In this document: piece by piece, positions 1 through 64,000 of the stretch
Layout: every line of letters begins with the position of its first letter
How positions within the stretch are numbered: the stretch's first letter is position 1
Origin: Thecamonas trahens ATCC 50062
Taxonomy: Eukaryota > Protista > Apusomonadida
Direction: 5' to 3'
DNA length: 64,000 bases
Assembly (NCBI RefSeq): GCF_000142905.1
Contig: NW_013657672.1
Span: forward strand, 142,244-206,243
Position numbers and translations under genes: made by a program
The notes under the pieces: generated by a model
Told to the model about the DNA's origin: nothing
Database searches by the model: none
Seen by the model: only the letters and a program-made list of their open reading frames with translations

Positions 1-3000
1 GCAGCCGACAATGAGACGATTGTTGTTGATGACCCCTACGAGGCACGCATGGCTACGCTTGCGACCTCTCTTCCGGGATCTGGCCTTGCAGAGCACGTCG
101 CCACGGCGTGGGACCTGTCCATCGGCGAGACAGCCGACGTCAATACGACCGTGGTGCTGTCTGAGGGCACGATGCCACTCACGGTCTCGGTCGACTTTGG
201 TCTTGCCGCTGGTCGCGTCGAGATCGTCCACACCGAGGTTGCTGCGCTCGGGGCTTCGATCTCAGGCTCGGCGCTCAGTCTGGGTGCAGCAGCCTCGGCA
301 ACCACAACCGACACGGCGACATACGCGTTTGGCACCATCACCAATACCGGCGACAACGTCCTTGACGCTGGCGATAGCGTTGTGGTTCTGACCCGCGTCC
401 GTGCTCTTGACGTCCCGGTCAACGTCGACGGCACTGCCATCAGCGCAGCTTCGACTGTTGACTTTGGCTCGTCGTCCCTCACTGCAAGCGAGTCGTTCGA
501 TGTGGTGGCCCCACTCCTCACGTTCGACCTCGCTCAGTCGATCACGACTGGTGACGCTGGCGACAATGTGACCTTCACCGTCACGGTCGACCATGCTGGT
601 GCGTCGACGGCGGCGGCGTATGCGCTCAACGCTACGTCACTGTTCAACATCGAGTACGCCCTGTTCTCGGGCTCGGTCACCACCACCTCTGGTACTGTTG
701 TATCTGGCAACAATGCCGGTGATGCGTCGGTCCATGTCCTCATCCCGACGTTCGATCTGGGGACTGGCCCTATCACCATCACGTACGTCGCGGCGCTGAC
801 AGACTTTGTCTCGCCGCATCAGACGACGTGGCACGCATCTGCGCTCGAGTACGACACCTCGCCTGAGGCTGCTGTTGCACGCACCCTTGCAGCAGCCGAC
901 AATGAGACGATTGTCGTTGATGACCCCTACGAGGCACGCATGGCTACGCTTGCGACCTCCCTTCCGGAATCTGGTACTGCCCAGTACGTTTCAACCAACT
1001 GGGATCTTGCTGTTGGCGAGACGGCGGACATCAACACAACTGTTGTTCTGTCCGAAGGCACTCTGCCCTTAACCGTTGACGTTACGGTAGACATCGGAGC
1101 CCTCGTCGTCGAGACCGAGGTCATGGTGGTCGGATATAGCTTGTCTGGCTCGTCGCTCTCTGCGGGTGACATTGCCACAAGCTTTGGTGCCAGCTCGGCC
1201 ACCTTTGACTTCGGAACCGTGATCAACACGGGTGACAATGTGGTCGACGATGGGGACATCGTTGTAATGCGTATTCGTGTACTCATTGTTGATATAGTGG
1301 CGATCACACCTGGTAGTATGATATCCACTGTGGCAACTGCTAACTACGGCACTGGCCTTCTCGTTGCGCAAGAGACGTTCGATATGGTCCAGCCTGCGCT
1401 GCTTTACAACGTCGCTCAGGCGATCACGACTGGTGACGCTGGCGACAATGTGACCTTCACCATTACGGTCGACCACGCTGGCGCGTCGACGGCGGCGGCG
1501 TATGCGCTCAACGCTACGTCACTGTTCAACATCGAGTACGCCCTGTTCTCGGGCTCGGTCACCACCACCTCTGGTACTGTTGTATCTGGCAACAATGCCG
1601 GTGATGCGTCGGTCCATGTCCTCATCCCGACGTTCGATCTGGGGACTGGCCCTATCACCATCACGTACGTCGCGGCGCTGACAGACTTTGTCTCGCCGCA
1701 TCAGACGACGTGGCACGCATCTGCGCTCGAGTACGACACCTCGCCGGAGGCTGCTGTTGCACGCACCCTTGCAGCAGCCGACAATGAGACGATTGTCGTT
1801 GATGACCCCTACGAGGCGCGTATGGCTACGTTGTCGACATCTCTCACCGAGACAGGACTTTCGCAGCACGACATGACCAACTGGGATCTTGCTGTTGGCG
1901 AGACAGCCGACGTCAACACGACCGTGGTGCTGTCTGAAGGCACAATGCCACTCACAATCTCGGTCGATTTTGGTCTCGCTGCTGGTCGCGTCGAGATCGT
2001 CCACACCGAGGTTGCTGCGCTCGGGGCTTCGATCTCAGGCTCGGCGCTCAGTCTGGGTGCAGCAGCCTCGGCAACCACAACCGACACGGCGACGTACGCG
2101 TTTGGCACCATCACCAATACCGGCGACAACGTCCTTGATGCTGGCGATAGCGTTGTGGTTCTGACCCGCGTCCGTGCTCTTGACGTCCCGGTCAACGTCG
2201 ACGGCACTGCCATCAGCGCAGCCTCGACTGTTGACTTTGGCTCGTCGTCCCTCACTGCAAGCGAGTCGTTCGATGTGGTGGCCCCGCTCCTCACGTTCGA
2301 CCTCGCTCAGTCGATCACGACTGGTGACGCTGGCGACAATGTGACCTTCACCGTCACGGTCGACCATGCTGGTGCGTCGACGGCGGCGGCGTATGCGCTC
2401 AACGCTACGTCACTGTTCAACATCGAGTACGCCCTGTTCTCGGGCTCGATCACCACCACCTCTGGTACTGTTGTATCTGGCAACAATGCCGGTGATGCGT
2501 CGGTCCATGTCCTCATCCCGACGTTCGATCTGGGGACTGGCCCTATCACCATCACGTACGTCGCGGCGCTGACAGACTTTGTCTCGCCGCATCAGACGAC
2601 GTGGCACGCATCTGCGCTCGAGTATGGCACCTCGCCGGAGGCTGCTGTTGCACGCACCCTTGCAGCAGCCGACAATGAGACGATTGTTGTTGATGACCCC
2701 TACGAGGCACGTATGGCTACGCTTGCGACCTCCCTTCCGGAGTCTGGTACTGCAGAGCACGTCGCCACGGCGTGGGACCTGTCCATCGGCGAGACAGCCG
2801 ACGTCAATACGACCGTGGTGCTGTCTGAGGGCACGATGCCACTCACGGTCTCGGTCGACTTTGGTCTCGCTGCTGGTCGCGTCGAGATCGTCCACACCGA
2901 GGTTGCTGCGCTCGGGGCTTCGATCTCAGGCTCAGTGCTCAGTCTGGGTGCAGCAGCCTCGGCAACCACAACCGACACGGCGACGTACGCTTTTGGCACC

Positions 3001-4150
3001 ATCACCAATACCGGCGACAACGTCCTTGGCGCCGGTGACGTTGTAGTGGTTCTGACCCGCGTCCGTGCTCTTGACGTCCCGGTCAACGTCGACGCCACCG
3101 TCATCAGCGCAGCCTCGACTGTTGACTTTGGCTCGTCGTCCCTCACTGCAAGCGAGTCGTTCGATGTGGTGGCCCCACTCCTCACGTTCGACCTCGCTCA
3201 GTCGATCACGACTGGTGACGCTGGCGACAATGTGACCTTCACCGTCACGGTCGACCATGCTGGTGCGTCGACGGCGGCGGCGTATGCGCTCAACGCTACG
3301 TCACTGTTCAACATCGAGTACGCCCTGTTCTCGGGCTCGGTCACCACCACCTCTGGTACTGTTGTATCTGGCAACAATGCCGGTGATGCGTCGGTCCATG
3401 TCCTCATCCCGACGTTCGATCTGGGGACTGGCCCTATCACCATCACGTACGTCGCGGCGCTGACAGACTTTGTCTCGCCGCATCAGACGACGTGGCACGC
3501 ATCTGCGCTCGAGTATGGCACCTCGCCGGAGGCTGCTGTTGCACGCACCCTTGCAGCAGCCGACAATGAGACGATTGTTGTTGATGACCCCTACGAGGCA
3601 CGTATGGCTACGCTTGCGACCTCTCTTCCGGGATCTGGCCTTGCAGAGCACGTCGCCACGGCGTGGGACCTGTCCATCGGAGACGGCGGACATCAACACA
3701 ACTGTTGTTCTGTCCGAAGGCACTCTGCCCTTAACCGTTGACGTTACGGTAGACATGCCGCTGGTCGCGTCGAGATCGTCCACACCGAGGTTACTGCGCT
3801 CGGGGCTTCGATCTCAGGCTCAGTGCTCAGTCTGGGTGCAGCAGCCTCGGCAACCACAACCGACACGGCGACGTACGCGTTTGGCACCATCACCAATACC
3901 GGCGACAACGTCCTTGACGCCGGTGACGTTGTAGTGGTTCTGACCCGCGTCCGTGCTCTTGACGTCCCGGTCAACATCGACGACACTGCCATCAGCGCAG
4001 CCTCGACTGTTGACTTTGGCTCAGGCACGCTTGTTGCAAGCGAGTCGTTCGATGTGGTGGCCCCACTCCTCACGTTCGACCTCGCTCAGTCGATCACGAC
4101 TGGTGACGCTGGCGACAATGTAACCTTCACCATCTCAGTCGACCATGCAG
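1..4150 (+). repeat. Intragenic tandem repeat of ~882-891 bp (294-297 aa), at least 4.5 copies
   Basis: MATL(A/S)TSL units start at ~49, 940, 1822, 2713 and 3604; the second half of each unit is nearly identical at nucleotide level. Confidence 0.95.
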
Positions 4151-7100
4151 AGATTTCCACTGCCGCCTCCTACCTTGTCAACATTTCTGTTGCGCTTCCG
4201 CCCACACAACTGGTTCTTGATCCTCTTTCGGTTGTTGCCTCGACTGGTCTCGTCTCCCTCACGCCGACCTCTCTCCTGGTTTCCATCCCCAGTTTCGCGC
4301 TGACCTTTGGTCGCCACACCATTGTCTACACAGCAGTCATTTCTGACGCCGCGACTCCGCTGCAGAACATCACCCATGTCGCCGTCCTCGACTACGCCTC
4401 ATCAGCGCGTGGCGACCGGCGCTATACCGTCTCCGACGCCGTCTCCGTGAGCGTGGATCCTCTCGCTGCAAATGCTACCTTGGCAGTTGCTGCAACATCG
4501 GTTGCTGATGTTCGCGAACCGGTCCGGCTTGTGGGGGAGCGTGTCTTCTTCAACCTTACCGCCACGCTGCCGGAAGGCTCGATGTCATTCGCACTCGTCC
4601 TGAGCGCGTCGGACGCCGCGCCATTGATCTTTGTCGCTGCCTCGGTCTCACGCGTCGGCCACTCGTTGGCACCCACGTCTCTCCTTGCCAGTGGCGATCT
4701 TCCCACCGCGGCTTCTGACCACGATCTCCTCTTCGACTTTGGGGTAGTTACCAACATCGGCGACAACGTTGTCAACGATGATGATCGTGTCGTACTCGCC
4801 ATCGAAGCCTACGTTCCCGACAACATTGCCGCTGCAAACTCTGGTGCAGGCTGGCTCAACGCAACTGCTCACTTTGGGTCTGTTGTGCGCTCGCTGCAGA
4901 ACGACTTTGTTGTTGCTGACTCGCCTGCTGTCGACCTTCATGTAGCAACCAACGTGACCGCAGGTGCCGATGGTAACGATGCGGTTGCGTTTACTGTCAC
5001 TGTAGACAACAACCATCCACTCGCTTCGGCGCCGCTTTTCGGCTTCAATCTCTCCATTCCTATGGACGATGGCCTGTTTGAGTACGTGCCAGGCACGTTC
5101 GCCTCATCGCTGGCTGATGTGGCCCTCGTTGCGCCAAGCCTGCCGAGTGTTCTTGTCTTTGCCACATCGCACGACACCGCTCTTGCCTACGGCTCCTCTC
5201 TCAACATCTCGTTTGTTCTTCGCCTCACTTCTTCGGTCACACCTCTTGCAAACATCAGCCGCGAGCTCCGTGCTCTCTGGACATCGGTCCCGCGCCTAGA
5301 TCACCCTGCGCACCGCACCCACTCTGCCACGGTCGTCTCGCCTATTGTCCCCGTTGCGGCGCATGGTCTCGCCTTCAACCTCTCGTCGTCATCCTTTGCC
5401 GAGACATGGCCTGACTCGACGCTTGCTATTGGCGAGAACTTTGTCCTGACGGCTACCTTTGATCTGGCCGAGTCGACCACTAACCTCACCTTTGTTGTTC
5501 ATGCTCCTTCCGGTGTGGCACTTCTCGGGGCCGCTGTTCGCTCCATCGGCTCGGGCGTCTTTTCGCCCGTCCTTGTTCCAGGTTCGTCGCCGTCACAGCT
5601 CTCCGACTCGACTGCTGCCTTTGTCTTTGGCCACCTCGTCGTTGCCGGCGATACCGCCGCGACGTCTATCGTAATCGATATTTTCGCTGCCGTCAATGCT
5701 GACTCAGCTGTCTTGCTGCCGGGCGCCACGGTCGTGGGCGAGATCCTTTCCGAGCAGCACGTTGCTGTCGCCCTCGATCTGACATTTGTTCAACCTCTGC
5801 TTGAGCTCTCGCCTCTGGCCTGCTCGCCTGCTGTCTATGATGCTGGTGATGTCATCACCTGCTCAGTCGACATTGCCCATGCCCTGGGCTCATCCGCACC
5901 CGCAACCAACATCACCCTCTACTCGCCCAGCATCGACACCCTTGACTTTTCACCGCATGGCGCCACTGCTCTTGATCTTGCTCTTGATCTTCCGCTCACT
6001 CTCGTCGAGGCTGTCCGCACTGTCGTCTTCTCTGCCACCGCCACCATGGCCACCTCACCCGGCCTCAACGTCTCCATTCCACTGGCGGCCAACTACTCGT
6101 CGGTGCCACTGCCCGCGCCCGCTGCCCGTATCGCAGTCGCTGATGCACCGGCCCACGTCCGCACCTTCTCGCTGGCGCCGCAACCAACGTGAGCATGCAC
6201 GTCGTCGCCACCTCGATTCCACATTATGGCCTTGTTGCCCCTGGTGAGGTTGTCACCCTCCGTCTCGCCTTCAATGCGATCGAGGGCACCACCAACGCAA
6301 CCGGGTTGCTTGACCTATCGCTGACGGATGCCGTGTGGCGCTCAGCGTTGCCCTTTGCCGCCTCGTCGGCCGTGGCCCATGCTCCATACGCCACTGTAGG
6401 CATCGCTTCGTCGGCCCTGAGCCTCGGCTCGATTATCAGCAACACTGCGGACAACTTTGTCTCGTTTGCCTCAGACGGTGCGGGATGGGACCTCGCATTC
6501 CAACTAGTCGACGCGCCGGCGCTTGCTAACGGCACGCTCCTCACTCTGTCTGGTGCGCTCTCTGATGACGCTGGCCTAGTGGCACCGTCACCGGTTGCCC
6601 TCTCATGGACTGTTGCCCGAGCCACCATCGCTTCCTCGCTCGCAGCTAACGCTACGGTGATCGATGCCGGTGACGTCATCACCTACACCCTCAGCATCGC
6701 GCACCTTGCAGGCTCGATCACTCCTGCCTACATAGCGTTTGCCGACCAAGCCCCGCAGCACACCAAGCTGCTTGACGGCTCCCTCGCAGCTGGCTGGACT
6801 GGCGGCCCGCCCGGATCCGTCGTGTTTGGACCCGCTTTGGCCTGGTCTGCCACCCTACCGCCGGGCTCGGTCCTTACCATCTCGTACTCGGTCATCGCTC
6901 TCTCATCGCTCCCGCCGCACACTACCGTCACCAACTCGGATGTGCTCACTTGGGCCTCAGCCCCGTTGTCGGTGCCACTTGCTGTGCGTGGGGAAGAGGC
7001 CCTCGTCTCCAACTCGGTCGCCGTTGAATCTTCTGTCCCGGGCCTCCCATTGGTGACTCCCACTGCCTCAGCATCGCCTCTTTCCGCGCTGGACACTCAG

Positions 7101-10100
7101 CTGGCTGTTGGCGAGTTGGTCAACGTCTCTGTTGCGGTCACACTTCCAGAAGGCTCGCACAACCTCTCCATCGCCATCAACACCACCGACTCGATTCTCA
7201 CCATCGAGTCGCTTTCTCTGTTCTCCGTCGGGTCCTCGCTCTTGCTGCCGTCGCCGCTCTCTGCTGGCTGGCACATCTCCTTGCCGCCGAGCACCTTTGC
7301 CAAGTCGCTTGACCTGTCTACCACCATCAACGAGCCCGACAATGTCGCTAGTTCTGGTGACGTAGTCGAGCTCATTTTGGGACTGCGTCCGACAGGGCCG
7401 CTTGCTGTTGCTCACCTACCTGTTGCGCTTGGTGTGCGGCTTATCTATCCGCAGTTGGCTCATCCCGTTGTTGAACACACGTGGATGCTCGTGGAGCCGT
7501 CGCTTACGGTCAACATTACCCGTGACGTTGCTGTTGTCGATCACGGCTCGCGGCTAGTTGCCCGTGTTTGTGGCGGGCAGACGGCCTCGGCCTCGACTCC
7601 AGCGCCGAATTTCATTGTGCATCTTGGCCACGGGCCTGAATTAGCCTTTGTGAGCATCATGCCGATGTCGGCAGCCGCTGCCGCCACTCTCGCGACGACT
7701 CGAAGCACTACTGGTAGCTTGCATCTCCAGTTGGGCCATGTCGACGTCGGTGTACAACTCTGCTTTGACGTCGCCTTTGACGTCACCGCCGCCGTCGTTG
7801 ATGTGACTAACGTCACTATCGTCGCCAACGTGTCATGTCTCTCGCTGCCTCTGCCGCACCCGACTGCCCGGACCTATCAGGCTCCCACGGTCTCCGCCAC
7901 TGCAGTGGCGCCGCGGCCGTGGGCCTTTGATATCCAGCTCATCTCCGAGCTGCCGGACACTACCGACACAGCATCGCCTGGTGGTTTGTACACCATGGCG
8001 CTCGGCGAGCGCGGCGTACTTCGCATCACCGTTGGCCTGAAGGACGTCGCTGCACCAATTGTTGTCAACGGTAGCATCGGTGCGACACTCCCGATTGTGG
8101 CCACTTCGGTTGCCCGCGTCGGGTCCGAGATCGCAGCGCCTGGCCTCGCCTCTCTGCCAAGCCCTAGTCTCGCCAATGGTACGTGGGTGTGGCACGTTGA
8201 CCTGGGTACGGCGCGTGGTGGCCGCTCCTCGGCCTCCTTCTCGCCATCCTCGTCACTCGATCTTGACCTCGAGTTTGTCATGCCAATCGATCTTCCATCG
8301 CGCTGCCTGCCTTTCAACATATCCCTCTCGTTTGGAGTCGCTTCGGGTGCAACGCTCGATTTGGGTGTGGTCATCTGCGCTGCCGCGCCAGAGGTCGCGC
8401 TAGCGGTTGTTTCGGTGGAACCATCCCTGCTGAGTCGGGCCCGGTCGCTTGCCGAGGCACCTTTCCGTGTCGATGGCGCCGACAACGTGGCGTGGGACAT
8501 TGTCCTCTCCACCTCGCTAGGCCCGGCGTATGGCCAGCTGGTAGTCACCGTCCCAGCCGACCTTGACTCGATCACCTTTGCCTCGGACACCCCTGCTGTG
8601 CTCTCTGCCACTGGCCTGGTCCCGGCAACCGAACGAGCGCAAACTTGGAGCGTAGCCACCAACGCGTCGCTCAGCTCGGGACAGGAGGTGCGCCTTCGTG
8701 TGAGTGCCGTTGTTGCGCCGACCGTCGCCCACCTGAAGCTTCTTGTGGTCAACGCCACCTTTGAGCAACGGTCACTGCCGCTCGGATCGGAGCAGCCCGC
8801 GGTCGGTGCAAACGTAGCATTGCTCGAGGCAAGAGCCGCCATCCGGGTAGCTGCTGCACTGCAGCTCGACCTATCTCTAGTGGCGACATCTGATCCACGC
8901 TCCACGAGCGCGCTGCTCAACGCCTCGATTCCCGATCTGGTGGTTGGCGAGAGCTTCGTGGCTCGCGTGCGGATCGTGACCATGGAGGGCTCCAACGGGT
9001 TTGAGCTCGTTCTCTCGCAGCTCTTCGCCCCGTCGCCTTTCCCGGGTGCCACCCTTGGCCTCCACAACGTCACCATGATTTCTGTGGGAGCATCGCACAT
9101 CGGCGCTGCGCTCGATTCGTTTGTCGCTACCACGCGTGCAGACGCTTCCAGCATCGTTGTCGTGTACGCGCCATCGGGCGAACCCGCGCCTCTAGTTAAC
9201 GTTGCCGACAACGTCATCGACGCTGGTGACATCATTGAGCTCGAGGTCTCGGGTAGAATGAGCCTGCCGCCTGACGAAAGGTCAGAAGTCGCGCCAGGAG
9301 TGACTATGCTCCTCGCCGAGATGTCCGGTCACAATCTGACGGCGCAGCTGCAGTTTGACGTTCTGGCCGAGTCTGCAGTTCGCGCCACGCCGGTTGCCCG
9401 CACACCGCGGTCATACTGGTTCATTCTTGTTGCGGCAGTTGTCCTCTTTCTCACGCTCTGCTGCCTCTGCTGTCTCTGGATGGTGTGCCTCGACTCTGAG
9501 GATCGTGATAGCAAGGTGCTCGTGGTGGAGCCGGGCTCGGGCACGGCTGTGCCAGGCATGATTGTGCAATCGCCGTCGCACGTAGAAGGACCGGCCATGG
9601 CAACGTATGTCACACCGCCAATGGCAAGGACAGCATCGACCGAGTGGCAGCCCGACGGCAGCCCCGGCGCCCCCGACCGCTTCCATGCCAAGAGGCCGAC
9701 GCCACTGCGGGTGGCCAAGCTGCATGTGGCAGCGCCCGATGTCCAGCAGGCCAGCATGCTCCCGGGCGGCATCCCTCTGCCATCGCCAGCCGAAAGCATT
9801 AGCTCCTCCGGTCGGGTGTCGCCGTGCCTCATGCCGCTTCGTACGCCGGACGGGACGACCAAGGCCTTTGATCCGCTGGCAGGCGGGCTGACGGCTCTGC
9901 CGGCATTCCCGGCTTCGATGCGGGCAGCTGCGTCGCTCTCGACGTCGTCGTCATCGCTGTCAGACCAGTCTGACTTTGAGTCTGCGTCGTCGATGCCATC
10001 GGGCGGGACGAGTCGCTCTGCTGCCGCCGGCTGGTCGCAGACGTCGCGACAAGCAAGCGCGACGTCATCAGAGCTGTCGTTCCGTAGCCGACTGGAGCGG

Positions 10101-10616
10101 GTCGACGAGCTCATTGACACTGCGTCGACGTCGACGTATGATGGCGACATCGGACTGGACGTTCAGAGCTTGACGTCGGCGACTCCGGCAGCAGTGGCCG
10201 CCCTTCGCGGCAGGGCTGGACTGGCTGGCATCAGCACGTCGTCGGTAGCGTCGGTGTCATCGGTTGGGTCCCGTGGGCTTCGACGATCGTCGCTCTCGGT
10301 TCGCAAGTTTGAAGTTGCCGCATCATCGCGGTCATCTGGCATGACCGGCTCGACCTCGAGCTCGTCAACGTCGGGCCTCTCGACCGGCTCACTGTCGGGG
10401 AGCGAACCAGCCTCGCCGCGGCCCGCCAGTGCTATTCAGGCACGGGCTCTGGCGGCACTGGCCGGCCCGTCGCCGGCGTCGCGCGGCGAGCTGAGTCTAG
10501 GCATCAGCGGGCCGCGACGACGGCCAGTGAGTACACCAGCGTTCCCGTCAAGCGTGGGCCGTCGAGACGATCCGCTGTCGGCGCTTGTGAGCAGCCCTGT
10601 GGCAGAAAAGGAGTAA
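1..10616 (+). CDS. Giant repetitive type I membrane/surface protein (>3,500 aa, 5'-partial) with DUF11/pilin-like beta-sandwich repeats; split over three ORFs by frame breaks at ~3680-3757 and ~6190
   Basis: Frame is open from base 1. ORFs 49-3741, 3823-6192 and 6189-10616 share motifs (xGExV...LxEG, FGxxxNxGDNxxDxGD, DAGDxVTFTVTVxH). One TM segment (YWFILVAAVVLFLTLCCLCCLWMVCL, ~9413-9490) is followed by a Ser/Pro-rich tail. Confidence 0.8.
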
Positions 10617-10656
10617 ACTACTGCTGTCCAGTACGCCTTTTACTTTAGCAGAGCGA

Positions 10657-13600
10657 TCACGATGGAAGCAGCGCCTCGCGCGGCGGCCAAGCCGAGTTGA
10701 GCATGCGATGCTGCTTGGCGTCGACCCAGAGCTTCATGGCGACGAGGAGGAAGGAGCGATCGGCACGAAAGGCGGCGTCGAGCTTGGCCTTGGACGAGAC
10801 CCTGGCCTTGATAAGCGGCTGCAGAACAACGTTGATCTTGGCGTGCATCCACGGCTTGGTCACAAACGACGGGTCTGCGGTAAAGTGTGGCGCAAGCTTG
10901 GCCATGGTCTTGGGATACATGGTGCCGTCAAGCATGGCGAGGGCAATGTAGCGGTAGAGGTCGGGATTGTCGGGATGGGCGGCGACGACAAGAGGGAGAG
11001 GCCACGAGTGCGGGCCGAACGAGCCGCGGCGGTAGGCCATGACGGCGTCGGCGCTAGCATCGTAGAACGGGGCCGGCTGCTCGAGCGGAGAGCCGAGGGT
11101 GACGAGCGGCCGGGCGAGGAGGACGAGCCATTGCGGATCGAGGACCGTGACGCCGCGCATAAAGGTGCGCGAGGTAGTAAAAATCTCTTGGAAAGTGATC
11201 CACTCGGGCAACTTGTCGATGAGCGCCGCGTTCTTGGCCGCCTGGGAGCCGCGACCCTTAGCAGCCTTGGACTGACGGGCGCGGAGCTGCGGCGAGAGGA
11301 GCGACGAGGGATGGAGGTAGGCCACAATCTGCTCGCCCGAGTCCGGGAGCGAGACCAGATACCCGCCACGAGCGTACGACGGATGTCCAGGACAGCGGTA
11401 GGCCACGTTGTCGAGAAGGCCTGCGGTGACAGCCTGGGCGAGGGCACGGAGAGTGGCACGCGACGGCGGCGGCACTTCGGCCAGCGAGGCGGCGAGTTCG
11501 AAAGCGGCGCCCGAGCCAAGCGCAGCGCGTGGTCCGCGCGGCGCAGACGCATCGACCGGCGCCTCGGGCGCCATCATGGCGTTGGCAATCGAGGTCAGCT
11601 GGCGCCGGAGGGCGGCCACCTCTTTCATGGCCTTGTACATGAGCCCATACTTGTCGCAGAACTCGGGCGTGCAGCCAGAAAACTCAAAGCCACCGACGGC
11701 CTTGAGCAGGGCAAAGAGATCAGAGTCGACGTCAAAGAACGCAAGCTGGGCAGCGAGCGACGGGGTACCAACCGCCGACTTGTTACCCGACTCGCCGGCA
11801 GCCGCAGCCAAAGTCTTCAGCTCGATCTCTTTGGTAGCGGCCGCCGATGGCGCGGCTTCATCGTTTCCGTCGTCCGAGTCCGAGTCGACCTTGGCGTCCG
11901 CATCGGCGTTGACGTCCGAGTCTGTGGCGCGCTTGAACGGCGAGTTGACCGAGATGGCGGCGACGAGGGCGATGGCGTGCGGAAGGAGCTCGGGTGTCCA
12001 GGCCATAGTGAGCATCTTGGCGTAGCGCGGCGCGACTGGGAACGAGACAAGAGTGCGGCCGAGCGGAGTGATGCGCTCGTTGTCCGGGTGGAGGGCGCCA
12101 AGACGGACGAGGTGGGCAATGGCGGCGGCAACGGCATTGGCTGACGGCGGCGAGGGGAAGGGAAAGTTGATGACCTTGTCGATGCGCATGGCCTTCATCT
12201 GCAGGACCATGCCGTCGATGGGCATGCGGGTAATTTCAGGCGACGAGAACTGCGAAAAGTGGTTGTTGAAGACCGCGGACGAGTAGAGCCGGTAGCAGTG
12301 GCCCGGACCCGTGCGGCCGGCGCGCCCGGCGCGCTGGTCGGCGTTGGCCTTGGAAATCCAGTCGATCTCAAAGGTCGAGAGGCCCGACGATTGGTAGTAG
12401 ACCCGCTGCTTGGCGAGCCCGCAGTCGACCACGTACTTGACCGACGGAATAGTGAGTGAGGTCTCGGCTACGTTGGTTGAGACCACAATGAGCCGGGTGC
12501 CCTCGGGCACCGGCTCAAAGACCTTCATCTGCGCAGACGTCGGCATGCGCGAGTAGAGGCCGAGGACCCGGGCCGGGCCGGTCTCAGCCCGGATCTTGAT
12601 GGCCGAACGGAGCTCGGCGACGAGCCGCTTAATGTCGGCCTCACCGGTGAGAAAGACAAGGATGGCGCCCGACGGAAGCGAGTCGTGAATCTTGAGCACC
12701 TTGGTCTTGGCCGCGCCGACGTGGTCGGCAAGCGGTGTCCGCTTGTTAAAGTGGATGGTGACTGGAAACTGCCGGGCCTGGACGTTGACCACTGGCGGCG
12801 GAACCGGGAACAGCAGCTGGTTCTCGGTAAAGTCGGTGACCCGGAGTGTGGCCGACATGATGATGAGCTTGAGCGGAAAGGCCGGAAGCTTGAGCTTGGG
12901 GTACTTTTCAGGCGCGGCCCGGATGCGTACAATGCGCGAGAGCAGGCCGATGAGAATGTCGGTGTTGAGCCCCCGCTCGTGCGCCTCGTCGAGTACAATG
13001 GCCGAGTACTTGGCGAGCGCAAAGTCGGCTTGGATCTCGCGGAGGAGGACACCGTCGGTCATAAACTTGATGGCCGTCGTCGGCGTTGCGTTCGCCTCGT
13101 ACCGGACCTGGAACCCAACACCCGCACCGAACGGGACGTTGAGCTCGTCGGCGACACGTTTGGCCATCGCCATGGCCGCCACACGCCGCGGCTCGGTGAC
13201 CCCAATGATGCCCGGCTTGTCGCTGCCTGGATCGCCGTAGCCAGCCTCGTAGAGGAACTGCGGGACCTGGGTCGTCTTGCCAGACCCGGTCTCACCGCAT
13301 ACGATGATAGTCGGGGAAGCCGTCACTGCCTCCATGATGGTGTGCTCTTCTGCGACAACTGGCAGCTTGGACCGGACCTCCTGGATCTCGGGCCGGCGCG
13401 AGACACGGCGGACGTACGTGGTCTGCGCCGGCATCGCCGGGCCCTCGGGCATCCCGCACGCCTCCAGTGTGCTCTCGAGCGTCGGTGCGCTCGATAGCTT
13501 GTAGCCGACAGGGAGCTTCGACGTCGGTGCGGCATCGGAACCAGTCCCAGAGCCAGTCCCGGAGCCAGACGCTTCATCCATGTCGACCACCCCCGATGCC

Positions 13601-13890
13601 TCCTCGCTGGCGGACGCCTCATCGGCAGACGCCTCGCCGGCAGACGCCTCTCCCACCGACTCGCCATCGCCCGAGCTCGACTCGGACGACTGGGCGACGT
13701 CGACCTGGGTCACGCCCGTCGACCACGAAAAGCTAAACCCGGCCTTGTTGACACCCTTGACAGACGAGATCTTGCGCGGCTGCGAAGGCTTCTTGGTTGC
13801 TGCTCCGGCAGCCATGCCGGTCACGCTGGCGTCTTCGGCAAAGGCCGGCGCAGCCTCAAAGGCCGAGACTGGCGCCGGCTTGGGCTCATT

Positions 13891-13946
<56 letters not shown>

Positions 13947-14808
13947 TCTTCGCCTTGGCCTTGGCCTTGGCCTTGGCCTTGGCAAGCGGCTTGGTCGGCG
14001 TCTTGCCAGCCGATGGGGCGGTGAAGAACGCCGCCAGATCCATGCCAGGGCCGTTGTCATAGTCAAACTCGTCGCCGCTCCCATCGCCACCGCTCGACTC
14101 ATCATCGCTGGCTGGGCCAAAATGCTCAGCCGGAGTAGTCGGCGTGTCAACAGGTGAGACCTCACGCTCGACGTAGAGGCGGGCCTTGGCGGCGGTGGCA
14201 GCGTCGAGAATGCCGGCGCGTTCGCGCTTGATGGCATCGCTCAGGCGGGCCCTGGCCGACTTTGAAGAGCCACGAGCATGAGATGGAACCATAAGATCCA
14301 AGGCTTCGGCTGGAGCAGCCACCTCTGCCAGCTTTGCCAGCAGGCGCTCTCTGCGACGGATCTTCCTCCGCTTCTTGGCATCGTGGACCTTGCGGCGCAC
14401 CTCCGAGTCGCGCAGCTCATGCTCTGCCGTCTCGACACGAAACAGAGCCTTTGCAGCCGCCTTCTCCTTCGCCTTCTCCTTCCTCCTCTTCCGTGCAGTC
14501 AGCGACTCCTCCTTCTGCCGCTCTCCAGCCATTGGCTCGCTCAGCTGGTCAGCCCCAACACGTCCCGCTTCAGGATCCAAAAGATGGCCACTCCCATCCG
14601 CCGACCCGGAGGGAACCGAGTGACTGGGCATGGCCATGGACTTGGACTTGGACTTGGACTTCTTGGACTTGGACTTGGACTTGGACTTGGACTTGGACTT
14701 CTTCTGTGGCCGTGTATCGTCAGAACTGGATCCTCCCCCGGCAGGGGCGGTGGGGAGCGTCCCCGTTCGCGTCCGCTTACGCTTGCGCTTGGGTTTGTAG
14801 CCGAGCAT
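10657..14808 (-). CDS. DHX37: DEAH-box RNA helicase DHX37/Dhr1 (SSU processome)
   Basis: Motifs [27 protein letters not shown], MSATL and QRAGRAGRTGPGHCYRLYSS, plus the Dhr1-type RRPEIQEVRSKLPVVAEE. First in-frame ATG is at 14808. Confidence 0.93.
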
Positions 14809-15042
14809 GAGACGAGTGATAATAGCCGAATTCAATCCATTGCCGAACCACCATCAACATTGCCCACGCAGGGGAAAAGGGGGGAGGGGGGGAGAGGGAA
14901 TACATGTTGTTTGATCAGAGAGGCAAAGCCAGCGTGCCCCATCAACTACAACTGCGTCTACAAACATCAAAAGCCTGCCTGCAACCATGCGCCGAGCTCG
15001 TCCCTCGCAACGACTGGGCAAGAGCGCAGGCCTCTACAATCA

Positions 15043-17779
15043 CTACAGCTTGCGAAGCTCGAGGAAGCCTTCGCCAGGCGCCTCGCCCTTGTATGAGAGG
15101 GCGATGCGGGCGTTGGCAGGAAGCGAGAGAAAGTCGATGAGGGTGAGACCCGTGACGTTACCTGACGGGTGGTCGTCGATGGCGGCAAGACGGCCAGACG
15201 AGTGGTGGATGACGTACGATGACGAGTTGACGGCAGAAAGCACCGGCTCACCATTGACCAGCAGCTGGATGGAGGGCTTGGCGGCGGAAAAGAATCCGGC
15301 CGAGACCTGGTAGAGGCCTGGAAGAGTGGCCACGAGATTGACCTTGTCCTTGCCCCACACGAACACGTCAGGCGCCGAGTTGAGGATCTGCACGTTCCAC
15401 GGAATGCCGTGTCCTCCCTTGGTCTTGCCGGACTTCCACAACCAGCGGCCGACCATGAGCTCGGCCGAAAGCGCCTCCAGGACGCGGCCCTGCTCCGAAT
15501 CGATGCGCGCCACGTCGGCCAGCGGCGCTTTGGCCGCCAGCTCATTGGTCACGCTCGCCAGCGCGCGGTTGACGTCGTCAACCGATGCCTTGGCGTCGGT
15601 CAGTGTGATGACGTCCTGCAGCGACGCCTTGAGTTGCAGCTCGTGCTTGAGCTCGTCCAAATCGCGTGTGGTCGCTGGCCGGCCGGCCGCGCCTGACGCA
15701 CTGTCAGCCGGGCCAAACAGCCGCGCCTCGAGCTCGGCCAGCTCGCGCGCGTCGGCCTTGCCCGCCAGCAGCGAGGCCACGTCCTTAACATTGGCCTTAC
15801 TTGCGAGCGCCACATCGAGCTCGGCCCGCAGCTCGCGGCCCGAGGTCTCCAGCGCTTCGTCCATGACCGACATCGTCGCCGCCGTCTGCTCACGGATGGC
15901 GGCGACGACGTTTGACTCGAGCGAGTCGACCGTCAGCCGCAAGTTGGTGTCCATTGTCGACGCATCGACCTTGGTGTTGATCACCCCGGTCATGTTCATC
16001 AGTTCGCGGTTGATGGCCTCGTTCATGTTGACAACCGCGTCGTCAAACTTGGAGATCTCCACCTTGGACTCAAGCTCGGCAATCGTGGCTTCGCGGAGCC
16101 GCTCCATCTTCTCCAGCACGTCGTCAACGTCGCGCTTGTGCGCCTTGGTCGCCAGCTGCGCCGCCAAGTGTGACCGCAGCTCCTCGAGCTCGTGCGCCCG
16201 CGCTGCCGCAGCCTCGCCGCCCGCAGACTCGACCGCCTTGGTCATCGTCGTCGTCAGCGCGTCCGAGAGCTGGGCGTTGGAAATCTTGCCGGCAAGCGCC
16301 GAGTTGAGCTCGACCGAGAGCGAGTTGATCTCGGCCCGGAGCTCGGCCACTGTCCGCCCGAGTGTGTTGTTCAGCTGCAGCTCTGAGACCCGAGCCGCAA
16401 GCTTGTTCTGCATCTCGTGCTTGTCGTTGAGCACGTCGCGCTTAAGCGCGTTGAGGTCTGCCGCCGGAGCGAGCGTCGTCACCACATCCTGCGTGTGTGC
16501 AATGTCGTGCTCCATCGCCGCCAGCTTGCCCTCCAGATCAGCGGCCGATGGCCGGCCGTACAGCTCCTTGGTAAACGCCGCGTTGAGCTCAGCAATGCGT
16601 GCCTCGAGGAGCTCAGCAACCGCCTCTGGCGTGGCCTTCTTCTCTAGCGCAGCATTGACAAGATCGACGTCGGCCTTCTTGGCCAGCACCGTGTTGACGT
16701 CGGCAATCGACGCCTTGCTTGCCAGCTGCTCCTCCACCGCCGCCGCATTGGCCTTAAGCTGCAGCGCCGCCGCTACCGCATCCTTGTTTGCCTTGAGGTT
16801 GAGCGACTCGTTGACGTCCACAATGTTGGCCTTGAGGTCCAGCAGCGACTGCAGGTCCGAGATGTGGACCTTCTTGTCGAGCTCGGCCACCACATCGCGG
16901 GCGTCAGCCTTAGTCCCCAGCTCTGACGACAGGTTCTCAATTGACCGAGCCACTTGCTCCAGCAGTGCGTTGACGTCTGCCACAGACGCCTTGGTCTCGA
17001 TCACCCGCGTTGCCTTCTGCACATCGCCTAGCGACGCCTTCTCCGCCAGGCCGAGAAGCATCTCCTCGCGGTTGGCCTTGCGCTCCAGGACCAGTGCCAT
17101 CTCTTCGGCGTTGGCCTTCCGCCTCAGTTGCTCTTCCACCAGCCGCACGTCGGCCTTGGCGTCCAGCACATGGATGACCTCGGAGAACTGGTCCGCCACT
17201 TCAGAAAGGTCGGCCTTGCGATCGAGCATGGCCACCACCTCAGAGGCCTCGGCCTTGGAGTCCAGCACCCTAACGACGCCCCCCATCACCGCCCCATAAA
17301 GTTCGTTCCTCATGAGTGCCACTTCCTCTCTCCTGCTATGCTCCTCCCTGCTCCTCCCGCCCCGCCCCGCTCTCCATAACCGCGCCTGCGACTTTGGCGC
17401 CCTTTTCCTGACTTTGGCGGTGATCAAGGCAGCGATCGCCACGGCACGGCAGGCCGTGCCTTCGCCGCAACTTGGACAAGACCAGGGCAGTCAGATGAGA
17501 ATGGACGTACTTGTTGAGCTCTGTAAGACGACGGTTGATGCCGTGAATGTCTGTGGCGTTTGCTTTCTGGGCGAGGAGGCCCTGCATCTCCCCACGCGAC
17601 GCCTTTTGCTCCAGCATGCGCTCCAGGCGGGAGATGGCCTCGGCCTGTGCAGCCAGGGTATGCTCTTGGGCATGGACCTTCTCGGTGAGGTACTTGAAGG
17701 TAAAGCGCACAACCTCTTGGATGTTGCGCCATTCGTTGAGTCCATTCGCCATGTCCTCCACCACGACACTCCCCGACAT
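15043..17779 (-). CDS. Coiled-coil protein with KA(D/N/S) repeats and a C-terminal beta-rich (C1q/TNF-like) domain; probable 40-nt intron 17471-17510
   Basis: Exon 1 MSGSVV...EWRNIQEVVRFTFK...ELN; GTACGT donor at 17510, CTGAC branch site and AAG acceptor put it in frame with ORF 15043-17442. Many LxxKAD/KAN repeats; C-terminus GRWLWKSG...GFLELRKL. Confidence 0.7.
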
Positions 17780-18580
17780 CGTCCCTCGGTAGTGTTGCAG
17801 CGACAAGTGCCTCCGTGTCTCGGCCGGCAGGTTGGCGCCAAAGCCAGAAGAATGCCGTCCGTCCACCCGCCTGTCGAAGACGAGCACAAGCCGCCCGCCA
17901 ACCGCGCGCGCGCACGCTAACCCGACCATCTGATCAAGACCATCAACTCCAGCCAAAAGCCATCCATGCCGACAACTCTGGCAGGCGGTCGATCAGGCCA
18001 CTTCTCACCAAGACCATGACGATTCGTCCAAGCCGTCGTCGTCAATCAGTGCTTGAGGCTGCCCTGCGCTGCGCGGGGGGGAGGGGGGGGGGGGGGGGGG
18101 GTATCCTCAGCCGTAACACCTTCTCTTCTTCCTCTCCTCCTTCCCATCTTCCCATCTCCCCCTCTCAACGATCCGACGACGCATCCTCGTCTACGGTGAA
18201 CATGGCTGCGAACGAGATCAAGACGATGCCCTTCACCGCATGGCTCCACTAACCGTCACTTGATGCCATTCCTATCATTCGTATCGGCATGTAGTGGTTT
18301 GGATAAGTAGAGCAACCATCTCCATCAAGATGCCCGCCCACCCATCACCCATGCCATACCCCCCCATCCCCACCCCTCCACCCCCGTTACCGCCTGGCCC
18401 CCGCCCCTTATCCTCACAAACTAGGCAATAGCAAAATGATGGGAAAGAGTACGTACGAGGGCAAGTGAGTGAAAGGCAGCCAGTCATGACACCGCTGTCT
18501 CGCTTCCCCTCGCATCACCACGCCACTCCACGCCAACCAAGACAACCAAGAGGGAGACAGCCTCATCCAGACGACTTTTC

Positions 18581-18909
18581 ATGTCGTCTACCACAAGATC
18601 CAAGCGAGAGGTACGTTCTTCCCTTCCCCATCCCCCTCCCTCCCTCCCCTCCTTCCCTCCCCCACTCCCATCCCCTACGGAACCCCTCCCCTCAAGGTCT
18701 CGGTCACCCGCTTTACCGTTGTTCGTTCCAACGCATTGTCGCATCCAACGGCTGCCACCGCCACAGGCCAACGCCCCCCACCCCCCCCCCACCCCCACCA
18801 CCACCACCACCACCACCACCACCACCACCACCACCACCACCATGGCAACTGACGGTATGGAGAACCTGTTGGCGGTGGAACACACGCAATGACTTACCCT
18901 TTCTCTCTA

Positions 18910-18942
<33 letters not shown>

Positions 18943-21045
18943 CTGCTGGCCTTGGCTGGCGCGCTTGGAATGGTGGACGGACGGTCGGACGTGACGTGCT
19001 GGACGGACGGACGGACGGGCTTGATGTGTCGTGCTGGACGTGTATGTGTATATATGCCTCGCCGCTTGGACAAACCCTGTACAAATCCTGTGCTTGTTGT
19101 CATCGTCCTGCTTGTCGTCGTCATCGTCCTGCTTGTCGTCGTCATCGTCCTGCTTGTCGTCGTCATCGTCCTGCTTCTTGCTGCCAACTTATCGTCATCA
19201 TTGTGGTGGATGTGGTTGATGGCGGGGCTGTAGGCTACCGAGCCAGCTTGTCGATCTGCGGTGGAGCTCAAACGGCAACGCACTCTAGCTCATCATTCTG
19301 CAACTACTCCGCCTCCAGCGGTGATTGTCCACCACCCTTCCACTGGTAGTGGGCTTCCCTCGTCAGCATCGGCCTCGGTCTCGGCATTAGCATCGCCATC
19401 GTCGGCTGCGACTCGTTCGGAGACTCTCGCATCGGCATCAGCTTCTGCCGTGGTGGCCATGGCCACGGAATCGCATGTGCCAGTGCCGTCGACGCGAACC
19501 GCTCTCTTGCCAGAGCTCAACGCATCACCCTCGCCCTCGCCCTCGAGTCCACCTCGTGAGCAACTCGCAGATCCTCCAGTTGTCCCGCCGTCTCCGCCTG
19601 GAAAGAGCACCCCGTGTCCGCGCCCGGCAGGCCGCCTCGACTCAATCATCGCGTCGGCACCGCGGAGAAAGTCAAAGGCCGAGACTGGACGCTCGTCATC
19701 GTCCTATCATGAATCGTCATCGGGAAGCACCTCCGTAGGCGGCGTCTCGTTCTCCTCGCTCTTTTCGCCCGTCCTGCAGCTCTTCTCTCACTCTGAGCTG
19801 CCGTCGGACCCGTTTGACTCGGCCATGTTTGCCCACGACGACGATCTCATGTCTCTGGCATCATCATCAGCCGCCTCGTCGGCTACCTCGTCGGCTGCCT
19901 CGTCGACTACTGTCTCGCCTGCTGTCTCCCGGCTGGGCGTCGCGCCGCCGTCGATCCGCCGCTGGGGCGGCTCGCCCTCGCGCGCACAACCTCGCATTGG
20001 CTTCTCCATTAGCCAGGCCTCGGGCTTGTCGCCAGTCCGGCGCTCGGAGTCCTCATCATCCAACTCGCTCTTTGCCCGCTACCTCGAGGCGTCGGACCCG
20101 TCGTCGTCGCTTCTCGCCTTCGACGGCCTCGATGGCCTCGACGGCCTCGACGGCCTCGACGACGATGTCGCTGACTCGAGCTCGCTGTCACGACCGCCGC
20201 TCGGCACCAATGTGCCAGGGCGGAGCCCCTTCGCCACCGCTGTGGTCGATCGCCCAGTCCCATCGCCGCCGCCGCCACCGCCGCTTGACGCCTACCCGCT
20301 GCCTGCGGCCGACGAGAATGAGAGCCCGTCGTCGCTGGCCCCGCCATCGCATGAGGTCGAGCCTGCCTCGGACGAGATCGACCCATACGTGTTCATTTAC
20401 AACTTGCCCGCCCTCCCGCCGCGGTCCATCGGCGGCCCGTTTGTCCTCCCTCCCAAGGCGGCCGACGACAACCGCATCACCCTCGTTCTTGACCTCGACG
20501 AGACCCTTGTCCACTGCACCATGGAGCCGGTCTCATCTCCCGACATGGTCTTCCCCATCTATTCGGAAGGCCGCACCTTCTCTGTCTATATGCGCAAGCG
20601 CCCGCACTTTGAGGCTTTCCTGGCCACCGTGTCTCAACTCTTCGAGGTTGTTGTCTTTACCGCCTCGCAGGAAGTCTACGCCTCGGCGCTTCTCGACCTC
20701 CTTGACCCTGATCACGTTCTCATTGACCACCGGGTCTACCGTGAGTCGTGCGCCAACATCGGCGGCAACTACATCAAGGACCTCACTGTCCTTGGCCGCG
20801 ACCTTGCCCGCGTTGCACTCATCGACAATTCGCCGCAGGCTTACGGCTACCAGCTTGACAACGGCATCCCCATCCGCTCTTGGTACGACGACAAGACCGA
20901 CACCGGCCTTATCCAACTCTTGCCGTTCCTTCGCTCGCTGGCCACAGTCGACGACGTCCGGCCCATCATCCGTGCCGCCTTTCAGTCGGCTGCCGTTGTC
21001 TCACGCCGCGGTCGCAAGCATCAGGCTTTCTCCAAGATCTTCTGA
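18581..21045 (+). CDS. SCP/FCP-family HAD phosphatase, CTDSPL2/SCP4-like; tentative exon 1 at 18581-18610 and intron 18611-19233
   Basis: TLVLDLDETLVH (DxDxT), FEVVVFTAS, YIKDLTVLGRDL and IDNSPQAY after a long Ser/Pro-rich N-terminus. MSSTTRSKRE|GTACGT...GCTGTAG|ATEPAC joins in phase 0. The 5' exon is less certain than the domain. Confidence 0.85.
18796..18842 (+). repeat. (CAC)n microsatellite
   Basis: About 15 tandem CAC units. Confidence 0.9.
19088..19175 (+). repeat. 21-bp tandem repeat, ~4 copies (gtcatcgtcctgcttgtcgtc), in the putative intron
   Basis: Directly visible; translates as RRHRPAC or VIVLLVV repeats. Confidence 0.85.
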
Positions 21046-21161
21046 GCGATAAACACGGACTTGTAACTGTGTTTGCTACCCGCAACCGAGCCAGCTCCCT
21101 GCTCTCATCACATCCCCCTCCTCCCTCCGCCCCCCGTACCCCGCCTGCCCCGCTCTCCCGG

Positions 21162-22258
21162 AGTCTGCTCTCGGTACAAGTCTGCCCATCATGGACTTTG
21201 GTCGATCGGGCGGGACAACTGCGTCTGCTCTCGGTGCCAGTCTGCCCATCATGGACTTTGGTCGATCGGGCGGACAACTGCGTCTGCTCTCGGTACCAGT
21301 CTGCCCATCATGGACTTTGGTCGATCGGGCGGGACAACTGCGTCTGCTCTCGGTACCAGTCTGCCCATCATGGACTTTGGTCGATCGGGCGGGACAACTG
21401 CGTCTGCTCTCGGTGGTACCAGTCTGCCCATCATGGACTTTGGTCGATCGGGCGGGACAACTGCGTCTGCTCTCGGTGGTGCCAGTCTGCCCATCATGGA
21501 CTTTGGTCGATCGGGCGGGACAACTGCGTCTGCTCGGTACCAGTCTGCCCATCATGGACTTTGGTCGATCGGGCGGGACAACTGCGTCTGCTCGGTACCA
21601 GTCTGCCCATCATGGACTTAGGTCGATCGGGCGGGACAACTGCGTCTGCTCTCGGTACCAGTCTGCCCATCATGGACTTTGGTCGATCGGGCGGGACAAC
21701 TGCGTCTGCTCTCGGTACCAGTCTGCCCATCATGGACTTTGGTCGATCGGGCGGGACAACTGCGTCTGCTCTCGGTGGTACCAGTCTGCCCATCATGGAC
21801 TTTGGTCGATCGGGCGGGACAACTGCGTCTGCTCTCGGTACCAGTCTGCCCATCATGGACTTTGGTCGATCGGGCGGGACAACTGCGTCTGCTCGGTACC
21901 AGTCTGCCCATCATGGACTTTGGTTGATCGGGCGGGACAGCTGCGTCTGCTCTCGGTACCAGTCTGCCCATCATGGACTTTGGTCGATCGGGCGGGACAA
22001 CTGCGTCTGCTCTCGGTGGTACCAGTCTGCCCATCATGGACTTTGGTCGATCGGGCGGGACAACTGCGTCTGCTCTCGGTGGTGCCAGTCTGCCCATCAT
22101 GGACTTTGGTCGATCGGGCGGGACAACTGCGTCTGCTCTCGGTGGTGCCAGTCTGCCCATCATGGACTTTGGTCGATCGGGCGGGACAACTGCGTCTGCT
22201 CTCGGTACCAGTCTGCCCATCATGGACTTTGGTCGATCGGGCGGGACAGCTGCGTCTG
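21162..22258. repeat. Minisatellite of 18 copies of a 58-63 bp unit
   Basis: Consensus ctgctctcggtaccagtctgcccatcatggactttggtcgatcgggcgggacaactgcgt, head-to-tail with no unique spacers. Confidence 0.97.
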
Positions 22259-22360
22259 TGGCCACTCCACCCCCCTCCCCCGCCAGAGACCGAGACCGGA
22301 GACCACCTCACCTCACCCCCCCCCCAAAGCAAGTGAGGGGTGGGCAGGGATTTGGAGGCA

Positions 22361-25300
22361 ATGCTACGACGACCAAGCTCTGCACCACATAGAGTGAGAA
22401 GAGGGCATGAAGGAGGGCAAGGCGGTGGTCAGGCTGGTGCGGCGGCTGGTCAGAGCGGTGGTGGCCACGGCAACAGAGCCAACAAGGACAGCAATCATGG
22501 CAAGGGAAGTAGACATGGCAAGGGAAGCAGACTAGATGGGGATGGACCAGAAAGGGCATGGGCACGACCGGGGACTGGCCTTGCCACCCACAGCGAGGGA
22601 AGCGATCAAGGCCGGAGAGAACACCACCAGACAGAGGCGGTGGACGACTATGGGCGGGTGCTGCGTCCGGCTTCCATGGCCAACGCCAACACACACTTGT
22701 ATGCTCCACGACCACCACCACCACGTCCGGCTACTGCTGGATCTCGGCGTATTCGTCCGGTCGAACCGTTGCTCTCGTCGCATTCAGGGTATCATGGCTT
22801 AACGGTGCGATCGGGCGGCTCACCTCGTCCGGCTTCGGCTCATCCGCGCTCTCAGCGCTTGGCTACTGCTCCGCTACCGCTCAATGTCGAGCGGAGTATC
22901 GATGTTCTGGTCCCGTCTCCTCCGCATGGTCGTCCAGCTTCCCGGTCGGTCCTGCGTGTCGTCCCGGATCCAGCCCTTGCTGTTGAAGGCGAGCAACTAG
23001 CGGTGGCCGGTGACCAGCTTGAGCCGCGGACTGCTGCTGACGAGCTTGCAGACTTTGCTCTGACCTCCGAGGCTTCAGCTGCGCTGGCTGCCACCTATCC
23101 GCGGCTGGCTAGCTCACTCCCAACCCCGTCGCCGCGGGCCGGAGCGTCTCTGGTGCGGTCGCTGCGATCGCCGGCTGCGGCGCCGGACTCGGGCTCGACT
23201 CTGGCCGCCACAGGCTCGCTACCGCGCGGCGCGGGCTGGGCCGCCCCGCGCGATGTCCGCGGCATCTGGCAGACACTCTACCAACAGTATCTTGGCGAGG
23301 AGCTGGACATCGAGCTGGCGAGGACTCAGTCACCCTCGCAGCCGCACCCGTCGTCTGCAAGCCGCCGCAGTCCCGAGTCAGCTGGCGATACTCCGCCGCT
23401 CATGCCGCGCGCAGCAGCCAAACCGCCGCGGCACTCATCGAAGCGGGTTACGGTGTCGATTGCGGTCGACACGGCAGACTTGCTTGGCTCCGACGACGGC
23501 TGGTCATCATCTCCGCCTTTGATGCACCATGACCTTGCCATCCCCCACCGACCGCGCACCTCACACACCCGCCGGCGCCCACCGCCAAGCCTGACACTGT
23601 TCAACAACGATCGCAGCTCAAGAGAAACTACGCCCACGCCGCCACACTCGCGTCGTCGGGCGAAAAGCACCAGCACCGGTCGGCGGGCGTCTCGCAAGAG
23701 AACCGGATTGCGCTCCCACTCTAAGAAGACCCGAACTAAGAAGGCCAGCCGCTCCCGCAAGCGGTCGCGCCGTGCACGCCCGGCCTCGGCTTCTGCGCAC
23801 ACTCGACCGACCCGTGCGGAGCGCCGGCGCGAGCGAGACCTCCACGCGCGGCCGTGGCGCCACAACGCTGCGCTACCGCGCCCCACCTCGGCCTTATCCT
23901 CATCAGGCCCGATACCTGCAACCCCGCCGCAGCGGCCTGCCACGGCCGCCGGAGGCATGAGCATACGCAAGGCTGCTGCGCTGAGTCGGACCTCGAAAAT
24001 GGCCGACTCAAGCACCTCTCGCCTCAATGATTCGGTCACGCTCGCCCAGTTCAGAATGGCTATCGACAAGGAGGCGTTGCCAACGGCACGCGCGGTGGCA
24101 ACAGCGCGGACAGCGTCGCTAGCCGCCGGCGAAGTTGCTCAACTCCAGTTTCTGGAGCGAGTGACCCATATGGCGGCCATCGCTGGATCGCCCGGTGCGC
24201 GGACGATTGCGGATCGACTGAGCAGGAAGCGGGATGCCATACCGCATGTCGAGGTTGCAAAATCGTTTGATGACGAGAACCCGCTTTTCTCCGAGACTAT
24301 GCCAGCTTTCCGCAATGTTACCATGTTTGCCGGCAACGCGCCCGACACGCAGGCCAAGGATGGCGACAACAGCGGAAGCAATGACGGCGCCGACGTTAAC
24401 CTTTCGGCATCAGCAGAGCTGGAAGGCGTGCTGAGTCGCACCAGCTCGAGCAGCTGGCGGCGACGGAGTCGGGTTGATTCCGGCTCGCACAAAGAACGTG
24501 CTTTGTCGGTCCGTTTCGAGACCGAAGCCTTTGGTCCGCGGGCGCATCATGAGGCCGCAGTGTACTTTGACGTCCTGCGCAAGCGCAAGCAGGAAGAGGA
24601 GCGGGCTACGGCGTACAAACGATCGATGTCGGCGCGAATCCGGTTCGAGAAGGAGCGGCGCGAGCGGCAGAAGGCTGAGAAAGAGGCGCGCCGCCGCGCC
24701 CGCGAGGAGCGGATGCGCCGCGAGAAGCTCGCCCGCGAGATGACTAGCACTATCGAGGTCGAGCTCCAGGCGGCGGTCATTGCTCGCAACGAAGTCCGCA
24801 AGCGCAAGGCCAAGGCTAAGTTCAAGCAAGTCCTCGCGCACTGGTGCATGGACCACGCCACGGTTGTTCGCCAGAATATGGTCCGGGCCGAGCGACCTCG
24901 CGAGGCTGAGCTCCGCGCGGCCGAGCGGCGCAAGCGAGCCGAGGAGCAGGCCAAGACCCGGTCGCGGGTCATCCAGCGCAAACGTGCCGAGATGGAAGTA
25001 GTCCGCGCCCGCGCCCTCGAGGCCAAGCGGCGCAAGCAAGAGGAGGCTGCCCGCGAGGCCGCCCGGCGCGCCTTTGACCTCAAGGTCAAGTCAATGCGCC
25101 GCGCAGTGTTTTTTGAGCTTGAGGAGCGTGCCGTCGCTCGCCGCGAGGCCGAGCGCGCCGCCGCCGAAGAGGCGAAGCGCCTCGCGGCCTTTGACGCCTT
25201 TCTCTCACGCCAGCAGCAGGCTGCCGCCGCCGTAGAAAAGCTTCGCTCAAAGCTGCAGACCAATCCGCAGCTGGCTGAGCTCGAGGCCCACCGGCCGGCA

Positions 25301-25396
25301 ACGACTGAGGAGCGGCTGGAAGCCGTGCTCACCCGGATCGTCGCCACATCGGAGGCGCTGGCCGATGCCTCTGGGGGCAGCAAGCCGCACTCATAG
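22361..25396 (+). CDS. Hypothetical protein: disordered basic N-terminus with RPx(S/T)A motifs and an E/R/K/A-rich helical C-terminus
   Basis: ORF of ~1010 aa; motifs RPSSA, RPATA, RPASA, RPTSA; charged helical region at ~24580-25300. Confidence 0.7.
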   Translation: MLRRPSSAPHRVRRGHEGGQGGGQAGAAAGQSGGGHGNRANKDSNHGKGSRHGKGSRLDGDGPERAWARPGTGLATHSEGSDQGRREHHQTEAVDDYGRVLRPASMANANTHLYAPRPPPPRPATAGSRRIRPVEPLLSSHSGYHGLTVRSGGSPRPASAHPRSQRLATAPLPLNVERSIDVLVPSPPHGRPASRSVLRVVPDPALAVEGEQLAVAGDQLEPRTAADELADFALTSEASAALAATYPRLASSLPTPSPRAGASLVRSLRSPAAAPDSGSTLAATGSLPRGAGWAAPRDVRGIWQTLYQQYLGEELDIELARTQSPSQPHPSSASRRSPESAGDTPPLMPRAAAKPPRHSSKRVTVSIAVDTADLLGSDDGWSSSPPLMHHDLAIPHRPRTSHTRRRPPPSLTLFNNDRSSRETTPTPPHSRRRAKSTSTGRRASRKRTGLRSHSKKTRTKKASRSRKRSRRARPASASAHTRPTRAERRRERDLHARPWRHNAALPRPTSALSSSGPIPATPPQRPATAAGGMSIRKAAALSRTSKMADSSTSRLNDSVTLAQFRMAIDKEALPTARAVATARTASLAAGEVAQLQFLERVTHMAAIAGSPGARTIADRLSRKRDAIPHVEVAKSFDDENPLFSETMPAFRNVTMFAGNAPDTQAKDGDNSGSNDGADVNLSASAELEGVLSRTSSSSWRRRSRVDSGSHKERALSVRFETEAFGPRAHHEAAVYFDVLRKRKQEEERATAYKRSMSARIRFEKERRERQKAEKEARRRAREERMRREKLAREMTSTIEVELQAAVIARNEVRKRKAKAKFKQVLAHWCMDHATVVRQNMVRAERPREAELRAAERRKRAEEQAKTRSRVIQRKRAEMEVVRARALEAKRRKQEEAAREAARRAFDLKVKSMRRAVFFELEERAVARREAERAAAEEAKRLAAFDAFLSRQQQAAAAVEKLRSKLQTNPQLAELEAHRPATTEERLEAVLTRIVATSEALADASGGSKPHS

Positions 25397-25404
25397 CTGC
25401 ACCT

Positions 25405-26070
25405 TCAACCAACAATGTCGACGTGGAGTCGCACGGGCTCGTCGCCCTCTGCAGCCAGCGGCAAGACCCGGCCGTGGAGGTCACGACGAGCGGCACGGGC
25501 GAGGGCCGGCGAGGCCAGTGTGGCAAAGTAGACGTTGTGGTGCGGACGGCGGACAGAGTCGCGGCGGGCAAAAAGTGAACCAGGCTCATCGCGATGAGCC
25601 AAGAAGGGATAGTCTTTGAGCAGCTCCATAACAGCGGCAGCATTGGCCAAATGCGGCGGGAGAAAGCGGAGGGCGAGCATGTGCGCGCCGTACTCGCCGA
25701 GATGGCCAGCCAGCTTGCGATAGCTGGCCGTCCGCGAATCAGCAGTCTCTGGCCCAGCCGGGGCGACAATGACATCACGCATATGCATGCCATGTTTGAT
25801 GCGACCCCCCAGCGGCGATCGAGCCTGTGCAGCAGCAACCACCTCCTCTGCATGGTCATCCGACTCGTAGCCGGCAAAGAACGAGCCCGTGGGGAGCAGG
25901 ACGGGGTCTCGTGCCGGGAGCAGAACCGAGGGAGAAGGTGCCGAGGGAGCCAGAGCAGCGAGAAAGGCCACAACGTCGTCAGAGGATGCAGTAAAGGGTA
26001 CATGCATGAGGTGGACTGTCCGACTTGCGGTGTAAAGCCCACGAATACCCAGCCCAGCACACCGCAGCAT
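25405..26070 (-). CDS. Hypothetical protein (~200-220 aa); C-terminal part possibly RRM-like
   Basis: ORF convergent with the previous gene, with plausible globular composition (NVYFATLASPALARAARRDLHGRVL). Start uncertain. Confidence 0.5.
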   Translation of the reverse strand: MLRCAGLGIRGLYTASRTVHLMHVPFTASSDDVVAFLAALAPSAPSPSVLLPARDPVLLPTGSFFAGYESDDHAEEVVAAAQARSPLGGRIKHGMHMRDVIVAPAGPETADSRTASYRKLAGHLGEYGAHMLALRFLPPHLANAAAVMELLKDYPFLAHRDEPGSLFARRDSVRRPHHNVYFATLASPALARAARRDLHGRVLPLAAEGDEPVRLHVDIVG

Positions 26071-26182
26071 AGTCGGAGTGAGGGGTAGGGGGGTAGGGGG
26101 TAGGGGGGGGAGGTTGGGTGGAGTGCGAGGGGGAAGGGGATCAACCGAGGTGAGGGGTGAGGTGGGGGGGGGGGGGGGGGTA

Positions 26183-26405
26183 NNNNNNNNNNNNNNNNNN
26201 NNNNNNNNNNNNNNNNNNNNNNNNNNNNNNNNNNNNNNNNNNNNNNNNNNNNNNNNNNNNNNNNNNNNNNNNNNNNNNNNNNNNNNNNNNNNNNNNNNNN
26301 NNNNNNNNNNNNNNNNNNNNNNNNNNNNNNNNNNNNNNNNNNNNNNNNNNNNNNNNNNNNNNNNNNNNNNNNNNNNNNNNNNNNNNNNNNNNNNNNNNNN
26401 NNNNN
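26183..26405. other. Assembly gap
   Basis: Run of N preceded by poly-G. Confidence 1.
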
Positions 26406-26928
26406 CCGGTCAGGTCAGCATCATAGTGCGGGCGCCGGTCCTCGAAATCGTGTGGACGGACACAGGAGGGTGCGGGTTTTGGAGTTACCAGATCCGCCCG
26501 TGGAGATTGGAGAGGAAGGCGATGGAAGAGATGGTGGCATGGGTGGGGTGGGATAAGGACAAAGTTGATCTGATGTTGACATACAGACATACATGCACAC
26601 ACACACACACACACGCATACTCACTCATCTCGATCTCAACATTTGTTCAATATACACAGACATACCTTTCCTCCGATCACTCCCTCCCTCCCTCATCCCT
26701 TCCCCTCCATACTCCCCCCCGCCCCCCCGATCCCCCCCGATACCCCCCCCCCCACCCCCCCATCACCTGATGTCCAGCCCCTCCCCCACTTTCCCCCCAC
26801 TCGATGACCAATTCCTCCCTCCCTCCCCTCCCTCCCTCCCTCCCTCCGCCGGGTCATTCAGAGCGCCAACAACTCGTCGGCTCCGACCACCCCTCTCCCC
26901 CCCCCCCTTCGTCCCTCCCCTCCCCGGC

Positions 26929-28359
26929 ATGGCAACGACGACGAACATTCCAAGCAGCATCCCCCGTGAAGAGATGCTTGCACAAGCATGTGGTGCTCAG
27001 GGAAAGGGAGTGGTTGTGGGATGTGCTGGCGAGTTGTCTGACGAGGACTACCATACGGTGACGGTGGCGCTGGCCTGCACGGTGGCGTGCGGAGAGGGAT
27101 GCGAGAGAGAGGCAGAGTGTATGGCCATCAAGGCAGAGAGGGAGGCAAAGGCAGAGGCATTTGCCCATCGACAGTGGTACATGACCGATGAAGGAAGGCA
27201 AGCTGTTATGGCTGCTGCGGCTGACTCCATCACCCCAGCTACCTACCTGTACTCAAAGGCCGTCGTCAAGGAGAGAGTTAGTGAGCTTAAGGCTCTGGCT
27301 GGCGTCGATCGTCTCTTCTACGCCATCAAGGCTAATGCTCATCCGGATCTACTTCGTCTCATGTATGATGAGGGTGTGTGCTTTGAGGTTGTCTCTCCTG
27401 GTGAGCTTGCTCATGTGCTCGAGCTCTTCCCCGACCTGGCCTGTGTCCATGACAATGACGACGTGCCCTTCCGCATCATGTACACGCCCAACTTTGCTCC
27501 GCTTGAGGACTACGTCTCGGTCGTTGGTACGCCGGGCCTTTTGCTCACCATCGACAACGCCTTTATCCTCCGTAAGTGGGGCGCTGCGCTTGCTGGCGCT
27601 GACGTTATGATCCGCGTCGACACCGGCGAGGGCAAGGGCCACCACGACTTTGTCAAGACCTCGGGCAAGCACTCCAAGTTTGGTGTCCTCATCTCCGAGT
27701 TGGCTGAGGCTGCCGAACTGGCGGCTGCCCACGGCATCACTGTCCGTGGCCTTCACACCCACACTGGGTCTGGCATCGGCGACACAACAACATGGGCTGA
27801 CAATGCGGCCACGCTCGCCGCCGCCGCCGCAAACCACTTTCCGCACGCCACCATTCTTGACGTCGGCGGTGGCTTCTCGGTCCCCTATCACCCCTGGGTC
27901 GGCCCGCTGGACATGGGCGGCATCTCCGATGCGCTCGCATCGTTCAAGGCTGCGCATCCGCAGTACACGCTCTTCATTGAGCCCGGCCGGTACTACGTCG
28001 CTGAGGCTGGCGTCCTTGTCTCGACAGTGACCCAACTGAAGGACAAGGGTGAGGGCGTGCGGTATCTCGGGACGTCGGCCGGCATGCACGCTCTCATCCG
28101 CCCCATGCTCTACTCCTCGTACCACCACGTCGTCAACCTGACCGCGATCGAGCGCGCAAGTGGCGCCCGCCCACCCGCCGCCTTTTTCAACGTTGTCGGC
28201 CCCATTTGCGAGTCGGGCGACACCATTGCCTACGGCCGCCCGCTGCCGGCAGACTCGCAGCCCGGCGATGTGGTGGTTATCGCCGGCGCCGGCGCTTACG
28301 GATTCTCCATGTCATCCAACTACAACATGCGACCGATTGGCGAGATCGTCATCGAGTAA
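26929..28359 (+). CDS. lysA: Diaminopimelate decarboxylase (PLP fold III)
   Basis: FYAIKAN (PLP lysine), SKFG, HTHTGSG, LDVGGGF, EPGRY, VVGPICESGD and GAYGFSMSSNYN. Confidence 0.9.
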   Translation: MATTTNIPSSIPREEMLAQACGAQGKGVVVGCAGELSDEDYHTVTVALACTVACGEGCEREAECMAIKAEREAKAEAFAHRQWYMTDEGRQAVMAAAADSITPATYLYSKAVVKERVSELKALAGVDRLFYAIKANAHPDLLRLMYDEGVCFEVVSPGELAHVLELFPDLACVHDNDDVPFRIMYTPNFAPLEDYVSVVGTPGLLLTIDNAFILRKWGAALAGADVMIRVDTGEGKGHHDFVKTSGKHSKFGVLISELAEAAELAAAHGITVRGLHTHTGSGIGDTTTWADNAATLAAAAANHFPHATILDVGGGFSVPYHPWVGPLDMGGISDALASFKAAHPQYTLFIEPGRYYVAEAGVLVSTVTQLKDKGEGVRYLGTSAGMHALIRPMLYSSYHHVVNLTAIERASGARPPAAFFNVVGPICESGDTIAYGRPLPADSQPGDVVVIAGAGAYGFSMSSNYNMRPIGEIVIE

Positions 28360-28435
28360 TCAGCTGTCCAGAGCTCGGTTTAGTTGTTCACTACGAGGCG
28401 CATGACAACGTACCCAAACTACCGTTTCGTTAAGG

Positions 28436-30487
28436 TTAAATGAGTTCAAAGCTGTCGTCGCTCCTGTCGCCACCACCGGGTGCACCGGACGCGCCTGCGC
28501 TGCCGTCGTCCGAGAAATCGTCAATGTCCCATGAAGTACCAGCTTCGAGCTCAGCCTTCATGGCCGCGAGCCCAGTGACCTCCTCCAGAACTTCAGGATC
28601 GGTGAGGACTCGCTCGACAAAGGCCCAGCCCTCAGCAACGTAGGCGTCGACAACCGCCGACGAGCACGCGGTGCACTTGTCGTACGCGTGAGCGACAACA
28701 AGCTTGTGGGCGTAGTGGGTCATGAACCCGCGGATCTGGTGGGGAATGAGGCCGAGCCGGTGTTCCGTCGGCACGCCGACAGCGACAGGCTCGTCGGCCG
28801 GCGCGTGGTGGCGGGCCGGGTGATGAAGCAGCGCGATGAGGAGCTCGACCGCCAGCGACGACGAAAGGTACGAGTTGCCCGGCCGCACAACGGTACACGC
28901 TTGGTCGAGCGAGCGCTGTGTCAGCGAGTCGGTCGGCGCTACAATGTCTGTGCAAAAGTAGCAGCCGAGCCGCGAACCCGCAGCCCGTGACGCCGCATCC
29001 GTCGGCCCGTGCCGCATGCAAACAAAAGTGTCAAAGCCCATGGCCGTGTTGATGACCAGCTTGTCCATGACGGCGCCCAGAAGCGTCGGAAGCCACCGCG
29101 ACTCACGGGTGTCGGTGAGGAGAAAGACCGCATCGGCTTCGTTGTACAGCTCAACGAGCTTGTCCACACTTGCCTGCGCATCGCCAGATGCCCCGTGCCC
29201 GGGCATCGGGATCGAGAGCACGTGGCCGGACGCGTTCATGCCCGGGAAAATGGCCCGAATGGCAGCCGCGGCCGCAGGCGCCTTGTACTCGCCGGCGGCG
29301 GCGTCGGCAAAGGTGAAAAGGGACTGCCGGACTGGATTCGAGTACGAGACCTTGCCCGAGTCGACAAAGGTGAGCGTGCGGACGCCCCAGCCCATGAGCG
29401 CGCGCGCCACGTTGCACCCGAGTGTTCCTGCCCCAAGAAGGAGCACACGCGTCCCGGCAATCGTGTCGAGGTCCAGCTCCGGGAGCAGCCGCCAGCGCAT
29501 GAGCTTGAGGTTGAGGTCCACCGAGGTCTCCATCAGCTGGTTGGGATCCATCGATGCGCCGAGGTCCACAACCTTGCTCCCGATCTTGCCTCTCTTGTTC
29601 TTCTCCCACCCGACGGCAGAGGGCCTGTTCTCCGCAGCCGCTGCCAGCGCTTCGGGCGCAACCTCGACCGGAACCACCAGCGATGACGCCAGAGGCGCGT
29701 CAGCGTCGGCTGCGGCAAGACTCTCGCGATAGGCAAGGAGCGTAAAGGTCGAGAGACCAAAGGTTGTCGCTACCGCTGCCGCCACGTTGCGGAGTGCCCA
29801 GCCCGGATGGTCCGGCGACGAGACCGGATCTGCCACCGCAATCAGCGGCGCCGTCTCGGGATCGGCTGCCCAGAACGCGGCCCACTCGGAAACTTCCTCC
29901 ACCGCAGGCTCACATCCAGGTGAAAGACGGACGAGCCAGACCAGCGGGCGTGAGTCTGTGCCAAACTTTGCGTCGACTGCGGCAGCCAGTGCCTTGCCGC
30001 CATCGTCCAGCACAAGCAGCGACGCCGGAGCCGGGCTCTGGACCGCCGGGGAGAGCTTGATGGCCGGAAAGGCAGCCTGGTAGCGAAAGATGTGCTTCTT
30101 GAGATCAGCATAGGTGAGGACAAGAAAGGGAAGGAGGAGCTCAGGGGCATCAAGCCATGCGCCGGACGCAATGTCAGCCCACAGCTGGGCCGCAGCAGCA
30201 TCAAAGAGGGACTTCTTGTCGAGGGCCTTAAAGTCGGCAGCCGTGTTGACCAGAGTCAGAGCACCATGAACATGATGATGATGAGGACGAGGAGGAAGCG
30301 GATCTTGAAGAGAGTCCCCAGAGAGAAACAGTCTTCCATCAACAGGTGCCTTAGCTCCCGTAGAGAACCGTGCCGCCACAGGAACAGGTTCCGTCGCCAG
30401 CTGCAGTCGGTCGATCTTCTCCGCCGCAAGCGCATACCAGAACGATGCCTCCACAACCAGCCGGAGCGGGTAGAACTGAACTGCCAT
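28436..30487 (-). CDS. ATG7: Autophagy E1-like enzyme Atg7
   Basis: VDLNLKLMRWRLLP, LLLGAGTLGC, VSYSNPVRQSLF, LLTDTRESRWLP, LGCYFC, RSLDQACTV (catalytic Cys) and PHQIRGF. Confidence 0.97.
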   Translation of the reverse strand: MAVQFYPLRLVVEASFWYALAAEKIDRLQLATEPVPVAARFSTGAKAPVDGRLFLSGDSLQDPLPPRPHHHHVHGALTLVNTAADFKALDKKSLFDAAAAQLWADIASGAWLDAPELLLPFLVLTYADLKKHIFRYQAAFPAIKLSPAVQSPAPASLLVLDDGGKALAAAVDAKFGTDSRPLVWLVRLSPGCEPAVEEVSEWAAFWAADPETAPLIAVADPVSSPDHPGWALRNVAAAVATTFGLSTFTLLAYRESLAAADADAPLASSLVVPVEVAPEALAAAAENRPSAVGWEKNKRGKIGSKVVDLGASMDPNQLMETSVDLNLKLMRWRLLPELDLDTIAGTRVLLLGAGTLGCNVARALMGWGVRTLTFVDSGKVSYSNPVRQSLFTFADAAAGEYKAPAAAAAIRAIFPGMNASGHVLSIPMPGHGASGDAQASVDKLVELYNEADAVFLLTDTRESRWLPTLLGAVMDKLVINTAMGFDTFVCMRHGPTDAASRAAGSRLGCYFCTDIVAPTDSLTQRSLDQACTVVRPGNSYLSSSLAVELLIALLHHPARHHAPADEPVAVGVPTEHRLGLIPHQIRGFMTHYAHKLVVAHAYDKCTACSSAVVDAYVAEGWAFVERVLTDPEVLEEVTGLAAMKAELEAGTSWDIDDFSDDGSAGASGAPGGGDRSDDSFELI

Positions 30488-30745
30488 GGTAGAGGGGGAG
30501 GGGAAGGTGAGGGAGAGCGTGGATGAGGTGGGTGGTGGGTGGTGGGGGTGGAGGAGTCAAGTGTGTCTGTGTCTGTGTGTGCTGGGGAGAGGGGGGGAGG
30601 TGTTCGGCCGGGTGGCTCGTGCGTGTTGGCGGGGGGAGAGCGGGGGGGGGGGGGGGGGGAGAAGGCAAGGGCGCAAGTAATCGAGTGTATCGGGGGTTAC
30701 AGTTAAGGGTGGGGTTGGGGTTGGATTTAGTCGGCTACTGTGCTC

Positions 30746-31732
30746 TTAGCTGCGGTCGGTGATCCAGTTGATGATGTCGGTCACAACCTTGCCACCATCA
30801 GGCTCGTGGATGAGCTCGTGGCGGAAGCCCTCGTAGACCTTGATGGTCTTGTCAGTGGAACCGGCGTGAGCATAGAGATAGTCGGCGCCGTTAGGGGTGG
30901 CAAAGACATCCTTGGTTCCCTGGAGGACAATGAACGGGACCTTGAGGCGCGGGAGGACGGCGCGGACGTCGTCAATGTTACCCAGGATCTCGGCGGCAGT
31001 GCGGGCAGGAGTCCAGCACTGGCCGAGGCATGATCGCTTGTCGGCAATGGCGGCAGCAACACGAGCCGGGTCTGAGTACGCACCTTGGATCTTGGGCCCG
31101 GCGATGGGCATATGCGGGAGGTGGGTCGAGAAGAACAGTGCCATGGTCCGAGTCGTCGTCGTGTTGATCTCCGGATCGATGGCCATGGCCGGAGCTGAGA
31201 GCACCATGCCCTTGACCGCCTTGGGCTTGCGGAGGCCGATGTTGACGGCGATGAGGCCGCCCATCGAGTGGCCCATGATGAACAACGGTGTGGACTCTGC
31301 CTTGGCACGGTTGATGAGGGTGATCTGGTCGAGTACGTCCTGAACATGGTCGTTAAAGTCACGCACATAGTTCCTGTCGCCCTCGGACCAGCCGTGGCCC
31401 TGCAGATCCATGACGGTAACGGTGATACCAGCAGCTGTGAGGTCGTCGACGAGGTCAGCAAACATGCCCGCATGCTGGGCGTAGCCATGGATGAAGAGAA
31501 GATGAGCACGAGGGGGAGATTGGCCATCAGAACCAGTAGCCTTGGCATCAAAGGTCTCCGAGTACATCCACAGTCCAGCCTTGTTCCGTCGCCATTCCCC
31601 AGATGGATAGCCACGGTACTCTGGTGAGATGTCCGACAAAGGTGCGAGGTGGTTGGCCGGCTTCAGGCGGAGGTAGCCCATGACAGCCACAGCAAAGACC
31701 GCTGCGAATACAGTCTTGACAACAAGTGACAT
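30746..31732 (-). CDS. Monoglyceride lipase/lysophospholipase (alpha/beta hydrolase) with an N-terminal anchor
   Basis: HGYAQH, DLQGHGWS, GHSMGG (nucleophile), QGTKD and YEGFRHEL; hydrophobic N-terminus. Confidence 0.9.
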   Translation of the reverse strand: MSLVVKTVFAAVFAVAVMGYLRLKPANHLAPLSDISPEYRGYPSGEWRRNKAGLWMYSETFDAKATGSDGQSPPRAHLLFIHGYAQHAGMFADLVDDLTAAGITVTVMDLQGHGWSEGDRNYVRDFNDHVQDVLDQITLINRAKAESTPLFIMGHSMGGLIAVNIGLRKPKAVKGMVLSAPAMAIDPEINTTTTRTMALFFSTHLPHMPIAGPKIQGAYSDPARVAAAIADKRSCLGQCWTPARTAAEILGNIDDVRAVLPRLKVPFIVLQGTKDVFATPNGADYLYAHAGSTDKTIKVYEGFRHELIHEPDGGKVVTDIINWITDRS

Positions 31733-32002
31733 AGCTACTTGATGGCCTTGGTTATACTCTTTCTCTCTGCCTTCAAGTCGTCAGGTGTACTCCTTCTAGC
31801 CTCACTGTACTTCTCCCAGTTCCGTCTTCGGGGGGGGGGGGGGGAGGGGGGGGGCCTGTCATCGAAGGCGACTTGCGAGGGAACGTGACACGACCGAGTG
31901 CCACCGGTTGCTCCCCGTCCCCCCCCCCCTCCCCCCTGGAGGGCGAGCTTATGTCAGCAGCTTGTGTTGTGGGTATACTTGTCTGACGAGACTGAAAAGT
32001 TG

Positions 32003-33331
32003 ATGGCAAGGACCGGTGCTGTGTGGTGGACTACTGGTCTGGGTTTGGTGGCTCTGGTGGTAGTGGTTGTTCTGGTAGGCCCTGGAGGAGTTGTGGCGGC
32101 TGGGCATGGTGCTGGGAGTTGTGCTGATGGTCAGGTTGTGGCCGGCCGAGTGGAGAATGATGACTATTGCGATTGTCGGGATGGGTCAGATGAGAGACAG
32201 ACATCGGCGTGTGCTGGTCGGGTGGAGGTTCCTCAAGCTGATGAGTTTGCTGTTGGAGATGGAAGCGATGGACTTCCTGCGCCCGATCACTACTTTGTCT
32301 GCGCCAACGACGGCCACGTTACTCTCGCCATCCCCACCGAGTTTGTGGCCGATGGTGTGTGCGACTGCTGCGATGGCTCGGATGAGGCTAGCCTGACACA
32401 GGCTGACCGTGCCAAGCTCCCGCATGCCTTGCCCGAGGGTTGTCCGAACACGTGTGCCGCCGCTGCGTCGGCCGCCGCCGCTCTGCGGCTCGCCGTCAAT
32501 GAGCGGCTGGTCGCAGGGGCCAAGGCACGCGCTTTGTATGCCGCAGAGGGAAGCAAGGCCGTTGCTGCTGCCAAAGCCGCCTATGCTAACGCTACTGTTG
32601 AGGTTCCGGCGCTCCGCGATGCACTGGCCGACGTCGATGCTCGCATCGAGTACGCCAAGACCACTGGGCCGGTCGACGAGGGGCAGCCGTCAGATGAGAG
32701 CTCCGATGCCGACGACATCGAGATGTTCGAGGGTGAGTCGGCAAGTCCGACGATGTCTTGGTCACAGTGGCTGGCAGGCACGCCGCTAGCGCCGCTGGCC
32801 AACATCTTTGTGGCGCGCGAGCCCGAGCCGCTGGACCTGTTGGTCGCTGAGCGCGAGACCATTGCTGCGCGGCTTGCTGAGTATGAAAAGCGCGAGCGGG
32901 AGGCCAAGCCGCTGGCAACACTTGATCTTGGTGCCGACGCTGCGTTCTATGCCCTTGTCGGCAAGTGCTTCTCAACCAAGACCCGCGAGTACGAGTACAC
33001 CGTGTGTCCGTTCGACAAGGCCGAGCAGGGATCGGCGTCAGGCTCCGGCATCCGCACCAACCTGGGCAAGTTTGAGACCTGGGTCGGGCGCGGCTACAGC
33101 CTCATGGCGTTTCGCAACGGTCAGTCGTGCTACAATGGCCCGCAGCGGTCGATGACTGTCTCACTCGAGTGCGGCGCAGTCGAGGAGCTCTCCGCCGTCT
33201 CCGAGCCGGAAAAGTGCACCTACCGCGCTGTCCTCCGCACACCAGCCGCTTGCTCCGCCGATCTCGCGTCGTACGACGGCGATCTCTCGGCCTCGATTCC
33301 CGGCGTCATCTACACTCATGACGAGTTGTAG
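32003..33331 (+). CDS. PRKCSH: Glucosidase II beta subunit (PRKCSH-like)
   Basis: Signal peptide; NDDYCDCxDGSDE and DGVCDCCDGSDE; MRH domain (YEYTVCPF, NGQSCYNGPQRS, SEPEKCTY); C-terminal HDEL. Confidence 0.93.
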   Translation: MARTGAVWWTTGLGLVALVVVVVLVGPGGVVAAGHGAGSCADGQVVAGRVENDDYCDCRDGSDERQTSACAGRVEVPQADEFAVGDGSDGLPAPDHYFVCANDGHVTLAIPTEFVADGVCDCCDGSDEASLTQADRAKLPHALPEGCPNTCAAAASAAAALRLAVNERLVAGAKARALYAAEGSKAVAAAKAAYANATVEVPALRDALADVDARIEYAKTTGPVDEGQPSDESSDADDIEMFEGESASPTMSWSQWLAGTPLAPLANIFVAREPEPLDLLVAERETIAARLAEYEKREREAKPLATLDLGADAAFYALVGKCFSTKTREYEYTVCPFDKAEQGSASGSGIRTNLGKFETWVGRGYSLMAFRNGQSCYNGPQRSMTVSLECGAVEELSAVSEPEKCTYRAVLRTPAACSADLASYDGDLSASIPGVIYTHDEL

Positions 33332-33751
33332 CTATGTCCGCCATCTGCTCTACTCGCTCTTGCATCTATCGAGTCTAGAAGCAGATCACGCCGTCTCCCA
33401 ATGAATGCTGTTCGGGAGGCCTGACCATATCCCCCCTCCCCCCTTCCTTTTCCCCTCTTCAATGATCATCAAACACAATGATCTTCCTCTCCTCTCCCCC
33501 TCGCAAGCGGTGTCCCACCTAGCTCGCGTCGTCCTCTGCGACGACTCAGTAGTGACTCGAGCACAAGCTTAGAGCAAGCCACTTGTCAAGCAAGCGCGAC
33601 CCATTTCCCGCCACCGACCACCTCATGATACTTCGTACGTGCTCAAGACTAGGATGAAAGGACGATGTGCATGTGGTGTGCTCGTGGTGTGTGGTGTATG
33701 TAGCTGGGGAGGGGGCCCCGCTGGCTCTCGGCTGACGGAGAGCGACTTCGA

Positions 33752-36700
33752 ATGTGTTCGGCAGGGGGGAGGGGGGAGGGAGGGGGGGATGATGATCTGC
33801 TCACGAGGTACCCGTCATTATGGTATGCTGAGGTGAGAACAGGACGAATAGCGACAGGAGAGGCTTTGGTGGATGAGATTGCTGCTCTGGATGGGGACGA
33901 TGCTGAACTGGCCATGACTATGGCACTGTGCTCCGGATCGCTGGAGCTCGTGGAGGCTGCTCTGGTTCATCCGGCGAGGCCGATGCCACTCGCTCTGGCT
34001 GGTGCATGGTCCGGGGACGACGGATCAGCATCAGGTGGAGCTGACTGGCCAGTGCGTGTTGCGTCAGCTGGCTACGGTCCGGCCTTTCTGCATGCAAGCG
34101 GGAGCGACTCGACCCAGTGGGCGCTCCGCGGCGTGGCTGCGCTGCGGCACGCGGGCTCGATTGCCCAGGTGGCAGCATCATCGCGAATGGCGGCTGCAGT
34201 CTCAGACTCTGGACAGCTTTTTGTGTGGGGCCGTGGATCGCGGGGCGAGCTCGGCCTCGGCAAGGGCGTGACGTCGGCGCTGACGCCGACTCGCGCCCTG
34301 CCGGCCATTGGTGCTGTGGCCAAGGTTGCACTCGGCGCCGCCCACATGCTTGTTCTCACAGAGGCTGGAAGCGTTTACGCGGTTGGCTCGAATGCCCAGG
34401 GTCAGCTCGGCCAGCCGTCGGACGAGGTGGATGTGTTATTGGAGCCGCTGCCGGTGACGCTGCCGGATGGACTCGCCGTTGCCGACATCGCTGCCGGCTC
34501 TGCTGTCTCCGTCATCCTTACCACCGATGGCCAGGTCCTCGCCTTTGGTGCTAATGACTACGGCCAGATCGCCGACCGAAGCGCGGGTGTTGTTGCCAGC
34601 CATGTCCCCACCGCACTTATGCTCGGATCTCACTCTGCGGCTGTCGCCGTCGTCACCTCGGCCTTTCACATTGCGCTGCTCGACGATGGCGGCACGCTGG
34701 TCATCTTTGGCCTTAACGACCGGAGGCGGCGTCTCTCGCTTTCCCGCGGTGCCCGCGAGGCGCTCTTCCGCGCCGAGACCTCTTCGGCGGGTGCAGCTGA
34801 CGACGCTGACGACTTTACTCTTGCCAGTCTACCGGCACTTACCTTTATCGAGCTGGCGGTGGCTCCGTTTGCCACCGCTGTCATCACCTCGTCGGGCTCG
34901 CTGGCCATCTTTGTCCACACAGGCGCGTTTGCGCTGTTGACGGCGGCAGCCAAAAAGTCCAAGCGGCGCAGGCAGGGCGCGTCGGACGACAGTGCCACTC
35001 GCCATCGTGCGGTCACGTCGTCGGCGCAGCTGACCCGAAACTTTGCTGTCGGCGGCTCTCGCCATCGTACATACGTGTATCCATGGCCTGCATGCTTTGG
35101 TGCGCCACTGCGTTCGGTGGGGCTCTCGGCTACAGGTACCGTCGCTGTCGTCTCCGAGAGCGGACTCTTGTTTGAATGGTCGCTCCTCAGCGACAAACAG
35201 CCACCGCTGTATGGTGTTGGCAAGTTGCCGCGGCTCCTCAACAGCAGGCTTGATCTGACGTCGCCGATTCGGGTTGCACGGATCCGCCATGCGTCTGCCG
35301 TTGCCGTCTCCGACTCTGCAGTCCTTGCGCTGCACACCCCGCTTGCGCCAGTCTCGATCGACTCGGCCGAGGGTGAGGCGCAGGGTGCGCTGCAGGCTGA
35401 TCTGGCGAGCATGGCCGTGGATCGTCCCGAGTTTCCGGATTTGAACCTTGACACTGCCGACGGCGTCCTGCCAGCCTGCTCGTGGCTTGTTGCGCTCCGC
35501 GCTCCTGCTCTAGCGAGCAAGCCGCGTGCGCTCGCAACAGTGCCCAAGGCCACTGCCCGCCAGCTCCTGGCCTTTGTCTACGGCGCCGTCCTACCCGAGA
35601 GCATTGAGCCCGAGGCGATGATGGCGCTACGGACCATGGCGACACGCCTCGATCTGCACTCGCTGAGGTCGACCCTGATCTCAGTCTATCCCAACGGGAT
35701 CACATGCAACGAGGACTCACCGGCCATTGCTGCGGCTTCCAGGAGCGAGGCTGGAGCCACGCTTCAGCGGCAGCTTGCTGCAGCCTGGCATCGCTCTCCC
35801 GAGGGCAACACCCGGCTTGTGCTTGCTGATGGTGAGACGCTCAGTGTCGACGCATCGGTCTTGGCAGCGCGCTCGGTGCCATTCCGTGCCATGCTCACGC
35901 TGCCCATGATGGAGGGGCTCAGGCGGGAGGTGGACATGTCGTTCCATCAGCCGGACACTGTCCGTGCCTTTGTCGAGTACCTGTGGACCGGGCGGGTGAA
36001 GAGCTTGGCCAGCCACAAGCTCGAGCTCGGCGAGGTGCTCGACTTGTACGCCATCGCACACGAGTACATGGCCCAGCCGCTGCTGGCTCTCTGCGAGGCG
36101 GCGGCGGTGTGGTGGCTCGATCTTGACAACGCAATTGCGGTGCTCAACACGATAGCGCCGTTTGTGAGCCCACTCGATACTGCTGCGCCGCTGGGCAGCT
36201 ACGTTCTCGTCGACGCGGCGCTTATGGTTCTGGTTGACAGTCTCGAGGCACTGGCGTGGTCGCGCAAGGCCTTTGACGCACTCGACCAAGTGTATCAGGC
36301 TCGATGGGAACAGGCATGGCGGCTTACGGTTGCTCGTCCGCAGCTATCGGCGCGTCGGGACGCGCTTTTGAAAATCCACGAGGAAGCGGAGGCGGATCGT
36401 AAGGCTGCACTTGCAGCGGCGGCGGCTCGCGAAGCTGCTGCTGCGGCCGAAGCTGCGGCTGCTGCGGCAGATGCCCGCGACTGGGACGAGTATGTCTTTG
36501 TGTCTTGGGATGAGAGCGGGCCTGAACGCGATGCAGAGCTGGTAGTCTCCAACATTCATCTGGAGCTTGGTGAGCTAGAACGCGAGATTGCTATTGTGCG
36601 GACGTTGGATGAGCGTGCCCGCTCTGGCGCGCGCATCTCGCACAGCGACCTTGAGCGGACAAGCAACCTGCGTGCACTGCGGAAGCGTCGCAAGGAGCTC

Positions 36701-37501
36701 CGCGCGCGCATTCCGTCTGCGCCGGTGGCAGTAGGGATTCAGGAGTCATCCACGGCGTCGGCCTGGGGATCTCCGTCTGCCAGTAGCCCGCCGGCGGCAA
36801 GCACACCTCCGGCGCTTGACCTACGAGCCTCACTGCGAGCTTCCGAGGCTGCGTCGATCGCGGCTGCTGTATCTCCGCCAAGAGGCTGGTCGGCGGCGTC
36901 GCCATCGTCACCACACATCGACATCCGTGCCTCGCTTGCCGCCGCCGACACCTCACAGGCATCAAGTCCCGTTCCTATCCGCGGCAGCCGTCGCAAGCCG
37001 AAATGGGGCGGCCTGGCGGCATCGCCGCCGACCACCTCACCGTCGCGCTCACTGGCCGAGATTCAGGCCGAGCAGGCGGCTGAAAAGGCGGGTGGCGGCG
37101 GGTTTGCCACCTCGGCGTGGGGCATGGTCAAGTCGTCGTCGCCGCTCTCGCTCGCGCAAATTCTAGAAGATGAGGAGATCCAGCGCGAGGTCGCGCTCGT
37201 CGATGCCGCTGTCGCTGCTGCCGAGGCTGCTGCCGCCGAAGCGTCCACCGCGACGCCATCAACGGGCGCGAGTCGCGGCAAGGGCAAGGGCAAGGGCAAG
37301 GGCAAGGGTAAGGGTAGGGCTCGTGTGCACAGCCAGAGCGAGGAGGCCAAGTCCCGTGGACGCGGGCGCGGTAAGGGACGCGGACAAGGGCGTGGGCAAA
37401 GTCGCGGGCGCGGGCGCGGGCGCGGGCGTGGGCGCGGGCGCGGAAATGATGCCAGAAGCAAGAGTCATTCTCGTCGTGGCAGCCGCAGTCGCGATGGCTG
37501 A
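33752..37501 (+). CDS. RCC1-repeat plus tandem BTB protein, IBTK-like
   Basis: RCC1 repeats (VWGRGSRGELG, GSNAQGQLG, FGANDYGQ); BTB segments (VLAARSVPFRAML, FVEYLWTG); C-terminal SLAEIQAEQ/SLAQILEDE motifs; GK and GR dipeptide tail. Confidence 0.8.
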   Translation: MCSAGGRGEGGGDDDLLTRYPSLWYAEVRTGRIATGEALVDEIAALDGDDAELAMTMALCSGSLELVEAALVHPARPMPLALAGAWSGDDGSASGGADWPVRVASAGYGPAFLHASGSDSTQWALRGVAALRHAGSIAQVAASSRMAAAVSDSGQLFVWGRGSRGELGLGKGVTSALTPTRALPAIGAVAKVALGAAHMLVLTEAGSVYAVGSNAQGQLGQPSDEVDVLLEPLPVTLPDGLAVADIAAGSAVSVILTTDGQVLAFGANDYGQIADRSAGVVASHVPTALMLGSHSAAVAVVTSAFHIALLDDGGTLVIFGLNDRRRRLSLSRGAREALFRAETSSAGAADDADDFTLASLPALTFIELAVAPFATAVITSSGSLAIFVHTGAFALLTAAAKKSKRRRQGASDDSATRHRAVTSSAQLTRNFAVGGSRHRTYVYPWPACFGAPLRSVGLSATGTVAVVSESGLLFEWSLLSDKQPPLYGVGKLPRLLNSRLDLTSPIRVARIRHASAVAVSDSAVLALHTPLAPVSIDSAEGEAQGALQADLASMAVDRPEFPDLNLDTADGVLPACSWLVALRAPALASKPRALATVPKATARQLLAFVYGAVLPESIEPEAMMALRTMATRLDLHSLRSTLISVYPNGITCNEDSPAIAAASRSEAGATLQRQLAAAWHRSPEGNTRLVLADGETLSVDASVLAARSVPFRAMLTLPMMEGLRREVDMSFHQPDTVRAFVEYLWTGRVKSLASHKLELGEVLDLYAIAHEYMAQPLLALCEAAAVWWLDLDNAIAVLNTIAPFVSPLDTAAPLGSYVLVDAALMVLVDSLEALAWSRKAFDALDQVYQARWEQAWRLTVARPQLSARRDALLKIHEEAEADRKAALAAAAAREAAAAAEAAAAAADARDWDEYVFVSWDESGPERDAELVVSNIHLELGELEREIAIVRTLDERARSGARISHSDLERTSNLRALRKRRKELRARIPSAPVAVGIQESSTASAWGSPSASSPPAASTPPALDLRASLRASEAASIAAAVSPPRGWSAASPSSPHIDIRASLAAADTSQASSPVPIRGSRRKPKWGGLAASPPTTSPSRSLAEIQAEQAAEKAGGGGFATSAWGMVKSSSPLSLAQILEDEEIQREVALVDAAVAAAEAAAAEASTATPSTGASRGKGKGKGKGKGKGRARVHSQSEEAKSRGRGRGKGRGQGRGQSRGRGRGRGRGRGRGNDARSKSHSRRGSRSRDG

Positions 37502-37688
37502 GAATAAACCACCTGCTGAGCTGCATGTCCAACTCGGCCTGTTGTGGAAGCAGTGATGCCACCTCCGATGCTGGATTGTCACTTCTCGACAGACTATTCA
37601 CGCGAAATAGTGGCGTGAGTAGCGGTAGAATCAAAGCAATACGTTGTACCACCTCGACTGTGTTGCAGTTTGCGATGTGGGGACAGGT

Positions 37689-38912
37689 TCAGCCAAAGTG
37701 GTTGCGGTTGAATGAGCCGATGTCGGCCAGGTCGAGGACGGCTTGGGTGGCACCGTCGAGTGCAGAGCTAGGGCCAACGAGGCTGGCAGCGTCTGCAGGG
37801 ACGAGGATCGGGTCGATGAGCTCGAAGCCGTCGGAGCCGTCCGAGTCAGCCTCGACGGTAGAGAAGGTAAAGTCAAAGGCAGAGAGAACGTCGTGATGAA
37901 TGAGTCGAGTAGCAGCAAGGTCCAACTGTAGGGGCGGTGTGCTGTCATCGATGTGCTGGACAAGAGCCCATGCTTCGAGACGGACGACTGAGTAATCGAG
38001 CGAGGCGGCGAGGGCCGGGGAGCGGAAGACGACCGTCGGGCACGACGTGCCTGACTCGAGAGCGTCGTCGAGTGAGAGGCCCGGAAAGTCTGTAGAGCCA
38101 CCCACAGCTAGCAGAGAGGAAGTGAGATGCTGGATGTTGCGGCGCGAGGGCGGGACGTTGGGCGATGTGGGGCAGATCTCGCCAAGAGGCCACAGGTTGA
38201 AGATAGCGGCAAAGCGTGAGCCGTAGAACTCGCCAGGCCGTGATGAGAGGACCCAGGGCGATGCTGTGAGGCATCCAAAGATCCAGCCACGATCATCTTC
38301 GATGATAATTAAAGTCGGGCTCTTGACCTCGCGGAGAGCAAGCCTGAGCGAGAGGAGCGAGTAGCCAAGCGAGTCGGGGCTGAAGATGGGAGCCCAGTCG
38401 AGGCCGTCCTCGCGCATGAGGACAGCCTCGTTTTCAGCCGAGGCAAAGAATGCTTGTGGAAGGATGGCGGCAAGCGAGACAGCATTGGCAGCCGAGAGCA
38501 GAGACGATGACTTGAACGCGATTGCAGCCGCATCGCTTGTTCCCACAGCAGCGCGGGCCGACCAGCGGGCCCAACGTCCTGCGAGCGAGATGAGCGGCAT
38601 TGTCGATGCGGTTGCCCGCTCTGCCAGAGCATCGACAGCAGCAGCGATGACCGATGGCTGCGGGAGAGTCGGACGAGCTGACTGCCACACGCTTGTGAGA
38701 TGTGGGAGCCAGAGGAGCGGATCATTAGCCCAGGTAGCTCGAGCAGCGACCGAGACGGAGGCGAGGGCAAGGAGATGCGACGGGGCGAGGGCAGCGCCGA
38801 TGGCCTGCAGGCATGGCAGCGGGAGGTCGAGGAGAGACGGTGCGTGTGCTGGAGAATTGCCGGATGTGGAAAGTGGGGAGAGGCTGGTGTAGGATGGGGG
38901 TGAGGCAGACAT
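37689..38912 (-). CDS. F-box plus TLDc domain protein
   Basis: F-box LLDLPLPCLQAIGAAL...LASVS...DPLLW; TLDc GYSLLSL...PTLIIIEDDRGWIFG...FYGS...LAVGG...LSLDDAL..GTS...LEAWAL. Confidence 0.8.
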   Translation of the reverse strand: MSASPPSYTSLSPLSTSGNSPAHAPSLLDLPLPCLQAIGAALAPSHLLALASVSVAARATWANDPLLWLPHLTSVWQSARPTLPQPSVIAAAVDALAERATASTMPLISLAGRWARWSARAAVGTSDAAAIAFKSSSLLSAANAVSLAAILPQAFFASAENEAVLMREDGLDWAPIFSPDSLGYSLLSLRLALREVKSPTLIIIEDDRGWIFGCLTASPWVLSSRPGEFYGSRFAAIFNLWPLGEICPTSPNVPPSRRNIQHLTSSLLAVGGSTDFPGLSLDDALESGTSCPTVVFRSPALAASLDYSVVRLEAWALVQHIDDSTPPLQLDLAATRLIHHDVLSAFDFTFSTVEADSDGSDGFELIDPILVPADAASLVGPSSALDGATQAVLDLADIGSFNRNHFG

Positions 38913-39007
38913 GGGGGATGGTGAAGGTGGGTGGGGTGCGAGGAGTGTGGGTGGGTGGCAATTTGGCACATGCGAGCGAGTAGGGAGGGGTGGGGGGGGG
39001 GGGGGGG

Positions 39008-39259
39008 NNNNNNNNNNNNNNNNNNNNNNNNNNNNNNNNNNNNNNNNNNNNNNNNNNNNNNNNNNNNNNNNNNNNNNNNNNNNNNNNNNNNNNNNNNNNN
39101 NNNNNNNNNNNNNNNNNNNNNNNNNNNNNNNNNNNNNNNNNNNNNNNNNNNNNNNNNNNNNNNNNNNNNNNNNNNNNNNNNNNNNNNNNNNNNNNNNNNN
39201 NNNNNNNNNNNNNNNNNNNNNNNNNNNNNNNNNNNNNNNNNNNNNNNNNNNNNNNNNNN
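39008..39259. other. Assembly gap
   Basis: Run of N flanked by poly-G. Confidence 1.
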
Positions 39260-39440
39260 GGGGGGGGGTGGGGGGGAGGTGGCGATATCCCCTCAACGTG
39301 TTTTGGGAACAAGAGAACGGGAGAAGGGGAAAAGGGGAGAGCGGGGGAGCAGACACGGATTATCGCGGGCGGCTAAATGCAGCACAAGAGTGGCGGCGGA
39401 TAGCGGCGGATGGCGGAAGGTGGCGGCGGGTGGCGGCGCT

Positions 39441-41650
39441 CTACTGGGCATCAGCATCGAGAGCCTTGAGAGCATCGGTGCGGGCAACGAGGATGTCGAT
39501 GGCCTCGGCGACGGCGTCCTTGGAGGCGAGCTTGACCTCCTGAGTCTCTGAGAGATCCTGACCCATGGCCTTGCGCTCGGCGAGGTCGTTGATCTGGCGG
39601 AGCTTCTTCTTAAGGTTGCGGGTCTTCTTGGTGAGCATGACCAGCGGCGAGTCGTCGGTGACGTTGAGGAGGAACGACTGGGCGGTGGGGACTTCGCCGG
39701 CGGCCAGAGCCTTTGTGCGGGAGGCATTGCCCGAGTTGGAGTGAGCGTTGCCCTTGTTGTTGCCCTTGGGCTTCTTGTTGGACTTTTTCTGCGGTGCAGC
39801 GCCCGGGGGCGGAGCACCCGGGATGTGGCGGGCCTGGCGGGCGCCGGGCACGTACTTCTTCTTCTCGACCTTTTCCTTCTTGGCGGCGGTGAGATCGCGG
39901 GGCGGCGACTTGTCGCGGCGGAGGCCGGGGACGGACGACTTGCCGCTCTTGCCGCGGAGGTGAGGCGGGACGTAGGCCTTCTTGGCGACGTTGCCGGACG
40001 AGGTAGCGCCCGAAGCCGCGGTGCGGAACGGCTTGTTGCGCTTGAGGGCCTCCTCGACAATCGGGGAGACCGGGCGCGGCGGGTGGTTCTCGATCGGGGC
40101 TGGGCACCACTCGATCTTGGAGAACTCGACGTTGTCGATGGTGTCCGAGTGAAGGAGCTTGCCGTAGTAGGACCAGATCTGGATGCCGTTGTCGACGCGC
40201 ATGCGCGGGAAGAGCGAAGCGGTCATGAAGAGGCGACCCGAGGGCGACCAGCCGTAGTAGACGGGGCAGTTGGCCTCGGCGGTGCCCATGAGCTTGAGCT
40301 TGGATGTGTCCCAAAAGTCCATCTCGCCGGTGAGGTTGCCAAAGCCTGCGATGCAGACAAACTGGCCCTGCGGCGAAAAGGCGACCGTGTTGCGTGACGA
40401 GGTGCCAAAGTCAAAGATGGCCTCGCACTTGCGCGAGTAGAGGATGGTCTTGGCTGGCATGCGGCCGTGAACGACGACAAACGACTGCGAGTCGGGCGCC
40501 CACGACGAGTCGTACATGGGGCCCTCCTTGACGAGTGGAACGGCGCAGTCAAACGAGCCGTTGGCGGCCATGTAGTACAGCGTCGTCTCGCCGTAGTACG
40601 ACTGGCCGGTGGTGTCGACCTCGGTGGAGACCGAGGCAAGGACAGCCGAGCCGTCCGGCGACCAGTCAAAGTCGACCTCGTCGACTCTGGTGAGAGCCTT
40701 GACGCACGTCGCCTCGCCCTTGCCGAAACGAGGGTACTCGTACATGCGGAGCGTCGACGGGCCGCCCTTACGGACAGGCTTGCAGCGGACGACCACGTGG
40801 TACGGCGCCGGGCCTGGCGCAACGCAGTACTCAAGCACACCTCCAGGCTCGAGCCGGGCGAGCGAGCCAGCATCCGAGCCGATGGCAGCGCCGTCGTGGA
40901 ACTCGAGCGCGCCCGAGCCGCGGACATACAGGGCCTCGTCCGAAGTCCACACCGGCGACCAGGTGTGATCACCACCGCGCGGGAAGGTCTTGCGGACCAT
41001 GCGATCGACTTCAGCGGCGTCATCGACGCGCCACACAGCGACATTGCCCTCCTCGAGCGTCTTTGACCAGCGAGTGTAGGTGACGATGTGGGTCGCACGA
41101 GGCGAGAACTTGACCTTGCGAACGCCAGGCACCGGAAGCGAGAGCAGCTCCGCACCTGTTTGAGTATCGTAGACCACAACAGCGGCAGCGGTAGTGACAG
41201 CCAACCGGCTGCCATCAGCAGAATGATAAAAGTCAGAAGCCTCCATCGTTGAGCCCAGAGCATTGTCCACCGCATCGAGGGACTTCTTGTCAGCCCACCG
41301 AGTCATAATCCCATCCCGTGTCTTCTCTGTCCGCCTCAACCCACCACACACATCATATGCATACAAACCTCACATAAGTCCCTCTATCTGTCCCTTCATA
41401 CTCCCTCTCTTCCTCTTCTTCTGCCCCCCCTCCCCCCCGCTCCCTGGCTCCCCGCCCCAGGTGTCGGATCGGCTCCTCCGCCGTCCATCCACGCTCAGCC
41501 GCTGCTCCCTCCCTCCCTCCCCCCCCCCCCCCTCCCCTCCCTCCCCCTCCCCCCCCCTCCCCCAACCTCTACAATGGGACGAGATGGTAGTGCTTGTGTG
41601 GGTGAGGACGTACGTGTAAACTGGTTCATAATCCCCGACGAAGCCGACAT
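39441..41650 (-). CDS. EIF2A: Translation initiation factor eIF2A; exon 1 at 41650-41614, intron ~41327-41613
   Basis: VDTTGQSYYGET, AGFGNLTGEMDFWD, PRMRVDNG, AYVPPHLR and RNLKKKLRQI. GTACGT donor and ACAG acceptor join in phase 1. Confidence 0.93.
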
Positions 41651-41785
41651 GTTGGTCGAGCGACGAGTCTGTCTGTATGAAGGTGTCGGGCGGTGGGGAG
41701 GGAGGTGGGGGCGGGGGGGGGCGGGGGGGGGGGTGAGCGGGTTTGGCGAGGGTGAAGGGATTAGCTTTGGTTTGGTGATGATGAT

Positions 41786-44700
41786 CTACAGAGTGGTGGC
41801 GAGGCTCGGATGCGGGATGCGATTGAGGCTGTGGTCGGCGGTGTGGTGATTGTTGTCAGCGTCGGATGAGGAGAAGGAGAACGAATCGAGAGCTTCGTCG
41901 TCGGATGATGACGAGGAGTCGGAAACATGGAGAGTACCGCCTGCGATGTAAAGAGACGTGGACGACTTGGTACGGGGGCGGAGTGCGGGCGAGACTGGCG
42001 TGGTGGGAGTGCCCGGGATAGAGTGGAGGTGGTCAGAAGGGCCGGCAGCAGCGGCTGCGGCACGGAGCTTGGCTTTGAGGGCAGTGTTCTGCAGCTTGAC
42101 AAAAGCGCAGAGCATGCGCTGGCGGCGAAGATGCTGCTCCGAGACATAGAACTCGTGGCGGAGAAGGGCGATCGCTTGATCCTGCGAGGCAACGGCGTCG
42201 ACACGGGCCATCTGCTCGCCGCGCACGCGATTGAGTTCAGAGCTCATGTCTTGCAGCTGACGGCAAAGCTCGTCACGCTCTTGCGACGCGCGATTCAGCT
42301 CTCCCAGCGCCCGTTCCAGGACCGAGGCGTTGGCTCTTGATGTGGTCATCGACGTCATGGACTCGGACTTGAGAAGTGTGCGGTCTTCTTCGGCGGACGC
42401 GAGTAGGAGACGTAGGCGCTCAAGCTCGGCGGAGCGGTCACTGAGTGCAGCACGGACAGACCTGAGCTCGGCGGCGGTGGCCGTAGACTCTTCTTCCGAC
42501 TTGTCCACTCTTTGCTTGAGTGATGTAGTCTCAGCACGGATGACCTTGAGATCAGTCATTGTAGTAGCCGCCTCGGCAGCCTTCTGCTCGAGCGATGCAG
42601 CAAGTGATTGGACGGCGGCAACCGGATCAGTGGTGTCGTCTACCACACTAGTAGCAGTCAGCGCGGCGCGAACAGCCTCGAGCTCGACCGTCTTGTCACT
42701 CGCTTTCTGCTCTGCCTCGGCCGCCTCGGCAGTCTTCTGCTCGAGCGATGCAGCAAGTGATTGGACGGCGGCAGCCGGATCAGTGGCGTCGTCTACCACA
42801 CTAGTAGCAGCCAGCGCGGCGCAAACAGCCTTGAGCTCAGCCGTCTTGTCACTCGCCTCCTGCTCAGCCTCGGCCGCCTCGACAGTCTTCTGCTCGAGCG
42901 ATGCAGCAAGTGATTGGACAGCGGCAGCCGGATCAGTGGTGTCATCATCTACTGCGCCAGCGGCAGTCAGCGCGGCGCGAACAGCCTCGAGCTCGACCGT
43001 CTTGTCACTCGCCTCCTGCTCAGCCTCGGCCGCCTCAACAGCCTTCTGCTCGAGCGATGCAGCAAGTGATTGGACAGCGGCAGCCGGATCAGTGGTGTCA
43101 TCATCTACACTAGTAGCAGCCAGCGCGGCGCGAACAGCCTCGAGCTCGACCGTCTTGTCACTCGCCTTCTGCTTAGCCTCGGCCGCCTTTTCCTCGAGCA
43201 TGGCCGCCTCGGCCGCCTTCTGCTCGAGCGATGCAGCAAGTGATTGGACGGCGGCAACTGGATCAGAAGTGTCATCTACCACACTAGTAGCAGCCAGCGC
43301 GGCGCGAACAGCCTCGAGCTCGACCGTCTTGTCACTCGCCTTCTGCTTAGCCTCGGCCGCCTTCTGCTCGAGCGATGCAGCAAGTGATTGGACGGCGGCA
43401 ACTGGATCAGAAGTGCCATCTACCACACTAGTAGCAGCCAGCGCGGCACGAACAGCCTCGAGCTCGACCGTCTTGTCACTCGCCTTCTGCTTAGCCTCGG
43501 CCGCCTTTTCCTCGAGCATGGCCGCCTCGGCCGCCTTCTGCTCGAGCGATGCAGCAAGTGATTGGACGGCGGCAACTGGATCAGTGGCGTCGTCTACCAC
43601 ACTAGTAGCAGTCAGCGCGGCGCGAACAGCCTCGAGCTCGACCGTCTTGTCACTCGCTTTCTGCTCTGCCTCGGCCGCCTCGGCAGTCTTCTGCTCGAGC
43701 GATGCAGCAAGTGATTGGACGGCGGCAGCCGGGATCAGTGGCGTCGTCTACCACACTAGTAGCAGCCAGCGCGGCGCAAACAGCCTCGAGCTCAGCCGTC
43801 TTGTCACTCGCCTTCTGCTCAGCCTCGGCCGCCTCGACAGTCTTCTGCTCGAGCGATGCAGCAAGTGATTGGACAGCGGCAGCCGGATCAGTGGTGTCAT
43901 CATCTACTGCGCCAGCGGCAGTCAGCGCGGCGCGAACAGCCTCGAGCTCGACCGTCTTGTCACTCGCCTCCTGCTCAGCCTCGGCCGCCTCAACAGCCTT
44001 CTGCTCGAGCGATGCAGCAAGTGATTGGACAGCGGCAGCCGGATCAGTGGTGTCATCATCTACTGCGCCAGCGGCAGTCAGCGCGGCGCGAACAGCCTCG
44101 AGCTCGACCGTCTTGTCACTCGCCTTCTGCTTAGCCTCGGCCGCCTTTTCCTCGAGCATGGCCGCCTCGGCCGCCTTCTGCTCGAGCGATGCAGCAAGTG
44201 ATTGGACGGCGGCAGCCGGATCAGTGGCGTCGTCTACCACACTAGTAGCAGCCAGCGCGGCGCAAACAGCCTTGAGCTCAGCCGTCTTGTCACTCGCCTT
44301 CTGCTCAGCCTCGGCCGCCTCGGCAGTCTTCTGCTCGAGCGATGCAGCAAGTGATTGGACGGCGTCGGCCGGATCAGAAGCGTCGTCTACCACCCTAGTA
44401 GCAGCCAGCGAGGCACGGACAGCCTCGAGTGTGGCCGCATCCAGTTCGGCTGAATCAAGGCGTACTTTCAGCGCAAGTACGTCTTCAACGATCCCTACTC
44501 CACCAAGTCCGTTGCCGTTAAGCACCTGCTTTGCTCTCCTTAGCTCCTCCGCGTGCTTACTGCACCTTTGCTCTGCCTGATCCCTTGCCTGATGTGCCTG
44601 TCCAGCTTTGGCCTGCAGCGCGTCGACAATGGCGAGAAACTCACCAGCGCTTCCGCACGTCACTGGCAAGCCACGGCTTTCAAGACCCACCAACATCGCG

Positions 44701-45281
44701 GTCTGCTCAACTGCGCGTGCCTCTTCCACGGCTGTCCGTTCGCCGACAGCAATGGCCACTCTGCGTTCGCCTCGGGCCCGCTCTCTTGCTATTGCCGCCT
44801 CGAGCTCCATCATCTGCTCTTCCCGTCGCTTGATCTTCTCTTGCAGCTCGGCCATTGCCGCAGCGTGCGCACCCTGCCTCCTCCGCTCAGCAGCCTCCAT
44901 CATCGCCACCTTTTCCCGCAGCGCCTCGGCCTCGGCCGCCACACCCAGGCCTGCCGCAGCATAGCTTCGCAGCAGCACCGCATGCGCTCTTTCTGACTCG
45001 AGCACCCGCAACTCAGTCGCTAGACCCACATCCTTCGCCCTCACCGCCTTTTCCTCCTGCGACGCCTGTGTCATCATCACCTGCGCCTTCTCCTGTGTCT
45101 GCTGCTGTGGTTGCTGCACCACCTGTCGCGGCGACGGCGTCGTCCTCCGCCAAGCGGCCATGGCCCGGTCGATGCCACCGTTCTTGCCACAGTCACCAGG
45201 ACCAGGACCGGGACCAAAGACGCCATCCACCTCTCCCCAGTGTAGACCCCTCTCTGCTGCTGCCTCCTCGCTGTCGTCCAT
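41786..45281 (-). CDS. Long coiled-coil protein with 12 tandem 48-59 aa repeats; one extra base at ~43731 splits it into two ORFs
   Basis: ORFs 43650-45281 and 41786-43600 carry the same repeat; gccgggatc at ~43728 versus gccggatc in other copies. Confidence 0.75.
42580..44430 (-). repeat. Intragenic tandem repeat, 12 copies of 144-177 bp
   Basis: The anchor gatgcagcaagtgattggac recurs 12 times between ~42594 and ~44341. Confidence 0.95.
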
Positions 45282-45331
45282 AGCCAGACGAGTGACTTGG
45301 ACCAGCCTTCTCTCTCTCTGTCGTGGTGGCC

Positions 45332-46659
45332 ATGGCTGTGTCGCCCTCTCTCTTCTGCCCCTTCACCCTCTGCCCTCGCCAACTCGCCCTCACCAAACAT
45401 CATCTCATCATCATCCTTCTCATCGCAATCATCGCAGTGGCTCACCTCACCCCCTTCTCTCATACAACACTCGCTGCTCCCTCGCCTCCTGCTGTTGCAC
45501 CTTATCCAGACGTTGCTGATGTCTATCGGCCCTCGTTTGCTACACACATGTCCGCTTCTCGCCTACGCGCGGCACTCGATGAGGCCCTTGCGCGATGGCC
45601 GGCAGAGTCGGTGACCCGGCCGGCCGAGGGCCACTCGCGGAAGGACGAGCAATTCCTGTCATTCGTCTCGGCCATGGTCCTGTCCATGCTCTCATCGTCG
45701 CCGGCGAGCATGCTCGAGAGCTCCTGCCGTCTCACGCGCTTGTCTCTTTCGTGGACGAGATCGGCCGGGCCCTTCAGGCGCCAGCGAGTCCATCAGACTC
45801 TGATTGCGTGGCAGGCATGAGCAGAGAGCTTGCGCACTGGATAAGAGATACATACACGCTGCATCTCCTACCGCTGCTCAACCCCGATGGCCGTGCAAGA
45901 GTCGAGGCCACCAGCAACTACTGCTGGCGCGGCAATGCCCGCGGCGTCGACCTCAACCGCAACTTTCCCTGGGCTTGGGGCGGCGAAGGCGCTTCGCACA
46001 ATCCGCGCTCCGAGGAGTACTGTGGCAAGACAGTACTCTCCGAGCCAGAGTCTGCCTTTCTGGCCGGTTACGCAAGCTCGCTCGTCAACCCCCTGCAGAT
46101 CTTTCTCTCGCTGCACGCGGGCGTCCACCACATCTATCTCCCCTTTGCCGACTCAATCTCGCGCGCATCGGGTGCTGCCCCCGATAATCACGCTGCTGCC
46201 CTCGCTGCCGCCGTCGCTGCCGCAGGCACTGTTGCCTGCGCGCATGGGGTCCACTTTGACGTCGGCCGCGCCGCAGACCTCTCCGAATACCCCGCCGACG
46301 GCACTATCTTTGACTTTATGGCAGGCGCTGCTAACGTCCCCTTCTCGTATGCCCTCGAGCTGTGGGGCGCGAGCAATCCCGCTGCTGCGGAGGGGAGTCT
46401 CGGCTGCAACCCGATCTTCAACCCGCAGGATTTTGAACTCGCTCCTGCGCTTGCCGTTGCGCATACTTTGATCTCCGAGCTGCTCGCGAATGCCGTTCCA
46501 CCTTCGGTGCCTCCCGCTCCGCACCCGCGCGCAGCGCCGGGCGCCGTACCGCGCGCCACGCTTGCCGCACTCGCATCCGCCGCTTCGCCCCGTGCCCTCA
46601 AAATCGCGGACCTGCTGCGAAGTACCTGCCATCTCGCAGCAAGCGAGACGTGCCCCTGA
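45332..46659 (+). CDS. Secreted or anchored M14 zinc carboxypeptidase; 1-nt frame break at ~45640
   Basis: Hydrophobic N-terminal segment in one frame; GEHARE, LNPDG, RGNARGVDLNRNF, SEPE, SLH and SYALEL in the next. GHS-x-EGRAIPV is restored by adding one base. Confidence 0.85.
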
Positions 46660-46666
46660 GCATGCG

Positions 46667-49183
46667 CTACTGCAGCATGTCGCGCAGCTCATCGCCGCCC
46701 AACGAGCGCTGGCGCGAGCCGCCGAACCCAAACAGGCCGCCTTCAGCTGACGCGGACCCCTGCAGCGGCGGCGAACCCAACGATGGCGCCTCGTCAAACC
46801 GCAGCGGCTCCAGCCCCATGTTAAAGGAGAGCTCCGGCAGCCTCCCACCACCCTCACTGCTCGGGCCCTCCCCACCAAACGCCGGTGCGCCCAGCGACGG
46901 GCTGAGCAGCATGCCACTGTACCCAGCCGCTGGCTCGGCCGGCTCCATGCCGGTGTAGAACGGGTTGGAAGCCTCGCCTAGCGGCGAGACCGGGCCCAGA
47001 TCAAGCGGGAAAGAGAACGCCGACTCGCCGCCTCCCTGCCTGCTCTCACTTCCGCCCTCGACGGTCATCTTGAGCCCGGTGGTCACGTAGCCGTCTACAG
47101 CCTGGACTGCCTCATCCGGCGAGTAGTACGCGCCAAATGCCTCGTCGCGGTGCTGAAACGTCGGGTAGAGCAGCGTTAGCTGCTCCGTCTGCCGGATGCG
47201 GTCGGCGAGTGAGATGGTTTCAAACTCGGTCAGCGTCCACGGCTGCAGGTGGACCACTTGCCGCCCGCGCGAGTCGTCCCACACGTACGAGATCGAGAGC
47301 GCACCTAGAAGCGAGTCGGCGAACCGGAGCAGAAACGAGCCGCTTGGATACGCCGAAAGCATGCCGCCCACACCAGACTTGGGCACAAAGCCGGCGACCA
47401 GTGAGTCGGCCCACAGCGCCCGCATGTGCGGTGACGACTCGAGCACCTCGCGCGCTGCAAAGAGCCACGCCCAGAACGAAAAGCCCTTGCCCATGTCGGC
47501 CTTGGCAAACTGCTCAAACGACACAATGTCCGACGAGTCACCCGGCACGCTGCTCACTACCTTGGACCGAAAGTACGCCAACACGTCCGCGCCCAGCTCC
47601 CGACCCGACGCCGCAAACGAGGCTTCCAGTGCCCCAGCCAGCGCCGACCAGAACACCGTTTCTGGCGCCGTAATCGCCTCGAACGAGTCGGCAAACGCCT
47701 CATGCCAGAACATCGTCGCGGCAGCCAGAGCAGCCTGCCGCCGACTCACCGTGAGCGTGATGGGGTTGGAGACAGCAATGAGCGAGTACGTGCCGTGGGC
47801 CAGCCCAGCCTCGCACGACACCGCAAGCCGGTACATACACTCTGCAGAGAGCTTGTCCTTGGTCAGCGACGCATGCCGGATGTCTGCAATACAGAGGCTG
47901 GAAAAGACCGCCACGCATCGCCCGTCGTTCGTAGCCTCGGCCCGCTTGGTCGCGTTGAGCAGCTGCGCCGATGCTGGCTCACCCGTCACTGCATCCAGAA
48001 GTTGGACAGAGACCATCGGGAGCGACACAACGTGGGATGCCCCAATAAGCAGCTCGATGCTCACCCGTGTCCGCACTCGCCGCCGCACCACAGACGGAGG
48101 CTGCTCAACCACAACCCAAGAGCCGAGCACCAGGTTCTCAATCATCGCGTCCGCCGCCGCCGCCAGCGTCTCGGCCTCGGGCACGCTCACTTCCCCGTCG
48201 TCATCGGCGGATGCTGCCGGCGGCAGCTGCTGCCGCAGAAAACGCAGCACCTCGAGCCGTTCACGGAGCGAAAACAGCGCAGCTGCCTGTCGCATCAGGA
48301 GCTGCCGCAGCTCACGCAGCTCCGCTGCTAGTATCTTTTCTGGCACAGCCTTACGGAACTGCTTCTCGCGCCACTCGCCTAGCATCTCGCCTAGCGTTGC
48401 CTGCAGTGTTCGCAGCATGTTGGCCTCGCCAGCCAGCGCGCTCCTCAGCGACCGCCGCATCCCAATCAGCTGCTCCGACTGCTGTGCCAGCGACTGGTAC
48501 AACGCGTGGAGCTGCTGCCGCGCCTGCGGGTTGTTCGGCCCGGAGCCCTGCGCAAGCGCTGCGATTCGGTCTTCGTTCTGTAGATACTGGACTCGAAACT
48601 CTTCCTGCAGCTCCTGGACCGACCGCAGCTCGTCCTCGGACCCGCGGGCCTCGTGCGCCAGCCCATTGTACTGGCGCAGCAGCGGGCCCGCCCGCCCCGA
48701 GACGACGTCTTCACCTTCGCGTGGACTTTGTCCGCCATCTTCCATGGCCTGCGGCGCGCGGGAGCTGGCCCCAACCCCGGCCGACCCGCCACCCACTCCG
48801 CCCTCACCCTCTGCGCCCTCGAGCACGGCGGCCTCGGCCATCATGCACACCCGCAGCGCCTCCAACAGCCGCGCGTCGTTGCCTGCGTACTCCTCGCGGA
48901 GGGTGCGGCCGATCTGGGTCAGCCGATTGAGCTTGAATCTGGCATGCGGCACTGACGCCGCCACCGTCTCCAAATGCTGCAGCACCTCTGTCAGGGCATC
49001 AAACAAGCCCCGCGCCAATGCTGGCGCCTGTTCCGCTCTCACAGGCGTACTCCAGTCTCTGCTTTCGATCCATCCAGCGCAACACGCCCGAACCTCCTAC
49101 ATCCAGCCCCAATTCCACCGCCCATCCCACCGCCCATCGCCACGTCGACACATGAGTCACGACCTTCCACAACCTCTCCGCCT

Positions 49184-49230
<47 letters not shown>

Positions 49231-49341
49231 ACACACACATGTGCAACGCCATACCTTTGGAAAATGAGGGTTTGACTCTGCATACACCGCCACCACCTCG
49301 GGGTTGTCTTGGATGTATGACCAGAGAGTCTCTCCGTCCAT
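46667..49341 (-). CDS. STAT: STAT transcription factor (N-domain, coiled coil, DNA-binding, linker, SH2, pTyr tail); exon 1 at 49341-49255, intron 49097-49254
   Basis: Spliced HFPK|EVRACCAGWIESRDW; VVVEQPP; ATMFWHEAF; GFSFWAWL; SH2 GSFLLRFADSLLGALSISYV; AVDGYV. Confidence 0.93.
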
Positions 49342-49357
49342 ATCGGGCAGTGTGTGT

Positions 49358-49887
49358 NNNNNNNNNNNNNNNNNNNNNNNNNNNNNNNNNNNNNNNNNNN
49401 NNNNNNNNNNNNNNNNNNNNNNNNNNNNNNNNNNNNNNNNNNNNNNNNNNNNNNNNNNNNNNNNNNNNNNNNNNNNNNNNNNNNNNNNNNNNNNNNNNNN
49501 NNNNNNNNNNNNNNNNNNNNNNNNNNNNNNNNNNNNNNNNNNNNNNNNNNNNNNNNNNNNNNNNNNNNNNNNNNNNNNNNNNNNNNNNNNNNNNNNNNNN
49601 NNNNNNNNNNNNNNNNNNNNNNNNNNNNNNNNNNNNNNNNNNNNNNNNNNNNNNNNNNNNNNNNNNNNNNNNNNNNNNNNNNNNNNNNNNNNNNNNNNNN
49701 NNNNNNNNNNNNNNNNNNNNNNNNNNNNNNNNNNNNNNNNNNNNNNNNNNNNNNNNNNNNNNNNNNNNNNNNNNNNNNNNNNNNNNNNNNNNNNNNNNNN
49801 NNNNNNNNNNNNNNNNNNNNNNNNNNNNNNNNNNNNNNNNNNNNNNNNNNNNNNNNNNNNNNNNNNNNNNNNNNNNNNNNNNNNNNN
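49358..49887. other. Assembly gap
   Basis: Run of N. Confidence 1.
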
Positions 49888-50043
49888 GTCAATCACATGC
49901 AAATGGCATGGTCAACCACCGACTGACCCCCCAGCCGCCACCACCGGCTAGCACGAGCACGCTGCACCGACCACGCAGCGCACACACGTCTCTCTCTCTC
50001 TCACACACACATACATCGACTTGAAAAACTCAAGTGACGAGAG

Positions 50044-53000
50044 ATGAGTGAGTCAACATGGTTCTCGTCGGTGGAGGACCTCTCCTCCTCAACTGCCGCT
50101 TCTGCTTGCCGGTCGTATGAGTCGTCGTCGAGTGCGGACCAAAGAGCGGAGGACAACAAGCTGGTGGTGGCGGACCCGGGCACGCGCGGCAGCACTGGTG
50201 CGGAAGCCGAGGAAGGAGACGCACTGTCTCATGTTGAGACGCATACTGCACATGCTGGTTCCCAGTCACCTGAACAGAGCAACGAGTCCTATGCAGAGCA
50301 TGACAGCGGCTCTCTGGGCCTGCGGGTGGAGACCGACTCAGCGGCTGCCACTCCGTTTGGGACGCCAACTCCGGGCGACCGTCGTACGCTCGCGGACGCT
50401 GGTTCCAGCTCATCGTCAGCGCCTGCTCCGGCACCTGCGAGCCCGCCTCTGTCCAAGGGCGAGAAGCGGCGCGAGCGGAAGAAACGCAAGGCGGAGCGGA
50501 CTAAGCAGAAGCGGACAAGGGAGCGCGAGGCGCGCAAGACGGAGACGGCGGACGCGTCGGCGGCGGCTGTCGCACGTGCGGACGCTATCGCTGCCGCTGC
50601 GTCCAACGCACCCGTGGCCAAGGCTTCGATTATTTCGCTCATGACCTATGGATGGGCTTCGGCGCTGATGCGGGCCGGTGCGCGGGCGGCGCTTGAGTTT
50701 GACGATCTCTGGGCTACCGCGCCCGAGGACCTCGGTGCTACTGGTGTCGAGGCCTACCGTGCCACCCGGGCCGAGTTTCCGGACGAGACGGTCCGGTCAA
50801 CTTTTGTACGCACCTTTGTGCCGCAGCTGCGGATTCTGATTGGCCTGGTTCTTCTGTGGGTCACGGCCATGATGTCTTACACGGTCTTTGTCTTCCGCGA
50901 GCTGATGGATTTCCTGGCCTCGGACGATCCGGTCTACCTCGGCATTGTGCTTGCAGTGCTCATGCTCATTCTCACCTTTGTGCGCTCTGTTGCTGTCCAT
51001 CTCATCTTTTTCACCTCGATCCGGGTCGGCGTGCGGGCCAAGTCGGCGCTGTCTCTCATTGTGTTCGAAAAAGTGCTCCGCGCCGGCGCCGGCACTTCCT
51101 CGGTGGGTTCGGTCGTCAATCTTGTATCTGCCGATGCACACTCGATCCTGATGGCCTTTGGCTTTGCCGTTTGGCTTGTCGCTGGGCCTGTCCTCCTCAC
51201 GCTCGCGCTCATCTTTCTCATTGTCGAGGTTGGGCCTGCCGCTCTGCCGGGCTTTGCGCTCATGCTCGCCATCATGCCGCTGCAGATGTTTGCCGCCAAA
51301 AAGATCGGCGAGCTCCGGCACGCCGCACTCGCTGTCACTGACAACCGGACCCGGCTCATGTCTGAGATTCTGGCGTCGATCAAAGTCATCAAGCTCTACG
51401 CCTGGGAGTCATCGTTTGCCGATAAGATTGCCGCTGTCCGTGACGCTGAGATGACTCAACTGCGCAAGTCGGCGCTGGTCAAGAAGTTCAACCTCATGCT
51501 CTCGTTCTCGTTCCCGGTCCTCGTTGCCTTTGTCGTCTTTGCCATTTACACCTCGACGGGCAACAGGCTGACGGCGTCCAAAGTCTTTGTCGTCCTCTCC
51601 ATTGTCAACATCTGCCGCTTCCCGCTCATTGTCCTGCCCATGGCCATCAAGTTTACCACAGAGGCCTGGGTTGGCTTCAATCGCCTTGCCGCCTTTCTTG
51701 ACTCGCCGGACCTCCCGGTCCGCTCTTCCACCCCGAGCTCCACCCCCAGCATTACCATCGACAACGCGTCGTTTACGTGGCCGGCCGCCGGCAGTGATGA
51801 GCCGGATCCGGGGGCCAAAGCCCGCGTCACTCTTAAGAACATCGCCTTTGAGGCTGCAGGTGTTGATAAGGTCGCTATTGTCGGACCTGTTGGCTCCGGC
51901 AAGTCGTCGCTCCTCGCCGCCATCCTGGCCGACATCCCGCTTGCCTCGGGCGCGGCGCACGAGTCTGCGGTCCGTGTGGAGGGCACCACAGCGCTTGTGA
52001 CTCAACAGCCGTGGGTGCCAAACGCCTCGCTCCGCGACAACATCACCTTTGGCCTGCCGTTTGACGAGGACAAGTATCAGAGCGTCATCGACGCCACCGC
52101 GCTCCAGCCGGACATCGACCTGCTCCCTGCAGGCGACGGGACTGAGATCGGCGAGCGCGGCATCAACCTCTCGGGCGGGCAGAAGCAGCGGGTTGCACTT
52201 GCGCGTGCGCTCTACGCCGAGCGCAACATCTACCTGCTCGACGACCCGCTCTCGGCTGTCGACGCCCATGTCGGCAAGCATATTTTCAACGAGTTTGTCA
52301 TGGGCGCGCTCAGCGACGCGCTTGTGGTCATGGTCACCAACCAGGTGCAGTACCTCAAGGACTTTGACTACATCTATGTGCTCGCCAACGGCTCGGTTAT
52401 CGAGTCGGGCTCGTACGACGAGCTGATGGCGGCGCAGGGTACGCTTGCTGAGCTTATGGAGAGCTTCCTGGTCTCCGAGGCGCCGGCACCCGCGCTCGAC
52501 TCGCTGGACGACTCTCCAACGCCACTGCACCACTTGTCGCTGCCGACGCCGGCGGCTGTCTCGGCGTCACGGACTGTTGACTCGCTGCAGTTCTCGCACA
52601 CCGACCTCGGATCGGTGCACGAGTTTGGCACGTCCGAGGTTGTTGATCCGGCCGACGGGCGGCTCATCGAGGCCGAGGAGCGGGCCGAGGGCTCGGTCGG
52701 GTGGAAGGTGTACAAGACGTACGGCGAGGCTGCCGGCTCTCCGTGGGTCATTGCCTACGTGCTCGGCCTGTTCTCCGCTGTCCAGACCGCGCGCATTTCG
52801 TCCGACTGGTGGCTCTCGTACTGGATCTCGCAGGACAACGGGCGGGTGGACAAGCTCGACTGGCATCTTGGATGGTACGGGTTCTTTGTCCTACTGCTCA
52901 TTGTGTTTTGATTGCGCGCGACGTGGCGTGGACGTACTACACGCTCTTGGCTGCGACGACGCTGCACAACACCACGTTTGCGCGGGTGTTGCGGGCACCG

Positions 53001-54704
53001 ATGGCGTTCTTTGACACCAACCCGCTCGGGCGCATCCTCAATCGGTTCACCAAGGACCAGTCGATTCTGGACAACGAGCTCTCGTTTACGCTCTACCAGT
53101 CGCTGCAGTGGGGCGTTTATTCACTCTTCGCCAGCATTCTCATTTGCTTTGTGCTCCCGTTCTTCATTCCGTTCCTCATCGTCTTTGGCTACATCTTTTA
53201 CCGCATCCAGGTCTTCTACCGCAAGACCTCGCGCGAAGTCAAGCGGCTGGAGAACACATGCCGATCGCCGCTGTTCTCGCATGTGGCGTCGACCTTGACG
53301 GGCATCTCGACGGTGCGTGCTTACGCGGCCGAGGCACGTTTCTCGGCCAACCACACGGTCAACGTCGACACCCATCAGCGCGCGCTCTTTGCCTCGCTCA
53401 TGGCGCAGCGATGGGTTGGCTTCCGGCTCGATCTCATTGCGACGGCCATCACGTTCCTGGCAGCGCTCTTTGCGGTTCTCTCGCGCTCGTGGGTCTCGCC
53501 CTCCTTTGCCGGCCTTGCTATTGTGTACGCCATGCAGCTCTCGGGCATGTTCCAGTGGTTTGCGCGAGTGACGGCTGAGGCCGAGGCCAACATGACGTCT
53601 GTGGAGCGGCTGGCACACTATTCGTCGGCCATCGCCGTCGAGGCGCCTGCGGTGATTGAGGCGACCCGGCCGGATCCGTCGTGGCCGCCGTCGGGAACCG
53701 TTGTCTTTTCGGACGTCCGCATGTCGTACCGGCCAGACCTTCCACTCGTTCTCCGCGGCGTTTCGGTTGTCATCGAGGGCGGCGAGTCGGTCGGAATTGT
53801 GGGCCGGACCGGGGCTGGCAAGTCCTCGCTCGCAGTTGCGCTCTACCGGCTGGTGGAGCTGACCGGCGGCTCGATCGTCATCGACGACGTCGACATCTCC
53901 GCCATCGGCCTGGATCAGCTCCGGTCGAAGCTCTCGATCATTCCGCAGGATCCGATCCTGTTCCAGGGCACGGTGCGGTCGAATCTGGACCCGTTCGACG
54001 AGCACACCGACGATGCGCTGTGGAACGCGCTGCGGCGGGCGCACGTCGCCGACGCCATCCGCGGCCTCGAGCTCTCGCTCAGCGCGCCTGTCGATCCCAA
54101 CGGCGCCAACTTCTCGGTCGGCCAGCGGCAGCTGCTGTGCATGGCGCGCGCGCTGCTGCGGTCGTCCAAGATCCTAATCATGGACGAGGCGACGGCAACC
54201 GTCGACGTCGAGACTGACGCGCTCATCCAGGAAACCATCCGGTCCGAGTTCCGCGGCTGCACGGTGCTGGTCATTGCGCATCGGCTGGAGACCATCATCG
54301 ACGCCGACAAGATCATGGTCCTTGACCAGGGTCGTGTGGCGCAGTACGACTCACCTCATGCCCTGCTCACCTCGGACGAAGGCCTCTTCTCATGGCTCGT
54401 CAACCAGACCGGTGAAGCCAATGCCGCCCACCTCCGGCGCAAGGCATCTGCTGCTTTCCGGGGCAAGGCTCTCGCCCGGCCGTCGGCATCCGACTCGTCG
54501 GCTCCTCCATCCACCTCGGCCTCGGCCTCGGTCTCCAAGTCCAAGTCCAAGTCCAAGTCCAAGTCCAAGTCCAAGTCCAAGTCCCAGTCCAAGTCGAAGG
54601 ACAAGTCCAAGTCCAAGTCCAGGAAAAAGTCCACGTCTGAGGTCAATGCCAAGTCCAAGACAAAGGTGAGGAAGACCAAGCGGATTCGGCGTTCGCAGCT
54701 CTAG
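50044..54704 (+). CDS. ABCC/MRP-type full ABC transporter (short form, no TMD0); 1-nt frame break at ~52905-52910
   Basis: NBD1 GPVGSGKS, GERGINLSGGQKQR, LLDDPLSAVD; FFDTNPLGRILNRF; NBD2 GRTGAGKS, FSVGQRQL, MDEATA, IAHRL. Confidence 0.93.
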
Positions 54705-54918
54705 CGATTCGGCGTTCGCAGCTCTAGCATCCGTTCGCTAGCCTCTACCATCATGCCCGATCTAGGCGCGATTGCGTAAACAACAACATCCGCCTCCCCT
54801 CCCCCCCCTCCCCTCCCCCTCTTTCCTCCCCCTTGCTCGTCTCAAGAATAGCTTGACTCGACACTCGACTACTACCGACACAGGCAAAGGCAGTGACGGC
54901 TTGAAGCTGCGCTGCCCG

Positions 54919-54985
54919 CCCGTCGCCCGTCGCCCGTCGCCCGTCGCCCGTCGCCCGTCGCCCGTCGCCCGTCGCCCGTCGCCCG
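54919..54985 (+). repeat. 7-bp tandem repeat (cccgtcg), ~9 copies
   Basis: Directly visible. Confidence 0.9.
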
Positions 54986-55326
54986 CCCGCGCCCCTGTCT
55001 GCCTCGCCATCCCGCGCTGGCGGCCCCTCCCCCTCTCCCCACAACATGTGTTCGTAAGCGGACTTCATACCCATATAACTGGAATGTCGTACATTATGCC
55101 TATAAACCGCGCCGTACCTTGAATTTGTGGCTGTGAACATGCGCCTCAACTGGCGCCTAAAGTCAGATCAGTGTTTGAGGTAATGGTGGGCTGACCGCCA
55201 GATATGCGGCGGTGCCTGAGGGTGGACTTTCGTGAAGGGAACTCCGAGAACGGACTAGTGCCAAAAAAATCATCTAAACATCGAGCTTCGCTGCATAGCG
55301 TCGACGGCCGAGAACAAAGAGGAGTC

Positions 55327-55426
55327 NNNNNNNNNNNNNNNNNNNNNNNNNNNNNNNNNNNNNNNNNNNNNNNNNNNNNNNNNNNNNNNNNNNNNNNNNN
55401 NNNNNNNNNNNNNNNNNNNNNNNNNN
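55327..55426. other. Assembly gap (100 N)
   Basis: Run of N. Confidence 1.
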
Positions 55427-55458
55427 ACCCCCCCCCCCCTACACATACACACCTCATC

Positions 55459-57462
55459 ATGAGCGGACGGAAGCCGAGCTTGGACAAGGCACTGGAGGTG
55501 CGGCAGCAGTACCTCGACTACCACGCGCCGTCTCTGGCGTATGCCTGCCTGGGCCTTGCCGGGAGCGGGATAGGGATCATTGCCTGGCCACTGGCGGCAG
55601 AAGCACCGTTTGCTTCCATCACGGCAGCCACGGGATTGCCAGCGGTGGTCTTCTCGCGGCTTGTCATGGCTCTGGGCTTTGTTCTTGTTCTGGCCGCCAT
55701 TCCCTACGCTGCCCGCTTCTTCAGCAAGCCGCTGGCCCTGCCCAACTTGACTCCGTCGCAGCGGCGGCTGGCTGGCTTGCCAGCCGACACCTCGACTGAG
55801 GTCCTCCATGCTGCGCATGAGCATCCGCTGGTCATCTCGGACCCTGGCGTCTTGTTTGATGGAAAGCTCTCGTGGAGCTGCTCTTACTGCCGGACGCGCT
55901 ACACCTCGGAGGCCTGGCTCTACCGCTGCGTCGATGACTGCGACTGGGTCATGTGCGAGCACTGCGCCTCATCAGATCTCCGCTCGGGCCTCTCCATGGG
56001 CCGCGATCACCGCCCGATCCAGATCGAGAGTCTGATGGCCAGCAACGGGCCTGTGGCTGGGTCCCCGTACGGCTCGCCGTACGCGACCCCGTTTGCGTCC
56101 CCGTACGCCTCGCCGCACGGGTCGCCGCACGGGTACATGTCGCCGGTCTCGCCCTCGCACACTGGCGGCTCTATGGCGGCGCCCCAGGCCTCACTCCTCT
56201 CGCCGGCCCAGGGTCGCCCGCTTTGGGGCTCGCCGGCTCACTACGGGACGCCGACCGAGTCGCGCGTCATATCGTCACCGCGCGAGCTCGACGCGTTTCT
56301 GAACCAGGCTGAAGCGAGTCGGATGTACGGTGGCGGCGTGTACGGAGTGGGCGACGGCAGCATGCGTGATGGTGGGAGTGTCGGGCTGGTGGCGCCGATG
56401 AACATTAGCATGGGCGCGGCCGGCGACACATCGTTCTCGTTCAAGTACAAGAACGCGGTCCGGGCAAGCTCATACGTCGGGTACGGGTCGCCGGGCGCGC
56501 TCCGCGGGACAGCCGCAGCGTCCAAAGGTGCGAGCAAGGCTGCTGCATCGCCGTTTGGCAACGAGAACCGCGAGGCATCCAAGTTTGTGCTCCGCAAGGT
56601 GCTGCGCATCGAGCCGTACATGGAGGAGTGGACGGAGAACGTGCGCAAGTGGCTAGTGGCTGCGGTCCTCCGGCGAGTCTCTGCCGCCATTGATAAGTCG
56701 TGGCACCTGCGCGGGACGCTCAAGCCCGAGGGGGCGGCGGCGCAGTCTGGGGCAACAGCCTCATCGTCGGCGCTGTATGGCGCCAAGAAGACCGGAGGCT
56801 TCTCGTTTGGCGGCAGCAAATTGGGAGCCAAAAAGCCTGGCGGGTTTGCGTTCGGCAAGTCTGGCGGCGGGTTCAAGACGAATAAGCCGGCCGAGCTGAG
56901 CGAAGCCGACAAGGCGGCGCGGGCCGAGTCGCGGTTGCGGCGGCAAATCCAGAAGATCAAGACGTACCTCAACGTACTGGGCTCGTCGTCGGAGGACTAC
57001 GTCATCCACCGCCTCCGGCAGCTGGTGTCGGGCTCGGTGCTTGCGGCGTTCTCGTGGTCGTCGGGCGGCGAGTGGAAGGGCCGCCCGTGGACGCCGGAGC
57101 TTCCAACCGACTCCCAGATTGTGATGCACATGTTTGTGACGTTTATGGACCAAAACATGCCGGCCTTTGACGAGACCTCACAGACGCCGTTTACCTCGCG
57201 CCACTTTGTGCCGGTCTCGGGTGAGACCGACACCACCAAGTCGTCGGACGTCAAGATTGTGCAGTGCTCGGTCCATCCGCCGCACTTTCGGGTTGTTACC
57301 AAGGTTGGAACGTGGGAGGTGCTGCACGGGCGCAATAACCTGTTCCACAATCTCATTCTCTTCGCGTACTACGTCAAGATGCACAAGAACGGATTCCTCC
57401 ACCAGGTTGATCTCTCTGGCGACGCCATCGGCCTGCTCAAGGTCATTGACATGTACATGTGA
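55459..57462 (+). CDS. TMEM209: TMEM209/NET31-like nuclear envelope protein with an inserted Cys/His zinc finger and an FG-rich segment
   Basis: Two N-terminal TM segments; LTPSQRRLAGL; WTENVRKWL; YVIHRLRQL; GGEWKGRPWTPELPTDSQIVMHMF; PPHF; GRNNLFH. Confidence 0.85.
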   Translation: MSGRKPSLDKALEVRQQYLDYHAPSLAYACLGLAGSGIGIIAWPLAAEAPFASITAATGLPAVVFSRLVMALGFVLVLAAIPYAARFFSKPLALPNLTPSQRRLAGLPADTSTEVLHAAHEHPLVISDPGVLFDGKLSWSCSYCRTRYTSEAWLYRCVDDCDWVMCEHCASSDLRSGLSMGRDHRPIQIESLMASNGPVAGSPYGSPYATPFASPYASPHGSPHGYMSPVSPSHTGGSMAAPQASLLSPAQGRPLWGSPAHYGTPTESRVISSPRELDAFLNQAEASRMYGGGVYGVGDGSMRDGGSVGLVAPMNISMGAAGDTSFSFKYKNAVRASSYVGYGSPGALRGTAAASKGASKAAASPFGNENREASKFVLRKVLRIEPYMEEWTENVRKWLVAAVLRRVSAAIDKSWHLRGTLKPEGAAAQSGATASSSALYGAKKTGGFSFGGSKLGAKKPGGFAFGKSGGGFKTNKPAELSEADKAARAESRLRRQIQKIKTYLNVLGSSSEDYVIHRLRQLVSGSVLAAFSWSSGGEWKGRPWTPELPTDSQIVMHMFVTFMDQNMPAFDETSQTPFTSRHFVPVSGETDTTKSSDVKIVQCSVHPPHFRVVTKVGTWEVLHGRNNLFHNLILFAYYVKMHKNGFLHQVDLSGDAIGLLKVIDMYM

Positions 57463-57529
57463 GGCGGCGTGCTGCTCCTCGGCAATGCTGCCGCGTGCTT
57501 ATGAGTTAATCTTCCGCGCCGCGGCAACG

Positions 57530-58887
57530 CTACGACGAGGACGACGACGAGTACGACGACGAGTCGCGGAAGCCCGGCGCAAAGCCCGGCGATGATGAGC
57601 TCGACGAGCTGCGGCCACGCGATGCAGCGAGGCCAGTAAACTCGGATGAAGCCGAGTCGGATGACGAGCCCGAGACGGCGCCGACTGACTGCTCGTCGAT
57701 GAAGCCGTCGGAATCCTCGGAAATGTCCGGCCTCGGTCTGCTTGCCTTGCCCTTGCCTCTGGACTTGCCACCTCTCGACTTGCCGCCTCTAGACTTTCCG
57801 CCTCTGGACTTGCTGGCCTTGCTGGCTGCGGCGTCGAGCTTGTCCTGAGCATGAAAATCAAAGACTGCGCCTGGAAAGACAATGACAAGAACGGTGATGT
57901 TGTCGCCGGAGCGACGGTTGAGAGCCTTGATGACGAGCTTGCGCGCGATCTGGCGGGCCGACTCGCCGGCTGCCAGCAGCTCAAGCACGTAGTTGACGGC
58001 GGTCTGGTTGTCGACGACGTCCCAGAGACCATCCGAGGCGACAATCACAAATTGGGTCTCGGGCGTGACGTCCGAGTACGAGACAAACGGCTGGGCGTTG
58101 AGGATGCGCTTGCGAGGGTTGCCTGCCGCTTTGAACGTCTTGTCTCCTATGCTCCGTGTGACGGCAATGAGCGAGTTCCCCTCGCGGGCACGGACGTACT
58201 TGCCGCGGATGCGGGCACCGAGCGCGCGCAGCCGCTTGGCCTCTTCGGGCAGGTCGACGTTGTGATCGACAGTCAACGGTTGGGCGACGCCTGCGATGGA
58301 GAGGACGGCGCGCGAGTCGCCGAGGTTCGCGGCGACGATCTGGGTGTGTGTGATGGCCACCATGGTTGCCGTTGAACCGTCCTTCATGTCGCGCGTGACA
58401 GCCATGGAGAGATAGGCGTCATCAGCCTCGAGAAAGGCTTTTGTCAGCTCCTCGGGCAGCAGATGCGGCGCATGCTTAGCCACTATGCCCGGGAAATGCT
58501 GCATGCACCACGCCGCCGCCGCCTCGCCCGAATGGCCGTCAAAGACACAAAACAGAGCGGTGTCAGGCATGGCCGCACACAGTGGTGCCGAGACAGAGAA
58601 TCGGTCTTCATTGTATGCACGTTTAGACTGAAAGGAGGGAGAGGGAGAGGGAGAGGGAGCGGGTGGGGTGGGGGGGGGGGGGGTGGAGGGTGGCGGTGAG
58701 GAGGCTGATCAGCAACAGAGGTGATCGATCAGGGGCTGATCAAGGCAACGGCAATGGCAGGGACAGGGGGGGGAAGAGGGGCGAGGGGGGGGGGGAAGGG
58801 AGAGAGCGGGAGGCGTACTTGTGAGTTACAGGCACCAATGTCCAGTTCTGGCAAGGCAGACTCTCCAGCAGAGCATGCAGCACCCAT
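57530..58887 (-). CDS. PP2C/PPM phosphatase with an MGxxC N-terminus; exon 1 at 58887-58819, intron 58628-58818
   Basis: Spliced GACNSQ|SKRAYNEDR; FCVFDGH; ANLGDSRAV; LTVDH; VTRSIGD; ASDGLWD; SGDNITV. Confidence 0.92.
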
Positions 58888-59179
58888 GGTATGGGTGGTG
58901 TGTGTGCGTGTGTGTGGTGGGGGGGGGAGGGGGGGGGAGGGAGGGGAGGGGTGTGGGGGGTTGGGCTGGTGGCAGCGGGTGGCGGTGGTGGCTGGCCGGG
59001 GCCGATGGCCGCTGCCACTCGCCGCGGGCGCACCCTCCGCCACTGGCAGTCGTAGGTCGTCGGCCCGCCCTGTCTGTGACACCAGCCACACCAGCCACAC
59101 CTGGCACGCCTGGCACTCCTGCCCGACACCTGACACACCACACACACCTTGCGCACCCACTCACCAATACATATACGTC

Positions 59180-59875
59180 ATGGCTGATGATACACCGCAC
59201 AAGGTGGTCCATGTCACTGGATTTGGCCCCTTTCCAGGCGTGCCCGTCAACCCCACCACGAGCCTGGCGGCTTCCCTCGCGAGCCATCCTGATGTGGCCA
59301 GCAGCTCGGTGGTGAGGACTGCCATTGGCGGTGCATCCGATGCCATTGCTGCGCTGGCAGCGGCGCATGCGCTGGTTCCTGGATCGGACGCTGCAGGAGA
59401 CTCTGCGGGCGAGGCCGAGGCTGCGGGGGCGATCGAGACCGGGACCGAGGTCGCACGGCGGACCACACTGCTGCTTCATCTCGGCGTGGCGGCGTCGGCG
59501 ACAGGAGTCCGGTTGGAGCAACGGGCATACAACGAGGCAAGCTTCCGGGTTCCTGATCAAGATGGGGCGCAGCTGAGCGACGAGCCTATCGACGAGGTGA
59601 TGCCGACCGAGTCCTGGCTGGAGACACTTCTGCCGCTCGAGCGCATTGCCGCACTCATGAGCGACGCACACCCTGACGTCCCGATCGAGGTCTCAACAGA
59701 TGCTGGGCGATATTTGTGTAACTACCTGTACTACAAATCGCTCCGCCTCGCGCACGGCTCGTCAAACTTGCACTCGCTCTTTGTCCACATCCCCCCGCTC
59801 TCAGTCATCGCGTTTGAGGCCCAAGCCGAGTTTCTCGCTGCCCTTGTCGACGCCCTTGTTGATGCCATGCCATGA
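59180..59875 (+). CDS. Pyroglutamyl-peptidase I (family C15)
   Basis: VTGFGPF..VPVNPT, LHLGV, LEQRAYN (Glu), STDAGRYLCNY (Cys) and FVHIP (His). Confidence 0.93.
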   Translation: MADDTPHKVVHVTGFGPFPGVPVNPTTSLAASLASHPDVASSSVVRTAIGGASDAIAALAAAHALVPGSDAAGDSAGEAEAAGAIETGTEVARRTTLLLHLGVAASATGVRLEQRAYNEASFRVPDQDGAQLSDEPIDEVMPTESWLETLLPLERIAALMSDAHPDVPIEVSTDAGRYLCNYLYYKSLRLAHGSSNLHSLFVHIPPLSVIAFEAQAEFLAALVDALVDAMP

Positions 59876-60093
59876 GCCCAAGCCCCACTCTCACCCCCCA
59901 TTTCCCTCCATTCCCCCCATCCCTACCACCATCTGAACATTTCTATCCATATCCTCCTTCCCTCCGTGCCGCTGCTCTCTTTGATCGCCCCCGCGTGGGA
60001 CGCGCATATGCGATGCGACACGCGGCCTTCTCTCTCTCTCCTTCCCTCCTTCCCCTCCCTTCTCCCCCTCCCCCCGTCCACACCTCACTCTAC

Positions 60094-61100
60094 ATGGCCG
60101 ACCTCCTCTCTTGGGTCCTTTCATGGGTCCCCGGCCTCGGCCCAGACCCGTTCTCGGCCTCTGCCATGTACGCTGCCCCCCCCCCCCTCCCTACCCCCCT
60201 CGCACTCCCCTTCACTTCCTCACGGCAGACACTCACCTCATGGCGGACAGGCGGACAGCGCTGCGGGCAACCAGTGTACGGGCAGAGCTGCTTCAGAGGC
60301 AGACAGACAATCGGGTGGCTGCACTGGAGGCTGATGTGGCTGATTTGTTTCGCAAAGGCAAGTGCAGGCATGCTCGGCTGCGTGTGGAGGCGATCTTGGC
60401 CGAGCTCGAGACCTTGCATGTGCTGGAGATTGTGCATCCGCTTGCCGAGCTCTGTCTGGCGAGGCTGCACTTGCTCGAGGTGCCTGCAGTGGAGGATGAG
60501 CCTTTGTTGACTGCAGTTCGATCGTTGGTCTTTGCCGCCCCGCGCGTATCGCAGCTGAAGGAGTTGGTGGCTGTGGCGGATCAGGCGTCGCGCCGGTTCG
60601 AGCCGGAGGTACTCGCGGTGCCTGCGTCAGGCGAGGGCGTTCATGCCAGGCTCTATGCGCTGCTCACGCGCAGCGCATCGACGCCGCCTGTCGCGGCTGT
60701 CGACGCTCGTGTGGCACGCATCGCCAAGATCCACAGCCTGCCGGACGACGTGATCGGCAGCAGCGAGAGTGGGGCCGGGCCGTCGGCCGGCCGCGAACGG
60801 CGCATTCAGCCGCTGCTCGACGTAATTGCTGGCCGCATCGCGCGCCTTGAGGGTGGCGGCGTGCAAGAATCAAGCTCCGCACAAGTCCTTGAGCTCCAGC
60901 TGCAGCAAGAAGCACTGTCCCGAGCGCTGAGCCACCCTCAGCCTGGCCCGTGCAGTTGCGGCGCTGCTAACGACGCATGCTTTGTGCCGTGCGGCCACGG
61001 CGGAGTGTGCAAGGCGTGCCTTCCGGCCCGGGCAACGGGCCCGGACTCGAGTTGTGGCGAGTGTGGGTCGCCGATCATGTACATGATCGGGCTGGAGTGA
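60094..61100 (+). CDS. IST1 (ESCRT-III-like) N-domain fused to a C-terminal RING finger; intron 60168-60250
   Basis: ARLRVEAIL...LEIV..LAELCLARL...AVRSLVFAAPR...KEL (IST1 core); CSC...FVPCGHGGVCKAC...CGEC. Splicing gives FSASAMRTALRATSVRAELL. Confidence 0.75.
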
Positions 61101-61157
61101 ATGTGTTTGCAAAAGAAAGGAGAGTTACTGACAAAGACGGAAACAAGCTGCGTGGAG

Positions 61158-63029
61158 CTAGACCTTGATGGCGCGCAGGTTGGTGAGGATGTCCTTAAAG
61201 TCGGGACGAGCGGCAGGGTCAGCGTCCCAGCACGCAACGATGAGGGTCTCGAACGGCTTAGGCACATATCCCGGGATGACCGGCCGCAGGCCCTCGAGCA
61301 GGACCTTCATGCCGACCTGCATGGGGTTCATGCCTTCATACGGGATCTGGCGGGTGGCCATCTCCCACAAGACAATGGCAAACGAGTAGATGTCTGCCTT
61401 GTAGTCGTACGGCTCGTTGCGGAGGACCTCGGGCGCCATCCACTGCGGTGTGCCGCACTGGGTCATGGTGCCGGATGCCTCCTTGGCGGTGGTGAGGCCA
61501 AAGTCGGTGATCTTGACAGTCCAGTTGGTGTCAACCAGCAGGTTGAGTGACTTGAGGTCGCGATGGATGATCGGCGGCTTGTTGCCGTGAAGGTAGGCCA
61601 TGCCCTTGGCGGCGTCGGTTGCCATCCGCACCAGCAGCGCCCAGTCCATGTCGCACGATGGGTCGTGGAGGACCGAGTAGAGTGAGCCGCGGTCGAGGTA
61701 CTCGGTGAGGAGGCACATCGACGACGCCTCGAGGCACGCACCCATAAACAGCGTCACATTCGGGTGCCGGAGCTTGGACATGATCTCGACCTCACCTTGG
61801 AACTCCTCCAGCGCCTGCGGCGAGAGCTTCTGCTCCAGCAGCTTTTTGATGGCCACCTCGGTCCCACGCCACACGCCGTACCACACCTCACCGAACGCAC
61901 CGCGGCCGAGGAACCGCCCAAACTCTACGTCCGCCATTTCGATCTCCCAGTCGTGCTTGACCGGCGCGGCGGGCGCGCCCGACGACGATGACGTCGTCGA
62001 CGTCAGCCCCAGCACCGACAGGTCCACGTTTGAGTCGCCCAGCAGGTCGTCCAGCATCGCTGACGCCGCGTCGGCCGCGTCAGCGTCGGCGTCTCCGCCA
62101 CCCATATCCGACGGCGGCGGCGCCGGTGACACAGGCGTGCCCGGCGAGATCCCCATGGGAGAGCCCATGCCCGACATGCCCGCAGGCGAGCCCATGCCCG
62201 GCGAGACCGACGACGGCGTCGCCGACGTGCCAGCAGACGCGCCCATCGACGACAGTGTGCCCACCATCGCCGGCGATGCAAGATCGAGCGGGGACTTGGC
62301 GTCCATGTTAAGAATTGTCGGCCCGGCACCCCGCGAGACCAGGTACTCGGCCACCTGCTGGTGCCGCCAGAAGCATGCGTAGTGCAGCGGCGTGTTGCCA
62401 TGCCGGTTTTTGGCGTTCACGTCGGCTCCCGCACTCTCGCACAACATCCGCGCAATGAGAAAGTGGCCCTGTCCACCCACCGTCAGACAACAAACAAACC
62501 AAGAGAGCCGCACCATCCATGAGTTCCTTACCTCTTTCTCACCACCGTCCGCTCGCCCCCCCCCCCCCCTCCCCTCCCTCCTGCCTTCCCTCCCCCCCCC
62601 CCCCCCTCCGCCACTCTCCCTGTGTTCCGAAAACACAACATTGGCCGAAAAAGGGGCTTGAACAACCACACCCGGTGGAGAAAAGCCACCTCTACCTCTG
62701 CCTACCGTCCCCACCGCCCCCCCTCTCCCTCCCACTCCCCCCCAGCCTCCTTCCCCTACCTCCTCCCCCCCCTCCTCTCCCTTTCCACCTAAGAAAATGC
62801 GTACCTCAGAGGCTGCGTAGTGCAGGGCGGTGTCCGAGGCGCAGTTGCGCTCGTTGGCGTTTGCCCGAAGCTGCACCAGGCGGGTGACGACCTCCTGGTG
62901 GCCCTTGCGGGCGGCCCAGTGAAGCGGGGTAAAGCCGTGCTCGTCCTTCTCGTCCACTGGACGGCCCATCTGGAGCCAGTAGTTGACTCGGGCGACGTTG
63001 CCCTGCGCTGCTGCCGAGTGGATGTTCAT
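61158..63029 (-). CDS. ILK: Integrin-linked-kinase-like ankyrin-repeat TKL kinase with intact catalytic motifs; exon 1 at 63029-62805, intron 62469-62804
   Basis: Ankyrin repeats [22 protein letters not shown] and [14 protein letters not shown]...VAEYLV..GA; kinase [21 protein letters not shown], WMAPE. Confidence 0.8.
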   Translation of the reverse strand: [623 protein letters not shown]

Positions 63030-63207
63030 GTGGGCGCGACAAGTATTGCTACACGCCACACGCCCGCCGTAGCTGTTGCAATTGCCGGCCCGGCAAGCGA
63101 CCAAGGACCGAGACGATTGATTGTGAGAGGTTTGATGTTGTTGATGAAAAGAAATGAAGGGAAACATGCGTGTACGCGCGTGTGCGCAAAGAGAGAGAGA
63201 GAAATAT

Positions 63208-64000
63208 CTACAGCGCCGTGAGCTCGATGCCGCCGTCGGCGTCGGTGCCGTGGGCCGCCTGGGACAGCGGCGACGGGTTGACGAGGGTCTCGGGCGTGCC
63301 GGGCGGGCCGTTATCGTCAGACGAGGACGAGGACGACGAGCTTGCGGCGGCGCCCTGGACCACTGAGCGAGCGCCAGACATGGCCGAGATGACGCGGGTA
63401 CGGGCCTGGTCAAAGAGCGAGGCGTCCTCGGGAGAGAGGGAGCCGCCCGGGGAGCAGCGTGAGACGATCGACTCAATGGTGGCGACGAGGTTACCAGCGG
63501 TCTGCTGACGGAGCGAGACGATGTCGGCGGGTGTGCCTTCCTTAGACTCAAGGAGGTCGTTGACAACCTTGAGCAGGTTGCGCTTGGTGTGGAGGAAGAG
63601 CTTGAGCTGGGCTGCCTCAAAGTGCTTCTTGGGGATCTCGACGGGCGGCGGTGCGACAAAGACGTCCATCTTGCACAGCCGCTCAAAGAGGGCGTTGACT
63701 TCGTTCTTGTTGGAGAAGATAAAGTCGTTGAGCTGCTGCATATGCTGCTCCTTGCCGCCAAACTCCTTGTTGTTGGACAGGTTCTGGAGGACCTTGCCAA
63801 CCATGATGAGCGCGCGGCGCTCGTCGGGCAGCGGGGCCTCAGAGACGAGGACGTACGACTCGGGGGCGGTAATGGCCGGGACGAGGAAGCGGAGGAAGAA
63901 GAAGCCTCCGACGGCGATCGAGTTCTGCGAGTTGGTGTGCTCTTCGAGCAGCCGGCGCGCCGCCGGCGACGTCGGGTCGAGCGCACCCTCGAGCGACTCG
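63208..64000 (-). CDS. RasGAP domain protein (3' part; gene starts beyond the window)
   Basis: AVGGFFFLRFLVPAITAP...RRALIMVGKVLQNLSN...FGGKEQHMQQLNDFI, in frame with ORF 63208-63804. Confidence 0.9.
   Translation of the reverse strand, partial: ESLEGALDPTSPAARRLLEEHTNSQNSIAVGGFFFLRFLVPAITAPESYVLVSEAPLPDERRALIMVGKVLQNLSNNKEFGGKEQHMQQLNDFIFSNKNEVNALFERLCKMDVFVAPPPVEIPKKHFEAAQLKLFLHTKRNLLKVVNDLLESKEGTPADIVSLRQQTAGNLVATIESIVSRCSPGGSLSPEDASLFDQARTRVISAMSGARSVVQGAAASSSSSSSSDDNGPPGTPETLVNPSPLSQAAHGTDADGGIELTAL

What the first reader, a model, noticed from the sequence alone, without database searches (positions are those of the whole stretch)
61158..63029. ILK-like protein with a catalytically intact kinase domain: candidate active relative of the animal pseudokinase
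Seen: after removing a 336-nt GT-AG intron, the ankyrin region follows ILK closely ([50 protein letters not shown] versus human [28 protein letters not shown]). The kinase keeps GxGxxG, VAIK, the alphaC Glu, [8 protein letters not shown], DFG and GTPQWMAPE. Known: animal ILK lacks the HRD aspartate, has DVK for DFG and acts as a PINCH/parvin scaffold; integrin adhesome genes are reported in apusomonads. Inference: the pre-metazoan integrin adhesome may have signalled through a real Raf-like Ser/Thr ILK that later lost catalysis.
Basis: partly seen in the sequence, partly recalled or inferred. Interest (0 to 1): 0.85.

Follow-up and report, generated by a model that had tools for sequence, protein, structure and literature searches.

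The report
Apusomonad ILK with intact catalytic site
The protist Thecamonas trahens has the counterpart of the animal adhesion scaffold ILK, but whereas animal ILK is a dead kinase, this one keeps every catalytic residue, so it may show what ILK was like before it lost enzyme activity.

Summary
On the minus strand, exon 1 (63029-62805), a 336-nt GT-AG intron (62804-62469) and exon 2 (62468-61158) encode a 511-aa protein. It is identical to GenBank XP_013761075.1, "TKL/DRK protein kinase", of Thecamonas trahens. RNA contigs in four runs show the splice.

- **ANK domain:** residues 1-145 are an ILK-type ankyrin domain. In a careful tree they group with ten animal ILKs at 100/99 support, apart from the best generic ankyrin proteins and other ANK-kinases.
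- **ILK signatures:** the motif PLHYACFW is almost exclusive to ILK (77 of 80 metagenome hits). The residues whose mutation breaks PINCH binding (H99/F109/W110) and parvin binding (M402/K403) are conserved.
- **Orthology:** six animal ILKs hit this gene best in the genome, by kinase domain alone too. No second ILK-like gene was found.
- **Catalytic site:** [10 protein letters not shown], the αC Glu, [8 protein letters not shown], DFG and APE are all intact, here and in environmental relatives.

The weak points are three. The kinase-domain tree cannot place ILK at all. Activity and PINCH/parvin binding are untested. Plant work already proposes independent decay of an active ILK family.

Verdict: the apusomonad ILK orthologue, probably catalytically competent. 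It is a new variant of a known kind, of moderate to high interest.

The parts
62805..63029 (-). Exon 1: start codon and residues 1-75. It holds the N-terminal cap and ankyrin repeats 1-2, including HGFTPLHWA at 62913-62939.
   Evidence: Translation. Pfam Ank_4, Ank and Ank_2 hits. Aligns from residue 2-3 with the N-terminus of animal ILKs.
62469..62804 (-). Intron, 336 nt, GT..AG, C-rich and of low complexity. It stays in frame, so the raw ORF reads through it.
   Evidence: Splice sites. The joint 'skips 336' is present in RNA contigs of runs X1, X3, X7 and X8. The spliced product equals P0001.
62259..62468 (-). Start of exon 2: ankyrin repeats 3-4 and the C-terminal cap, residues 76-145. It includes [14 protein letters not shown] (62367-62408), which covers the counterparts of ILK H99, F109 and W110.
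   Evidence: Pfam Ank. The ILK ankyrin-domain chains are among the PDB matches. Motif specificity. Alignment A1. The mutant H99D/F109A/W110A was designed from the 3F6Q structure to disrupt PINCH binding and failed to stabilise PINCH expression (PMC3871693).
61956..62258 (-). Low-complexity Ser/Gly/Pro/Met-rich linker, residues 146-246. It stands where animal ILK has a short linker. It contains a conserved LD-like island, [20 protein letters not shown], at about 62004-62060.
   Evidence: Sequence. The island is conserved in the environmental relatives while the rest of the linker diverges.
61161..61955 (-). Protein kinase domain, residues 247-511, with all canonical motifs: GRGAFG 61890-61907, VAIK 61845-61856, alphaC Glu within 61779-61808, HRDLKSLN 61542-61565, DFG 61497-61505, APE 61428-61436.
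   Evidence: Pfam PK_Tyr_Ser-Thr at 1.4e-64. Best PDB match is CTR1 at 241 bits; ILK scores 160. Motif coordinates. Contrast with animal ILKs.
61272..61313 (-). alphaG segment [14 protein letters not shown], residues 461-474. It is the counterpart of ILK G401-M402-K403-V404...LEGLRP, the parvin-binding helix.
   Evidence: For the C-lobe piece 61161-61388, human ILK is the best PDB match: 63.8 bits against ZAK 59, MLK 51, TNNI3K 47 and CTR1 40.5. The motif is kept in the full-length animal ILKs examined. M402A/K403A disrupts parvin binding (PMC3871693).
61158..61160 (-). Stop codon. The 3' UTR extends at least to 61065.
   Evidence: Translation. RNA contig X1 record 1 spans 61065-62325.

Best explanation
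This gene is the apusomonad orthologue of integrin-linked kinase (ILK), caught in a state that animals have lost.

Its N-terminal ankyrin domain of about 4.5 repeats is the ILK one, including the residues animal ILK uses to hold PINCH LIM1. Its C-lobe keeps the alphaG Met-Lys that holds parvin CH2. The kinase domain still has a complete catalytic apparatus.

The most likely working model has two parts. First, it is a Ser/Thr (TKL, Raf/DRK-like) kinase that phosphorylates substrates. Second, it docks through its ankyrin domain and C-lobe onto adhesome-type partners: the PINCH-like five-LIM proteins, possibly parvin, and the LD-motif network.

Shown here: the gene model, transcription and splicing, ankyrin-domain orthology, absence of a second ILK, and intact motifs that are conserved in relatives.

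Inferred: catalytic activity, partner binding, and that the intact site is ancestral rather than regained.
For: - **Gene model:** splice confirmed by RNA contigs, and the model equals XP_013761075.1.
- **ANK tree:** a careful tree (LG+C20, UFBoot/SH-aLRT) joins P0001+P0002 with 10 named animal ILKs at 100/99. Excluded are 16 of the top-scoring generic ankyrin proteins out of 5.8 billion and 5 other ANK-kinases. The two apusomonad sequences sit as sister to all animal ILKs.
- **Single-HSP BLAST of residues 1-145:** after its own orthologues, ILKs fill nearly all the next places, at 95-122 bits and 41-49% identity. The alignments are collinear from residue 2-3. The best generic hit scores 105, P0005 79, and the T. 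trahens paralogues 62 or less.
- **Motif specificity:** PLHYACFW occurs almost only in ILK genes.
- **Reciprocal search:** six animal ILKs (bird, amphioxus, Hydra, sponge, ctenophore, priapulid) hit P0001 best among T. trahens TKLs. Overall scores are 240-270 bits against 205-245. By kinase domain alone they are 139-158 against 137 or less. By best single ANK alignment they are 100-123 against 54 or less. Of two whole-genome searches with ILK queries, one put this gene first; the other put a match spanning the ANK and kinase parts of paralogue L002 first and this gene's kinase domain second. Neither found a better or second ILK.
- **C-lobe:** ILK is the best PDB match, and GMKV.LEGLRP is shared.
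- **Catalytic motifs:** intact here and in about 15 environmental relatives. All 12 full-length animal ILKs lack HRD and DFG.
- **Literature:** the ILK family includes canonical active members in plants and algae (PMC9403797, PMC5376563). A complete integrin adhesome is reported for T. trahens (bioRxiv 10.1101/2020.04.29.069435).
Against: - By overall kinase-domain similarity the nearest sequences are not ILK. They are protist and plant DRK/Raf-like kinases: CTR1 241 bits against ILK 160; P0008 63% and P0005 58% identity.
- The ML tree places P0001+P0002 with P0008 and P0005 (SH-aLRT 86), and ILK on a separate long stem.
- The AU test has no power. It does not reject ILK+query (p 0.47), but it does not reject ILK+plant Raf either (p 0.64).
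- 'GLRP.IP'-type alphaG motifs occur in many protist TKLs, so only the Met-Lys part is rare.
- The animal ILK linker is replaced by a 100-aa low-complexity linker.
- The PINCH identity of the T. trahens five-LIM genes is ambiguous: paxillin scores higher in PDB searches.
- No parvin was recognised among the tandem-CH candidates inspected.
- The complex prediction gave no verdict.
- No activity data exist.
Confidence: 0.65

Rival explanations
1. Chimera by domain replacement. The ankyrin domain is truly ILK's, but the kinase domain was replaced in the apusomonad lineage by that of an active ANK-DRK type TKL kinase. In that case the intact catalytic site says nothing about ancestral ILK.
For: The kinase domain is closest to protist ANK-DRK kinases: P0008 at 63% and P0005 at 58% identity. 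The ML tree groups it with them. T. trahens has many TKL paralogues, including the ANK-rich L002. The ILK stem is long and its position is unresolved.
Against: Animal ILK kinase domains hit this kinase domain best among the T. trahens TKL loci compared, by 13-32 bits, and one whole-genome ILK search ranked it first. The Met-Lys of alphaG (ILK M402/K403) is kept, and ILK is the best PDB match for the C-lobe. The nearest T. trahens paralogue is only 47% identical, so there was no recent swap within the genome. Pseudokinases evolve fast, which by itself explains the lower overall score to ILK.
Confidence: 0.15
2. ILK orthologue that looks active but works only as a scaffold. The motifs are retained for ATP binding and stability, as ATP binding is retained in animal ILK, with little or no phosphotransfer in the cell.
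For: Animal ILK keeps the ATP-binding Lys and binds ATP without catalysis (PMC8933812 abstract; alignment). In animal ILK, parvin sits on the C-lobe helix that is also conserved here (PMC3871693).
Against: All seven canonical elements are kept in T. trahens and its environmental relatives despite about 25% overall divergence. These include the HRD Asp, the catalytic-loop Asn and the DFG Asp. ATP binding alone has not preserved these in any animal ILK examined.
Confidence: 0.12
3. An ordinary ankyrin-repeat DRK/Raf-like kinase, as the GenBank label says, with no specific tie to ILK or the integrin adhesome. On this reading the ankyrin resemblance is convergent or reflects the generic ankyrin consensus.
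For: GenBank names it TKL/DRK. ANK plus TKL architectures are common in protists, plants and animals (L002, L009, P0005, P0027, TNNI3K). Whole-sequence scores of ankyrin searches are dominated by generic repeats.
Against: The ANK tree gives 100/99 with ILK. The match is collinear from the N-terminus with the same repeat number. The non-consensus motif PLHYACFW is essentially ILK-only. The other ANK-kinases, including T. trahens paralogues and an algal ANK-kinase, fall outside.
Confidence: 0.06

Closest known systems
Animal integrin-linked kinase (ILK; PAT-4 in C. elegans), scaffold of the ILK-PINCH-parvin complex
   Same: N-terminal ankyrin domain of the same length and register, 41-47% identical. 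The PINCH-contact residues (H99, F109, W110 counterparts) are kept. The kinase-like domain is C-terminal, and the alphaG GMK(V/I).LEGLRP with the M402/K403 counterparts is kept. The match is reciprocal-best with animal ILKs.
   Different: Animal ILKs lack the HRD Asp and DFG, and bilaterian ILKs also lack GxGxxG. This protein has all of them. It has a 100-aa low-complexity linker with an LD-like motif where animals have a short linker. Overall kinase-domain similarity to ILK is only about 33-35%.
Plant ILKs (Raf-like MAP3K subgroup; Arabidopsis ILK1-6, Medicago MsILK1)
   Same: Ankyrin repeats plus a Raf-like kinase. Some members (ILK4-6, and all algal members) have canonical catalytic motifs. 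The literature already reads this as independent decay of an active ILK family in plants and animals (PMC9403797, PMC5376563).
   Different: The one algal ANK-kinase in hand (P0027) has an ankyrin domain that does not group with ILK or this gene (39.7 bits; outside the clade). Its kinase domain groups with plant Raf/CTR1/EDR1. Plant ILKs have no integrin, PINCH or parvin context.
Protist ankyrin-repeat DRK-type TKL kinases (metagenomic P0005/P0011; T. trahens paralogue at G000:C53, locus L002)
   Same: The closest kinase domains, at 47-58% identity. They are canonical and active-looking, with ankyrin repeats upstream and similar C-lobe motifs.
   Different: They have several more repeats, of generic ankyrin consensus. 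They lack the PLHYACFW motif and fall outside the ILK ankyrin clade.
CTR1/EDR1 (plant Raf-like MAP3K) and human TNNI3K, ZAK, MLK
   Same: Best solved-structure matches for the whole kinase domain: CTR1 241 bits, TNNI3K 179, ZAK 178. TNNI3K also has ankyrin repeats upstream of the kinase (background knowledge).
   Different: None has the ILK-type ankyrin domain. For the C-lobe piece they score below ILK.

Membership tests
ILK (integrin-linked kinase) orthologue group | N-terminal ILK-type ankyrin domain of about 4.5 repeats, with the non-consensus HWA and HYACFW repeats | tested here: met
   The ANK tree gives 100/99 with 10 animal ILKs. Collinear BLAST gives 103-122 bits to full-length ILKs. 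The motif is essentially ILK-only in metagenomes.
ILK (integrin-linked kinase) orthologue group | Residues needed for PINCH LIM1 binding (H99, F109, W110) and parvin CH2 binding (M402, K403) | tested here: met
   Alignment A1 gives H98, F108, W109, M462 and K463 in this protein. The mutants are described in PMC3871693. In the relative P0002 two of these differ conservatively (Y for H, Y for F).
ILK (integrin-linked kinase) orthologue group | Kinase domain groups with ILK kinase domains in a phylogeny | tested here: inconclusive
   ILK forms a 100* clade on a stem of about 1 substitution per site. The query groups weakly with P0008 and P0005. AU p is 0.47 for ILK+query but 0.64 for ILK+plant Raf, so the test has no power. 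Similarity ranking favours orthology.
ILK (integrin-linked kinase) orthologue group | Pseudokinase: no catalytic HRD Asp, and DFG degenerate | tested here: not met
   HRDLKSLN and DFG are present. All 12 metagenomic and 5 named animal ILKs aligned lack them. This is a derived state of the animal proteins. I therefore file the gene as an orthologue of ILK but not as an ILK-type pseudokinase.
ILK (integrin-linked kinase) orthologue group | Single-copy counterpart in the genome (no other ILK) | tested here: met
   Whole-genome six-frame searches with each exon, the C-lobe, the whole protein and two animal ILKs found no second ILK-like gene. Caveat: only the best candidates are scored, and the assembly has gaps.
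ILK (integrin-linked kinase) orthologue group | Forms the IPP complex with PINCH and parvin and localises to integrin adhesions | tested here: inconclusive
   Two PINCH-like five-LIM genes exist (G000:C12 locus L039; G000:C78 locus L031), but in PDB searches their first LIM domains match paxillin best. No parvin was recognised. The ANK-LIM1 complex prediction gave no verdict.
TKL group, DRK/Raf-like kinases (the GenBank label) | Canonical TKL kinase domain most similar to DRK, CTR1 and EDR1 type kinases | tested here: met
   Pfam PK_Tyr_Ser-Thr at 1.4e-64. CTR1 is the best PDB hit at 241 bits. The top database hits are plant Raf-like and protist DRK-type kinases.
Active protein kinase (catalytic competence) | GxGxxG, VAIK Lys, alphaC Glu, HRD Asp, catalytic-loop Asn, DFG Asp and APE all present | tested here: met
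   All are conserved in the environmental relatives. Enzymatic activity itself is not testable with these tools.

The most novel reading that the evidence does not exclude
Apusomonad ILK is a working Ser/Thr kinase that also sits in a PINCH/parvin-type adhesion scaffold. On this reading the ILK-PINCH-parvin module began as a real kinase signalling unit and lost catalysis stepwise on the way to animals.

The sequences in hand fit a graded series:
- Apusomonads keep everything.
- An unidentified GC-rich eukaryote (L059/L091) keeps the Lys but has HGN and EYG.
- Sponge and ctenophore ILKs keep only the Lys and the Gly-loop.
- Bilaterian ILKs keep only the Lys.
Probability: 0.4. Interest if true: 0.75.

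Novelty: new variant of a known kind. Interest (0 to 1): 0.6.

Why it matters
Whether ILK is a kinase or a pseudokinase was disputed for more than a decade, and how it became a pure scaffold is unknown. A natural ILK orthologue with a complete catalytic site offers three things:

- an outgroup for dating the loss of catalysis;
- a protein in which kinase activity and PINCH/parvin-type scaffolding can be tested together;
- a reference for asking which features of animal ILK (ATP binding, alphaG-parvin contact) are relics of an enzyme.

It also corrects a database label. The public record calls the gene a generic TKL/DRK kinase, which hides its link to the integrin adhesome of a lineage next to animals and fungi.

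Two limits temper the interest. ILK had already been reported in T. trahens. And the idea of an ancestrally active ILK family exists in the plant literature.

Tried and rejected
1. **ANK-only searches by whole-sequence score.** PDB searches with the ANK pieces and the 5.8-billion-protein search limited to residues 1-145 were swamped by multi-repeat ankyrin proteins whose repeat scores add up. They are useless for ranking ILK. I replaced them with single-HSP BLAST and a tree.

2. **Representative search with the 76-aa C-lobe.** The top 150 were mostly multi-kinase proteins. No ILK was returned. It did show that many protist TKLs match the C-lobe better than ILK does.

3. **ESM Atlas.** An ILK cluster was the first structural hit (TM 0.97), but generic ANK clusters were at 0.93-0.96, so it does not discriminate.

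4. **Kinase-domain trees.** The careful 69-row tree did not finish in two 300-s runs, so I used quick trees. AU tests were uninformative. The second control (ILK+IPT clade) did not finish.

5. **Complex prediction.** Residues 1-150 were folded with the first LIM domain of the C12 PINCH-like gene (L039:739-945). The result was no verdict, score 0.00. This counts neither for nor against binding. An earlier attempt found the machine busy.

6. **Parvin.** Tandem-CH candidates at C30, C10, C34, C51, C41, C14, C81 and C38 all look like actinin-type CH pairs with coiled coils, not parvin.

7. **Papers.** Sebé-Pedrós 2010 (PNAS) and Kwon 2019 (Sci Signal) are not held. No paper in the library mentions the accession numbers. 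The Kang et al. supplements list no ILK accession. I therefore could not confirm which gene earlier authors called T. trahens ILK, or whether anyone has noted the intact site.

8. **Non-metazoan ILKs.** Those of Capsaspora, fungi, amoebozoans and breviates could not be fetched. The last homologue search, with a ctenophore ILK, returned animals only.

9. **Joining of exons.** Searches were run exon by exon, or with the database record P0001 by id. Scripts joined the two exon translations only for an equality check against P0001 and for motif coordinates. The multi-exon gene of L059/L091 was read HSP by HSP and never joined.

10. **Human sequence.** The human ILK entry returned (P0482) was left out of all comparisons. 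No contig looked human.
Full report
**Gene model and source.**
The feature lies on the minus strand. Translation from the ATG at 63029 gives 75 residues up to a GT at 62804. An AG at 62470-62469 restores the same frame, so the intron is 336 nt. Exon 2 runs to the stop at 61158-61160.

The two exon products together equal database protein P0001 exactly. That record is XP_013761075.1 / KNC56031.1 / A0A0L0DVA6, 'TKL/DRK protein kinase [Thecamonas trahens ATCC 50062]', 511 aa. The window is G000:C8:142244-206243 of that assembly.

RNA-derived contigs from four runs, in at least three studies, lie on both exons. They carry a joint that skips exactly 336 nt with CT..AC ends on the + strand. The gene is therefore transcribed and spliced as modelled.

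All searches used the exons by reference or the database record by id. Scripts joined the two exon translations only for the equality check against P0001 and for motif coordinates.

**What the protein contains.**
Pfam finds ankyrin families on both exons and PK_Tyr_Ser-Thr (1.4e-64) on exon 2. The layout is:
- residues 1-145: ankyrin domain
- residues 146-246: Ser/Gly/Pro/Met-rich linker
- residues 247-511: kinase domain

The kinase domain has [10 protein letters not shown], the alphaC Glu, [8 protein letters not shown], DFG and APE.

**Is the ankyrin domain ILK's?**
Whole-sequence scores are useless here, because multi-repeat proteins add up many weak repeat matches. Three other tests were decisive.

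- *Motif search.* A degenerate DNA pattern for the non-consensus octapeptide PLHYACFW found 105 stretches in the metagenome collection. Of the 80 fetched, 77 carry it in the context N.[10 protein letters not shown]. Twelve are full-length ORFs of 446-466 aa. BLAST against named proteins shows that all the ILK-type ORFs long enough to compare (16) are animal ILKs from mites, insects, cnidarians, a ctenophore and others.
- *Single-HSP BLAST.* With residues 1-145 as query, the protein's own orthologues come first. ILKs then take nearly all the next places at 95-122 bits and 41-49% identity, aligned from residue 2-3 onward. They score at or above the top generic ankyrin proteins that had been picked from 5.8 billion sequences (at most 105 bits). 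They score well above other ANK-kinases: P0005 at 79, T. trahens paralogues at 62 or less, and an algal ANK-kinase at 40.
- *Careful ML tree.* A tree of these segments joins P0001 and its environmental relative P0002 with ten named animal ILKs at UFBoot 100 / SH-aLRT 99. The two apusomonad sequences are sister to all animal ILKs. Every generic ankyrin protein and every other ANK-kinase falls outside.

In alignment A1 the ILK residues H99, F109 and W110 correspond to H98, F108 and W109 here (PMC3871693). The triple mutant of those residues was designed from the 3F6Q structure to disrupt PINCH binding, and it failed to stabilise PINCH expression.

**Is the kinase domain ILK's?**
The evidence here is mixed.

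*Against a simple yes.*
- The best solved-structure match is Arabidopsis CTR1 at 241 bits. TNNI3K, ZAK, DLK, MLK, TAK1 and BRAF (179-163 bits) all come ahead of ILK at 160.
- The best database matches are protist and plant DRK/Raf-like kinases.
- Quick ML trees put P0001+P0002 with two metagenomic kinases, P0008 and P0005 (SH-aLRT 86). ILK forms its own fully supported clade on a stem of about one substitution per site, attached to an unresolved backbone.
- Holding ILK and the query together costs only 1.2 log-likelihood units (AU p 0.47). Holding ILK with the plant Raf clade is not rejected either (p 0.64). The kinase alignment simply cannot place ILK.

*For orthology.*
- Six animal ILKs from bird to sponge and ctenophore hit this kinase domain best among the T. 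trahens TKL loci compared: 139-158 bits against 137 or less.
- In the whole-genome six-frame searches, a ctenophore ILK hits it best by 36 bits. With a mite-like ILK its kinase domain was the best kinase-only match, though a single match spanning the ANK and kinase parts of the intron-free paralogue L002 scored higher.
- For the C-lobe piece (61161-61388), human ILK is the best PDB match: 63.8 bits, against ZAK 59, MLK 51, TNNI3K 47 and CTR1 40.5. The segment GMKV(A/L)LEGLRP is shared.
- The Met-Lys in that segment are ILK M402/K403, whose mutation disrupts parvin binding (PMC3871693).

The 'GLRP.IP' part of that motif is common in protist TKLs. GMKV is rare: it occurred in only P0001 and P0008 among the 386 sequences then in hand.

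**No second ILK.**
Six-frame searches of the whole assembly used the full protein, each ankyrin exon, the C-lobe and two animal ILKs. They found many TKL kinases and ankyrin proteins, but nothing else with an ILK-type ankyrin domain or a better ILK match.

The nearest paralogue is G000:C53 (locus L002). It is a 684-aa protein with many generic ankyrin repeats (ankyrin hits across residues ~80-335) and an active-looking kinase. The refuting condition 'a separate pseudokinase ILK exists' is therefore not met, within the limits of the assembly and of candidate scoring.

**The contrast with animal ILK.**
All twelve full-length metagenomic ILKs and the five named ones aligned lack the HRD Asp and DFG. 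An example is pigeon PRHHLNSRSVMID and ISMADVKF. All keep the Lys. Sponge and ctenophore ILKs still have a GxGxxG loop.

A multi-exon ILK-family gene sits on contigs of an unidentified eukaryote (L059 at 68% GC, L091 at 62%). Read HSP by HSP, it has AAKK, IHGNLKPSN and LAEYG. This is an intermediate state. It is about as similar to this protein as to animal ILKs.

About fifteen environmental relatives of this gene keep every catalytic motif. They are 75% identical overall, come from marine metatranscriptomes and metagenomes, and are presumably other apusomonads. They also keep PLHYAC(F/Y)W, the alphaG motif, and an LD-like island in the otherwise divergent linker.

**Partners.**
The genome has many LIM genes. 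Two of them have five LIM domains and a basic PINCH-like tail: G000:C12 (L039) and G000:C78 (L031). Their LIM4 resembles PINCH LIM4. In PDB searches their first LIM domains match paxillin better than PINCH LIM1.

I did not recognise a parvin among the tandem-CH genes. One complex prediction, the ankyrin domain with LIM1 of the C12 gene, gave no verdict. Binding remains an inference from conserved contact residues.

**What is known.**
ILK, PINCH and other adhesome parts have been reported for T. trahens. The bioRxiv preprint 10.1101/2020.04.29.069435 cites Sebé-Pedrós 2010 and states that ILK is present in Apusomonadida.

The plant literature treats ANK plus Raf-like kinases as an ILK family shared by plants and metazoans. 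It notes that green algae have only canonical ILKs, and it infers independent decay of the catalytic site in plants and animals (PMC9403797, PMC5376563).

I found no paper in the library that mentions this accession or says that the apusomonad ILK has an intact site. The primary adhesome paper is not held, so prior mention cannot be excluded.

**Conclusion.**
The best reading, at about 0.65, is that this is the apusomonad orthologue of ILK with an ancestral-type, probably active, kinase domain.

The rivals are:
- replacement of the kinase domain by that of an ANK-DRK paralogue family (0.15);
- an active-looking but purely scaffolding protein (0.12);
- an unrelated ANK-DRK kinase (0.06).

It is a new variant of a known kind. 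It is interesting mainly as a handle on when and how ILK lost catalysis.

Noticed in passing
window 62004-62060 (-), residues 212-230: The linker holds an LD-like motif, [20 protein letters not shown]. It is conserved in the environmental relatives while the rest of the linker diverges. It resembles the LD motifs of the T. trahens paxillin-like genes (LDDLLNDL, LDALLNDL). It could be a docking site for CH2 or FAT-type domains.
   Followed up: partly
L059:8793-10860 (-) and L091:200-2221 (+), metagenome contigs Ga0180216_1001376 and Ga0180215_1044832: An intron-rich, GC-rich unidentified eukaryote has an ILK-family gene. It has [11 protein letters not shown] and GMKV..REGLRPTIP, and a half-degenerate active site: the Lys is kept, HRD is HGN, and DFG is EYG. 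This is a possible intermediate between the apusomonad and animal states.
   Followed up: partly
Alignment A1 (P0495 Dysidea avara, P0406 Mnemiopsis leidyi): Sponge and ctenophore ILKs keep an intact GxGxxG loop (LGEGKQGE, IGSGSVGE) although HRD and DFG are gone. Bilaterian ILKs have lost the loop as well.
   Followed up: no
L002:340-2394 (+) = G000:C53: The closest T. trahens paralogue is a 684-aa protein with many generic ankyrin repeats (Pfam ankyrin hits across residues ~80-335) followed by an active-looking TKL kinase ([8 protein letters not shown], DFG, ..VQEGLRPEVP). Its layout recalls TNNI3K.
   Followed up: partly
L009:718-2907 (+) = G000:C1: Another ANK plus TKL kinase has a C-terminal extension that reads like a TIR-type domain (WDVFICHGG...RVFLD). 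I did not check it against Pfam.
   Followed up: no
G000:C27:336935-338494 (-), locus L020: A TKL kinase domain is followed, in the same 566-aa open frame, by three LIM domains. This is the reverse order of animal LIM kinases.
   Followed up: no
L039 (G000:C12:449800-452300) and L031 (G000:C78:25300-28800): Two five-LIM genes have PINCH-like LIM4 domains (…AYCETHYFQLFG…, GKQWHPEHFVCAHCEKPF) and basic C-terminal tails. Both begin with an LD-like motif, so they blur the line between PINCH and paxillin.
   Followed up: partly
window 60111-61100 (+): The convergent downstream neighbour on the opposite strand matches Pfam Ist1, the ESCRT-III regulator (1.7e-25). It ends in a Cys-rich RING-like tail (CSCG..CFVPCGHGGVCKAC..CGECGSPI).
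   Followed up: partly
window 62554-62609: Inside the C-rich intron, short RNA contigs from metatranscriptomes pile up, to depth 75 in run X3. They carry mismatches and rearranged joints. These are most likely low-complexity poly-C/CT matches from other organisms, not expression of the intron.
   Followed up: no
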